Numbered from the whole stretch's first letter, positions 1 through 63,997 are shown. The stretch: 63,997 nt of DNA, filler included, from Lenisia limosa (GCA_001655205.1; 10 parts of 10 records of this genome joined end to end with filler, not necessarily neighbours in it); one strand, 5' to 3'. Numbers and translations: made by a program. Notes: generated from the letters alone by a model not told the origin.

Positions 1-13
1 CCCCCCCCCCCAG

Positions 14-3000
14 CTCAACGCCAAAAAGCCGTCCCCTCAGAAGGAAATGGAGGAACTTATTAACACCTGGAGGGAACAGCTTGGTACCTACTGGTTGGAG
101 GTGCTATTTAATTCCACTTAGACAGCCTCTCACATTTATGATAGTTTATTGCAGCACCCATTTAAATCATCTTCTACCCGCCACTCCGTCACTCTTTAGC
201 CTGAAAACTTCGGACTCGTATGAAGTGCCGGAAGGACAGCAGGTGACCACCCGAAGGAAACGCCGTGAATTGGTGGCTGTCGTGGCTGCGGTCCAGGGCA
301 TGCGAGTGGGGGGAGGGGGNNNNNNNNNNNNNNNNNNNNNNNNNNNNNNNNNNNNNNNNNNNNNNNNNNNNNNNNNNNNNNNNNNNNNNNNNNNNNNNNN
401 NNNNNNNNNNNNNNNNNNNNNNNNNNNNNNNNNNNNNNNNNNNTTGTTTCATAAATTTTCCAATTTTACCCCCATAGACCGATTTCAACGCCCGCCTCTC
501 GGTGCTTCTTGACGCCAAGGAACGTGTTCGCACGTTGGTACATGAACGTAATGCGCGCCTGCGTGAAATTGCGCGCGAGCTCAATGAAGACTATACTGAT
601 GTTGAGGTTGGTGATCCCCTTGATAAATGATTTTCTTATTACCTATGATTTTCTTTTTTTAAAAAAAATGNNNNNNNNNNNNNNNNNNNNNNNNNNNNNN
701 NNNNNNNNNNNNNNNNNNNNNNNNNNNNNNNNNNNNNNNNNNNNNNNNNNNNNNNNNNNNNNNNNNNNNNNNNNNNNNNNNNNNNNNNNNNNNNNNNNNN
801 NNNNNNNNNNNNNNNNNNNNNNNNNNCTACACTAAGGTTGACCTTGCGAACCATCTCAAACAGAAAGACTTGGTCAGGAAGGGGGGCAGATGTTGAATAC
901 ATTGTTGGTGAAGTACTTTCCTCTTTCGGTATTTTCCCATTTACTCTGACAACACTTACCATATTAGGAAGAGAAGAAAGCCCGGCAGAATCGACGAGGG
1001 GTTGATGCGATGATGACAGAAATGGATGACAATAATGATGAGGTAGATGAAGAAAGAGTATGGGGGGATGGTGTGATTCGTTATCCATCAATATGAGACA
1101 ATAATACGATGTGAATGATTTATCAATATGGCCAGTTTCCAGTACTGTAAACAGAGCAACCAGCGTCATTTACGTTATCCAGTTCCCACTACAAGAGCAA
1201 GACACTGCATCAGTGCCCACAATGCCCATTGGTATGCATGTTTTTTTCATGTTCATAATAAATTAATACACCATCGATATTCTCTCATTTTACTCTTCCA
1301 GCTCCCCCCACTCTCCCCCCATCCGCATTGGAGCAAAAGGTCAATTTAGCGCACGTGACCCGTCTCAAGTACCAAGCTGCCGTGGGTCCAACTGGGTTTT
1401 GTCCTTGTGCTGTTTGTTTTGGCATTCCCGTTGCATATTTATCCTTCGGTTCCCGTTGCATATTTATCCTTCGGTTCCCGTTGCATATTTATTGGGGTGT
1501 TTATATCATTACATTATTTTTATTATTAATAATAACATTATTCTTTTTTGGTAAATTGTCGTGATGTACGTTGGGTGATGGGATTCAGAAGCAGTCAAGT
1601 TACTTTTGGGATTGTTTTTTATTCCATACATACACATTACCCCCCACCCCAGGCCGACACCACAGCCATTCGAAACGCTATCACGTCCTTTGACGAGGCT
1701 CTGCAACGCCTCCGTACCGACCGGGCTGAGCTTGTTAATTGCCTCTTGGGTGCAGACATCAGAATCGCAACCCTGCATAAGGTACGGGTGATCTGCAAAT
1801 CGTTGAATCTCACTCGAAGTATAGTCTACCTTCCTCCCATCTGTCTCTCTTTTCGCGTCTCTCGGAGCATATATTATACATAATATCCATGCCCATTACT
1901 CGCCCTCTCTTTCGTAGCACATATCCATGTCCATTACCCCGTTTCTTTCAGGAACTCGCGCTTCTCAAGGAGTTTGAGAAGACTGACGAAAAGCTGCAAG
2001 CAACAGTTGAGGCGAAGCTCCATGACCGCGACAACCTTGCAGCTAAAATGAAGGAAATTGGCGATAAGGTTGGTGCATTGACAACTACTCTGATACCACT
2101 CTCGTCTCTGTTGAATATTAATGAACTTTTTTGGGGGTTTACTTCTATACATAGTTCAGGGTTTTTTGTGACTTCGCTCTCACAAAATGAAAAAATGAAG
2201 CACCCCTGACTGGCGTAGTTACTTCAGAAACAGGGTGAAGTGGAGAAGGCCCTTTCTCAGGAGAAGGCCCTCGAGGCTCAGGCGGCTGCTGTGGGAGGGT
2301 TGTGGCTCAGGCGGCTGCTGTGGGGTATTCTATTTAATAAAGTAGTTATCTTTTTACTGTGTTGCCTTGTCTTAATACTTATTTGTTCCCTCGTTTTCCC
2401 CCTTATCATTCTCTATTTCTTGTTTATTGGACTGACCACTAGGTCTGCGGTGAAAACGCCAAGTTCAGCGAGGTGCTCTCTAAGGTCTTCCGCAGACGTG
2501 TCAAGCTGAAGAAAGAAGAGGCGGACGTCAGCTCCGATGACGAGCTAAGTACCTACTTGTCGGATCTCAGCGAGGAGGAGGAGGAGGAGGAGGAGATATG
2601 TCCACAGGGATGCCCTGCTGCCGTCTGGGAAAAGGTTTGGAGGCCTATTGTCTTTGGTTAATTTTTTAAAAAAAACAATTATAATAGAATGAGTTGTTCC
2701 AACACAATTGTAAGTTATGCTGAGCTTAGCACCATCGCCAACCTAACGTCTTAGATTCTCTCTCTCCGAAGCCAGCGCACTCAGTGTGAAGACATTGTTG
2801 CCGATTTGACGCGACATGCTGAAGTGGGTGATACTGGACTTTGGTTAAATGGGCTTGGGGAAGTTAACGAAGCGTCTGTTCAAATCTGTGTAACACTACT
2901 GATGAACAAATGAACGGCTTTTCGCTATTCATGTCACCCCCCCCCCCCCCNNNNNNNNNNNNNNNNNNNNNNNNNNNNNNNNNNNNNNNNNNNNNNNNNN

Positions 3001-4700
3001 NNNNNNNNNNNNNNNNNNNNNNNNNNNNNNNNNGGCAGAAACTCAGCTCAAGGGAGCCGGTGGGTAGCAAGGTGTAATCAGGTTGACAGTTATGAAAGAC
3101 ACTGGAATTAATCCTCAATATCTGACGACATCATAAACACGCCACCGTAATTGCTATAGAAAACGAGACGCGAGTGTTCCAAACGAGCAAGCAACATAGG
3201 CTCAATGAACTCCTTGTTGTTGTGTCAATGAGTCTTAAACAGGTGAACTGGGATGAAGCCTGTCAGATGCCAAGATACAATCTGATTATCATTTGATGGC
3301 TTTCCCCCAAAACCCCCAATTCACTACACCTCTTTGTTTCATGTACCATTGTTTTGTTTTGTTTTGTTTTGTTTTTGTTATTGTTATTTATCAAATTACA
3401 TCTTCTTTTTTTTTCACTTCCTCCCCAGATTTTAGCGCACCAGAACAACAGCCTGCCAGAAGACTTGGGCTCCACCCTAGTGTTCAGCAGTGAGGTCTTC
3501 GACAACCTTGTTAAGAGGACAATGGACCTGAAAGTGGTGCGAGGGGAGTGTTTGGGCAATTCGATTCATTGAGGAAGGGGGCTACCACCAAAGTAGACGT
3601 ACTTTGTGATTTCCCTCATAACAGTCCAGGAAAAAGCAACCCTTCGTCGCAGCAGCCGCGAACGTCATAAGGCCAACCAGGCAAACTTGAAGATCAACAA
3701 AGCCAAACAAGTCAAAATCGCCCAACTTGAAGAGAGAGCTGTTGAGGTTCAGGTATGTGGTGGAGGGGGGGGGGGGNNNNNNNNNNNNNNNNNNNNNNNN
3801 NNNNNNNNNNNNNNNNNNNNNNNNNNNNNNNNNNNNNNNNNNNNNNNTTTACACCACCAGGTGTTGAAATTTGGTCGCGTCGTGGATTTGGAGCAAGTTG
3901 AGCGGCTGACAGGCAACAAGGCGGCAGATGAGCTTAAAACCGCCTTGGCGCTCAAGGAAAATGACAGGTGACCAGGGTTAACTGTATTACAGACTATTGA
4001 AATGCCCCATAATCCACCTTTGAACACTAAATCTTAATACACCTTTGGACACTAAATCTTAATATCTACATCTTAATATCGTTGTGTGAACGTCATTCTC
4101 GGAACACACAAAAGATATCACATTGACCTCCTAGAGCAAAGGAGATCCGCGCACTTGACAACGATTTGAGCGTGGCTAATAAGGTGGGGGCTTCGACTGT
4201 TATTGAAAGAAAGTGTCCCATTACTGGCAAAACAGTCAACTCACGAGTGTAGGGCGTGGAAGAGTTGGTGACGAAGAACACCGAACTTCTTCGAGCACTT
4301 GGAGACTTAACATCGTCTCGGAACACCCTCCACCGCAAATTAGACACTATTCAGGTTGGGGGGGGGGGTGAAGAGGACTGTTACACAAGTCAGATTTCCT
4401 CAAATTCTCTTTTTATATAAGAGGCTTTGATTGCATGTTGATAGTCTGGAATTGACTGAAGCATTGTGGTAACCATGCAGGACACAACCGCACCTCAGTA
4501 CCACGGCAATGACACAACTCCTGACGACAACTCTGATTTGCTCTCTGTCATTTCAACTCAAAAGTCCGAAATCGAAGCTCTGAAGTGGGGAGGGGGGTAT
4601 TCTTCGTATTCTTCTTGGAATATCAACAAGTATTCACATTTTTAGAAATGAAATGGCAGTTTTGTCGTCGAAGCATGGCACTGTATATCCCCCGTCTTAG
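14..4700 (+). CDS. CFAP44: CFAP44/WDR52 cilia- and flagella-associated protein, C-terminal coiled-coil part (multi-exon, 5' truncated)
   Basis: Spliced exons ELALLKEFEK, KVFRRRVKLKK...EEEEEICPQGC, RLNELLVVVSMSLKQ, DLGSTLVFS, KFGRVVDLEQV, EIEALK|NEMAVLSSKHG..PPS* follow the order of the CFAP44 C-terminus as I recall it; TAG stop at 4698-4700. Confidence 0.88.
444..477 (+). mobile_element. Introner-like intron 3' module (CFAP44 intron)
   Basis: TTGTTTCATAAATTTTCCAATTTTACCCCCATAG| nearly identical to the copies at 34717 and 27341. Confidence 0.6.
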
Positions 4701-5103
4701 GCTATTGTAAAATGTATTTGTATCAGGTTTTTACGGCTTTTTACTGATGATAGAACGTAGACAGACTTCATATATTCCTCCCAGGTCCCAGAGCCCTGCC
4801 ACAGAGGTTGGAAATGTTGGTGCTGAATTAGTTCAACAGCTTCAGCAGTCTGAAAATGTGTGAACAAGAAAACAAAAACAAAAAAAGAGTCGTCTAAATT
4901 CATTGAAAATAAAATAAAATTCCATCCAGTAGTTTCCTTTTGTTGTTGTGTTTTTCAGTTTGCTTGTTTTCCAGTTCCAAGCTTGTTCCCAGTGTCCTAG
5001 CTAGACTTAAAAAAATATATTTTATAAATATATACACAAGCAAAAACATAAACGTGAGACTAGTTGATAGGGTATATAGTATATAAGAGATCAAGTTGTA
5101 GCA

Positions 5104-8100
5104 ATGCAAAAGAAGGAGGCACAGCCTCTTACTCGGCCTAATTATGCCGAACCACCTCCTGAATATAGTCTTGATACTATGCCAGGTAAGATGGGAGGAG
5201 AAATTGCCTTGCTGTCGACTTTTTCCAAATTTACTTTTCTAGGTGAATCAACAGGACCGCGCTACAGAGACTTTGTGAGTGGATATGTTGTCATTAATGC
5301 TTGAAATTAACGTATTAACTTCGTTGTCCTGAGTACCTCCCTCCTCAGCCATCCTCTCACCACCCAGCCTTGGGTGATCGCTTTCATTCTGCACTTCATT
5401 GCGGTGGCTGTTGTCGCGTATATTGGATGGAGCCACCCTCCACGGGAAGATAAACATAAGGTAATGTTGTTTCTTTTTTGGGACTTATTTGACAAAAGGA
5501 GCTACATATAATTTATAGTCTTCACCTGAATGTTACAATGTTACAGCTAGATTGTTGCATTATAGTGGTATAAGTTCTCAGATAAAACCTCCTCTCATCA
5601 ACGCAGGAAGAACCTTCATCAGATCATCATGAAGGTGACGAAGAAGGCTTCGAGTAGGGGTCACCAATATCTTGGTTAACTGCATAAAAACGTTATCATG
5701 AAACCATCTAANNNNNNNNNNNNNNNNNNNNNNNNNNNNNNNNNNNNNNNNNNNNNNNNNNNNNNNNNNNNNNNNNNNNNNNNNNNNNNNNNNNNNNNNN
5801 NNNNNNNNNNNNNNNNTAAGAGTGGGCGGGCGATCTTTTGTTCCATACATTTGAGAATGTTTCCTTTTTGTATTTTTTTTCAGCCCCCCCTCGGGAATGT
5901 CACTTTTGATGCAGGTTCTACAAAGCCACCCTCGCTTCATCATCATCTGCGCTATGCTCTTTATGATTGCTATTGCACTGATGATGTTCATTGCATCTGT
6001 ATTCGCTCGTGAGTGGCGAAAATATATTTCAATTGAGCTACCATAAATAATATTTAATCTGTACTTGAGTTCACCCTTCAGAAAACATTATTCTTATTCT
6101 GTTTTCGGCCATCTTTGTCGCTGCTATGGTGTACATGTTTATGATCCGCCGCGCCTTGGTTGATTTCACCGCCACTATCATTTCAACATGCTCATCCGTC
6201 GTACGGTGAGTGGGGGTGGATTAACCCATTACTGGATATTTCCATTACATTCTAGTGACTTCCCCGCAACCATTCTGCTGAGTGTTCTCTCTGTTGTTGT
6301 CACGGTTTGTGAATATCAACAAATGACCAATTATCATAAAACCTAATAAAACCATTATAACAATGGCATGTATTAGATAACTATGATCCAACCATTCACC
6401 TTTCTGAACCTATCATCACTAAGTAATAATGTGGGGGGCAGACCATACACAATTCTTACCTTTACTTGGGGAAAGAATTGTGTATGGTCTGCCCCCCACA
6501 TTATTACTATGTATACAACGTATATTCGGGTATAGTAAGTGTGTCTTGTGCAAAAGCCAGGAATGTTACATTAATCTACTATTTAGGCGATCTGGGCGAT
6601 TTTGTGGGTGTTGATTGTTGTTGGCACCGACCGTCTTGGAGACACGGCGTTCAGTCGCCTCCTGCTGCCATTGTTTTTCTCGTTTTTTTGGACCATTCAA
6701 GGTGTGCCTAGGGTATTTTCGCATTAATTTGGTGTAAGGGGATTCTAATTTCCTTTTTTTAATAGATCAGTATGCTGACAATACAAAACATGACTTACAT
6801 GCGTTTCTTAAATTGATAAACCCTATGTATTGTCCATCTGCCTTCACCTCATCCCACCCGATTAGTCATTCAAATTGCGACGCATAGCACCATTTGCGGT
6901 ACTATGGCCACTTGGTACTTCAGCGCCCAGGACAACGTTCCTCCCAACCCTACTATGGGTTCTCTCAAAAGGTTGGGTAGTCCGCAACAACTTAAAAGTG
7001 TGCTTATTGTGTAAGATTGTACTCTTTCAAACCTTCATTATTCGTTTTTGTCAGGTGCCCGATTATTCTTTTCCTGAATTAATTTGAGTGATTGGTTGTA
7101 TTTTGGTATTTCTTTTGTTCACCTTTACCAGGACTCTGACCACCTCATTTGGCTCTGTCATCTTCGGTGCAGCCATAATTGCGTTGATTCAGACCGCCAA
7201 GGTCGCCATTAGAATGATGGCCAAGTGGGAGGGGGTGCCATTAGAATGATGGCCAAGTGGGAGGGGGTGCCATAATTGAAAAGATATTAAATTATACCAG
7301 CTGCGAGTCTTTTTCAAAATGCTGTCTCTGATATGGGCAGCCGTAACTCACGCAACTTCCTCTCCGCGTGCGCTTACTGTTTACTGGACATTGTTGAGGA
7401 TCTTGCACGACTCTTCAATAAATATGCTTTCACGCAGGTAGGTTTCCGATTTACAGATATCCTGTCTGAACCATTTAAATGATTGCTCCGATAAATTTAC
7501 TTCAGTTTCAATTGATTCATGGGGTTGTAATAATCCCAAAAAGGATACTATTATGTGTACAACAGCAAAGTATCCTGATCATATTACAGGTGGCTGCGTA
7601 CGGAAAGAGCTTCGTCGAGGCTGCTAAGGCAACAAAAGAGATCATCAAGACCTCTGGAATAGGTGAGGCCGGCACTGTTGTTGTATGTGTGATCTGACGG
7701 CTTATACTTGCTCTAAAGTCTCTGTTATCTGGCATCAACTGACATTTCTCTGATTTACTCCCTGTCAGAGGCCATTATGAACGATTGTATCATTGGTTAC
7801 GCCCTTTTCTTCGTGTCTCTCATGTCTGGTATGCCTCGGAGAAATTCTGAAAACTGGCGATAAATAGTATTGTGTTGAGAGCTTCACTTTGGTACCATTA
7901 AAGAATCGATATTTCCAAAGCTGAGACTTTCATTTTGAAGGATATCTTTGTCTGTAATTTATTATCCTTTCTGTGCAGATATGAGCTAAATACTCTGATT
8001 CAGTAATAGCTTTTTGTTGGTTTAAAAACCTTTCAAGCCTTTTTACGTGTTGTTTAGGTCAAGTTTATAATTTCTATCATGTAATACAATACATTTGATA

Positions 8101-8740
8101 TGTTTATTGTAAAACCTCCTTTCTCTGTGACTCACCAATGCAGGTATCCTCTGTGGAATATTTGCTGCTATTGTTGCTGCTTTGTACGATCTTCGTATCG
8201 AAATTATTATCGTTTTGCTTATTGTCGGTATTATCTTCGGGTATGATGGGAAGAACACTGATCAAACTTCAAATGAAAGAATATTGGGGAGATAAAATAA
8301 TCATTGTGGAAAATGAGGAGGTACATAGACAGTAGCGTATCGCTATGTTTAACAAGGATGTTATCTTTTTGAATCATCTTTTAGTGCCATCATCACATCC
8401 ATTATGCTGAGCCCTGTCGATAGCTGTGCTGCCGGCCTTTTCGTTTTTTACGCAGAAGATCCCATGGTTCGTAAAGCGGACACATAACTATAATATATAT
8501 ATATTAGTATAGTATATTTAGCTTTACGACATTGACAGTTAATTGCTTTCTTGCAAAAAATTTTCTGTGTTTTGTTGATTATTTTGTGCATCCCAAATTG
8601 CTTTTACCCACCAGGTTCTTCAAATTCTCAAGCCGGACCTTTATGCCGCCCTAACAACGAACTACCCCGCAATCACCCCAGGCAGGGCAGCGCGCGAACG
8701 CAACATGGCGCGTCAGAACATGGGCCCAGGCTCCCTCTAG
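5104..8740 (+). CDS. Choline transporter-like (CTL/SLC44/PNS1) family membrane protein
   Basis: ATG 5104; exons YRDF|PWVIAFILHF, FGSVIFGAAIIALIQ, FNKYAFTQ|VAAYGKSFVEAAK, SPVDSCAAGLFVFYAEDP, VLQILKPDLYAAL...GSL*; many hydrophobic segments. Confidence 0.85.
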
Positions 8741-9154
8741 ATTTCTATTACAAATAGACTCAAATTCAAAGCAAATCAAATTGGTACAATTGTATTGGAA
8801 GTGGTTCTTGTGTACCGTTGTGAAGCATTTGGTGAGTTGGTGATGCTGAAGTCTCAAAGGATTTGTCATTGCACACAGCATGGGAGCATTGCATCGTTAA
8901 TGGTGATAAATTTGATACATATTCGGTATGAGCACCACCTTGGATAAATAAAAAATTGCAATGCTGTGTCAAATAATTGAAAATTCTGCAGAATTCGGAA
9001 CTAACAAACTGGGTTTGACCTAAAGTGCCGTTGGCTTTCAGTCTTCATCTAAAACCATTGTGCAAATCTTCAATGTCACCCCCATCCGAACACAAAAACT
9101 TCAAATATCTATGAATACAACAAATACAAGCCTACAATACGGAAACAACCTAGA

Positions 9155-10493
9155 TTAATACTGCTTCGCACGCGTTCGCTCCAGACTGTAGCGAATCACC
9201 CAGAGAGGCTTCATTCGGTCGGGATCGAAGAAAAAGACTATGCGGTCAATGCGACGTATGAAGCAGTTGCATTCATAATAAAAAAAAGATGTTCTGGAAA
9301 TATAATAATAGCTCCAGTATAATAGCCAAGACCGACCTTCATCAGGACTTTCTACAGTGTCATAGCCTGACGGTGCAACGGGTCTACCAAGCCATGGGTC
9401 AGGTTTGGTGCTTTCTAAGGACGTTAACCATGGATTGGCTTGTCTCATCTCAAATGAAGGATCAATTAATAATATAATGAAAGTGCTATACTAATTCCCT
9501 CAAACCAGCTGGGTTCGGAGTGGGGATCCCTTGACTCGAAAGCTCCCCCTCAAACACTTTTCCTGTGTATTTTAATAGATTTGAAATTACAAACGAATTT
9601 TCCCAAAATGACCCCCACCTTTATCGACAGCATAGACGATAACAGTTCTCAGATGGCCCTTGGCTTGTTTGCCTCTCAAAGTCTGCAGCGGGTTAGTAAG
9701 TAGTGGAGGAGAGCGCAAGGCACACTAAACGTTCTATCGTAGGTTATAGCCAAAGCGATGAGCAAGCGAACCAGGCTACGAGCTGCTGTTTTATGGGCAA
9801 TGACAGGGTGTTTGGCAAGTCTCACTGAGAGCCCGAAGGGGTGCGATCTCCATTTTCCTAAGAAGTTATGTGGAATGTAGGGTGATACCCTCGTATCACC
9901 TAGGGGAATTACACCCAAAAGACCCCCCTCCCCCGGGCACCCGGAAGCGGAGAGATCGGAAGATCGTCACTGAGGACAATGGGCTTTGACGGAGACGTAG
10001 CGCCTCGCATGTGGCGGTCAAACTCGTCTTGCTGGGGGGTTAGGGGGGCAGGAGGTTCCGTTTATTGTTAATACATAGCATTATCATAGTTGGGCCATTG
10101 TATTTGGGAGCGTTTTGTCTTTCAAGAGCCCTCCTACATCACGACGAGATTGTGCTTTGATTTGGGCAGTTAAGCGGTGACTGCTGGTCCGATCCTACAT
10201 AGGTAGGTACAAGGGCTTGAGCAGGTACAAGTAGGTCCTACAGTCCAAAAAAAATGGTTAAATATCGATAGTTATCGAGGATTTATCGAGAAATTGTCTT
10301 TTTTGGGACCGTAGGGAAACCCCAGATACATGGATTACACATAATGTAGCATTAAGGAACGGTAAGTAATTGCAATACAGAAGGCATGACCACGCTCATC
10401 TTTTTGACTTAAAATAGACATGATACCTCAGCCCACCTTTGAAGAATCAATGTTTAGATGAGGCATACGGCGCTGCGACTTCAGCTCAACAAC
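9155..10493 (-). CDS. Putative PARP-like ADP-ribosyltransferase domain protein (5' end lost at linker)
   Basis: Minus exons HLRTVIVYAVDK(G)KVFEG and PSGYDTVESPDE|VFFFDPDRMKPLWVIRY resemble the PARP catalytic C-terminal pattern GYDSV..E.V.F....P.Y.I.Y; one junction near 9560 needs a homopolymer correction or an AAG acceptor. Confidence 0.45.
10231..10323. mobile_element. MITE (about 95 bp), CCTAC(G/A)GTCC-type ends
   Basis: CCTACAGTCC...GGACCGTAGG inverted ends; core AAATATCGATAGTTATCGAGGATTTATCGAGAAATT. Confidence 0.65.
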
Positions 10494-10537
10494 CTGGTGA
10501 TGGGTATGATGGGTATGACAGGAATGACAGGTATGGC

Positions 10538-10637
10538 NNNNNNNNNNNNNNNNNNNNNNNNNNNNNNNNNNNNNNNNNNNNTTAATTAATTAANNNNNNN
10601 NNNNNNNNNNNNNNNNNNNNNNNNNNNNNNNNNNNNN
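10538..10637. other. Assembly linker N44-TTAATTAATTAA-N44 (also 21382, 26514, 28106, 33733, 42636, 59562, 61035, 62860)
   Basis: Nine identical 100-nt blocks with six-frame stop core; artificial. Confidence 0.95.
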
Positions 10638-10718
10638 TCAAAAAAAAAAAAAAAAATTAAGAGGGGAATGCTGGAGTGGGGATGTATAAACAAAGACAGA
10701 CCCCCCCAACCCCCCAAC

Positions 10719-13700
10719 CTGCATAAGTCGAGCTGCCGTATTCATGACGTCACCAAGTGTACTGAACTCGTGCCGAATACCCGCACCGTATGTACCACTG
10801 TGGAGTAAAATTGGATCATTAATTATGATCCAAAAACAACCAAAATCAACTCGATTGTCTTGAAACACTGAGAGTGAAATCATGGGAGAGGCTTCTGTAA
10901 GTAAGGCACATCTTTGAGCGTTGTTTGAAAGATATACTATGTATATGATATATATATATATATAATATATGACATTGAAATAAGAAATAAAATTTGTGGT
11001 ATCTGGCCGAAGCCGTCCACATCATCACGGTTATAAGAGTTATTGGTATGAAATCCAAAAAGGTTCTAAGGTGACCGAAGCTGGTGGCTCCTCCAATGAG
11101 CCCCCCTCCCCCCCCCCCCCTTNNNNNNNNNNNNNNNNNNNNNNNNNNNNNNNNNNNNNNNNNNNNNNNNNNNNNNNNNNNNNNNNNNNNNNNNNNNNNN
11201 NNNNNNNNNNNNNNNNNGTTGACACCAATTGAGCACTGGTAGTAAAGGGCCTCCTGAACAGCCAAAGCCGCAGCGACTCCACGTGATGCGTTGTCCTGTG
11301 AGGTGAAAATTATTGGTCTATGATTGTATATCAGCGGAGGGAGAAAGATGGGGCGAAACAGAAACAGAAGTGGGGGAGAGGGGTTGATAGTAAAATTACA
11401 ACCACATACACTCCGCCATGCAACCTTATTGTAATGTTAGAAATTTTAAGAGGAAAATTTTATGATGTAAACTCACCTCATGTGAAATTGGAGGAAGGCC
11501 AAAGATGGCAACTGCTGTGGTTCCCTGGGGGGGGGGGGGGNNNNNNNNNNNNNNNNNNNNNNNNNNNNNNNNNNNNNNNNNNNNNNNNNNNNNNNNNNNN
11601 NNNNNNNNNNNNNNNNNNNNNNNNNNNNNNNNNNNNNNNNNNNNNNNNNNNNNNNNNNNNNNNNNNNNNNNNNNNNNNNNNNNNNNNNNNNNNNNNCCAA
11701 AGTTATAAAAAATATATTACTAGCACTATATCCGATACGCCCTATGTATGATGTTTTTGGGCTCAGCCCTAATAATCCATGAATAGAAAGCCTGAAAATT
11801 CCCCAAACTCTTGCCCACCTTGTCATCCATCAACAGCTCATTGACGACCCCCCCAAAGTGCACAACTGCTTCTTGGATTGCCCTATACCTCCAGGATATG
11901 TCATTGAGGATGGTGTCTAAATAAGTGAGTAAGGGGGAAGGGGGGTCTAAAGAGAATACTATTAATTTTTAAAGGAAATATAAGGTATAGTTCTTTGAGC
12001 ACCCAATTAGAAAATACCCCCCCCCCCCCNNNNNNNNNNNNNNNNNNNNNNNNNNNNNNNNNNNNNNNNNNNNNNNNNNNNNNNNNNNNNNNNNNNNNNN
12101 NNNNNNNNNNNNNNNNNNNNNNNNNNNNNNNNNNNNNNNNNNNNNNNACCGTGACCGTTCTCATTTCTCTGAGCCAGTCAGTGCCCAAACCGGCATGCAG
12201 CTTGGCTAAGACCGGCGGAGCAATGTAACATGACATTTGAGAGAGCATTGCTAAGTACATGAGAGAACACTTGTGAAATAAGCGTATGTTCAGTATGCTG
12301 AACAGCTCAATTGGTATTCCTCTCCGTCTTGTCAAAGTATATCATATTACGTGCACCAAACAATCCACCAAACAGCATACCGGGGTGGACTGGGAACGCT
12401 ACATCATATTTGGCCAGTTCGGGAAGTGTAGGCTCGGAGTTGAGACCCAAAAGTGTCATTTCACCTGGAGGGGGGGAGGGGTGAGACAAAAGTACAACAA
12501 TACTGTCAGTGTATTATTAAGTTGTTGAGTAGTATAAATGACTACACGATTGCCACCAGTGTTTTTACAAATTTGCCTCACCTGGTTTGCCATTCTCAGT
12601 TATTGTGGCAGATACATCGTCACAGACAAACTTGAACTGAACAAGTGAGGAACTTAGCTAATTGAAAATATACTTGATGAAGAGTACCAAAACAAAAAAG
12701 GATAATGAACACATCAATTAGGTTACCCAGACTACATGAATTTCCAAGCCTCAATATATAGTACTAACGCCCCCATTCCCTTACGACACCATTTTTGCCC
12801 CCCCCCCCCCNNNNNNNNNNNNNNNNNNNNNNNNNNNNNNNNNNNNNNNNNNNNNNNNNNNNNNNNNNNNNNNNNNNNNNNNNNNNNNNNNNNNNNNNNN
12901 NNNNNNNNNNNNNNNNNNNNNNNNNNNNNNNNNNNNNNNNNNNNNNNNNNNNNNNGAAAATAACTCTCAGACCCAGAAACAAGGAACGCAAAGCGATTGT
13001 TGACACCGCCGACATGGAACAGAGAAATGGGGCCTAAGTATTCAATTCAAAAAATAATAAAAAGAAATAAAAACACACAAAAAAAAATGCCCACTGTCGG
13101 GCTCGAACCGACGGCCGCCAGTTTATTAGACTGGCGCTCTACCGACTGAGCTAAACGGGCTACATAAACCAAAGCCTCATTTTAATTTCCGATGATAATC
13201 ATTTTTTCAAAATTTCCGTATTTTCAATGGGCACAAAATTTTAAATGTTTTTTCTCTGCTGAGTTTCAGACTTTTCAACCGCTAAGAAAGTCAGCGTTCT
13301 TCTCGACACATAATAATTCAAGTAGTTTCCTAGCTGACCGATTTATCTAAGTGTGTTTGTTCATGAAGTCCTCCTGTTTCTGTCGTTTTCTGTGAATGTT
13401 TCTTTGTGTAGTCAACCGGCTACCCCTCTTACATTTTGAAACTTTGAAACAGTTTAAATTATTGTTCATGATTCGGTAGTCGTTCTTAGTAGTTTCCTCA
13501 AGTAGCTAGCTAACCGATCTATCTAAGGGTGTTCGTGAGTCCTCCTGTTTCTCGTTTTCTGTGGGTGTTTCTTACCCACCCCCCACANNNNNNNNNNNNN
13601 NNNNNNNNNNNNNNNNNNNNNNNNNNNNNNNNNNNNNNNNNNNNNNNNNNNNNNNNNNNNNNNNNNNNNNNNNNNNNNNNNNNNNNNNNNNNNNNNNNNN

Positions 13701-16700
13701 NNNNNNNNNNNNNNNNNNNNNNNNNNNNNNNNNNNNNNNNNNNNNNNNNNNNNNNNNNNNNNNNNNNNNNNNNNNNNNNNNNNNNNNNCTGTGTCGTAGT
13801 CCGTTAGAGCCTGGACCACCTGCCACATGCAGTCGGTTGCTAGCCTGGGAGGTAAAATGTGACGTTTGGAATGGGCAAATTAAATCTTGGGGTGGATTAC
13901 CAGCCAAAGAAGAAGAGAATAATAATTGCCAATAGTAACTGGAAACATTGCCATTTGTCTTTCAAGAACATACTTTGTCACGCTTTTTAGGGAGCCAGTT
14001 GATGGCCAGATAGCCAAAAGCGCATCTCCGGCGAAAGTAATGACATCCCCACCGTAGTCCNNNNNNNNNNNNNNNNNNNNNNNNNNNNNNNNNNNNNNNN
14101 NNNNNNNNNNNNNNNNNNNNNNNNNNNNNNNNNNNNNNNNNNNNNNNNNNNNNNNNGGACTGGCATCTTATGCGCTGACTAGTTAACATACCATATATTA
14201 CATAGAGTATCATAGTATACTGTGGTAAATGTCAAACGATTAGCAAAAACATTAATGATCAGAATAAAACAACTGAAACCTAATCAAGAAAGTGACACGG
14301 CAGCATCCTCCAACCTTGATGACATACTCGATGATTTTACCGAAGAAGGAGTTCAAATGGACATTCAACTGTTCTGCTCCACCCGATCTTGAAAGTCAAC
14401 AAAAAGCAAGAAAATAGCACAACAGTACAGTGGTGATGCATCCCACTAATTCGGATTTTGATAGTATTCATTTCGATAGTAGGAAGATATTTAAGTAACC
14501 GCTCTTAGCGTGAAGATTTGCGAATTCTTGATATGAATTTGTTGAAAATTCCTCCCCACTCACTTATGTTGATGGGCAAGAGTTTCACTCAACTTGGTGA
14601 AGCCGGAAATATCCTGGGAGGGGGGTGAGGAGTAGCCATACAATGGAACTACTCAGTTTTTTTTCCGAATTCAAGTGAAGCCCAAAACACACTCAGCATA
14701 CCACAAACACGCAGGCGGCCTCCAACTTTTCCATTGATGGGGCAGGGTCTTTGCCCATCGACTCAGCAAATTGGGCCAAAATCTGGGAACTTAGAAATGA
14801 AAATTAAAAGAAAATACATAAAATTAATACTCGTAAGGAAGGACAAAAATGAGGACACAAAAGCCCTACTCGATTTGGAAAGAAGTTTGCAATATCTCTT
14901 AGGATGTCGGCTTCTGGAACGTCTTCGTCTTCCTCCGATGAAACTGTTGTCAGAGATGGCGATGGGTGTAATTCACATTGTTAGTCTGGTCATTTTGGTG
15001 GTGGCTTGCTTTTGCATTTAGAGTCAAAGCTATTAGCAATAATAATAAAAAAAATAAGGGAGTATTTGGCCGAAGCCGTCNNNNNNNNNNNNNNNNNNNN
15101 NNNNNNNNNNNNNNNNNNNNNNNCAAAAGAACAAATATCGATAAAGTTTAAATACAAACAAATTCCAGTTACCCCTCACTATCAAATGCAGCTTCCTTCT
15201 CGGTATCCTTCTCCCGTGTTCGCATTTCGATGAGGTTGCCAAGACGGCCCCTCCGTGCGGCAGCAGAGATAACCTCAGGATCAAGAAGAATTCCAGGAGT
15301 GTTTGGGACTTCACGAAGGGCAGCAACAGATCGGGACATGCCTAATGTGGTGAAATCCCAAAATACCAAGTGCCATGCAATGTAAAGAACAGTGTTGAAA
15401 TAACAACATGGCTTCGATTGAGTCTGCGAACAACCAGGGTATTTTAAAAGATACACAGAGGGAGGTGTCTAGGTTAGTATGTAGGAATAGACAAATGGCA
15501 TCAGCTCAATGAATTAACCAAAATATACATGGTAGGAGGCCGATTTAAATGAAATAAAACAGATAGGGAATTAGGATGACCTTGTTATTCAAAAACAAAA
15601 ATGAGAATTAAAAATACAGGGAGCACACGACTTACTCTGTACTTTGTCAGCGGCAGTATCAGCGTCCTTCATATCTGCTGATACGAAGCTGGCAGAACTA
15701 ACAGCTGGGTGCATCCCAGTGGCCTTGAGAACTGGGCCTTCTTGCTGAAAAGTGAGAAATAATCATAGAGCGTGATAGTTCCTCATTTTGGAAAATAATA
15801 CAGGAACGAAAATATTACCTATATACCATGGATACATACCAGTTCCTCGGGACGATTTGCAAAATGCCCAAGAATGCCATTATTATTCAAAACCGAAGAA
15901 GGAGCCATAAGGTAAACTTCTGAGCTTACCTCAGCCATTTGGACGATATCCGAAAAGGACATAGCAGCTGAGGGGGTCTCTGAAACACTGCTCTGAATGG
16001 ACTGTTTCGATTCAGCGTGACTCATCTCCTGGGGCTCAATGATGACTATTTCTGGCGGGACGGAATCCATGGATATAGTTTCCGATTTAGCTTCTGACTG
16101 TGGTTCAGATTGAGCTTCAGATCGAACTTCAGAGTATACTGCTGACTCCTTTTCGGTTTCGGAAACAGTTTCCTCTTCCGGGGGCGACACAGTGGTGTCT
16201 GTCTGACTAGGCGGTTCGGCAGCAGGGCTTTGTTGAGGGGGTTCAGGTGAGGGGTGATCTTCATCTTCAGGATTAACAACATTTACTGCAACATCTTCTG
16301 TGACAGTTTCAGTCACATCATTAGTTATATAAGTAGCATCGGTGACTTCTTCTTGAACAATAGTCGTTTGTTTGTCCGAATCTGTGTTCAGAGTATCCTG
16401 TTTTTGAGAAATTTCAATGGGGGGAGGAGCTTCCTGGTATACTTCCGGTTCAGGGGTTGATTGTTTTTGATTGAGAACATTTTCTGCCGGATGGACAGTT
16501 TCTGGAGTGGCAGGTTTGGGTGTTGAGGGTGGTGGTGGTGATTGTGCCCGTTCTGATAAGTGTTGGGCTTGGGTCGTCTCAGGAGTAGGGGTTTCAATTT
16601 TGGTGGATACTGGAGGGGTTGAAATTTGGGCTGAAACGATACGTTCAGGGAATGAAGGGGTAGCAGTATCAACAGCAGCAGACTTGGAGACTTCGGAATG

Positions 16701-19440
16701 CACCACCTGGACCTCTTCACCCTCTACATCATCATCCATGCGAACCTCATCGTCATCACTAAGATTCGGGGCGGGAATATCTATCGGAAGCGCCAGGGAA
16801 CTGGATGATGTCGAAGGCCTACCGAAACCTGGTACAACAACAGACCCCCCTTCGGCGACCGGGAGCGACTGAGTGCTTTCACCACTCAGCAAACTGTCCG
16901 TCTCGGCTTCACTATCTGAGGTTTCCGGCCCCGCAACTGATGCTTCCTTCTTCTTCTTCCGGCGTTTTTTGCGTGCTCGTTTTGGCCTGAGCTTTACGGC
17001 CGTGGCTGTTTGCGGCGGCTCAGCAAAGGTCACACTCCGGTCGCCATCTTTTCGCTTGGCGGTTTTGGGGCGCGGTCCTGTTGACGGTGATGGCTGGCCG
17101 ATGTCAGGCAGTTTTTCAACAGCTGAAGGGTCATTGATACATTGATAACTGATGTAATAGGACCACGTATCACTTGTAGTTTTATTTTTAAATAAATATT
17201 AAGACTTCACTACTGTTCCAAATTTTGGAGAGGACTTTATGGAACTAAAAAAATTGACAGATACACCAAATTAATGTGAGCCATTTTGACAATTCAGCCA
17301 ATGCACCTTTTTTGGGTTTTGCTGATTTCGGACGGGAAGTGGATTTGGTGCGGTTGCCGGATTTGGGCCTAGTAAGTTATGATTTAATCAAGATACACTG
17401 GTGCGGAAGTCAGGAGTTACCAAATNNNNNNNNNNNNNNNNNNNNNNNNNNNNNNNNNNNNNNNNNNNNNNNNNNNNNNNNNNNNNNNNNNNNNNNNNNN
17501 NNNNNNNNNNNNNNNNNNNNNNNNNNNNNNNNNNNNNNNCTCGAATCTTGGAACTTTTGAAACAGGGAGATTGACGACACGTGGCTGATAACAAAGGAGA
17601 GGCGACTAAAAAAGAAAGAGGGGGGGGGGGACATAAACTCGAAAAAAGAGGCAATGAATAACAANNNNNNNNNNNNNNNNNNNNNNNNNNNNNNNNNNNN
17701 NNNNNGCGAATCCAGAGTGAAAAGGGGGGAAACCATTGACCTCGGTTTTGCTTTGGGAACAGACGGCAGGCCGCCATACGACGAATCGGATTTGAGAGAA
17801 GTGACAGTGGTGGAGATTGTTGAAGACCTAGACGGGGATTTGGCGGAGCTAAAATATGACACCACACAGGGTTGACGGCTTCAGCCACAGCCATAAATGT
17901 GATTGTGATCATTTAATTTCTATAAAAGAACCTAGTATTTAGCCGACTATTTGGACAAAACAAGGTTGAAGACACTCAAAGTTATTATTCTAGATTATGA
18001 TCTGTTAAGGAATATTTACTTCCTTAAAAATGCCAGTTCTAAGATTTATCTAAATGTGGCCCACGTTGATGGTTTTGGTGCGGAAGGGGGCTTGGGAACA
18101 GCTGAAGGCTTGGGAAAGGGTTTGGGGGTGGTCGATCGTCTGCTAGTGGTGGGGGCACTTGGCTAATGGTGGTTATAAGGCTACTTAGAGGAGACTACTG
18201 GTGACATTATAGGAGGAATTGTGCTATAAACTAGAGGATAGTGGCACTACTACGTTTCTCAAGGATATCAATTCTTAGAATCGCGGCAATCAAATGAAAT
18301 ATTTCATTGGAAATCGTAGGAATCTGTGAGGTAATGATTATAATATACTATTACTACCAGTACAGGATATAATTACACACAAAGTTATGGGGAGAGGATG
18401 GAGTGCAATGGATTGGATGTATAGGCTATTACCACAAGTACCTGTGAGGGGGCCTTGCGTCGTTTTGCAGTTATGGGGCGTGGGGACTTTGCTTTTGGTT
18501 TACCAGGAGGTTGGGGAGTGAGTGGTGAGGACGGCGTTGTCTAGTGAATCAGTTATACTGTATATTTACCTGCAGAGCTCATGTATTTGTCCTGGTGCAT
18601 CATACATCATTACAACCACATCACTTGAAAAAAGTCTTGAATTGATTATAAAAAAGACAACAGGATAATGGCTCAACCATAGTTACGGGATGAAGATGTA
18701 CATATAATATGTGATTGTTAAATATATGAGATCATATTTCAGCTTTAGTCCACACTAGCAACTTGATAAAGGTATTCATGATGGGGGTGTTGCTCCAAAT
18801 ATTCCACTCCAAAGGGGCTCAGAATCCGCACATTTCGAATCCCCCAACCACCAACGAGTCCATAAACTGAACTTACTTTTGACGCTGTTGTGGCCCGGGT
18901 TTTCGAGGGAGAGGACTTGGCTCTTGAACCTAGATGAGGAATAAGACGGTAGAATGTTTTTAAAAGCAGCAGGCAATGTGAGACGAATCAAATGGCATGT
19001 TATCAAACGATATATGTTGACCCCCCCCCCCCNNNNNNNNNNNNNNNNNNNNNNNNNNNNNNNNNNNNNNNNNNNNNNNNNNNNNNNNNNNNNNNNNACT
19101 CACCATCAGGAGGCGGTGCCGGGGACAACGTGTCACTGACAGCTGATCTTCTCTTGACTTTAACAGATGCCTTTTCCTCTGACGGCTTTGGGCGGACCCT
19201 GTATTCTTTAGAAGAAAAAAGGGAGTTAATACGATGCTCAAATTAAGACACTTAACATAATTATATTGTTGGAATTTCATCAGCAAGTATCTTCGGATAA
19301 AATTAATTTTCAAAATTGTGGTGGTGGGAACCATCCAACTAAAATTATATAGTAATTATAATTTTTAATAATTTTGAACAGCCTTAGAGAAAGCTAAAAT
19401 ATAAGAGCACGGGCGATCCGGCGTACTTGACTGAAGGCAT
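10719..19440 (-). CDS. Soluble (ADCY10-like) class III adenylate cyclase, tandem C1/C2 domains, long low-complexity N-terminus (3' truncated at linker)
   Basis: Exons ACVFV|DISGFTKLSE, GAEQLNVHLNSFFGKII, YGGDVITFAGDALLAIW, GPISLFHVGG..FLVSG, EMRTVT, VVNELLMDDK, QCSIGVN, RHEFSTLGDVMNTAARLM; upstream exons incl. the 404-aa ORF at 15819-17033; candidate start MPSVK|VRPKP at 19440. Confidence 0.85.
10798..10866 (-). mobile_element. Introner-like intron 3' module (cyclase intron)
   Basis: GAGTTGATTTTGG...CATAA...CCAATTTTACTCCACAG|. Confidence 0.55.
10978..11048 (-). repeat. GCCGAAGCCG dispersed intronic repeat, copy 1
   Basis: GTATCTGGCCGAAGCCGTCCACATCATCACGGTTATAAGAG on +. Confidence 0.7.
13088..13160 (-). 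tRNA. tRNA-Ile(AAT), inside an intron of the cyclase gene
   Basis: GCCCGTTTAGCTCAGTCGGTAGAGCG CCAGT CTAATAA ACTGG CGGCCGTCGGTTCGAGCCCGACAGTGGGCA folds as a cloverleaf; T-run downstream. Confidence 0.95.
13321..13572. repeat. Imperfect direct repeat (about 75 nt, about 180 nt apart) upstream of tRNA-Ile
   Basis: CTAGCT(G/A)ACCGAT(T/C)TATCTAAG...GTCCTCCTGTTTCT..GTTTTCTGTG..TGTTTCT twice. Confidence 0.7.
15040..15080 (-). repeat. GCCGAAGCCG repeat, copy 2 (cut by gap)
   Basis: GTATTTGGCCGAAGCCGTC then N. Confidence 0.6.
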
Positions 19441-19713
19441 TGTGTTCTGAGAAGGCGGAGTTCTTTAAGCGTTACTTAGCATGCTAGTACTAAATAAATA
19501 CGAGTAGCAGGGCGCTCTGCAGCGACAAGGTGAACAACTCTAATATGAGAAAACGCTTCTTCCTTCTTTCCGCTAATTAAACTACGTTAAATCATCTGTC
19601 AATCGTCCTAAAAAGACACTATTTTCTTGAAATTCACTGAAATCAAACTGAAATATTTGCAACAAATTGTTTTTATAGTACGTGGCGCGCAACGCAACGT
19701 AATATAAAACTGA

Positions 19714-21381
19714 ATGGAGCAATCTCTCTTTCTGAAAGTGCTTAAGTTGTAGTAGATATATTATTGAATGGGATAGAACGCATCTGGCAAAATGGTAGAC
19801 CCATCGGTAGGGTATCCTGCTCTCCTGAAAGAAGTCTAACGTATTTAGGACCAAACTGCAGATATATTTGACAAATTAAAGATATGTGAGAACTCTTCTC
19901 AAGGTACTGTTGCCTTTCCCCAAAATCATAATTCCTCAGGGCTTCCCTCTTGGCTTCTCCCCCTGCTTAACGAAGTGTTGGCACCGAAGCCAGCGGAGAA
20001 TAGATGTCAAAACTGTCACAATGAAGCTATCGGTGATCTTCAGAAAAAGCTTGACTCTATCGAGTCAAAGGTTTGCAGGTTTTATTGAAGGCTATAAATG
20101 GTTGGTGTTTTGAAATGAGTGTAAAATAGTTTTAAGGTAAAACAAAGGTATTGCTACAGTTTGGACTTTCCAGAATGTATAATCTTGTAGGTTGACAACC
20201 TTACTCAATTGGTGGCTTCTTTAACGGAAACACACCAGAACAAATCCCAGGTTCGCCAAATGATAGGCTATCTCTGCATAACGGACGGATTGTGTGAAAA
20301 ATTATCATTACTTTTATTCTTTCTCATGATGGTGTTGACAGCTTTAGCTTTTCTGATATTTGGCTTTCAGGGTATTGAAAGCATCACCAAAGCCTGATGT
20401 AAATTTTCAGTCTTCGATTTTTTTTCGCTTTCTGGTTTTGTTTTGTTTTCTGGAGAACCAGTCAGATGCCCAACCGGTCATGATTATTTTGTTTCATCCC
20501 CCTCTCCCCAGTCGCCATATACCAGTGACACCGGGAGTGTTGTGCGAATGCCGTTTGAACGACCCGCACCCAGTGGTTTTGTTGAAGTTCTGCAGCCCAT
20601 GGAGACCGTGGTAGGTGACTATGTTTATTTTACAAAACGTTTATTTTTGAATCATATATATAAGTATGAACAAATACGATATGGTCCTCAGACAATCTAT
20701 GAAGATATTGACACCTACACGTCATGGGAATGATAAAGATTCAGCTTTTTTAATGCAAAGAGTATTACTTTTCATATATCACTAAATGTTTTGCGAAATG
20801 ATTGACAACATTCGAGACCATTGGTTGGGAAGCAATTATTCATTCTAACGGGTTTCAGAACGAGAAACAGCAGGCTCATTCGAGTTCCGAACACTGTGGG
20901 TGGCATCTCTTGTGTCTTATGAAATATGAGTGTATTTATGGGAACGTTTGTTAATGTTATATGCTATTTATCCTTATTTCTACTAAATATTTAGCATCTT
21001 TGGATATGTTCCTGAAAGGCGCGCAAGGATGCCCCTTTGTCCCTACCTCTCGTGCTAATATGACGGAAAATCTCCCTTCCCCCATCCCTCCCCAGAAGGT
21101 AGGGGAATCACCAAAAGGATTCAATCTTATGTAGTATTCTGATCCTTTTTTTGCGGTATTGACAGCCCTGGCCAGAAAAACATGCTGTATTGAACACTAA
21201 AGCAGCATTGATGTATTAGAATAGCTTTAATGTTCTATGTTCCCATTTGTTATGTTCCAGACCCCCCCTCTCCCCGAGCCAGTCGAGGCTCCCTCAAATG
21301 ACGAAACCCCTTTTACCCCCACCCTTCCCACCCCACCATCCCACCACGCAGCACCTGAAGCCGAAGACAAACCAGAAGAGA
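19714..21381 (+). CDS. Hypothetical multi-exon protein, divergent from the cyclase (3' truncated)
   Basis: Exon-like frames with GT/AG ends: NRCQNCHNEAIGDLQKKLDSIESK, VDNLTQLVASL, SPYTSDTGSVVRMPFERP, Pro-rich last segment; no family recognised. Confidence 0.4.
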
Positions 21382-21499
21382 NNNNNNNNNNNNNNNNNNN
21401 NNNNNNNNNNNNNNNNNNNNNNNNNTTAATTAATTAANNNNNNNNNNNNNNNNNNNNNNNNNNNNNNNNNNNNNNNNNNNNTAAAAGGAAACTCGTTTC

Positions 21500-24400
21500 A
21501 TGTAAAACTTGTAACCAGAACCCCATTAATTAGCTCAGAGAAGTAATCACACAGCAGTATTGAGTCCCGGTATAACACTGATACAAAATTAAAATATTAA
21601 TTGAGATGAGAACCACGAAAAAGGTTGTGTGTAGCCGAAGCCGTCTACACTATCACGCATACAAGAGGTATTGATTAGAGTATCATATTAATTACCTAAA
21701 ACCTTTTTTCGAAGAAAAAATAAAGCATAATACAACAGTGTTTTTTCACGGAGTGTATTAAAAGGCTCACAGTAGCGTGCACGTCAGCTCCAGTAGCAGT
21801 TTGAAGGGGAACAGTTGCAGCGTCATTACTATTGTCGGGGTCAGTCAAGGGGGCCGCAAGAGTCACCGTTGCGGTCATGTCCATGGTTTGTCCCTGAGAG
21901 GGGGGGGGGGNNNNNNNNNNNNNNNNNNNNNNNNNNNNNNNNNNNNNNNNNNNNNNNNNNNNNNNNNNNNNNNNNNNNNNNNNNNNNNNNNNNNNNNNNN
22001 NNNNNNNNNNNNNNNNNNNNNNNNNNNNNNNNNNNNNNNNNNCCGAAAAAATGATATCACTTAGCACCTTAGCCACCCAAATAATTCTGAAATCGGACTA
22101 TGATAATGACTGTAAAATAAAAAGCAGTACCTTAGACACCCAGGCGTCCACTCGGAACGACAGCGAAAGGGCCTTGGAAGTTGCAAGGCTGAAGGGGCAC
22201 GTGATTGTCTTGGCACCAGCATTGGGGGTGCATGTGACCTGGGGGGGGGGGGGGTTGNNNNNNNNNNNNNNNNNNNNNNNNNNNNNNNNNNNNNNNNNNN
22301 NNNNNNNNNNNNNNNNNNNNNNNNNNNNNNNNNNNNNNNNNNNNNNNNNNNNNNNNNNNNNNNNNNNNNNNNNNNNNNNNNNNNNNNNNNNNNNNNNNNN
22401 NNNNNNNNNNNNNNNNNNNNNNNNNNNNNNNNNNNNNGGACCGTTCAAACACAGAGGAGTTTTTAGGCGATTTGTAATATTTGAATTGGTCCTGAGAAAC
22501 TTTTGGATGAGTATACAAAAACATCCTTCTCATCAATCCATCAAACTAAAAAAACAAAAAAACACTCCTCTCTCTCGTAGGCGCTGGCAACAACACCATA
22601 GGCCTCAGTAAATGCAGAGTTGCATTCTTTCTTTTCTTCCTTGAGCATTTTCAAAGTGAACGAACAGTTTTCAGAGATGAAAAAATGTTTTATTCCACTG
22701 GTTATTGAGGTTTTGCAACTGATAACGTGTTGTTAGTTCAAAAACAATGATTTTGAAACATGTTTTGTGTCTTGTATGAAAGTTAAGAGATGGATTATTT
22801 TATTTCTCTGTTGAAACCTATCACTTCCTTTCTTCTTCGACTATGATAGTGTAAGGATACTGAGATCGGTATATTGAAAGCCAGGATTGCAGTGTCAGGA
22901 GGACAATTGTGTATAGGGTTAAAACCCATAACACCTACCCTTCATGGAGCCCTATTGTGTATTGATTGAAGAAACAGATATAGAGCCTAGTTTAGGAGAA
23001 TAACCTGGGATGAGGAGGGTGGGCTCAAAAATATTGCAAAAGAGGAATTGTTATTCATATTTTTTGTTAAATCTCAGATGAACTGAAATAGTCTCCTAAC
23101 ATATTTACGATATTACAATTGTGCGATTATGTAATCTGTTGTTGCTATCATTGTTTACATCCCTCTTACCTGAAATAAAACTATCATTAAACACACTGCT
23201 GCATTTAAGACAATTTTCTTCCTTTTTTTTAATATGTTAACATAGTATATCCCCCTTTTTTTCAATTGGAAAACCAGGCCTGGGATTCCAAAAATACAGG
23301 GTCTGGGTTAATTGTGTTTAATTATGTATTTCATTTGGCTGAATGGGATAAACAACAGTTTAAACTACTGTGACCAGGGTTCAAGCCCAAATAAGTGCAT
23401 TTTTTTCCCTCTAGGTATTTTTTTTTTTTTCCTTTTCTTTTTTCTTTTCTCACTTGTGCTTCTTTTTTTTGAGCGGTCACGACCGGTCCGGTCCGGACCA
23501 GACCAGACCGTTTATATTTACAAAAGAGACCGGACTGGACCGGACCGCTCATTTAAATATCTCAAAAAGACCGGGCCAGACCGGACCGGTCCGAATCGGA
23601 CCGTAGGGAACTAGTTGTGATTTTACCTGGTGTATATATCAGCATCTTTTTAAAATATTTTATACGATATGATGTAATTCATTACATATGTGTGGACATG
23701 CATCTCTCTCCCCTTCAACACACACACAAAACAACACCACCAGACCATTGTATCTAATCTTGCGTCTACCACCCCCTCCCACTTCAGCCGGAGTGTCCAT
23801 CACAAGAGTTCCGTAGTCGATATCGGCACTGATAACAACGGTCGCGTCAGGAGCGTCAGCGGGGCCCTTGTTGACGATGTATACGTAGTAGCGCGCTACT
23901 CCACCTTAGATGGGGGTAAGAAGGGGAATGCAACAACAGAGAGGGTGAGTGAAACGAAGGAAATTTCGATGAAGAATAATGGCAAGGTACTAATCACGAA
24001 TCACTCCAGCGTAGGGGGGGGGGGTGAAAATTCAACATTTATGAAACAAATACATGCATATCTCCACAAATAAAATCGAGCGTAAAAATGGACTATTGAT
24101 GGGAGTGGGGTGTGTTTGTGTATTTTAATAGAATAGAATAGAATGAAGCGAATGGGAGCCACCCTACAAACATTACGATTTTACCAAATTTCTTGATAAT
24201 GTTATGTGATTACAGGTCCTATTAGTAGATGTAGATGAGACAGTGTAGTATGATGATATGATTCTGCACTATATTAAATTTGTAGAACGTGATAGTAAAT
24301 CATACAATATGTACTTCATGGAAAGCAGAGATTCAATTTCGGTTCCAAAAAAGACTTAATTCTCGACAAATCTTTGATAAATTTCAATATTTCACATGTC

Positions 24401-26157
24401 AATTAGATCCGAAATCAAAGCACTTCTTAAAACCCTTGACCGCTTACTGGGATTCACAGTGACGGTAGGGAACGAAGACACTTGAACATGCAAATCGGCA
24501 TCCTAGAAGGACGTGAAAAAAGTAGATCTTCTTGTAAATGATTTTTTTCAAGGAATAATGGACAAAATTTGAAACCCCAACCCTCACCTTAGAAATAGGA
24601 ATGTCATCAGTGTCCATTATGCCTTCGGTCACAACCTCGGCTTTCACGGTTGCTAAGTTCGGCACAAAGGTTTCCCCAATACTCACGAGGGGAATTACAC
24701 GGAGCATTCCACCAACCTAAAACAGCGTTATCAGGTTAGATTCACTCTGTCCAAAAAAGACCGACAAAATATTAATAGCTCAAGCTTCCATCCAAAACAC
24801 GTACCCCCACATAAATCATAATGATCAAAAAAAAATAAAAATAATAATAAATAAAAATAATAATATTAAAAGAAAACAAAAAATAATCAAAAAAACAAAA
24901 AAAAAACAAAGGNNNNNNNNNNNNNNNNNNNNNNNNNNNNNNNNNNNNNNNNNNNNNNNNNNNNNNNNNNNNNNNNNNNNNNNNNNNNNNNNNNNNNNNN
25001 NNNGCAAGGCTGCAGTTAGCCGAAGTGGGAATGACGTTAATCGGTTCCGAGTATTCTGCCCCCGCAACTTCGGGAGAGAAGGTCAATGCAACCGTTCCTT
25101 GAAATGTGAGGTAAAATGCTGGAAGAAAATATAAGGTAAAATACTGCGAAACTACGTCTTCAAATGTTAGGAAAATGCTTCGAAAAACCAAACCAGGTAC
25201 AAGATTTATCAAAAATATCCGAAAAAGATTTAACTAAAAACAAAAAAACACCAACCAGGGGGGGAGTTGGCTGGACCAGTGTTCGTAATCGCAACCGTAG
25301 TACTGCCCTAAAGAGGGTTAGGATATGCCAAACTATGTTCCAAATATGCCACATTATTCATTTTATAAGAATTATATGTGTCAAATGTTATGAAACATTC
25401 GTGTTCAATGTGATTTCCCCCCTAATAAACCAACCTTTCGTCCAACTACAATGTCGGAAGAGGCTGGAGGGACAGACAAGGACAAAGCATAGTTCTACAA
25501 AATGACGTGATAACAAAATCAGAAGAAAATAGAGAGTGAGTGAAAAGCAGATTGACCTGTAAGTCAACATAATTGATATTGGGCGTATTTGTTTCGATTT
25601 CTAATTCTACCATACACATTGATATATTCACCATATACTCCTCACCTGAACGACATTGACTGAGACGGCCTCGAAGGTGTCGACAATGTGGGGTGGAGTG
25701 CCCGCGCCAACTGCATTGATAGAAACCTGTGAGGAGAGGGGGGTCAAAATGAGAAAAAAAAAAAAGGAGCCAAATCAACTCTGTCGGCTGATTGGGAATG
25801 GGTTTCATACTGCTAATTGTTATCCACTGTTGAGTTGATGAGAGAATAGCGCGTGTTTGTCAATGATAAGGTTAAAAATGGAGGGAAGGGAGAAAAGGGG
25901 GATGGAGTTATTGTGAGAGGAGTGTATTTCATATCATTTGTGCTGTATGTAGGGCTTCCCTACCGTCCCAAAAAAAAACCAGGTTAAATATTGATATTTA
26001 TCGGGGATTTATTGAGAAATTCAGCCTTTTTTCGAACCGAAGTGAAGCCCTACTTGCAACATGCAGAAAATAAGACCCCCAAACATTTGAAGAGAGCACG
26101 GAACCGCCAAGAACGTCAGGGGGAATGACCAGCGCAACGTTCAGCAGTTTTGTAGTT
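21500..26157 (-). CDS. Extracellular/surface protein with a DUF11-like domain
   Basis: Exons GVARYYVYIVNKGPADAPDATVVIS, VTCTPNAGAKTITCPFSLATSKALSLSFRVD, MDMTATVTLAAPLTDPDNSNDAATV fit the DUF11 pattern (Y.I.V.N.GP.DA...; TATV....DP..SN..A). Confidence 0.6.
21600..21680 (-). repeat. GCCGAAGCCG repeat, copy 3
   Basis: GTAGCCGAAGCCGTCTACACTATCACGCATACAAGAG. Confidence 0.65.
23470..23612. repeat. GACC(G/A)-rich palindromic repeat ending in a MITE-type terminus
   Basis: TGAGCGGTC (23470) / GACCGCTCA (23551) inverted pair, many GACC(G/A) units, ends GGACCGTAGGGA. Confidence 0.6.
23950..24062 (-). mobile_element. Introner-like modules 1+2 (DUF11 gene intron)
   Basis: TTTGTTTCATAAAT...TTTTCACCCCC followed by ATCGAAATTTCCTTCGTTTCAC. 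Confidence 0.55.
25727..25792 (-). mobile_element. Introner-like intron 3' module (DUF11 gene intron)
   Basis: CAGCCGACAGAGTTGATTTGGCTC...ATTTTGACCCCCC...CAG|. Confidence 0.5.
25952..26050. mobile_element. MITE with TA on both flanks and mixed end types
   Basis: TA-GGGCTTCCCTACCGTCCC...GAACCGAAGTGAAGCCC-TA. Confidence 0.75.
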
Positions 26158-26302
26158 CTAGCGTGGGGGAAATGAAGGTTGTAATTGTAAGAAAAGCAGT
26201 TATTTTAGTTGTATTGTTAGAGGGAGAGGGTGATTTAGAAGACTAGTTCTGTAGTCGTCATGTGACCCTCCCCCTCCACCTTTATTGTAATAATATAATT
26301 AA

Positions 26303-26396
26303 GGCTTCACTTCGGTTCGAAAAAGACTGATAAAATATCGATATTTATCGAAGAATATCGAGAAAGTCAGTCTTTGTTTGAGCCGAAGTGAAGCCC
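26303..26396. mobile_element. MITE, near-perfect TIRs
   Basis: GGCTTCACTTCGGTTCGAAAAAGACTG...CAGTCTTTGTTTGAGCCGAAGTGAAGCC. Confidence 0.8.
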
Positions 26397-26469
26397 CGAA
26401 TATAATCAATCCCTATCCCATTCAGAGCACAACCACAAATACGTGTGATCATTTGTGGGTAACCCCAAA

Positions 26470-26513
26470 GGATTCACTTCGGTTCGGAAAATATCGATAG
26501 TTTTCGAAGATTT
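26470..26513. mobile_element. MITE left part (cut by linker)
   Basis: GGATTCACTTCGGTTCGGAAAATATCGATAGTTTTCGAAGATTT. Confidence 0.6.
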
Positions 26514-26799
26514 NNNNNNNNNNNNNNNNNNNNNNNNNNNNNNNNNNNNNNNNNNNNTTAATTAATTAANNNNNNNNNNNNNNNNNNNNNNNNNNNNNNN
26601 NNNNNNNNNNNNNTAGGGGAGGGGGGGATGATCAATAATGAGAAACAGAAGGGTGTTAGGGGGATGCTAAACTCCTTCAAACCCTTTCTCTCCCTATGGA
26701 GAGGTGAGGGAAGAGAAGAAGAGTATAAAAGAATAAAAAGCTTACAGAAGAGAATAAAGGAGAAAAAAACAGAAAACACACCTTGCCTGCAAGAACACA

Positions 26800-28105
26800 G
26801 ATGTGACATCATCATCATCCATGGCAGTTGTATAAGCTTCCCAGAGGTGCGGTTGGCGCGCAACATCACGTAATGCGCGCAGGCCTGCGCGTGAGAAAAG
26901 TGGTAGTTTTATGAACAAATTTATAGCATAACAAACTGATTGCTGCAACTATAAACGTTTTAAAGAGACACCCCCTTTTAGNNNNNNNNNNNNNNNNNNN
27001 NNNNNNNNNNNNNNNNNNNNNNNNNNNNNNNNNNNNNNNNNNNNNNNNNNNNNNNNNNNNNNNNNNNNNNNNNNNNNNNNNNNNNNNNNNNNNNNNNNNN
27101 NNNNNNNNNNNNNNNNNNNNNNNNNNNNNNNNGTATCTAAAATATAGTATTTCATACAGTGACCAGGATAAGTCTTGACCGATTTGCTATGAATTCCCAA
27201 AGAAAATCTGTCAAGACTTATCCCTGTCACTGTATTCTATATAGACTATACACCCCCACCAAGGCAATCCACTGAGGCGGCCATCACATCCACCAGTTGA
27301 GGTACGTCGTATTCGCTCATGTCACTGTTGAGGAATGCGGCTAGAGGGGGAGGAGGTGAAACGAAGGAAATTTCGATAGTGTAAAATTGGAAAATTTATG
27401 AAAAAAGCCCAAAATCAACTCGGTTGGATGACGACACACAAGGGTTGATAACAACANNNNNNNNNNNNNNNNNNNNNNNNNNNNNNNNNNNNNNNNNNNN
27501 NNNNNNNNNNNNNNNNNNNNNNNNNNNNNNNNNNNNNNNNNNNNNNNNNNNNNNNNNNNNNNNNNNNNNNNNNNNNNNNNNNNNNNNNNNNNNNNNNNNN
27601 NNNNNNNNNNNNNNNNNNNNNNNNNNNNNNNNNNNNNNNNNNNNNNNNNNNNNNNNNNNNNNNNNNNNNNNNNNNNNNNNNNNNNNNNNNNNNNNNNNNN
27701 NNNNNNNNNNNACCGGCAAATAGAGAGACAATGACGTATTTTGAATTGTCTCTGATGACCGTAACTGGAGGAAGGCCAGCCTAAGGATATCAGAAAAAAG
27801 GTGGGACTCCTTGTAATTAATAATTTGAGGAAAAAAAAGTAGGACTCAGTATAATTATTATTGTAAGGAAATTATGCATGAAGTCAGACTGAATCAACTT
27901 GGGATAAAGTGTTGAAGAAGACTATTTTCTGTGCTCTTATCCAGCAGGTTTACAGTGGTATAAAACAGTTTTGCAAAATTTATCTGCGAATGACATCCAT
28001 CTATTTGATTGTTTCGTCTAACATATTTATATAGTAGTATTCACATACCTTGATGCAGTGTGCCCAGAAAGATGGCTCGCGGGATAGCGGCGTCATAGAG
28101 AGTCG
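26800..28105 (-). CDS. Hypothetical helical protein fragment between two linkers
   Basis: Exons TLYDAAIPRAIFLGTLHQ, AFLNSDMSEYDVPQLVDVMAASVDCL, GLRALRDVARQPHLWEAY with canonical splice sites. Confidence 0.4.
27341..27456 (-). mobile_element. Introner-like modules (hypothetical gene intron)
   Basis: TTGTTATCAACCCTTGTGTG...CCAACCGAGTTGATTTTGGGC...TCATAAATTTTCCAATTTTAC, then ACTATCGAAATTTCCTTCGTTTCAC...TAG|. Confidence 0.6.
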
Positions 28106-28267
28106 NNNNNNNNNNNNNNNNNNNNNNNNNNNNNNNNNNNNNNNNNNNNTTAATTAATTAANNNNNNNNNNNNNNNNNNNNNNNNNNNNNNNNNNNNNNN
28201 NNNNNCAGGAGCTGAGCGCGCTTTAACTGTTGTTAATAATGTTGAACCTGTCACTATTGCTACTCCA

Positions 28268-29552
28268 GGCCAAGGTCAAGGAAAAGGAAGAGGAAGAGGA
28301 CGTGCAAGGGGAAAGTATAAACTTGATTAATCTATATATTTTTAACTATGTACTGCTGGGAAGCACAGGAATTGTTTATATTTTCCAAAAAATAATTCAT
28401 AATTATCATAAAATTTTAAGAAAAACAAGTCAGGATTCACACTCATATTGGGATTCACACTCATATAGGTCGCCTTATATATTTCTTCATAATGCAGCCA
28501 TTTGTAATCGGTTGTTTGGACATATGTGTGTTGGGCCAACAATCTCTTCATTCCTTCCGGCTTTCTTCACCTTCTAGCTTCAAGACGAGTACAAAATGCT
28601 GTCATCAATAGCTGACGGCTTGAGAGAAGCTATAGAAGAACTTTATGATTACACCTCAAAGTGAGTATTATTGCCTTTTTATCAAATATCTATTTTGAGA
28701 TTGCGCTGATTGTTAATTCTACCAATCAATCTTCAATATTATCCAATTTTTTAACATTATACAGAAAAGGCCCAGCCCCGACAATGGGCGAGTTACTCAC
28801 AATCGAAAGTGACGCTGCGGTAGGGTCGGGGAGATGGATGTTAACAACAAACTTGTACAGTCGTGGGGAAATCAGAAACAAACGTCACAGTACTAATGTT
28901 ATCTTTTTTAGAGGTCTGGACTTTTATTACCAAATAACAATATTTTTTTCTTCAATATACTACTGGAAAAATCCCGACACTTTGTGCATAAATGTTCAAT
29001 ATTGACTTTGTTTTGCCAGTCCCGTATTTCATCTATAACTTCTGTGATGTTTTAAAAATATTTACAGCTAAATTCACGTTTAATTACCATATACAATAAC
29101 TAGAACACCAAAGTTTGTGTTACAATATTTTACTCATAATGTATATCATTGATAATCTTTTTCAGAGGATATTGGAGGCTGAATCAAGGTCTAGTCAGCA
29201 GGTATGGTGGTTAATTTCGACTCACAGTGTGCTGTGCTGAATAATTTGGGACAAAATGATAAATGTAGTATTACTTTTGCGTCAGCTCATACCACATACA
29301 CATACATTTTTTAGCTTGTGGCAACAATTGACGTTAGTTTGATGGAATTTTGATCTTAACTTTTATCAATAAATTTGATATATTAAAATGATGAACGAAT
29401 AAGAGAATTTCAAATATATTACATAAGTCACAGTCAAAAGTCAATCATTTTCACTCATCCATTCTTGATAGTCTGTTCTGACTTTGCAGCAACGGCCACC
29501 TTCAAGGGCTGCTTCTAGGCTGAGATCAGCAGTGCACAGCGCAAGAAGTTGA
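28268..29552 (+). CDS. Hypothetical protein, 3' part
   Basis: Exons LQDEYKMLSSIADGLREAIEELYDY, RILEAESRSSQQ, SVLTLQQRPPSR...ARS*. Confidence 0.33.
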
Positions 29553-29841
29553 AAGGGTGTTTGTTTAGTGTATAGTAGGGTTTGTAATTTGTACAATAGA
29601 ATTCTGTTTCCAATTTAGAGGTAATTTATATTATATGAAGACTTTTAGTCAGAGTTTAAATCATTAAATCATACAATCATATAATAGATCCTTAATATTG
29701 CCTTAATACGAATAACATGTGCTGGATATGTGTACACTCGTGTCCACAAAACTGTTAAGATGAAAAAGATCGACCCAAGATCTGGGAAGATCCGGGTATA
29801 AATGTTGAGAAAATTATGTTCGATGGGCCTCTTGTTTAGTC

Positions 29842-32800
29842 ATGATGAACTTAACAAGTATTTTATTGCTCCTAGTGTGCATCTTTGCCTCAGCTCTGGC
29901 TGTTTAGTAGGGTCAGTTCTCTTCCCACAATCCAACTAACGTTCTAGTCATCGTGATGAGGTTACTCACCTTCCCCGTCTTAGCAAACAGCCGAACTTTA
30001 GACACTACTCTGGCTACCTTAACGTTGAGCAGCGCTACGGTCACCACATGTTCTATTGGTGAGCCGCTGACCTTCCATACTATTCTAATCACAATGATAA
30101 CAATTATGAGGCGGTTCCGACATTTAATATTTCTGGTATGCACAACATACGTGGATCTGGTCCGCTTATCTCTGGACGGTCATCTGGCATTAGCGTTATG
30201 CTGTGGAATGAGGGGACAATGAGGCTATTTGGTTATGTTTGTTTTTCTATAGTTTTTAGAACTTAAATACGGGTCTTCCACATTTGAAGGAATTGTCAGA
30301 GCTACGCTCACAACTGCTCTTTACCCGCTCAGGTTTGTTGAATCACAAAACGACCCAGCCAATGATCCTGTTATTTTCTGGCATAATGGCGGACCTGTAG
30401 GTCTGGGCTTTGGGGAATGGAGTAGAACAGCGCTTAATGGATATTGCTAAACCACTGATACTTTCCTGTTACTTTACTATGGTATTGTCGAAAGTTATCA
30501 ACCGAGGAGGTTATCAACAGGAGAACAGAAGAGAGTAGCTAAACGTTCATAATTAGACTTGATTTGTTCTACCCCCCCCCCCCCCNNNNNNNNNNNNNNN
30601 NNNNNNNNNNNNNNNNNNNNNNNNNNNNNNNNNNNNNNNNNNNNNNNNNNNNNNNNNNNNNNNNNNNNNNNNNNNNNNNNNNNNNNNNNNNNNNNNNNNN
30701 NNNNNNNNNNNNNNNNNNNNNNNNTGGCGACAATACTCTGTTTACATTAATTCTGATTTTTCTGGGGTTAATTTTGTGTGTAATTTCCCCTTATAATATT
30801 TTTGTGAATATTCCTTTTCAATGATATTTTCGACTGTTGGCCACGTGCCCACCTTCCAGGGCTGCAGCGGCATGATCGGAATGCTTGCAGAGGGCGGGCC
30901 GTTCCACATCACTCCCGATGGCAACGTCGAACTCTACGAGTACGCCATGAACGCCAACGTGAGCGTGGTCTAAGAACACAATCATTCGTTGCGAACTTTC
31001 TACATTAAGAACTAGTATCCCGATTGAAGAATTCGTCTCAACACCCTGCGCCTACTCACTATCGAAATTTCCTTCGTTTTACTCCCCCCCCCCCNNNNNN
31101 NNNNNNNNNNNNNNNNNNNNNNNNNNNNNNNNNNNNNNNNNNNNNNNNNNNNNNNNNNNNNNNNNNNNNNNNNNNNNNNNNNNNNNNNNNNNNNNNNNNN
31201 NCAGTTCCGATGATGGCGTAGGCTGGGTTTGGAACCTGTCGCTTCTTATTGGATAGGCTGGGTTGGGACCCCTGTCACTTCTTATTATCCCTCTTCAAAC
31301 CCTCGTGTTTCCGTTCAGATTCCCCCTTACCCTCCTCCCAGAACTACGCTATTGATGACGCTGGTGTTGCTCGAGACGTGTCTAACATGGTTACTGCCTT
31401 CTTCAAGGAGTACACTGAGTTTGCTCACCTCCCCATTGCTCTTGCTGGAGAGTCCTATGCTGGACATTACATCCCAAACCTTGCCCGTGTATGTGGCTTT
31501 AAGACTTGGATATTGCCCATGAATTGTTGCACCCTCTTCTGTTTGCACTCTCATAGCAAGTAATTTCAAGAGTTCCCTGTATTTTACTGGGGCCTCAATC
31601 CCCTAATTATTGGTGATGACCACCCCGCAGCACATGATTGAGTCGAAGAACCCCCACGCCAGCCGCCTCACTCACCTCCTTCTCGGCAATCCCCTCAACG
31701 ACCCCCTCATGGACAACTCAGGTGCTATTGTGGTATGCTGGCCTTTGTGGTATTGGCCTGCCAAGAGGTGCTACTGTGGTATGCTGGCCTGTTAAGAGCT
31801 ACATGGATATCGTATACCAAAAGGCTGTGGGGGCGTTTGAAGTCGTAATTATACCAACATTGGATGCTGTGAACTAATTTACTGGGAGGAGGGAGTATCC
31901 ATTCTAGCGTCAAAACGTATCAGCATTACCGATGTCATTTTGACCATTTTAGCATTGGGTGGCTCACTACGCTCTCAGTGAGGACCTTGCCCACCAGATC
32001 ATGAACAACTGCAACTTCACCAACCACTTCCCCATCATGGCAAGCCAGGTTGGTTGGCAAAGGGCATGGTTTCCTTATGGTTGACATCTCTTTATTTGTT
32101 GCCCCCCCCCCCCATTTTTTTCCCTCTCTATGCTCATTTTTTTCTTCTTTTTTTTTGTCTGTGGCAACCCCCCATCAAATAACCTCCCACTTAGTCCAAN
32201 NNNNNNNNNNNNNNNNNNNNNNNNNNNNNNNNNNNNNNNNNNNNNNNNNNNNNNNNNNNNNNNNNNNNNNNNNNNNNNNNNNNNNNNNNNNNNNNNNNNN
32301 NNNNNNNCCGTGACTCCGAATCAAAATGCGACTATCTTCTTGACCAGGCAGAGGATATGATGGGCTCTGTTTCGATTTGTGGGAGGGGAGTGGAGGTAGT
32401 TCATAAAGAGTCAAAACAAATATGATTAACCAGTTCAACATAAATTTATTTTAATATCAAGAGCGAGGAATCACCCCCCCCCCCCTAGACAATCTCCTTG
32501 CCGATGTCTGTACTNNNNNNNNNNNNNNNNNNNNNNNNNNNNNNNNNNNNNNNNNNNNNNNNNNNNNNNNNNNNNNNNNNNNNNNNNNNNNNNNTTGCCG
32601 ATGTCTGTACTAGCTCCTACGACATTGACTCACTGCGCACCCCGGCACGTGATGGTGGATGGCAGTCTGACCCCTGCGAGGACAAGCATATGAGCGACTT
32701 CATGAACGAGTGAGCTTCTTGCATATCATACCATAATATATATATGATATGTATTACAATAGTCTTTAGTCATCTTTTTCACATTGTAGTCCGGATGTGA

Positions 32801-33012
32801 TGACGGCTCTCCACGCCAAGCTCCCGAAACAGGCCTCTTCCTGGGAGTCTTGTTCCAATATTGTCCGCTACGACTACTCCAGTGTGCAGGGCTCATGTAT
32901 TCTTGATGGGCCGTTTTGTGTTTGATAGTACATACAGTATACTATATGATCATATACTATATTTTACGTTGCCTTTTTGTATTTATACTCTGTGCGTGTA
33001 TGTGTGTGTGTG

Positions 33013-33060
<48 letters not shown>

Positions 33061-33714
33061 GTGTGTGTGTATATGTGTGTGAACTAAAATGAAGTTGTTG
33101 CCTTCTTCACAATCCCAGACCTCCTGACACCCATGCGTGACAACTACGACTACATCCTCTCTAAGATGCCCAACATGAAGATCCTCTTCTACTCGTAAGC
33201 ATTCTTGTTACAATCGACGTCTGTATTTTATTATTAGTATTTCTGTTACAAGCTCGCTACTACTGATTCCAGCGTTCCCACCCTCAACTCTTATTATTCA
33301 TTATTGTGATTTGAGTAATACCACGAATTGTCCTCACAACACAGCGGCGATCTTGACGGAATCCTGCCGTCTAAGGGAACACACGACTTTGTCAAGGCCT
33401 TTGGCAACAAGGTTACTACCGGCTACAGGTACATAGGCTGTTCCCATATGTACATCAAAATAGTGGTGGACCTTTCTCAACAAACCTCCATTTTGATGTC
33501 TCAACAAACGTCCTTTTATGATGTTTTCCTCTGAACTGTAGATCATTGGACTTTTCTCATCGTAGTTGGAAGGAATCGTCACCTTACAATCTGCAATTTA
33601 AAACCATTTACCGCTGACACTGTAGGAGCTGGAACACAGTTGAGGGACAAGTTGGCGGCTACGCTGCCCACTACGGCAATGTTGCCTTCACCACCATCCG
33701 CGGTGCTGGACACG
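29842..33714 (+). CDS. Secreted serine carboxypeptidase, peptidase family S10 (last exon lost at linker)
   Basis: Signal peptide MMNLTSILLLLVCIFASALA; HYSGYLNV, WFVESQNDPANDPVIFWHNGGP|GCS, catalytic GESYAGHY, GDLDG, TIRGAGH. Confidence 0.95.
31057..31094 (+). mobile_element. Introner-like module 2 (carboxypeptidase intron)
   Basis: CACTATCGAAATTTCCTTCGTTTTACTCCCC, matching 27355-27381 on the opposite strand. Confidence 0.55.
33001..33080. repeat. (GT)n(CT)n microsatellite in carboxypeptidase intron
   Basis: Direct reading. Confidence 0.9.
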
Positions 33715-33854
33715 GTGCGGCAGAGGGGGGAGNNNNNNNNNNNNNNNNNNNNNNNNNNNNNNNNNNNNNNNNNNNNTTAATTAATTAANNNNNNNNNNNN
33801 NNNNNNNNNNNNNNNNNNNNNNNNNNNNNNNNCCCCCTTAATAAATCACCCCAC

Positions 33855-36800
33855 CTCAATTGACGAAATCGAGGCTCTAACGTCCACTAAATGGGGGTCT
33901 GACCGCACACCATCTACCACGGCTACTAACTCGTAGTCTCCAATAGGCCTGGGGGGGGGTGAATGAAAAATGTATGAAATAAAAAAAAACCAAATCCAAC
34001 TCTGCTGGCCTGTATTTGGAGCCCAAATTCAACTCTGTTGGCATTTGGAGCCCAAACAATTTCCCCGCCCATTTATCAAATCCCAGTAACCGCCAAATCC
34101 TTATACTCAAAAGAGACTTTACTGCAAATAAATATCCCCTGATGATCACAACCGCTCCCCACCATAAATCGGACATGTAGAAATCGAAGACCACAACACC
34201 TTGAGCATCGGTGTACTTGATTTCGGGAAGATGGGGCTGGGTGGTGAAGGTGGAGACTCCAAAAGAAGAGATTTTGTGTAAAATAACAGAAAAACAGAAT
34301 AAGTTTTATATAGATATAGATATATACATATGTATATATTCCAAAAGAAAGTATGCTTCAAAATAACCTATGATAGATATTTTCCTAAAACCAGTATTAG
34401 TATATAAACAGACTAGTGCTTCACTTCGGTTTGAAAAAGACTGTTAAAATATCGAGTTTATTTGGGATTTATCTAAAATCCAGTCTTTTTTGCACACCGA
34501 AGTGAAGCCTTCATACAGACCATGATCATATATATATATGTATATGTACATATCAGATATGATATAGTATACATATAATTATTATATTATATAATAATAT
34601 ATTACATAATAATGATACTCCCTCAACCAACACAATACCGCCCCCAACCAGTTTATGGTACTCCGCACTGAGCACTCGAGATGATGCCACTCTCTTTCCG
34701 ACCACTCGCCCGCCGTCTGATGGGAGGGGGAGTAAAATTGGAAACTTTATGAAACAAAAAGAGCCCAAGTCAACTCTGTTGGCTGAAAACACACAAAAAT
34801 GAAAACCACAGAACACCCCATACAAATGGAGTGTGGAAGGAGCAAAACAGCCCTGTTCCTGAGAGGGGAGCCGGATTCGTCTGTTACCTGTAGGAGTTAG
34901 TTTGTAGCAAAAAGAGAAGTAATGAATATGGGTAAAACAAAATGCAAAATGCTTACCATAATGCGAATGCTACGGGTAACACACATAATATATGCATATA
35001 TCGATANNNNNNNNNNNNNNNNNNNNNNNNNNNNNNNNNNNNNNNNNNNNNNNNNNNNNNNNNNNNNNNNNNNNNNNNNNNNNNNNNNNNNNNNNNNNNN
35101 NNNNNNNNNNNNNNNNNNNNNNNNNNNNNNNNNNNNNNNNNNNNNNNNNNNNNNNNNNNNNNNNNNNNGCATGCTTGTAATTTCAACCTGGGGGAGGGAG
35201 GTCACACGAAGTGTCTGTATGTGTGTTTTTTCTTATTATTCACAATTTTTTTTAATGTTATAAAATGTAGTTTCCTGTTTTCAAAAACAATAAAAATAAC
35301 AATAACAGGGGGCGCCATTCGATGATAAAGGTTGGTTATCATTTAGCTTTCTTAATTTCAAGCATTGGGGTATTAAAAAGAGCATCTTTTCAGAGACACT
35401 TAAAGAAATCCACCATTTCTCCCATCACTCAACTCACATTTGACACGGACGTTGCAATGTGGCAAAACGGATTTGCGTTATCAGGCTGATCCCAGTAGCG
35501 AATGAGCCCCTCTGTGAAGAAGGCAAGAGACTGGAGGGTCATAAATATCGCTAGTTCAGGCTAGTAGACCTCATAAAGAATACATTGTATCTTATTTCCC
35601 CCTGACAGCATAGGAACTAGTGGCGGCAATTGGAATGACGTTCTCGAAAGTAGCAACTCCATCGGAATTGGTCATTGCATAGTCGTTACGGAAAAGTACT
35701 ACACGAGAGTCAACACAGTTTTATATGATACATAACTATACATGAGATAGTATACATGTATATAATATGATGATTAGTGTAAATATCATATATTACATAT
35801 GATACATTCAGATCATACTATGTTTATCAATGACATCAACTATGACATACGATGATATGATATAATAGTAGTTCTGTTAGTATTATCGGTGTTTGAGTTT
35901 CTTAGCATTTTAAAGCGATGATAAAGAGAACTACATTCCTACACCCCTCTCTAAATTTTCATCATATTGTCAATTAGCAAAACCTCCACCTTCTCCCTCA
36001 TCCAAATATCAAAATTATGAATATTTCCTACAACACCCCCCCTTCTATCACCACCTTTTTCTTCTTTTTCTTCTTTTTCTTCTTTTTCTTCTTTTTCTTC
36101 TTTTTCTTCTTTTTCTTCTTCTTTTTCTTCTTTCTTCTTTCTTCTTTTTATCCCCCTTCTCCCCTCCTACCAACACCATCCCCGGCCGGGGCAGTGAGAC
36201 GATATTCAATTGGCGGATCCGTTGAGGTGAGGAAGACGGTTTGGTTCACCAGTGGTTCGTTCTGCTTATTGCGCACCACCACCTTAAGAAAAATGATGCA
36301 GGGAAAAACTGGGTGTACTGCGAGGGATAATTCAGCTTCTTCAGAAATCAATAATTATAAATATTGCACCCTCAACTGCAGAAATATTAATAATGATCAA
36401 TAGAAAACTTAACCCAAATCGCCAATCCAGGGCTTCACTCCTTTGGAAAAAATGACCGCCGAAAATTTTCGAGTGAGAAATTCATCATATTTGTTGTACC
36501 GTAGTGAAAAAAGTTATTTCCCATAATTTTTGAAATCATGAAATCCCAAAGCACCACCAACTGAGAAGGGAGGCAGCGGCTTCAGAATTTCAATTTCTGA
36601 GGGCGGCAAGGACTGCGGGGTCACACTGGTAACTGTCGATGCTGAAATGGTCAAATAAAAAAGTGAAATAATATTAACGTAGAATACTCAATGTCCTTAG
36701 TTTTTGATAAACAATCTTAAAAATATCGTGAGGTTTGAAGCACTTGGTACACATATTGGGCATGGGGAGCATGGAGTGCTCAGCCTTAGGTATAGAGGGT

Positions 36801-39175
36801 ATCACAGGCGAGTGGAAGGAGTGGATGCACAGTAAATTTCAAATAGGCCACGTCACAGTGGAAGGCAGATGTTAGAATAGTAGAAAATTGAATATGCATA
36901 ATATACTCTATGATACCTTTGATTCGAGAAAAAACAATAGGTGTTATCTGTCCAAGAGTTTAGAAGAGACAGATTCCTATTACATGCCCACTTATAGAGA
37001 CAATTCTTTGCATGTACTCAACCCCGTCGGTTGTGAGTGTGGCAATGTACTGTCCTGAGGCAACGTGATCCAACTGAAGCTGGTCGAAAATGGCAATCTA
37101 CAGGGTGACGCCAATTCAGTCAGTTATGTTCAGCTCAGCTCAGTTCAGTTCAATATAGTTAAGTTTGGGTTTCTCATTGTTTGCTATAGATGAAATAAAT
37201 TGTGAAGATAACAAAGAGAACATCTTTGGAAGCCCCCTCCCTACCCCAAAACAATACTTCGATATTAAAAATTAACGAGGTATTTGAGTATTATTATGAT
37301 ATGGAAAACCGAAATAGTAATTTCGGAATATACAGTATGTAAACAATCCAAAAAAAACCCCGACACTTATGATTCACTTTTTTTTATCTCGTAGAACCTA
37401 CTTACCCCATTGAGATCAGTGATAGCAGAATTGCCTGAGATGTCCGGAAGACAAGCGGTGGATTGTCTGTGGGCCTGTATGGAGTCCAAAAACAAGTCTG
37501 AAACATGAGGTTCTCGATTTTACGGTACAGATTCTGAGATCTCTGAATTCCGAATTAGAATTTGTGGCATTTGCAAATATGGATTTTACTTCAGTACAAT
37601 ATGATGAATTCTCCAAAAATTCTGAAAAATATTGAAATCCAATCTGTAATTATTCTACCAAAAAGAATAATATGCATTGACAAGCCTCACGACCAGCCTA
37701 GATAGCTCACCATGGAAAGGCAGGTTACTGTCGTGACAGAACATTGAAATGTCTATGTTACCGTAGCTGATGACTTCGAGAGTCACCTTAAAAAAAATTA
37801 AGGAAATACAGTCACCTAAAAAGGATGGGGAATGACAGTAATTAGCCCCTCAACACCGTATCTCAATGTATCTTTAACAGCATGGCAAAGATTGACTACT
37901 TGATCCAGTGAAGAATATAGAAGTACAAATCGTTATGCGGTATGTATGACGCGGGGGGGGGGGAGGATTATGGTGAGCGTACTGTCATGTTTCGTCCAGA
38001 TAGCCCAAATCCTTCATAGTTGCGGAGCCAAATCTGCGGGGTGAAAGGATGATTAGACTTCCAAAGAGCACTCTGGAAAACCTCTGACAGGTCAACTTAA
38101 AAATATCAAGATCTTCGAAAAAAATATCAACAAAATGAATCCGCGGCCCCGTGCCCAAGAATGCCAAAATCCCGCTTACGGAGAAAGGCATTCCAATGTC
38201 GGACTGGACTTTGTTGTTACTGTGCAATGTTGAGGGAAATGTGCCAATTTCTTGGGCCTAAAAGTATTACAACAACTGACAAGAAGTTATCATGCCTTAT
38301 TACCCCCAGTCACCGCCCTTAAACATTAACCACACCATACAAATATAGCAATGAGAAATAAGTAACAAGGATTTTCTAGCCGAAGCCGTACACCATCACG
38401 CTTATGAGAGATATTCGATTACAATACAATATGAATTCACCCAATCAATTGTCTCACAACTCTGTGCACACCAGCTTTCTGTGTGCCTCCCCAAAAAAGT
38501 GATCCACCCAACACCCCAACCCAAACCCTTGATAAAGCTGTTCCCCCTCAAGCAGCACCAATAAGAGCCCCCATCACTGCATAAAACACCACCACCTCCA
38601 CTATCAACACCTACAAAAGCAATAGCAAACAGTTTCAACCGCTGGATCCCTATGATCCTAGTTTCAATAGAGACTTAACTGTAAAAAAACCGTTCCCACC
38701 TGTGACACTGACGTTGTACCCTTGTGATGCTCGGGATTCAGCAAAATGGTCGGCATAATATCTAAATTGGGGATGAATTGGAATTGGGGATTAGATGATA
38801 TAATATCTAATACAGGATGACAAGATAAACACGTTTTCGGATTAAGAGAAAAATATGATATCTAAATTCGGGATTAAGTGGCATAATATCAATGGGATTT
38901 ATGGTGCATTCTTTGTACATAATCTGACATGATAGCATAAAAAAACAGGATGTCTAGTAAAATAACAAAACGGATTAACTGTGTATTAATAAACCGAAGA
39001 CGAGACAAAGTATCCAAACCCAAAACCTGGGTAGAAAATACAACAATTTAACACAATACCCCCCACCCCCTAGTCCAAATATGCAAGGTAGAAAACACCC
39101 CCTACTCAATGCCAGCGTAGAAAACACGACAATGAAGGCGAGAGCTGAGAGGTATCGTGATGCAACCACATCCTG
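33855..39175 (-). CDS. Membrane/secreted protein with repeated bacterial-Ig-like (Big_1/invasin-type) modules; both ends uncertain
   Basis: Hydrophobic exon SRYLSALAFIVVFSTLAL, then recurring VVVRNKQNEPLVNQTV / VTDESGSPLRNRAV, TNSDGVATF / TDAQGVVVF, GQYIATL / GDYELVAVVDG; continues into the linker at 33832 and probably upstream to about 40120. Confidence 0.55.
33949..34065 (-). mobile_element. Introner-like module, internally duplicated (Ig-like gene intron)
   Basis: GCCA(A/G)CAGAGTTG(A/G)ATTTGG twice, then TTTCATACA...CACCCCCCCCCAG|. Confidence 0.55.
34418..34509. mobile_element. MITE
   Basis: GCTTCACTTCGGTTTGAAAAAGACTG...CAGTCTTTTTTGCACACCGAAGTGAAGC. Confidence 0.75.
34717..34790 (-). mobile_element. 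Introner-like intron 3' module (Ig-like gene intron)
   Basis: CAGCCAACAGAGTTGACTTGGGCTCTTTTTGTTTCATAAAGTTTCCAATTTTACTCCCCCTCCCATCAG|. Confidence 0.6.
36055..36148. repeat. (TTTTTCTTC)n microsatellite in intron
   Basis: Direct reading; explains the poly-Phe ORF. Confidence 0.9.
36430..36508. mobile_element. Degenerate MITE
   Basis: GGGCTTCACTCCTTTGGAAAAAATGAC...ACCGTAGTGAA. Confidence 0.4.
38348..38492 (-). repeat. GCCGAAGCCG repeat, copy 4 (longest)
   Basis: AATGAGAAATA...GCCGAAGCCGTACACCATCACGCTTATGAGAG...TTCACCCAATCA...CAACTCTGTGCACACCAGCTTTCTGTGTGCCTCCC. Confidence 0.75.
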
Positions 39176-39435
39176 TACAAANNNNNNNNNNNNNNNNNNN
39201 NNNNNNNNNNNNNNNNNNNNNNNNNNNNNNNNNNNNNNNNNNNNGAAGACTGTATAGTATTTGTTGAATTAGGAAGGAGAGAAAGAGAGAAAGAGAAAGT
39301 GTGAGTGGGGGGTCTTAAAATATGGAAAAGATGAACGGAACTCAAGACTATCTTCAATACAATGAGAGTGATCATCTGGACTACCTTCACTACAATTAGA
39401 GTATTTAAGAAGTTGTTATGTCAGGGGGGTAGATT

Positions 39436-39555
39436 ATTACATCTTTGAAACAAAACTCAGATTCAACTCTTTTATTACATCTTTGAAACAAAACTCAGAT
39501 TCAACTCTTTTGTTACATCTTTGAAACCAAACAAAACTCAGATTCAACACTTTTG
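39436..39555. repeat. 38-bp tandem repeat x3
   Basis: (A/G)TTACATCTTTGAAACAAAACTCAGATTCAACTCTTT at 39436, 39474, 39512. Confidence 0.85.
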
Positions 39556-40143
39556 ACTACTTGAAAAACACACAAGTGTTAAAAACAAATAAATAATCGA
39601 GAGGGGAGGGGGTGGTGGTGAACAATGTGGGATCGTGCTTTTTTCAATAAGTTTTCGGTTTTTGAAATTTGTAAAAACTGAGGAAAAGTTGAATTGATTC
39701 TGGAATTGTTGAACAAACTATCTGACCTGATGACAAGTGACTCGGATGCATTTAAATTTACTCGGATATTTCGTCGCTTTCTTCAAATACATTGAAATGT
39801 TGACAAAATATGTTGGAATAGCAGAAGAGAGAATCGGAATTGAATTGGGTGAAGTCAATTGAAGAGAAAATCACACGCTTACCAAATCTTTGTTGAGAGA
39901 GAGCTTCCCCATCTTGTTTTAAAGTGAAATAATAGGAACAAGAACACCAACGGCACAAAATTAACTGATAGATTGCCTACTCGACCGCATTCTTACTCAC
40001 GTAAATAACAAAACTATTAAACAATAAAAAAATACTAACAAAACTTGCATGAAGATCCACCAACGCGCAAAAAAAACATAAGCACCTAAGTATCTGGGAC
40101 GACATATGTCCATGATTGTTGACCTGCAAATCAATAAAAAAAT

Positions 40144-40226
40144 TGACAACTGTGAGATTCGAACTCACGCCTCCGGAGAGATCACGACCTTAACGTGACG
40201 CCTTAGACCAACTCGGCCAAATTGTC
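40144..40226 (-). tRNA. tRNA-Leu(AAG)
   Basis: GACAATTTGGCCGAGTTGGTCTAAGGCG TCACG TTAAGGT CGTGA, long variable arm, GTTCGAATC T-loop, T-run terminator. Confidence 0.95.
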
Positions 40227-40289
40227 TTAGAATATGTTTTGACTAATTCAAAGACGATCATAGTTTTTTGTTCCACAATTGTATTTTGT

Positions 40290-40795
40290 CTGATTGTCGG
40301 CCATTCACCCAGACTCTGTTTCGCCTCTGTGCCCTCTGTGCCCTCAGCCGTCTACCCCGCATGCCGAGTCTCTTCGACATCTGTTGTCGGTGTGCCGCCA
40401 TCCGGCTATGGTCGAGCTGCGTGAATCTGCTCATGATGAAGTTCGTTCTGCTATTCTGGACGCAAGACTCTTCCCAAGTCCCGAGACCCGATCCCGAAGC
40501 TTAGCTGCATTCTCGGCAACTTCCTGGCCGTTTTGCGACCCTTCTACAGCCCGCTACGTTGCTCCGTCCTGCAGTCCTGTCTTCCCGTCCCCATCAACAG
40601 GCGGTTTGTCCATCGGCATCTGCCCTATGGTCAATGAGGCCCCTTTTGTCTTCTGATCAGCTGTCTGCTCTCCCAAAGATTCTGCTCAACCATTCACTTC
40701 TCGTCTGTGACACCAGCTGTGGCCTCCAGTACCTGACGTACCTCACCTCCCACCACCTCACTAACCTCACCTTTGTCTTTCAACCTCACCCATAA
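40290..40795 (+). mobile_element. 5'-truncated, frameshifted non-LTR retrotransposon ORF2 C-terminal remnant
   Basis: Intronless frame CPLCPQPSTPHAESLRHLLSVCRHPAMVELRESAHDEV is a LINE-type C-x2-C...H-x4-C zinc knuckle; the reading continues in another frame to a stop at 40795. Confidence 0.58.
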
Positions 40796-41379
40796 CCACC
40801 CTACCAACTTTACCTTTTCTTTCCCTCATACCTCCACCTATTCGATTTACAACAATTGAATATCATCCCTATTACAATTTTATGTGAGAGGTGAAACCCA
40901 AAAACGTTTTGCACTCCAAGTGCGGGATAACCCGCAGCATCACCACAGAAGTAATCACCATCACACCACCTCGCTCTAGTCTGTTTACCCGCTGCCAAGA
41001 CCGCCCACCGCCCCGCTCCAGAAGAGATCTCCCTCCCTCCAGTCCGTCCCCGTCCACTCCGCCGCCGCTCTCCTATGTGTCTTTTTTATCTTTGTTTTTC
41101 TGAATGTTTTCGATAAATACATTTTTTGTACATTAGACATAGCTGTGTCTTGACTGTGTTTTCTTTGTTAGTATAATTGATATACAACGCGTTATATTGC
41201 CATGCACTCTTGCCTGCTTGCTTACGTTTCTTGACTGATAACAACTTGCAACAGATTTTTTAGTCCACAATGACCATAACCCCTTCTTACTTGTCTGTCA
41301 CTTCAAATGAAAGATATGGCCTGTAATAAGCAAAAAAAATTAGTGTGTGATTAATTGATTATTTTTTCACTGCAAAGAC

Positions 41380-42437
41380 ACTTTTTACCTACTCCAGCAT
41401 TCTTCCGTTTGTTCCATTTCCGCTCATCCAGTCAGATCAACAAGATCATTTTCCTCTCTCGTTGGAAGCTTTAAAACCTTACTTTTGCCAATGTCAAAAT
41501 ATATAATTGTTAAATATTTAAATAATGAATTATAATAACCTTTTGATCCGAGAATACATTACATTTACAGTTTTTTTAGCAAGGATTCCCCAGGTTAACT
41601 CAATATAATTAATCAACTACATAAAAAGTAGCTGCTAATTGCCTGCTGCCTCCTGCTATTCTTCTGCAAGCAACAAACAGAAACAAAAAGCATAAACAGG
41701 AAAGTGACAGAATATTGAAAGTGCCAGCAGCAGCGCTCTTCCTCTTCTTAAGCACTTAAAATAAGACCACATAGGAGGAAATAAGTGATTTAATCAGGCT
41801 AAAGTGCAGGTTTGCGGGGAATGTTGCATGTTGGGAGGAGGTGATCCTTAAGCAAGTCCTTGAGAGCTTTCATAAGCGTGTTTGCCCACATGCTGATGGG
41901 TGAATTAAGGCAGTATTTGGCATTTGTGAAATAAAGCGGAGATAATGGATAACTTCCTCCTCTTTATCTCCGCATGGTTTTCTGATATTTCTAGTATTTC
42001 TCTTTAATTATCTGAAAACCTGATAACCCGTTAAAATGTTTAAACGCCTTAATCGTAATTCCGCGTAGAATGTCAAAAACCGTCCTGTACTCTTCCATTA
42101 TCAGGCCTCATCTTGCCTCAATCATGAAGCTGGCTCTGAACTCGTGTCAAAAAGGTGCTGAGAGGGGGATCTCTCTTATCAAAAAGGTGCCAATGTTAAT
42201 TTTATGGTGTCATCCGTAGGTGAATTTGAGTGTAATCAATATGTTATATCTGATAAGTGTGTTTTATACCTATTATTTCATGGATAATTTGATAGCTTTG
42301 GCAGTTTCCCATAAACTCTCTTATTTGATCCTCCAGAAACAGAAAAACTGGTTTATGTCATTGAACAAACGAAGTTGAACATTCATTCCGAGTCACAATC
42401 AGCAAAAATGGTTGAGGAAGGCCTTCTAATGTCTAAG
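41380..42437 (+). CDS. Possible hypothetical gene (AT-rich exons)
   Basis: Exon-like ETEKLVYVIEQTKLNIHSESQSAKMVEEGLLMSK|gtgtgt and ASSCLNHEAGSELVSK; model poorly defined. Confidence 0.25.
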
Positions 42438-42515
42438 GTGTGTGTGTGGTATTATGTCGGATTTTGTCCACATCACAGGTTGGGGCTCTAAGGTGTGTGT
42501 GTCAGGGGGGGGGTA

Positions 42516-42606
42516 GCTTCACTTTAGTTTCCAATAAAGACTGAATTCTCGATAAATCCTCGATAAATATCGGTTTTTTTAAAGTCTTTTGGAAACGCAA
42601 GTGAAG
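42516..42606. mobile_element. MITE, core in reverse orientation
   Basis: GCTTCACTTTAGTTTCCAATAAAGACTG...TCTCGATAAATCCTCGATAAATATCG...AAGTGAAG. Confidence 0.6.
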
Positions 42607-42739
42607 GTCTGGTTTCATGGCGAAGGCTGGGGAGANNNNNNNNNNNNNNNNNNNNNNNNNNNNNNNNNNNNNNNNNNNNTTAATTAATTAANNNNNNNNN
42701 NNNNNNNNNNNNNNNNNNNNNNNNNNNNNNNNNNNTCCC

Positions 42740-45050
42740 TTTACTCTCTTCTCTTTAGAGCATTGAAGTGACTGTCAGCCCTATGAATTCTAGTATCCCT
42801 CACCACAAGCCAGACAAGCATGAGTAATGTGGGGTCATAATGGTTTTGTAACTAAATGTTTCTTGATTTATTTATACTATATGTAAACAGTATTTTCGTG
42901 AAAGATATCCTACCTTAATTAATCAGATAATAACTACATAATCAGAATATATATAAAAAAAAGATGAACAGTCACTATAGTGGCTGGCACATTTGAGTTG
43001 CTTCGTTTGATGCAATGAAAGAGAAGTGGGGGCAAGCATGACTGTAGAGTTAGCGTTAGATCAATAGATGCCTTGAGCTCACATAAATTCATCATAAGGG
43101 GTCGGCCTCACTTCAAGTATTTGGTTATCGGAAAGAGCTGGCTAGAAAAGGGGTCACAGTATGTCGGGGATTGGGCTAATATAGCCTCCTGCCCCCTATT
43201 ATCTTCTACTCACACCCCAAACAATGGTATTGAGACGTCTGCCTTCATTGTAGAGGAGAGAAATGTCATCATTACCAACATATCTAAAAGGACGGTTGGA
43301 AAAATGTCAAAGTATACAATTACATTGTTCGAGTAACAAAACCGCAACTTACTTGTCATAAATGCGTGCATACGCAAACTTCTCTCCAGCCAAAATGGGC
43401 TTATATTGCGACACTGGGGGGACGGCTGCGGTGATGTAATGGCCCAACGCCATCATGTACTACAATGAAATGTCGAAGAAGGAGAAACCTACCACTGGGG
43501 TGGTTGGGATAGCAGAAGTGTAAGTTTTGGTAGAAACTATGGCACCATTGAAAGAAAACTTAATGTTCTACAAAGTGACTCAAAATGAAAAGGAAATTCT
43601 ATGAAGGTGTAACCCACATTGTCGGCCTCGAATTTAGCTATAACGATGTGATTCCAAGAATTATAATTGATAGTCACTGGAGCTGATTGAGACTGTCCAT
43701 TGATATACAGCTCAAAACTATTGGAGGTCTGAGAGGTCAAAATATGATGCATATATATGATAGAGATATACTAGATTCTATATGTCCCGAAGCACTAGAA
43801 AGGCAAGACCCCCACTTTGATTAGTCGTAGGATCATCCTAAAACGTTCAACGCCGTCAGCAACGCCAAAAACGTGGTAGTATGAACCACCTCCTGAAATG
43901 GGGAAGACCCATGCCTGGATAATTCAGAGAAGGGGGGCCTGGATAATTCAGGGAAGGGGGGCCTGGAGTGCCAGCAAGTAATGAGAAGGGATTAAATTCC
44001 AAATCATACACAGCGCAAGCATGTGGCTTGCATTTATTTATTTCCCTGGATTTCTAATGTTGTACATTTCTCTTGCTTCAAAAAAGCATACCTCCAAAGT
44101 CCATCCATTGTCTGGGAAGGTGAAGTTATCCATAGGGCCTCCCGTGATGTCCCCTGTGCAGCCACTTGTGACGACAACGTGGTCTAATGGGTTAGTACTA
44201 TGGAATCCAGACTGAATAATGAAATTCCAGCCATTTTCGATCATGAGGAGGTCCCAATTACATGAATCATACCTATTTCAGCAGGACGGGTACTGATTGT
44301 GACGGTACTTCCGCAGATTGATTCCTGGCATATCTGGATGTTGTAAATGATTTAAAGATTAACAAACTAAAGGCAGCCCAAACCCTCAGAATCAGTAGAG
44401 AGAATTATTATTGAGGTCACGATACGAGTTATTGAAGCACGCACCTTGGTGTTGTACACACAATTCTTGAGAGAAAGATCCAAAGTCATTGAGTTGATCC
44501 CTGCAGAGGGAAGCAAGAAGTCCTCCGTGCCTCCAACACTGGCAAATACCTAAGTCGTGAGTCTCATCAGCAAGTCCAAGAAGCTTCACAACACTACCAG
44601 CCCTTGCCACCTTCAACACCGCTGGCCTCGGAACGTTGCTAATGTCCAGGGTGACCCTCGGCTCAATTTCGCTTGAAGATGTCACTGTGAAGCTTGAAAG
44701 CCCGTCCCTTTGCGTCATCTCTGGGTAACATCAGATGATCCAAGTTTCAATAGACTTTTACTACAAAAAACACAGCAAAGAGTCAGAGAGCAAAAAAAGT
44801 CAACCTATTTCAAAGGCCGTGGGCTTATGCACTGCATAATCCAAGAGCATAACAGTCGCAATACCAAGCCTTACCAGTCTGAACGGACTTGAGTTGGTGC
44901 TAAGAAGGTGAGATAAATAAACCACAAAGACAGCACTAGACAGCACTAATAAATCAAGATAAAAAAACTTAAATCGCCTCCAACATAAACAGCAGGGTGG
45001 GCATCATCAACAGGGTCTTGAAAATGAGCAAGATGAAGACCTGTTGCCAG
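42740..45050 (-). CDS. Putative secreted LamG/concanavalin-A-like domain protein (3' truncated)
   Basis: FTFPDNGWTLE|AWVFP and FELYINGQ...WNHIVIAK match LamG-type patterns; Cys-containing exons follow. Confidence 0.55.
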
Positions 45051-45585
45051 AGTTTCAATCAGGGCATGGTTTAAACTAGTCAGTCAGAAACATCAAAAAT
45101 ATGGCTTGTGAACTTCCCTTCCTTCCCACCCAATAAATGTAAACAGCAAGACGACACTGATAAACATGATGCAAGAAGGAGGGAGAAGAGGGCTTAAGGT
45201 TGGTCGTTTCTCTGGTCGTTCCTTTTCTCCTCTTCTCTACTACTCAAACTTCTACTACTACTACCACACTGTACCGTTATGACCTGATGGATTTTTCCAC
45301 ACCGCCCTCACTGGAACTCTGGACCCCCCCCCCAAAACATTTGAGTTTGATATAGCTCGGAGCCCATGGAGGGTACAGGGTGCACACCCCTGATGATCCC
45401 ACTGTTCACGTTTTGATGCATGGGGAGGCTATACAGGGCTTTTTAAATCCCCTGCTCTACATAATCTTGCTTCCATCATAATTTTGTATTCAAAACTGCC
45501 TTGTACTGTCTTGTTTAAAAGTTGTGTGTGTGTTGGCCAAATTGATTTATGGTGGTAAAGTGCCCTGGCCCTACCTCAGCTCACC

Positions 45586-48500
45586 ATGCCTCCTCATGTT
45601 CCTAAGGAAGCGGGAGGTAAATGGATCGAAGCCTTTGTCGATCCTTTGGTTTGCTAGGTTCACACTTCTACAAATCAGTTTCCGTTTTTGCCCTGTTGTA
45701 TGGACCTATAAAATACTATATTATTGACATTTTCTTTTTCTTTTTTTTCTCTACAAAACCATCTAACGGTTTCAGGCATCAGTATCAGCCTATTCAGGCC
45801 TGTTGTGTTTGGCTGACATTGATGGTGATGGCTCCGCTGAGCTCATCATTGCCGACCTCTCTCAGAAGGTCAAAATATATAAAGGTAAGGAATTATCTTG
45901 ATTTAGTTCAAGAAATCCCTTTTGAGAACGAGACATGTTGGCCTATCTACATCATTTAAGAGCATTTGTTAAACCAATTATCAGGAGGAGTATCTAAAAG
46001 AGATGGGGACTATTTTTCAATAAGGTAAATCATTGGGACCCTTAGTTATAAATGTGATGGTGTGGAAGGCTTCTATGTCCCCCTTTTTTTTTCTCATTTG
46101 CAAAATATATTTATGAACCAGGCACCCGAATGTTCCAAGAGTTCCCTCTTCTTGATGTCCCCACTGCTGCTGTCACTTACCATATGGAGGATAGAGAAAC
46201 ACCTGTTCTAGCCATTGCAGCAGGTTGGTCGCTGCTGCGTCTTTGGCCTTAAGTGGTTGAGTTTTGATTCACTCTTCAGGTCCTTCCATTTACGTCTTCA
46301 AGAATCTCCAGCCACTTTATAAATTTACTCTTCCTGGTAGGAGGCAGGTGTCCTTCCACCTCCCAACATAATAATCACTTTAAATATGTTGTTTTCGTAT
46401 TCTATTACCATTCACTCAATTTAGACTCCCAACTGGACCCAGGGGAAGCCGACATTTGGGCCTCCTTGAAGGAAGGTCTGGAGGGTGTTGTCTCTCAGAT
46501 TGTTACCACTCTATCGAAACCCTTATCAGCGTGATGGTATTGACGGTTTTAACCGACATTTTTCCACCCGTGTACGTGTTCTACTTTCATAGACCAGGTC
46601 GTATTGACGCAGAGACGGTTCAGAACCAGCTGCTTGCCCTCAAGGACACGCCCCCAAGTGCAGGCGAGTCGTCAGGCCGACTGCTTACCACACAGGCTCA
46701 CACTATTTGCGCTACATCGAATGTTGACGAGGTAAGCTCATTTTATTTGTTGGTCATCGTTTAGTTGAACGAAATGGTTGCACACTTCAAGGAAACAACA
46801 ATTGCCCTCCCGGTTGGTTCTACAGATTATTTGTGGAATTTTCTGAGTGAAAGGCTGGGCGAATAACACTCTACTCATCCCTTCAGAGTAGTATTGTTGC
46901 TATGTCGTCCCTCTACAGAACAATGGACGATGAAATGTCCCAAGGAATGGTTAGGGGCCAGTTAATTACTCTCATCAAAAGCTGATGACATTTGGGTTGA
47001 TTTAATGTAAAAGATCTAAATACCTTGCAAAAGTAATATCTGGTGTTATTCTAAATTTAATGATATATTCAGCCCTTTGGGATTGAAAAGGGGTAAATTC
47101 TTACCGTGTAGCTTGTTTTGGGTACAGAGACGCGCGAGATCTTGATCCTCAACCCTACCGCGGCGAATATGGTTGTGAAAGTTAAGCTGCCATCACCCGC
47201 TGTACAGGTTCGCTTTCAACAAGTGTTCAGTTGACGTGATGGTTTGATCGCTTTAGATTGAAGTTATCGGCAAATTCACGGTGGAGTATCGAATCGCTGT
47301 TGCGGTTTGAGGAAGGAATGCACAACAGTACAACAACATCACCCTATTTCCTGGACATTTGACTGTTTAGTGCCGAGATGGCCGTGTGCGAATGATACGA
47401 AACGGCTCACTTGTAAACACTATCATTGACCTTGAAACTCATGTGGGTGGTGTTATTGTATTCTGTTCTTCGTTATTCTCCAGCCTGTTGGAATGGTCCT
47501 CCTTGAACGACATATTTACCTCTCTTGCATGAACAAAAACCTCCAGTGCTTCACATCCAAGGTAAGTACAAATACAATGGAATATTCCTGACACTTCAGG
47601 CAAAAAAGTCCTTTTCCAAGAAACTACCTGGTACAGTGACCTGTATGTGCAAGCTGTTCCACGCGGCAAGGCGAGTGGTTTGTTATTATTTATGTTGTTC
47701 AATGGGTAACTCTTTAGAACTTGGTTGTTGTTGCTCTCGACACTAGGGAGGTGATGGTCTTCAAGGAAGAAGGCGTCGTGTCGGTTTTCAGTGAGAGGGG
47801 GGGGGGTGAAGAGCTTCTTGCCTGCTCTTTTTTTGGTAGCAAAATTGAACACAATGATTTTTGTACTTACAATTGCAGTTGCCAAAGACGTGGTAGTATC
47901 AATGGCCTATGGAAAGTATGGACGAGAAGATGTATGCGGGACGGGTTTCTCAGGCCAGTATTTTATGAAGTGTTTGCCTCGGTATTGTCATGAATACTTG
48001 ACGAGTTCACCTTTCAGGGAGCTCTAGCCTTGGCCTTAGCTGGTGGCGGGCTTGAAGTTCGATTCCTCCCAAGGCGGACCAATCTTGATGATTGTAAGTT
48101 GAGCTTCGCAAAAAGACAGCAATGATGACAATGGCTTTGTTTTTTGGAGTTATTATTTAGCTGTTACCAACAATGGTCCACCACCAGAACAAGATATTCC
48201 ATTGAGTGTGCCCAAGAAAACACAACTTTGGGTGGGCGACAGCTTAATTATCGTCATCTAATATAGAATCCTCTTTTGTTTACAGTCTGTTTTGATCCTG
48301 ATTCTCATGACAATTGAAGGTGGACCAACAAGAAAGAGAAAAGCAAGTTGGAGAAGAAATGCACAGACTGTTCCAAAGAGATCTTTACAGGTGAGAGTAG
48401 AACTGCTGGCTGTTTNNNNNNNNNNNNNNNNNNNNNNNNNNNNNNNNNNNNNNNNNNNNNNNNNNNNNNNNNNNNNNNNNNNNNNNNNNNNNNNNNNNNN

Positions 48501-49349
48501 NNNNNNNNNNNNNNNNNNNNNNNNNNNNNNACCACAGCGGCTGAAATGAAAGCGTTCTAGCCAGAATTAAGTGCTTGAATAATTGTCACAGGTGTCTGCA
48601 TCTGTTATGGGACTTGGGAGTCCAAACTTCATTGTCACTCTTTCGGTGGAGAACACAAGTGGGTGGACTGTGGGAGCTGGGCTGGCCGAAAATATAGAAT
48701 GATAAAAATGATTGTTTTTTTTTTTTGCCTATTATTTTGTTCAGCGTTGAGTGTCTTCTTAGTAACCATTTATTACTGCCAGTTAAACCGAGATTGGAAT
48801 GGTAACTTATGACATGTCCTGGTTCCTGCTCTGACCACCTTCCGCTTTCCTTATATTTGCTATATTCGAGTAAAGTGCAGTTAGAAAAAGTTTGATTTTC
48901 GATTTGTCACCTTACTCATCTGAATAGGTAAAAAGGGCCTTGAAGGGCTGACTGTTTCCACATCAGCTGATGTTGACCTCTACTCAATCTCCAATCCCCA
49001 CTTCTCGGTAAGCATATTTGTAAATAGTCATTCCTATTAACACTAAAGGTTCCTTATTTAGTACCCTGTGTCCCGCTGAAGTTTAACATCACTGTCAAAT
49101 GCCTGGTTTGGCGGATTGAGCATCATTAATCTTGAGTCGTTGTATTTTTTTCTTTATATCTTCAGCCAACTGCTGCCGGAAGGGTCGGAGACATCGTACG
49201 GATTATGGTGGGTGATGTCCAGGTTTTGATCAGTGTTGCACACAAAGATGCGGAGTCTGACTCTTCAGGTTGGCTCAGCAGCCTCGCACGTGCCTCTGGT
49301 CACTGCAATGGCCCAACTCCCCACCCCCTCGCTTGATGTCGAGGCCTAG
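45586..49349 (+). CDS. BBS1: Bardet-Biedl syndrome 1 BBSome subunit
   Basis: KWIEAFVDPL, LCLADIDGDG, GPSIYVFKNLQPLYKFTLP, LVLGTETREILILNP, YGKYGRED, PPPEQDIPLSVPKKT, MHRLFQRDL, PLVTAMAQLP...EA*. Confidence 0.92.
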
Positions 49350-49467
49350 TTCTGTTTCTTATGTAACCCTGTTTCCCTTTTGCGAGCAGCCAACCATGAT
49401 GAAAAGTCGAAATAAGGTGAAACATTAAACAAGGAAACAGAGAAAAAAACAATACAGAAACACCATC

Positions 49468-52400
49468 CTAGAATGATTCGACGAAATAGCGCTCATGGAG
49501 CTTCTCTCCGTACTTCTCCAGTTCCTCACCCTCAATACCCAGTTCAACACCGCAGGCAGACTAAACCGTCAGAATGACCACCAGTAGGCAACAAAAGGTA
49601 TCTTCTTGTCAGTTATACAAAAAAAAAAAATAAGGTAAAATTATGATATCTTTGGTGAGTAATGCCTGCTCACCTTGATAGAGGCGAAGACCTTCTCAGG
49701 GACTCCGAAGGAGACACCACAGTAGAAGATCTTGCAGTTGTCATGCTTGGCAATGTCGGCTGCAGCCTAGGCTGTTAGAAGGGGATGCAACAATGATTAA
49801 AGGGACAGTAATGCATTTGAAAATCAATTATAATGCCATTCCACACAACTGTCAAGAAAACCCTCTACAAACCTTAGGGTTCTTGGCCATGATGTCAGGG
49901 ATGGTGATGAACTCCTTTTGGTCATGGGAGAACGCGGTTTGCACGTCCGTCACAATTCCGTTCTTCTTGTACTCCTCCAGCTACACTTTTAGACTCGAAC
50001 TCTCTAAATATGGACACATGGTCGTAGTACTTGGCAGAGTCAGACCTCTTTTTTAAGCACGAAGTCCTTGTCGTTGTGGCGGCAGGCGTAATAGAACGTA
50101 CAAGGGCCCAGGACCTTGCCTGCTTTCTACAGCCGTCATATGGGATATGCTTAAGTTTAACAAAGAAAAGGACATATGGTGTGCTCCAGACCTTCTGTCC
50201 CTCACGCTCCTGAAGGAATGCGCGGAAGGCCGATACTCCGGTCCCGAGTCCGACAAGCATGACGGGGGCTGAGCAGTCGCTGGGAGGGGACAGGATCCCG
50301 GCATGGCGCTATGAGGTCAGACTTCAAGGTTTTGGTGTTAGTGTCATCCCTAAAGACGGATTGTCTTGATGCACACCTGGATAGGGATGGTGACCTCTCC
50401 GTCTTCGGGGTGCAGGTTGAACATGAAGTTGGTGCAAAGGCCTCTCTTCCAGTCGCCCTACTGTGTCAAGCGTCTCGAAACGCAAGAGCAGGCAAGTATT
50501 ACAATGATACCAAAGAACCCATCCAGATGAACACGTCGGAACAAAGTTTGGTGCATCCATATCTGGAACTCCACATTGGGCCAACCTTGGGGCTCTTCCA
50601 CATGTTGAGAACGGCCAGGAGTTGGACGTTGTCGGGGTTCATGAGGGGGGATGACGCCGAAGAGTACAGACGGGGGCTGTGGGGTGAGGCTTTTCACAAG
50701 TTTGTTTTTTTAAAAAAAAAGACTGATACTTTTTACTTGGAAACTGACTTCCCATACCGCATTTCAGGAAGGACAGTCAGGAGAATGTCGAAAGGAATGT
50801 CAGGGCAGTAGTGCAGGAGAATGTCAGCAACACTATGCGCCATGCTGTAGACTTTGTAAGCGTCTGAGGGGTCAGATTACTGAGAGGGAGAAACAAGCAA
50901 CTAGCATTGACGGACCTTCATTGCCCTCTTCAAGGAGATGCTTGATTGAGGCCTTGTGGTTGTCGTTGTCCGTGAAGTGCCACACGCAGGAGAGGAGTCC
51001 ACGGGTGCAGGCACTATAAACGTAAACACAGGAATGTTTAACAAAGCATGCCGTTTATCAGAGAATTCTCTACGTTTTTTTTAAAGGGAAGCCTATTTTG
51101 ACAACTCACCTAAAGAGGTCAACATGCTGCTCGAAGAGTTGTCCGACAGAGAGACGCTCGGGGATGTGGGACTCAACGTCGGCTAAGGGGTCAAACATGT
51201 CTTTGTTTTCAAAAAGCAAAGTCCGAAGTGCAAGGCATACTTGAGGTAGACTTAATATACAGACCCATATTGTAAGACAGGCCGTAGGCTTCAAGGAACT
51301 CCTCAACCTAAGCAGTGAGCACATTCGTTCAACAGTGGGAGTTATGAAGGACAAGGTGACACCCCCATACAGCCTTGCGAGGATTGCGGGGAAGGACCTT
51401 AAAGTGGTCTCCGGCAACGTATTTGGTCTTGAGTCCCGCAATGTCAAGGTCAAGGTAATGTACTTCTCTCTGAAAGGTTAAAAAAGGCATGACATACCAG
51501 TCACAAAATTTGTTTACGGTATACATATCACATGTATTTGTTTCCCTAGATTTCTAATGTATATTATTTCTCTTGTTCAAAAATAAAAAACACAGACCTC
51601 GTAGTCGGCAGGGGTCCAGAGTTCGTTCTTAGCCACCTTTGCAAGCTCGAAGCCCTTGGGGCACACGTAGTCAAATGCACAGCCCTTCCTGAGAGGGGGG
51701 TAAAATGATTGATGCTAGTGTGGGAAGCGATACTCTTTCAAAAAGAGTTGAGCATGACTTTGGTGGAATGGCACGTAAAAAACCAGCCTACTTGGCAAGG
51801 CCCATGGTGACAGAGTATCTTGGGAGAGGAGGGCGGTCCACGAACACATTCTCATCTTTGAGTACTCCGATGCGCCAAGGGTCGAAAGCCGCACGATGCT
51901 AGGTGGTCAGGGTTGCCTTGGTTTCAAATTCTCGAAAAAGATAAAGATGAAGAAAAAAAACAAGGCATACAGCGCCTGGTGCAAGAGCGTCACCACATTG
52001 GACGTCCCGGACCATTACGCAGCCGGACTCGACCAGCTTGGAGTGGAGTTTCTACAAGGTCATAATGTGGTCGTCACATTTACCCTTTTTCACATATTCA
52101 ACTCTGCAATAATATATCATATCGTTATGTATGTCCAGTATGTGTATAAACTGATTCCTCCACCTACCTTGGCGGGGCGACAGAAGTTGGTGAAGCTTTT
52201 GGATCCGAGGCCGAAGACGGAGGCCTTGAGGCCCATCAGCTCAGGGGTGCTGCGGTTCAGGTCTTCCCAGAACTCCAGGGAATTCAGAGGGAACTGAAGT
52301 GTGAAAACTAAGCGGCTTTGCCACCGAACGGAGTTCATTCCTTTGTTGGTTATTGTGGCCTTTTTGTGGGGTTAACATAATAAATCAAAATATCGCTCAC

Positions 52401-55400
52401 ATCGCCGTCACCGGTGGTAGCCATGACAAAGAGGGCAAGGGGAGGCTTTCCGGACTCCTTTCCTCTCTTGATCATCTCGACAAGCTTATCAAGACCGAAG
52501 CTGTCCATTGAGCTGTAGAGAACCTGAAGGAGGTGAAATTCGAATAAAAACAGGAAAGGGCAGCCTAACCTTGATGCCGTTGTTGAGGAGAAGATCCGCC
52601 TTGACGGCGGCGGCGGCGGCCTGAGCTGTTCCGCCGGTTGAGCCGAAGAGAACGGCAACTTCGCGACCATCAGCTGCTCCGATTTCATCAATTACCTGGG
52701 GGGGGGGGGNNNNNNNNNNNNNNNNNNNNNNNNNNNNNNNNNNNNNNNNNNNNNNNNNNNNNNNNNNNNNNNNNNNNNNNNNNNNNNNNNNNNNNNNNNN
52801 NNNNNNNNNNNNNNNNNNNNNNNNNNNNNNNNNNNNNNNNNNNNNNNNNNNNNNNNNNNNNNNNNNNNNNNNNNNNNNNNNNNNNNNNNNNNNNNNNNNN
52901 NNNNNNNNNNNNNNNNNNNNNNNNNNNNNNNNNNNNNNNNNNNNNNNNNNNNNNNNNNNNNNNNNNNNNNNCATGGGGCCAGCGGGTAAGATATATGTCT
53001 TACCCTTTTGTGTATTCATATACTATTTCAGATTTTAATTCTGATGTAAATGAGAGTTCACCGATTAAAGGTTTTAAACTATCAGAAATTCGTGATATTA
53101 CTGATTTCCCATTGGTTATCGAAAATACTAAGAAACAAGTTGGAATACATATTATTTTTAAAATTCCATGATCATAACGCCTAGAGCCGTCCCAAACAAT
53201 AAGAGTGAATGCAATTAAAAACGCACAGTATCACTTGTTAAATAGTGTGAAACAATGTAGCAAGGTGAGCAGAAGAAATACTATTCTTGAAATAATCGAA
53301 GAATCTTGTATGACAATATCTAACATAGAAATAAGAAATATAGAAAAAAGCAAAAGAACAAAAGAACAAACCTCGCGAGAGGCAAGGATGGTGAAGTCTT
53401 CGAGGTTGTTGATCTGGGCGTTGCACTTCTCAATTACCTATATAATAAGGGTGGCGACAGGGTTGACATACCTTGACTGCAGTGTCACGGCCGGCTTGCC
53501 ACATCTCCTTGAGAACTTCCTGCAAAGTCACATCAGTTCAGTTGGCTCAGTTCATTTAAGGCACTTACCTGGGTGGGAAGGTACTGGCAGGTGATAGCCG
53601 GAGAAGTCTCGTAGAGCTTGAGGGACTGTGAGAGGTTGTTGAGAGCCCCGACAAGAGCTGGTTTGTTCCATCCGTATGAGCCAAAGCACATTCCTAATCC
53701 GTCAATAAAGAAGAACCCACAGCATGTTGAAATAAGAAGAGAACAAAAAGGTAGTATCTGGTGTAATAATCGCGCCTACCGAGTCTATGCTTCGGAGAGA
53801 GCCCAGCAACGTAGTTCACAGCCTGGGCAATGGGTGGCATGACGGACTCATTGAGGCAAGGTGATCTGAAGGAAATGTCATAGCCTGACAGCAACATCGT
53901 ATCAAAATAGTGAGGAAGTGTGTGGCTAAAAAAGCCTAATCGTACCCAATAACGATGGCGGCGGCGTCAAGAACCTCGGTAGCGATGGTGGTAATGTGGC
54001 GGCGGGCGGCGTTAACAAGACGCACCTCTACACCAAGGGTTTGGGCACCGTCGGCAAAGGCCCCGGCCATGAGCTGTGTGGACTGGTACATGCTATCGTA
54101 GATGATGACAATCTTGGGGTTGACCTGGCCAGTGGTGAACAAGGGGAAGGTGAAAGGGGTGCTTGGACATTTATAAAAGAAGAAGAAGATAACTAACCAA
54201 AGTATTGACACTATTCACCATCACAGGGTCTGAGAGAGAAAAAAAGAGATACGATCACCAACCTTCTGATGGGCGTAGTCTGCATAGGCGGTGATGACTT
54301 CTCCAATGTGCTTTCTCCAAGACACACCGTGAGCAGTGAGAACCTGCGAGGTCAATAGGTGGTTTGTGATGAGGGGGACTCAACCTTCTTGATAGGCAAG
54401 TTGAGGGGGAGAACAGCGTCCAGGGTGCGGCGGATAGCGGCATCACAAGGCATCAGAATATTGGCCTGATTAGTCAGTCATGTCAAGGAGATCTTCACCG
54501 CCAATGCAGTACCCCTCCCTCACGTAGTACTCCTTCTGGAGAGCCATGATGGTCTCGACAGAGTGTTGGTCGTCCCAGAGACGGGAAGTTGCGAAGTGCT
54601 GTCCGAATCCGTCGTTGGAGTACAAGATGTTGTCGTAGGGAGACCAGGCCCATGCGGAGTCGGGCCAATGTGCACCGGGCGTGCTGACGAGATGCAGGGT
54701 TCTCTTACCAATGCAAAGAGGGGCGTCGGCAGTGAAGACCTGGGGGAATCAGTAGATAATGGAGGCAGAAGAATGATGAAACTAAAATTGATAAAATCAT
54801 TTCATAGAGGCTTACCTGCCACTTCCAGGTTGTCGTATCGTAGTTCTGTTCCATGGCACGCTTGCACGCCTCATTAGTCACCACCGTGATCTCGGGGTTG
54901 AGGGCCAAAAGATGGGGGAGACTGGAGGTGTGGTCTGTTGCGTAAGAAGAGGAGGATTTAATAACAAGAAAGCAACGCTAGCTCACCAGGCTCAGCGTGG
55001 TTGAGGAGGACGTACTTCAACTTGGCAATTTCAATATGATTTGAAATGTTCTCAAGGAGGGTTTGGGCAAAGGGGTATTTCACCTGGATGTTGTTAATCA
55101 GCGCATGACAATATGAAAACCAACGGTATCGATGAGAGTTGGCTGCTCGTCAAGAATCAGGTAAGCGTTGTAGGAAGAACCATTTTTGGTTTCATATCCA
55201 TGGAATTCAGTTACATTCCAATCCTAAAAAAAAACATGAGGACTGAATTGAAAAGCATAAAGAGCAGTAGTCCTTCAAACAGCCGGGTCTCCCCAACATA
55301 CCACTGCTCCAACCCAGTGAACATCAGGAGCCATTTGGGTCTCTTGAGGGACGTCAGGATTCATTGGTCTGACATCTCTAGTGACGGCAGGGGCCGATCC

Positions 55401-55692
55401 AGTGAAGCCAAATGAGTTGATTTTGTAACTAGGAGCACTGAAGCTGTAACTAGGGAAACAGTATTGGAAAAACTTACGATAGAGAGGAATCAATGACTTT
55501 CAATCCATTCTCGACAGTGCTCTTGCCCCATAACTTCTGAGCTTCATCTTCAGTGGGCCTCATATCGCTAAAAGAGAAAATAATAAGAATGATTCGTGAA
55601 TGATTCGCAATCATGAGAAAAAGTCTTGAATGGGAGAGAGAAGAAACGTGACAAACACAACAGTTTACCCACGCAATAGACTCCTGTGCCAT
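49468..55692 (-). CDS. Flavodiiron protein (A-type flavoprotein) fused to a CPR-like diflavin NAD(P)H oxidoreductase
   Basis: FDP core [37 protein letters not shown]; then [86 protein letters not shown]. Confidence 0.92.
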
Positions 55693-55859
55693 GGTTTTTT
55701 GCTAAACGGAAAAAACTACGTAGGTTCAGCACAAGTATTAATTCTCAGATAGAGGTGTGCAAAACTGAATAATTTTCAGAGTTTCGAGAATGTAGTACAG
55801 CAGATCACTTTAATTCAAACAACGTCCTCTTCTTTTCGCGCAAACTGGCGCAAAAAAAA

Positions 55860-57130
55860 AAACAGATGACCGTGGCATGGGGTAGTAGAATATATTCAGT
55901 GGGGATACGACGCGTCAAAATAAATGTGGTGGTTCGCCCTGCCCCACTATGTTGTTTAGAACGCCACTAGCCATACAACTAATTTTTTGAAGAAATCATA
56001 ACCTTCCACATTCCGATCTCCCAAGATTTCAAAAGGGTAATACCGTCATACCGTCAGTTAACCCTTGTCCAAGCAGAACCCATTCACTTTGAAGAAAAGT
56101 GTGTAACTAAATCATATCTCATTAGCGTGATGGTGTGGACTGCTTCGGCCATATAAACTCTTTTTTTTCTCAGCTACATAATTCATACTGAACTCCCCTC
56201 TCCCAAGATAAATATGACTCCCCCAGTGAAGATAAAACTCTATTGAGAAACATTAAATAAGTAGNNNNNNNNNNTTATGTTGTGTCCATTGGTGTAGGCT
56301 TGGCGCGCTCGTATGATGGCGTGATAATCTGTTGGTTAGTTTGTGATAGTATAAATTGTTAATTAGTAATGAATAATTTCCAAAAAAAAAATCAATAGCA
56401 ATTATAGTCCTATTCCAAAACAAGTTTTGGATATCCACATTGTATAAATTGTTAATTAGTGAGAATCTATTGTTGGTTAATGAAGTAATGTTATATTGTA
56501 GTGGTAATCAATTATTATTGGTTTATTTGGATGATCTTGATTCTATTGGTTAATTGATCTCTAAAATCCTCAAGAAATATGGAAACATCCATCCCCTCTT
56601 CTTCAAATACAAACAGTACATAAATTTTACCCCCACCAAATATTTACCCGGATTTTGAGGCATTCACGCCTTCACACGCCTTCTCATATGCCTTGTGTTA
56701 TATTTGTGTGATATTGTTAATACACTTATACACCTATCATCACATTATGTTCTCGGTAGTCAATGAAGTGACAAACAACGACCATCACATTCCAGGCATA
56801 TCATACATCAACTGACAAGACAGGAAACTGAGGTAAGGAAGTGTGTGTGTGGTGTGTGTGTGTGTGGGGGGGGGGGGNNNNNNNNNNNNNNNNNNNNNNN
56901 NNNNNNNNNNNNNNNNNNNNNNNNNNNNNNNNNNNNNNNNNNNNNNNNNNNNNNNNNNNNNNNNNNNNNNNNNNNNNNNNNNNNNNNNNNNNNNNNNNNN
57001 NNNNNNNNNNNNNNNNNNNNNNNNNNNNNNNNNNGATTCACAACCAAGACGTTGAAGAGAAGAGAGAGAAAAGAAAAGAAACAACCATACTAATACAAAG
57101 AAAGACAAGCGAAAGAAGAAACGGAACGTA
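55860..57130 (+). CDS. Possible small hypothetical multi-exon gene
   Basis: Strong donor GAG|GTAAGG at 56831 followed by a G-run; candidate exons HIIHQLTRQETE|TLKRRERKEKKQPY*; 5' structure unresolved. Confidence 0.3.
56114..56165 (+). repeat. GCCGAAGCCG repeat, opposite-orientation copy
   Basis: ATATCTCATTAGCGTGATGGTGTGGACTGCTTCGGCCA matches the reverse complement of copies 1 and 4. Confidence 0.6.
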
Positions 57131-57138
57131 GATTGGAC

Positions 57139-59547
57139 CTAGAAGCCAATGGAGGTCATAGCACTGAGGCAATGAGTTGCATCCTGGCGCATTTTGGCGT
57201 CAGGGTGGCGTGAGGCGAGGTTCACAAGGTCCTGTTAATCATGTTAATCATGACAATAATGGACATGGGAGTAGAACAGCCATCAACTGAGGTAATTCAC
57301 CCAATCCTGTATTGATCTCACCTTGAGGCCTGAGCGTGCTCTGAGGAGAGGAAGCATATCAGCTCCAAGACAGAAGATCATGTCGCCTTGATGGTCAGAG
57401 ACCCAATGAGAAGAAGAATGCGAAGAGCTAAAGCCAACCTAGAACGGCGTAACACAGACAGATGACTTCGGGGTCAGTCTCCTCGGCACGGGCAATGTCG
57501 TCGCCGAAGATGTTCGAAATGAAGTCCAGCATCTGGGAGGTCAGCATATTCACAAGCCAAGACTTCTTGCTGCTAATGTGGCAGACAAAACCCGGATGCA
57601 AACCGTGTTAGCATTGCTCTTGAGGAAGGTCTTAAAGTTAGCGGAGTTGTCCATGCAGATGAGGAGAGCGACGAAGGCCTCAAGAATGCCTCGACGAAGT
57701 TCATTGAAAAACTCAAAGTCACCAGTGTCGATGGTGGTCACCNNNNNNNNNNNNNNNNNNNNNNNNNNNNNNNNNNNNNNNNNNNNNNNNNNNNNNNNNN
57801 NNNNNNNNNNNNNNNNNNNNNNNNNNNNNNNNNNNNNNNNNNNNNNNNNNNNNGAGCATGGGAAGGGAGTCCTGTAGGTAGCGCTCAAAGTGCATGCCCA
57901 ATGCGGTGCAGAGGTCACCAAAACACGACAAGAGAGCAGGCTTGACGTCGGCCGGGAGGGTCTGAAAAGAGTTAAAAAAAAAGAGAATTCAGAATACTGA
58001 GTGCTTCAAAAAATGCGACAAACCTTGTCCTGGAGACTTCTGAGGAGTGACTGTACGATGCGGTCTGAGATAGCGGACGACTTGACGCCAACAGCAAGGA
58101 CTATATCTCCGATGGTTCCGACAGCAACTGTGCAGACCTGGGGGGTTACGGGGGGAAGTGTCAAACTCGACCAACGGAAGGGGCACTGGTCATGTTGAGG
58201 GCCTCAAGAAGGGGGTCAGCCACGTGCATGAGGTACTTTTCGAATCCTTCCTGAATTGTCAATGAAAACAATCACAAGAGGCATCATATTGGTGGGATAT
58301 CTAGCAATGAGAAATAAAAAATTAGGTTGTATTGGTATAAACAGGACATGAACGCCTGGATACAGTGAATACACCACACCGCCCACCTTGGCGGCATTGG
58401 CAACGGCGCCGACGACAGTCAGGGCGTCCTCCTGTACCTCAGAGGCTTTCTCGCTCAGAATGCGGATCATGAGGGTCTACATGTGTTAACAGTGGGAACA
58501 AAACCAAGCTTCAAAATCCGATAGAACCCATTACGCGATGTCCCCACCATGATAGCATCAGCGTTGACGGCCAGAAGGCTGCTCTCAGACTCCTCCATTC
58601 GGCGACCGATGTTGAATAGCACGTTGCAGAGCTGCGAGACAATCTCGATCTTGGCGGTCTTTTCGGCTTGGGTGGTGACGGGGTGTTTGGACGCGGCATC
58701 AAGACGCTGCAGGGTGAGCCAATGATCGACAACAAGGAAAGGAAGTCGTAATTTCTTGGCTTACTTGGAGGACAGCAGTGATGATGGGGGTGAGAATGGG
58801 GATTTTCGAATCAGGGCATTGGGCAATCATCTCACAGAATGCAACGTAAGCGGCAACCCTGGGATAATGAAAATAGTTGAAGTGAGCAAGATAATGAAAA
58901 TGATTGTGTTACATCTGCCCTGACCAGAACCGGGCCCACCTGAGGCTGGAGCGCCCACTTGGGTTCTCGTCAGCGTCGGGGCGAACAGCGGTCTCAAAGA
59001 GGGCCTGATGGTAATCAAAAGTAATCAAAAGAGTGAATGTTCCGCAGTACGTATCACCATCTCTTTTTAGCCATTTCACTTACCTGGAGGTAGGTCTGCG
59101 CGAAGGGGTCCAAAATTTGGCGGTCGTTGGCAAAGCCGGCAGCGAGGTTGTTAATGGCACCACAAATACGAACGGCAACCTGTGTGTAACGGGACGTGGT
59201 TTTAATATAAATTAGATTGTTTCGTTTCGAAATTTCGCTCCCAAGAGAGAGAGGGGGGGGGGGCAAATACACAAGAAAAAATGGTAACGCTAAAGTTTGT
59301 GGATATAAAGTGCCCACTACCTTAGGGGCTTCTTTCAAGCCTGACAGAAGAGCATTGGCAAGGTCCTGACGGGTGAGGGGAAATCACAAAATTGAGGGGC
59401 AAGAGCAAATAAAACAGCCCCAACCATAAGAAGGTTCTGAGGGATGGCAGAGGCATGGTACTCGCAGATCTGGCCGAGGGTCCAACCGGCAGTGTCACGG
59501 ACATTGGCGTGAGCATCGACAAGAAGGTGCAAGATGACTGGAAGTGC
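57139..59547 (-). CDS. KPNB1: Importin subunit beta-1, C-terminal half (5' lost at linker)
   Basis: HEAT exons NVRDTAGWTLGQICE, VQEDALTVVGAVANA, VCTVAVGTIGDI, DVKPALLSCFGDLCTALG, FNELRRGILEAF. Confidence 0.9.
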
Positions 59548-59661
59548 CTGGGGGGGGGGGGNNNNNNNNNNNNNNNNNNNNNNNNNNNNNNNNNNNNNNN
59601 NNNNNTTAATTAATTAANNNNNNNNNNNNNNNNNNNNNNNNNNNNNNNNNNNNNNNNNNNN

Positions 59662-59700
59662 ATTAATTCACCAATCATTTGCCATACAACTCTGTGCACA
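59662..59700 (-). repeat. GCCGAAGCCG repeat, distal part only
   Basis: ATTCACCAATCATTTGCCATACAACTCTGTGCACA. Confidence 0.6.
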
Positions 59701-60015
59701 TAGATTTTATACATATCCCCGTCCAAAAACGGTGCTTTTTGGGTTTTTACGAGTAAAAATATAGATTTTTTTTCAAAAATAACAAAATATTCAAAATTCT
59801 GAAAACGTTCAATTATGACCCAACTGGTTAATGATTAACAAAATTTTTCATACAGTTTTTCTATCATTTATTATTTTTGTTATTTTTGCCTGTAAAAGCC
59901 TTAAAGCACCGATTATTCAAAAAAAGCACTGATTTATCAGGACTGGATATGTATATAGCTATATATGAAATTTACGTTCTTTGTTCCTGACATTCACCAA
60001 GTAGGACACTGCTTA

Positions 60016-60950
60016 AGTCACGACTGGATATTGACATTGGTGACTTTTATTTACTATAACCTGGCAACCTTGTGGGCTAGTATAATTGAAGGCTCAGCAG
60101 CAGACCTCGATAACACAAGAAGGTCTGCAATATATGATAATATATGATTATATTCATACTCTATCAATATTTATTACATCTCTTATGTGCGGATTTGCGA
60201 AAGGATTTTGGCTACCAATCTTGTTTAACAGATACTATGCGGTTCTTTTTTATTATTCAGAACATTCATGCTGGTGATATACATTTTGGCTCCCTCTGTC
60301 TTCGGAAGTGTTCGATATAAGTTTCACCTTGCCCACGTCATAGCTATCAATCTCACTTACAGTGTTGTAACAACCGTGGCAGGTAAGGATTGGCAAATAC
60401 AGGAGAAGAGTGCCGTTTGCAATTAATCATCCATCTATATCATTCATTTTACTTTACACTGTCGATTATATTTCCTAATTTTCTTTCTTATCCTTAGTAT
60501 ATCACTCACCACAATTCAGCTGGATCAGATGCATGGTTAGAGTACGGCGGTGGAGTTGTCTCAATGCTTCTTCTCATAACAGTGCTTTTCACGTAAGTAC
60601 CCCTCTGTTTTCTTCATTCTAACAGCAATCCATGTCCCATTCACAGTGTTTTAGTGAAAACCATTTAAAAAGCACAACTCATCACCCCCAGGATATTTGC
60701 GAAGATCTCGGATTGGCGGCGACGGCAGGAGTTTGTGCTTCATTCTTCTGTTCTCAAGGAAAACAGGAAACTGTCTAAAAAGGTTGGTCATTGCATTATT
60801 TGTTGGACTTGGCCTCGTTTGAATCTATTGAAGGATGGTGCAGTCTTACCCTCTCAGCTGGGTGTGATGGGCCAGCTACGTAAGGGCAAAATCAATGTTG
60901 ATGACGAAACAAGAAACTACCTCCTGAGTAACTATAGTGAAGGTTTGAGA
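60016..60950 (+). CDS. Hypothetical multi-pass membrane protein fragment
   Basis: Hydrophobic exons ILCGSFLLFRTFMLVIYILAP, WLEYGGGVVSMLLLITVLF, then LGVMGQLRKGKINVDDETRNYLLSNYSE. Confidence 0.4.
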
Positions 60951-61209
60951 AGCTTTGATTGTAGAAAACAATCGCATTTGTCAGTTACTTTCGTTTTCCT
61001 TTTTTGGGATTTGATATTGATTTTTGATCGTTTANNNNNNNNNNNNNNNNNNNNNNNNNNNNNNNNNNNNNNNNNNNNTTAATTAATTAANNNNNNNNNN
61101 NNNNNNNNNNNNNNNNNNNNNNNNNNNNNNNNNNACAAAAATGGGAGAGGATAGAAATGGGAATTAGACTTTTGCTCAAGTTTTATAATCATTTGCCAAC
61201 ATCCCCCCT

Positions 61210-62555
61210 TCCCCCACCAGGGCCGCCATAGTAGATGCTGCCCTGTTGCGGCCAAATGCTGCAGAGAGTTACGGCGGAAAGGGGGGTGTAAACACCCATT
61301 CTGAGAACAAGAAAATAATAACACTCAACTCATCCTTCTTCACACCATACCCATATCCTTTTGTAATGAGAATTGAATAACACGGTATCTGGCCGAAGCC
61401 GTCTACTATAGATTCACCCAATCATTTGCCTTACAACTCTGTGCACACAGCTTTCTGCGTGCCTCCCATGGCAACAAGAATAACAATACACACCTCCACA
61501 TACTCCTTTAAACAACCAATTAACATCACCCCAGACCTGGTGACAACCAATCAACATCACCCCAGACCTGGTGACAACCAACCAACATCACCCCAGACCT
61601 GGTGACAACCAATCAACATCACCCCAGACCTGGTGACTTCCTTGCCTGCATCACATTTCGCATCCAGCGTGGCCTTCACACTCGTCTGAAATGTTAAAAA
61701 CGCAAAAATGGACCCCTAGGTTTAATAAAGTGTGTTCTCCACCATCTCAAAAATCATCCATAGTAGCCTTCAATCCCCCAGGATAGTTACAAAAATTAAC
61801 CCCCCCCCCCCCGNNNNNNNNNNNNNNNNNNNNNNNNNNNNNNNNNNNNNNNNNNNNNNNNAAGGCTAATTGAACTGATTTTGGGGGATCTATGAAGAAA
61901 AGTCGTCGAGTTTTTGTGTCAAAGTAGTTTCCATCCAGCTCTCAGCGGCCAAGAACCCCACCGGTTTAGTTACGGTACCGGAGCGTCCTGGTAATCCTCC
62001 AGCTTGTCCGGTGCAGCCTAAAATATCGCCTGATTCTGAGGGGGGGGGGGGGTAAAAATTACCCTTTATAAAACAAAAAAAATAAATATTGCCAAACCGT
62101 CTTTCCCCACCCCCATACCCATCAAAAAGAGACACGTTGTAACGGAGCACTTAATGTCAAGCACATGTCCATGGAGTTCATTGCTGACATTATCGTCAAC
62201 CTGCTCAAATGAGAATTATTTCGATGTGAAGATGAGAAGGTTGTGTCTTTACAAACCTTGGAGAAGGAGGTCGCGGTGCTGCTCTTACACATTGCGTTGT
62301 AGCCTACCATACTATTTGACCTTGCATACACATTCTTTGACTCTGGGGGGGGGGGCNNNNNNNNNNNNNNNNNNNNNNNNNNNNNNNNNNNNNNNNNNNN
62401 NNNNNNNNNNNNNNNNNNNNNNNNNNNNNNNNNNNNNNNNNNNNNNNNNNNNNNNNNNNNTTGTCTGACAACACACAAGGGTTGATAACAATAAAACACA
62501 CAAGGGTTGATAACAATAAAACAAAGCCTAGGCCGCTTCTGCAGCACCGCATCCC
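61210..62555 (-). CDS. Hypothetical multi-exon gene
   Basis: Minus-strand C-run acceptors (62036, about 62343) and a G-run donor (about 61219); exons ESKNVYARSNSMVGYNAMCK, VDDNVSNELHGHVLDIK, TSVKATLDAKCDAGKE; phasing not fully resolved. Confidence 0.35.
61364..61468 (-). repeat. GCCGAAGCCG repeat, copy with internal deletion
   Basis: AATGAGAATTG...GTATCTGGCCGAAGCCGTC...TTCACCCAATCATTTGCCTTACAACTCTGTGCACACAGCTTTCTGCGTGCCTCCC. Confidence 0.75.
61513..61636. repeat. 31-bp tandem repeat x4 at an intron 5' end
   Basis: CAACCAA(T/C)(C/T)AACATCACCCCAGACCTGGTGA, contiguous with no spacers. Confidence 0.9.
62036..62090 (-). mobile_element. Diverged introner-like 3' module
   Basis: TTTGTTTTATAAAGGGTAATTTTTACCCCCC...TCAG|. 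Confidence 0.4.
62461..62522 (-). repeat. 25-bp tandem duplicate of the introner-associated TTGTTATCAACCCTTGTGTG motif
   Basis: ACACACAAGGGTTGATAACAATAAA x2; same core at 27434-27455. Confidence 0.7.
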
Positions 62556-63884
62556 ATCACCTTAGCGTAGTGGATAAGTTGCTCACAATTCTCTACCCCT
62601 CCGTCTTACCAGTAAGAACAGCGGTGTGATAGGCCAAGACATAGGCCTTGTCTAAGACTTCACCAGCCTGTTTAAGTAAATGCACGGTACTCGTATATTT
62701 GAAGGAAACGGCCAGGTGGTAATGCCACACCATAAACAAGCAAATATCACCCTCCCCCCTTTGTTTTTTTCTGGTTTTTTGTTTTGTTTTTTTGTTTGTT
62801 TGGAGTTTCAGGTTATTTGGTTCGTGATTAGTACCTTTACGCCAATATTTTTCATCGATNNNNNNNNNNNNNNNNNNNNNNNNNNNNNNNNNNNNNNNNN
62901 NNNTTAATTAATTAANNNNNNNNNNNNNNNNNNNNNNNNNNNNNNNNNNNNNNNNNNNNCCCGCCACTGCCGGGAGGAGGACTGCCGCACTTCCAAATTG
63001 AAATGCCGGGTGCGCCGTTTCCCCAGCTGTAATAAGTCTAATTATACATTTTATTAGCTGTTGTTCTATGCTTGCTTAGGAAATAGTACAACAACATAGA
63101 GATTCAGATAGGGGCACACTTTGGAATAGGGACTGTGTATCACTGTTTTGAGAAACCTACAAGAAACCTACACGGGATTGCAGGGGGCCTCCGCTCATGA
63201 AAATTAGTATTCCACCATTCAAATAGTGGTGGATGGTGGAAACTCTTGTTGTCAGTTGTTTTTGTTTTTTTTGTTATTTTTTCAGAAAAAAAAATATATC
63301 TAATAAAAAATTGGCAAAAGGAGGACATTGAGTCATTTCGATTGAGTCACATCAGTCACAGTTGAGTCATTGAGTAGTAAACAGTTTCAGTTATGTGTAG
63401 TTATGTAATTCAAATGTATTAGGTTCTTATTAGGTACAAATTAGGTCTAATTATTATATATATTTATATATCTATCGATATATACAACGATTATGCCAAA
63501 AACAGTGGTGGATGGTGGAAACCGGGTTTTAGAGAGTGGTGGTGGTGGTGTTAGTGGAATCTGGTGGAATACTAATATTTTCTTGAGTGGAGGCCCCTGA
63601 GGCGAAGAATTTTTGGGAGTAGGCGGATATCAACAACATAACAACATTGTATGAGTTGGGGTTAAAAAATTTAGTTAAGTTTTGTTAAATTAACCAGTTT
63701 TTTGCCCCTTCTGTGCCTCTGCTCCTCTTCTCATTCGTCTCCTTCCTTATAATTTATTATTAATTAGAGGAAAGCGTAGAAACGCAAAACGCACGAAAAC
63801 AAAACCTTTTTCCGCCTTTGATCATTCCCCGAGGTTGGTTCGAAGTGTAAATAAAGACTTTGTTTGTGTGTATAATGTGTAGGA

Positions 63885-63980
63885 AATGAGAAATAAAACA
63901 AAGTATCTGGCCGAATCCTTTTACCCCATTGCGCTTATAAGAGATAATTGGTTTTAGTACTTAGTTCACCCAATCATTTT
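63885..63980 (-). repeat. GCCGAAGCCG repeat, diverged copy
   Basis: AATGAGAAATAA...GTATCTGGCCGAATCC...CTTATAAGAG...TTCACCCAATCA. Confidence 0.65.
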
Positions 63981-63997
63981 TTTTTTTTTTTTTTTTT

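What the first reader, a model, noticed from the sequence alone, without database searches (positions are those of the whole stretch)
49468..55692. Flavodiiron O2/NO reductase fused to a complete cytochrome-P450-reductase-type diflavin module
Seen: one spliceable reading frame carrying a metallo-beta-lactamase diiron domain with intact-looking ligand motifs ([23 protein letters not shown]) and its FMN flavodoxin domain. It continues into a second CPR-type flavodoxin ([22 protein letters not shown]), an FAD domain ([20 protein letters not shown]) and an NAD(P)H domain (GLGTG, YYACRH, FYCG, terminal RYFVESF). The join LASRE|VIDEIG is phase-compatible across a sized gap (52710-52971), not a linker. 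Known: FDPs usually need separate electron donors, and some are fused to flavin-reductase or rubredoxin/oxidoreductase modules; CPR modules are fused to pyruvate:ferredoxin oxidoreductase (PNO) and to [FeFe]-hydrogenases in anaerobic protists. Inference: a self-sufficient NAD(P)H-FAD-FMN-FMN-Fe2 oxidase or NO reductase built by the same CPR-fusion logic. I cannot verify whether this exact architecture has been described.
Basis: partly seen in the sequence, partly recalled or inferred. Interest (0 to 1): 0.85.

Follow-up and report, generated by a model that had tools for sequence, protein, structure and literature searches.

The report
Flavodiiron oxygen reductase fused to CPR
An intron-rich gene of an anaerobic protist encodes one 1059-residue protein that joins an oxygen-scavenging flavodiiron enzyme to a complete cytochrome-P450-reductase-type NAD(P)H module, a domain combination missing from the published flavodiiron classes and seen so far only here and in the breviate Pygsuia.

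Summary
On the minus strand, 31 exons (ATG 55563, stop 49468-49470) give an unbroken 1059-aa frame, and all 30 introns are GT..AG. One polyA-RNA contig of 2821 nt covers exons 3 to 31. Its coordinates leave no extra base between exon 13 (ends 53372) and exon 14 (starts 52695). The N gap therefore lies inside an intron, and LASRE|VIDEIG is a real in-frame splice.

The only end-to-end relative found is a 1083-aa Pygsuia biforma transcriptome protein (46% identity) with the same architecture and the same N- and C-termini. The flavodiiron half keeps all seven diiron ligands and groups with the Giardia O2-scavenging enzyme. The reductase half matches mammalian CPR across its FMN, FAD and NADPH domains.

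The published flavodiiron classes A-H use only rubredoxin, NROR or flavin-reductase modules, so this is a new variant.

The most likely function is a self-sufficient, water-forming NAD(P)H:O2 oxidoreductase. The inferred electron path is FAD, then FMN, then FMN, then the diiron site.

The fusion also supports a published but untested proposal that soluble CPR donates electrons to the Giardia enzyme.

Three things stay open: NADH versus NADPH, NO activity, and the exact 5' end.

The parts
49468..55563 (-). Whole coding region: 31 exons, 1059 codons plus stop (49468-49470); 30 GT..AG introns of 34-138 nt, except the gap intron
   Evidence: Gene model assembled from the RNA-contig joints and checked. 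The ORF is uninterrupted.
55335..55563 (-). N-terminal extension, aa 1-63 (exon 1 plus the first part of exon 2). It starts acidic and holds the conserved motif AP-x-YK-x-x-SFGFTG.
   Evidence: Aligned to the N-terminus of Pygsuia P0001. Absent from class A flavodiiron proteins. 7 K+R against 8 D+E, so not presequence-like. RNA contig 2 splices 55437 to about 55478.
54263..55334 (-). Flavodiiron metallo-beta-lactamase-like domain, aa 64-305 (exons 2-8). Ligands: H136, E138, D140, H141, H203, D222, H283.
   Evidence: Alignment with Giardia and bacterial flavodiiron proteins. PDB 2q9u E 7.7e-20 for exon 6. ODP Pfam domain on the orthologue.
53472..54124 (-). Flavodiiron flavodoxin (FMN) domain, aa 306-451 (exons 9-12), with DSMYQST, GSPCLNE and FGSYGW.
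   Evidence: Pfam Flavodoxin_1 on exon 9, 27.2 bits against a cutoff of 25. Alignment.
53372..53437 (-). Exon 13: linker, aa 452-473, ending ..LASRE
   Evidence: Predicted as a continuation of the last flavodiiron helix in the orthologue model (low confidence).
52696..53371 (-). Intron 13, which contains the assembly gap (N at 52710-52971), an AT-rich repeat-flanked stretch, and a C-run plus AG acceptor.
   Evidence: GT at 53371-53370 and AG at 52697-52696. RNA depth 0 over 52871-53270. DNA-contig depth about 175-193 against about 32 over the bins 52871-53270.
51792..52695 (-). CPR-type FMN (flavodoxin) domain, aa 474-660 (exons 14-18), with [16 protein letters not shown] and FGLGSKSF.
   Evidence: The orthologue region matches rat CPR 21-163. 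Pfam Flavodoxin_1 on exon 16 is weak.
50377..51688 (-). Connecting and FAD-binding domain, aa 661-896 (exons 19-26), with [19 protein letters not shown] and RGLCTNF.
   Evidence: Pfam FAD_binding_1 on two exons and at E 3.5e-45 on the orthologue..
49471..50308 (-). NAD(P)H-binding domain, aa 897-1059 (exons 27-31), with [26 protein letters not shown] and a C-terminal RYFVESF.
   Evidence: Exon 27 hits the NADPH domains of NOS, CPR and SiR-FP. alignment..
55564..55692 (-). Possible 5' extension: an in-frame ATG at 55692 with no stop before 55563 (43 extra, hydrophobic and Cys-rich residues). A pyrimidine tract plus AG lies just before 55570.
   Evidence: Frame-0 open segment 55701-55477 and sequence. 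Not conserved in Pygsuia, whose ORF starts at MTRPTE. RNA evidence reaches only about 55545.

Best explanation
This is a single nuclear gene for a self-sufficient, probably cytosolic, three-flavin flavodiiron oxidase.

The inferred electron path is as follows. NAD(P)H delivers a hydride to the FAD of the C-terminal CPR-type module. Electrons pass one at a time to that module's FMN domain. That domain swings, as in CPR, NOS and P450-BM3, to reduce the FMN of the flavodiiron flavodoxin domain. This FMN then feeds the diiron site, which in flavodiiron proteins belongs to the partner subunit of a head-to-tail dimer. At the diiron site O2 is reduced to water. The enzyme would therefore be an H2O-forming NAD(P)H:O2 oxidoreductase that protects an anaerobe from oxygen.

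Shown: one spliced transcript, one reading frame, intact cofactor and ligand motifs, and an orthologue with the same architecture.

Inferred: the electron path, O2 rather than NO as substrate, the coenzyme, the dimer, and the location.
For: One RNA contig of 2821 nt covers exons 3-31 with GT..AG joints. It leaves no extra bases between exon 13 and exon 14, and RNA depth is zero in the readable part of the gap intron (arithmetic).

The ORF is 1059 aa and unbroken.

Pygsuia biforma P0001 (1083 aa) aligns over 2-1059 against 3-1083 at 46% identity. It shares the start M(T)RPTE.EA and the end RY.VESF. Its Pfam domains are ODP, two Flavodoxin_1 and FAD_binding_1.

All seven diiron ligands and the FMN motifs are kept. 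The residues K109 (DTVK) and Y318 (SMYQST) are shared with the Giardia enzyme. The Giardia enzyme is the closest solved structure and is described as an O2 scavenger (PMC4989108, PMC6856725).

In the tree of flavodiiron cores, the window and Pygsuia pair at 100/100. They group at 90/84 with Giardia.

The reductase half of the orthologue matches CPR over FMN, FAD and NADPH domains at E about 1e-63.

Self-sufficient flavodiiron fusions are known to work as H2O-forming NAD(P)H oxidases (class F; PMC12528894, PMC6033852).
Against: There is no biochemistry.

FMN-to-FMN transfer between two flavodoxin-like domains has no characterised precedent in flavodiiron proteins.

At the positions I recall as binding the NADPH 2'-phosphate in rat CPR (S596, R597, K602, Y604), the alignment gives S, H, F, T. 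NADPH preference is therefore doubtful.

The O2-versus-NO argument rests on two second-sphere residues. I know their role only from memory and from the title of Goncalves et al. 2014, which could not be opened.

The predicted structure of the orthologue is confident only for the flavodiiron half (pLDDT above 90). It is poor for the reductase half because the alignment was shallow.

The RNA evidence is an assembler's contig, not single reads, and the decisive joint was not printed.
Confidence: 0.75

Rival explanations
1. The fused protein is the same, but its physiological substrate is nitric oxide. It would be an NAD(P)H:NO reductase making N2O, rather than an O2 reductase.
For: Flavodiiron proteins as a family reduce O2 or NO. 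The closest solved relatives of exon 6 include enzymes named nitric oxide reductase (1ycf, E. coli flavorubredoxin). Some multidomain flavodiiron proteins are reported to turn over NO (PMC12528894 on the C. difficile and S. wolfei enzymes).
Against: The nearest characterised relative is the Giardia O2-scavenging enzyme. K109 and Y318 match Giardia and not the E. coli-type residues (plus recalled literature). The class F enzyme of Histomonas is strictly O2-specific (PMC12528894).
Confidence: 0.15
2. These are two adjacent genes, a class A flavodiiron protein and a separate CPR. They appear joined only because of a chimeric RNA assembly, read-through, or a mis-scaffolded gap.
For: The genome has an unread gap of estimated length exactly between the two halves. 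Contigs can be chimeric. The tool itself warns that a contig across two genes does not prove a single transcript.
Against: The join is a canonical GT..AG splice that keeps the frame, with zero extra bases. There is no RNA depth in the readable intron. Exon 13 has no stop and exon 14 has no start codon. An independent transcriptome of another species, Pygsuia, encodes the same continuous protein with a homologous linker.
Confidence: 0.03
3. The fusion is real, but the CPR module mainly serves other acceptors, such as general diaphorase, quinone or nitro-compound reduction, or cytochrome b5. Alternatively, the flavodiiron domain acts as an O2-dependent switch rather than the terminal oxidase.
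For: CPR-type modules are promiscuous donors (PMC6397501). Three of the four residues I recall as binding the NADPH 2'-phosphate in rat CPR are replaced (alignment), so the module is divergent. It is only 25-28% identical to the long diflavin proteins found.
Against: Covalent fusion conserved at 46% identity across two species, with all catalytic ligands of both halves kept, argues that the two halves work together.
Confidence: 0.07

Closest known systems
Pygsuia biforma predicted protein GCRY01000505.1.p1 (EukProt EP00033, P0001)
   Same: End-to-end homologue (46% identity, 1083 aa). It has the same N-terminal extension, flavodiiron core, linker, CPR-type module and C-terminal RY.VESF.
   Different: It comes from a different species. 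It is known only as an unannotated transcriptome ORF, so its introns are unknown. The searchable literature does not describe it as a fusion.
Giardia intestinalis class A flavodiiron protein (PDB 2q9u)
   Same: It is the closest solved structure and a tree neighbour of the flavodiiron half. It shares the diiron ligands and the K and Y second-sphere residues.
   Different: It is a 414-aa core only, with no fused reductase. Its donor is only hypothesised, as soluble CPR (PMC6397501).
Class F flavodiiron proteins (Trichomonas, Histomonas, C. difficile)
   Same: [quoted passage not shown]
   Different: Their added modules are a short rubredoxin plus an NADH:rubredoxin oxidoreductase. Here the module is a diflavin FMN-FAD-NAD(P)H reductase, and the orthologue has no Pfam hit to rubredoxin or NROR families.
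Class C flavodiiron proteins (cyanobacteria, algae, plants)
   Same: The core has a C-terminal NAD(P)H-dependent flavin module.
   Different: That module is a small flavin-reductase-like domain (PMC6033852), not a three-domain CPR.
CPR/CysJ fusions of anaerobic protists (PNO; CysJ-fused [FeFe]-hydrogenases) and P450-BM3 or NOS
   Same: A catalytic domain is followed by a C-terminal CPR-type module. The hydrogenase fusions are reported in Pygsuia, Trichomonas and Stygiella and are predicted to be cytosolic (PMC4989108).
   Different: The catalytic partner here is a flavodiiron core, so the acceptor of the CPR FMN is another FMN rather than a heme or an Fe-S cluster. Sequence kinship of this module to those fusions was not shown.
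Microsomal NADPH-cytochrome P450 reductase
   Same: It is the best PDB match across the FMN, connecting/FAD and NADPH domains. The catalytic Ser and Cys and the C-terminal aromatic residue are kept.
   Different: There is no N-terminal membrane anchor, because a flavodiiron core takes its place. The terminal aromatic residue is F, not W-S. Several residues that bind the NADPH 2'-phosphate are replaced.

Membership tests
Flavodiiron proteins (FDP, A-type flavoproteins) | Metallo-beta-lactamase-like domain with the diiron ligand set H-x-E-x-D-H ... H ... D ... H | tested here: met
   H136, E138, D140, H141, H203, D222 and H283 align with the ligands of Giardia and bacterial members. The ODP Pfam domain is present on the orthologue.
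Flavodiiron proteins (FDP, A-type flavoproteins) | Flavodoxin-like FMN domain directly after the diiron domain | tested here: met
   Pfam Flavodoxin_1 on exon 9 scores above the cutoff. The motifs DSMYQST, GSPCLNE and FGSYGW are aligned. pLDDT is above 90 in the orthologue model.
Flavodiiron proteins (FDP, A-type flavoproteins) | Head-to-tail dimer and O2 or NO reductase activity | not testable with these tools
   This needs protein chemistry.
Flavodiiron classes B-H (published multidomain classes) | The extra module is a rubredoxin, short rubredoxin, NADH:rubredoxin oxidoreductase or flavin-reductase-like domain | tested here: not met
   The class modules are listed in PMC6033852, and classes B-H are still cited as current in PMC12528894. 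The orthologue shows only ODP, Lactamase_B, Flavodoxin_1 and FAD_binding_1. The 586 C-terminal residues are fully accounted for by a CPR-type module.
Diflavin reductases of the CPR type | FMN flavodoxin domain, connecting/FAD domain and NAD(P)H domain in this order, with their binding motifs | tested here: met
   Motifs are located. The orthologue half aligns to rat CPR 21-574. FAD_binding_1 scores E 3.5e-45. Exon 27 hits NADPH domains.
Diflavin reductases of the CPR type | NADPH specificity (2'-phosphate-binding Ser/Arg/Lys/Tyr) | tested here: inconclusive
   The alignment gives S-H...F..T where I recall rat CPR having S596, R597, K602 and Y604. The residue roles are from memory.
Microsomal CPR proper | N-terminal membrane anchor and delivery of electrons to cytochrome P450 | tested here: not met
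   The module starts at aa 474, directly after the flavodiiron linker. It therefore works like a CPR module but is not a microsomal CPR.

The most novel reading that the evidence does not exclude
This protein and its Pygsuia orthologue found a ninth architectural class of flavodiiron proteins, in which a CPR-type diflavin reductase is the built-in donor and an FMN-to-FMN step feeds the diiron site.

Read as a Rosetta-stone fusion, it indicates that free CPR-like diflavin reductases are the missing physiological electron donors of the class A flavodiiron proteins of Giardia and other protists. PMC6397501 proposes this for Giardia, but it has never been tested.

The same flavodiiron clade also carries fusions to PFO, to ferredoxin and to tandem flavodoxins. 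This suggests repeated independent solutions to one donor problem.
Probability: 0.45. Interest if true: 0.72.

Novelty: new variant of a known kind. Interest (0 to 1): 0.62.

Why it matters
Flavodiiron proteins are the main soluble O2 and NO scavengers of anaerobes, including parasites such as Giardia, Trichomonas and Entamoeba. For the protist class A enzymes the natural electron donor is still a matter of proposal.

A natural fusion of the Giardia-type core to a complete CPR module, conserved in two species, gives a directly testable donor hypothesis. It also offers a compact single-polypeptide NAD(P)H oxidase with three flavins and a diiron site for mechanistic work. It extends the A-H classification.

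It also shows that the CPR-fusion habit of anaerobic protists, already known for PNO and CysJ-hydrogenases, reaches oxygen defence.

Tried and rejected
- Pfam on single exons gave only weak or sub-threshold hits because the exons are 16-72 aa. The spliced model could not be passed to the database tools by reference, so the homologue P0001 served as its proxy.
- The reductase half of P0001 searched alone found only relatives at 25-28% identity (P450-BM3-like, nitrate reductase/SiR fusions). The idea that the module is a close copy of a known fusion partner is therefore unsupported.
- A junction-spanning fragment query (P0001:400-640) found nothing.
- The search for related loci with P0001 in metagenome contigs and genome contigs found nothing.
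- A degenerate DNA pattern for [12 protein letters not shown] in metagenome contigs found nothing.
- Aligning the 31 exon translations to P0001 with MAFFT misplaced many exons and was dropped.
- The ESM Atlas has no large cluster combining ODP with FAD_binding_1.
- The structure prediction of P0001 was confident only for the flavodiiron half, so no inter-domain geometry was drawn from it.
- Goncalves et al. 2014 could not be opened.
- A mitochondrial-type presequence was considered and rejected, because the N-terminus is acidic.
- No tRNA genes lie in the piece.


Full report
**What is in the sequence**

The region is eukaryotic and densely interrupted. Minus-strand reading frames between stops carry short stretches of flavodiiron and diflavin-reductase sequence.

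Public runs of the same study hold the locus. X2 is a DNA-like run holding 0.99-1.00 of the sampled words. X1 is a polyA RNA run holding 0.36 of them, about the share that is exon.

I laid both runs on 49471-55470. One X1 contig of 2821 nt lay on the minus strand in many pieces, and every listed joint had CT..AC on the plus strand, which is GT..AG on the gene strand. From the 15 printed joints, the listed pieces with their contig coordinates, and the sequence itself, I built a 31-exon model.

- The start ATG is at 55563 and the stop at 49468-49470.
- The frame is unbroken over 1059 codons.
- All 30 introns are GT..AG. They are 34-138 nt long, except the one that holds the gap.

**The gap**

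The operators asked that continuity across 52710-52971 be tested first.

In one search, contig positions 878-1002 lie on 53568-53692 (exon 11, shifted by one ambiguous base). Positions 1118-1244 lie on 52567-52693 (exon 14, shifted by two ambiguous bases). The 115 positions between them are exactly the last 47 nt of exon 12 (53519-53472), the 66 nt of exon 13 (53437-53372) and the first 2 nt of exon 14.

The transcript therefore joins 53372 directly to 52695. The skipped stretch begins with GT (53371-53370). It ends with a run of C followed by AG (52697-52696), and the frame reads ..LASRE|VIDEIG...

X1 depth is 0 over 52871-53270, against roughly 9-20 in most exon-bearing bins on either side. 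There is thus no sign of a 3' end, a new 5' end or a hidden exon.

DNA contigs stop at the gap. Short high-depth contigs (about 175-193 against about 32) flank it. The gap is therefore a repeat inside an intron.

One caveat: the joint row itself was among the 14 not printed, so this is coordinate arithmetic on an assembled contig, not a count of reads.

**An independent check on the fusion**

A phmmer search with exon 6 (72 aa) against 1.84 billion representatives gave as best hit a 1083-aa protein, P0001.

The spliced model aligns to it from residue 2 to 1059 (3 to 1083 in P0001). The alignment scores 46% identity and 993 bits. It includes the start (MRPTEDEA against MTRPTEMEA), a conserved N-terminal motif (AP-x-YK-x-x-SFGFTG), the linker, and the end (RYFVESF against RYHVESF).

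P0001 is a complete ORF from the Pygsuia biforma transcriptome in EukProt. Its Pfam domains are ODP/Lactamase_B, two Flavodoxin_1 and FAD_binding_1.

Two species therefore encode the same continuous protein. Together with the in-frame canonical splice, this makes the two-gene or chimera reading very unlikely.

**The flavodiiron half**

Exon 6 alone matches the Giardia A-type flavoprotein structure 2q9u at E 7.7e-20. The Moorella and Desulfovibrio enzymes and E. coli flavorubredoxin follow.

In an alignment with Giardia, Endomicrobium and metagenomic members, several features are in place.
- All diiron ligands are present: H136, E138, D140, H141, H203, D222 and H283.
- The FMN motifs of the flavodoxin domain are present.
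- The window and Pygsuia share with Giardia a Lys after DTV (K109) and a Tyr in the FMN phosphate loop (Y318). Several bacterial members in the alignment have Trp at the second position.

From memory, and from the title of Goncalves et al. 2014 cited in PMC12528894, these two positions tune O2 against NO preference. I could not open that paper.

In a tree of 43 flavodiiron cores, the window and Pygsuia pair at 100/100. They group at 90/84 with Giardia. They sit in a 99/99 clade that also holds flavodiiron cores fused to PFO and to 2Fe-2S ferredoxin domains. This agrees with PMC4989108 and PMC6397501, which place the Pygsuia flavodiiron protein with Giardia, Spironucleus, trichomonads and Stygiella.

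**The reductase half**

The motifs for FMN, FAD and NAD(P)H binding are all present and were mapped.
- FMN: [24 protein letters not shown].
- FAD: [16 protein letters not shown].
- NAD(P)H: [19 protein letters not shown].
- The C-terminus ends in an aromatic residue.

The orthologue's half (485-1083) matches rat and human NADPH-cytochrome P450 reductase at E about 1e-63 over residues 21-574. NOS reductase (1e-40), SiR-FP (6e-36), P450-BM3 (about 1e-30 for the classic reductase-domain entries) and MSR (5e-25) score lower. Exon 27 of the window itself hits the NADPH domains of NOS, CPR and SiR-FP.

The module is divergent. It is only 25-28% identical to the long diflavin proteins that search returned.

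At the positions I recall as binding the NADPH 2'-phosphate in rat CPR, the alignment shows S, H, F, T instead of S, R, K, Y. The coenzyme is therefore open.

**How it most likely works**

By analogy with CPR, NOS and P450-BM3, and with flavodiiron structures, the path would be as follows. This is established knowledge applied by inference.
1. NAD(P)H reduces the FAD.
2. The FAD reduces the module's FMN.
3. The mobile FMN domain docks on the flavodiiron flavodoxin domain and reduces its FMN.
4. That FMN reduces the diiron site of the partner subunit of a head-to-tail dimer.
5. O2 is reduced there to water.

The N-terminus is acidic, so a cytosolic location is likely. The same location is predicted for the CysJ-fused hydrogenases of Pygsuia (PMC4989108).

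The AlphaFold model of P0001 is confident for residues 61-460 only, so I draw no inter-domain geometry from it.

**Comparison with what is known**

The published classification (A-H) lists only rubredoxin, short rubredoxin, NROR and flavin-reductase-like modules (PMC6033852). A 2025 paper still cites classes B-H (PMC12528894).

Searches combining flavodiiron with P450 reductase, CysJ, diflavin, Pygsuia or flavoprotein found no description of this fusion.

PMC4989108 calls the Stygiella flavodiiron-ferredoxin fusion unique. It does not mention a CPR fusion in Pygsuia.

PMC6397501 proposes, without a test, that soluble CPR feeds the flavodiiron protein in Giardia. The present fusion is the kind of evidence that supports such a pairing.

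Among 5.8 billion proteins, only P0001 showed the architecture. The Atlas, the metagenome scans and the genome scans added none. All of these searches have stated limits, and I could not query InterPro.

**Surroundings**

Upstream on the same strand (57500-59561) lie HEAT-repeat exons. Their best, weak, PDB matches are importin beta-1 residues 416-443. That fits a nuclear chromosome.

No tRNA genes lie in the piece.

The organism's name is coded. The closest relative being a breviate, and the xenic-culture style of the libraries, suggest another breviate. That is a guess.

**Verdict**

The finding is a new architectural variant of a known enzyme family, shared with one unannotated orthologue. 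Its biochemistry is still to be shown.

Noticed in passing
L001:1-3118 (Logan contig of SRR22387828): Another eukaryotic relative of the flavodiiron half (41% identity to model aa 29-459, with short introns). On this contig it is preceded by two tandem flavodoxin-like domains and a low-complexity linker. This looks like a different Fld-Fld-flavodiiron fusion, although the 5' end of the first flavodoxin is cut by the contig edge. It also has an extension before the flavodiiron core, starting SAPDF.. where the window has SAPSY..; the likeness is by eye only and was not scored.
   Followed up: partly
P0151-P0159, P0154/P0156/P0157, P0076/P0134: Flavodiiron cores of the same clade occur fused to whole pyruvate:ferredoxin oxidoreductases (1250-1880 aa, one from Barthelona sp. 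PCE) and to N-terminal 2Fe-2S ferredoxin domains. Cores from a neighbouring clade of the tree are joined to Fer2 plus FNR-like modules (about 760 aa). This suggests several independent donor fusions.
   Followed up: partly
window 51535-51583 (inside intron 51470-51597): The DNA-contig word depth jumps to about 3650 against about 32 around it, and many contigs break here. This is a very high-copy short repeat sitting in an intron of the gene.
   Followed up: no
window 52972-53371: The readable part of the gap intron is AT-rich. In the bins 52871-53270 the summed DNA-contig depth is about 175-193, with short contigs at 53041-53127. The assembly gap is therefore probably caused by a dispersed repeat.
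   Followed up: no
window 55335-55563: A 63-aa N-terminal extension with the motif AP-x-YK-x-x-SFGFTG is conserved between the window and Pygsuia and absent from class A flavodiiron proteins. It is predicted to be disordered in the orthologue model. Its role is unknown; it could be a docking or regulatory peptide.
   Followed up: partly
It would add 43 hydrophobic, Cys-rich residues that Pygsuia lacks. A pyrimidine tract plus AG just before 55570 could instead mark a 5'-UTR intron. The RNA contig stops at about 55545.
   Followed up: partly
window 57500-59561, minus strand: The upstream neighbour has HEAT-repeat exons. Their best, weak, matches are importin beta-1 residues 416-443 (E 0.012-0.03). 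It is probably an importin-beta gene, interrupted by two N gaps.
   Followed up: partly
window 49468-55563: There are thirty spliceosomal introns in a 3.2-kb coding sequence, many of them 34-80 nt long. This is a very high intron density for a gene whose flavodiiron half is usually regarded as laterally acquired from prokaryotes.
   Followed up: no
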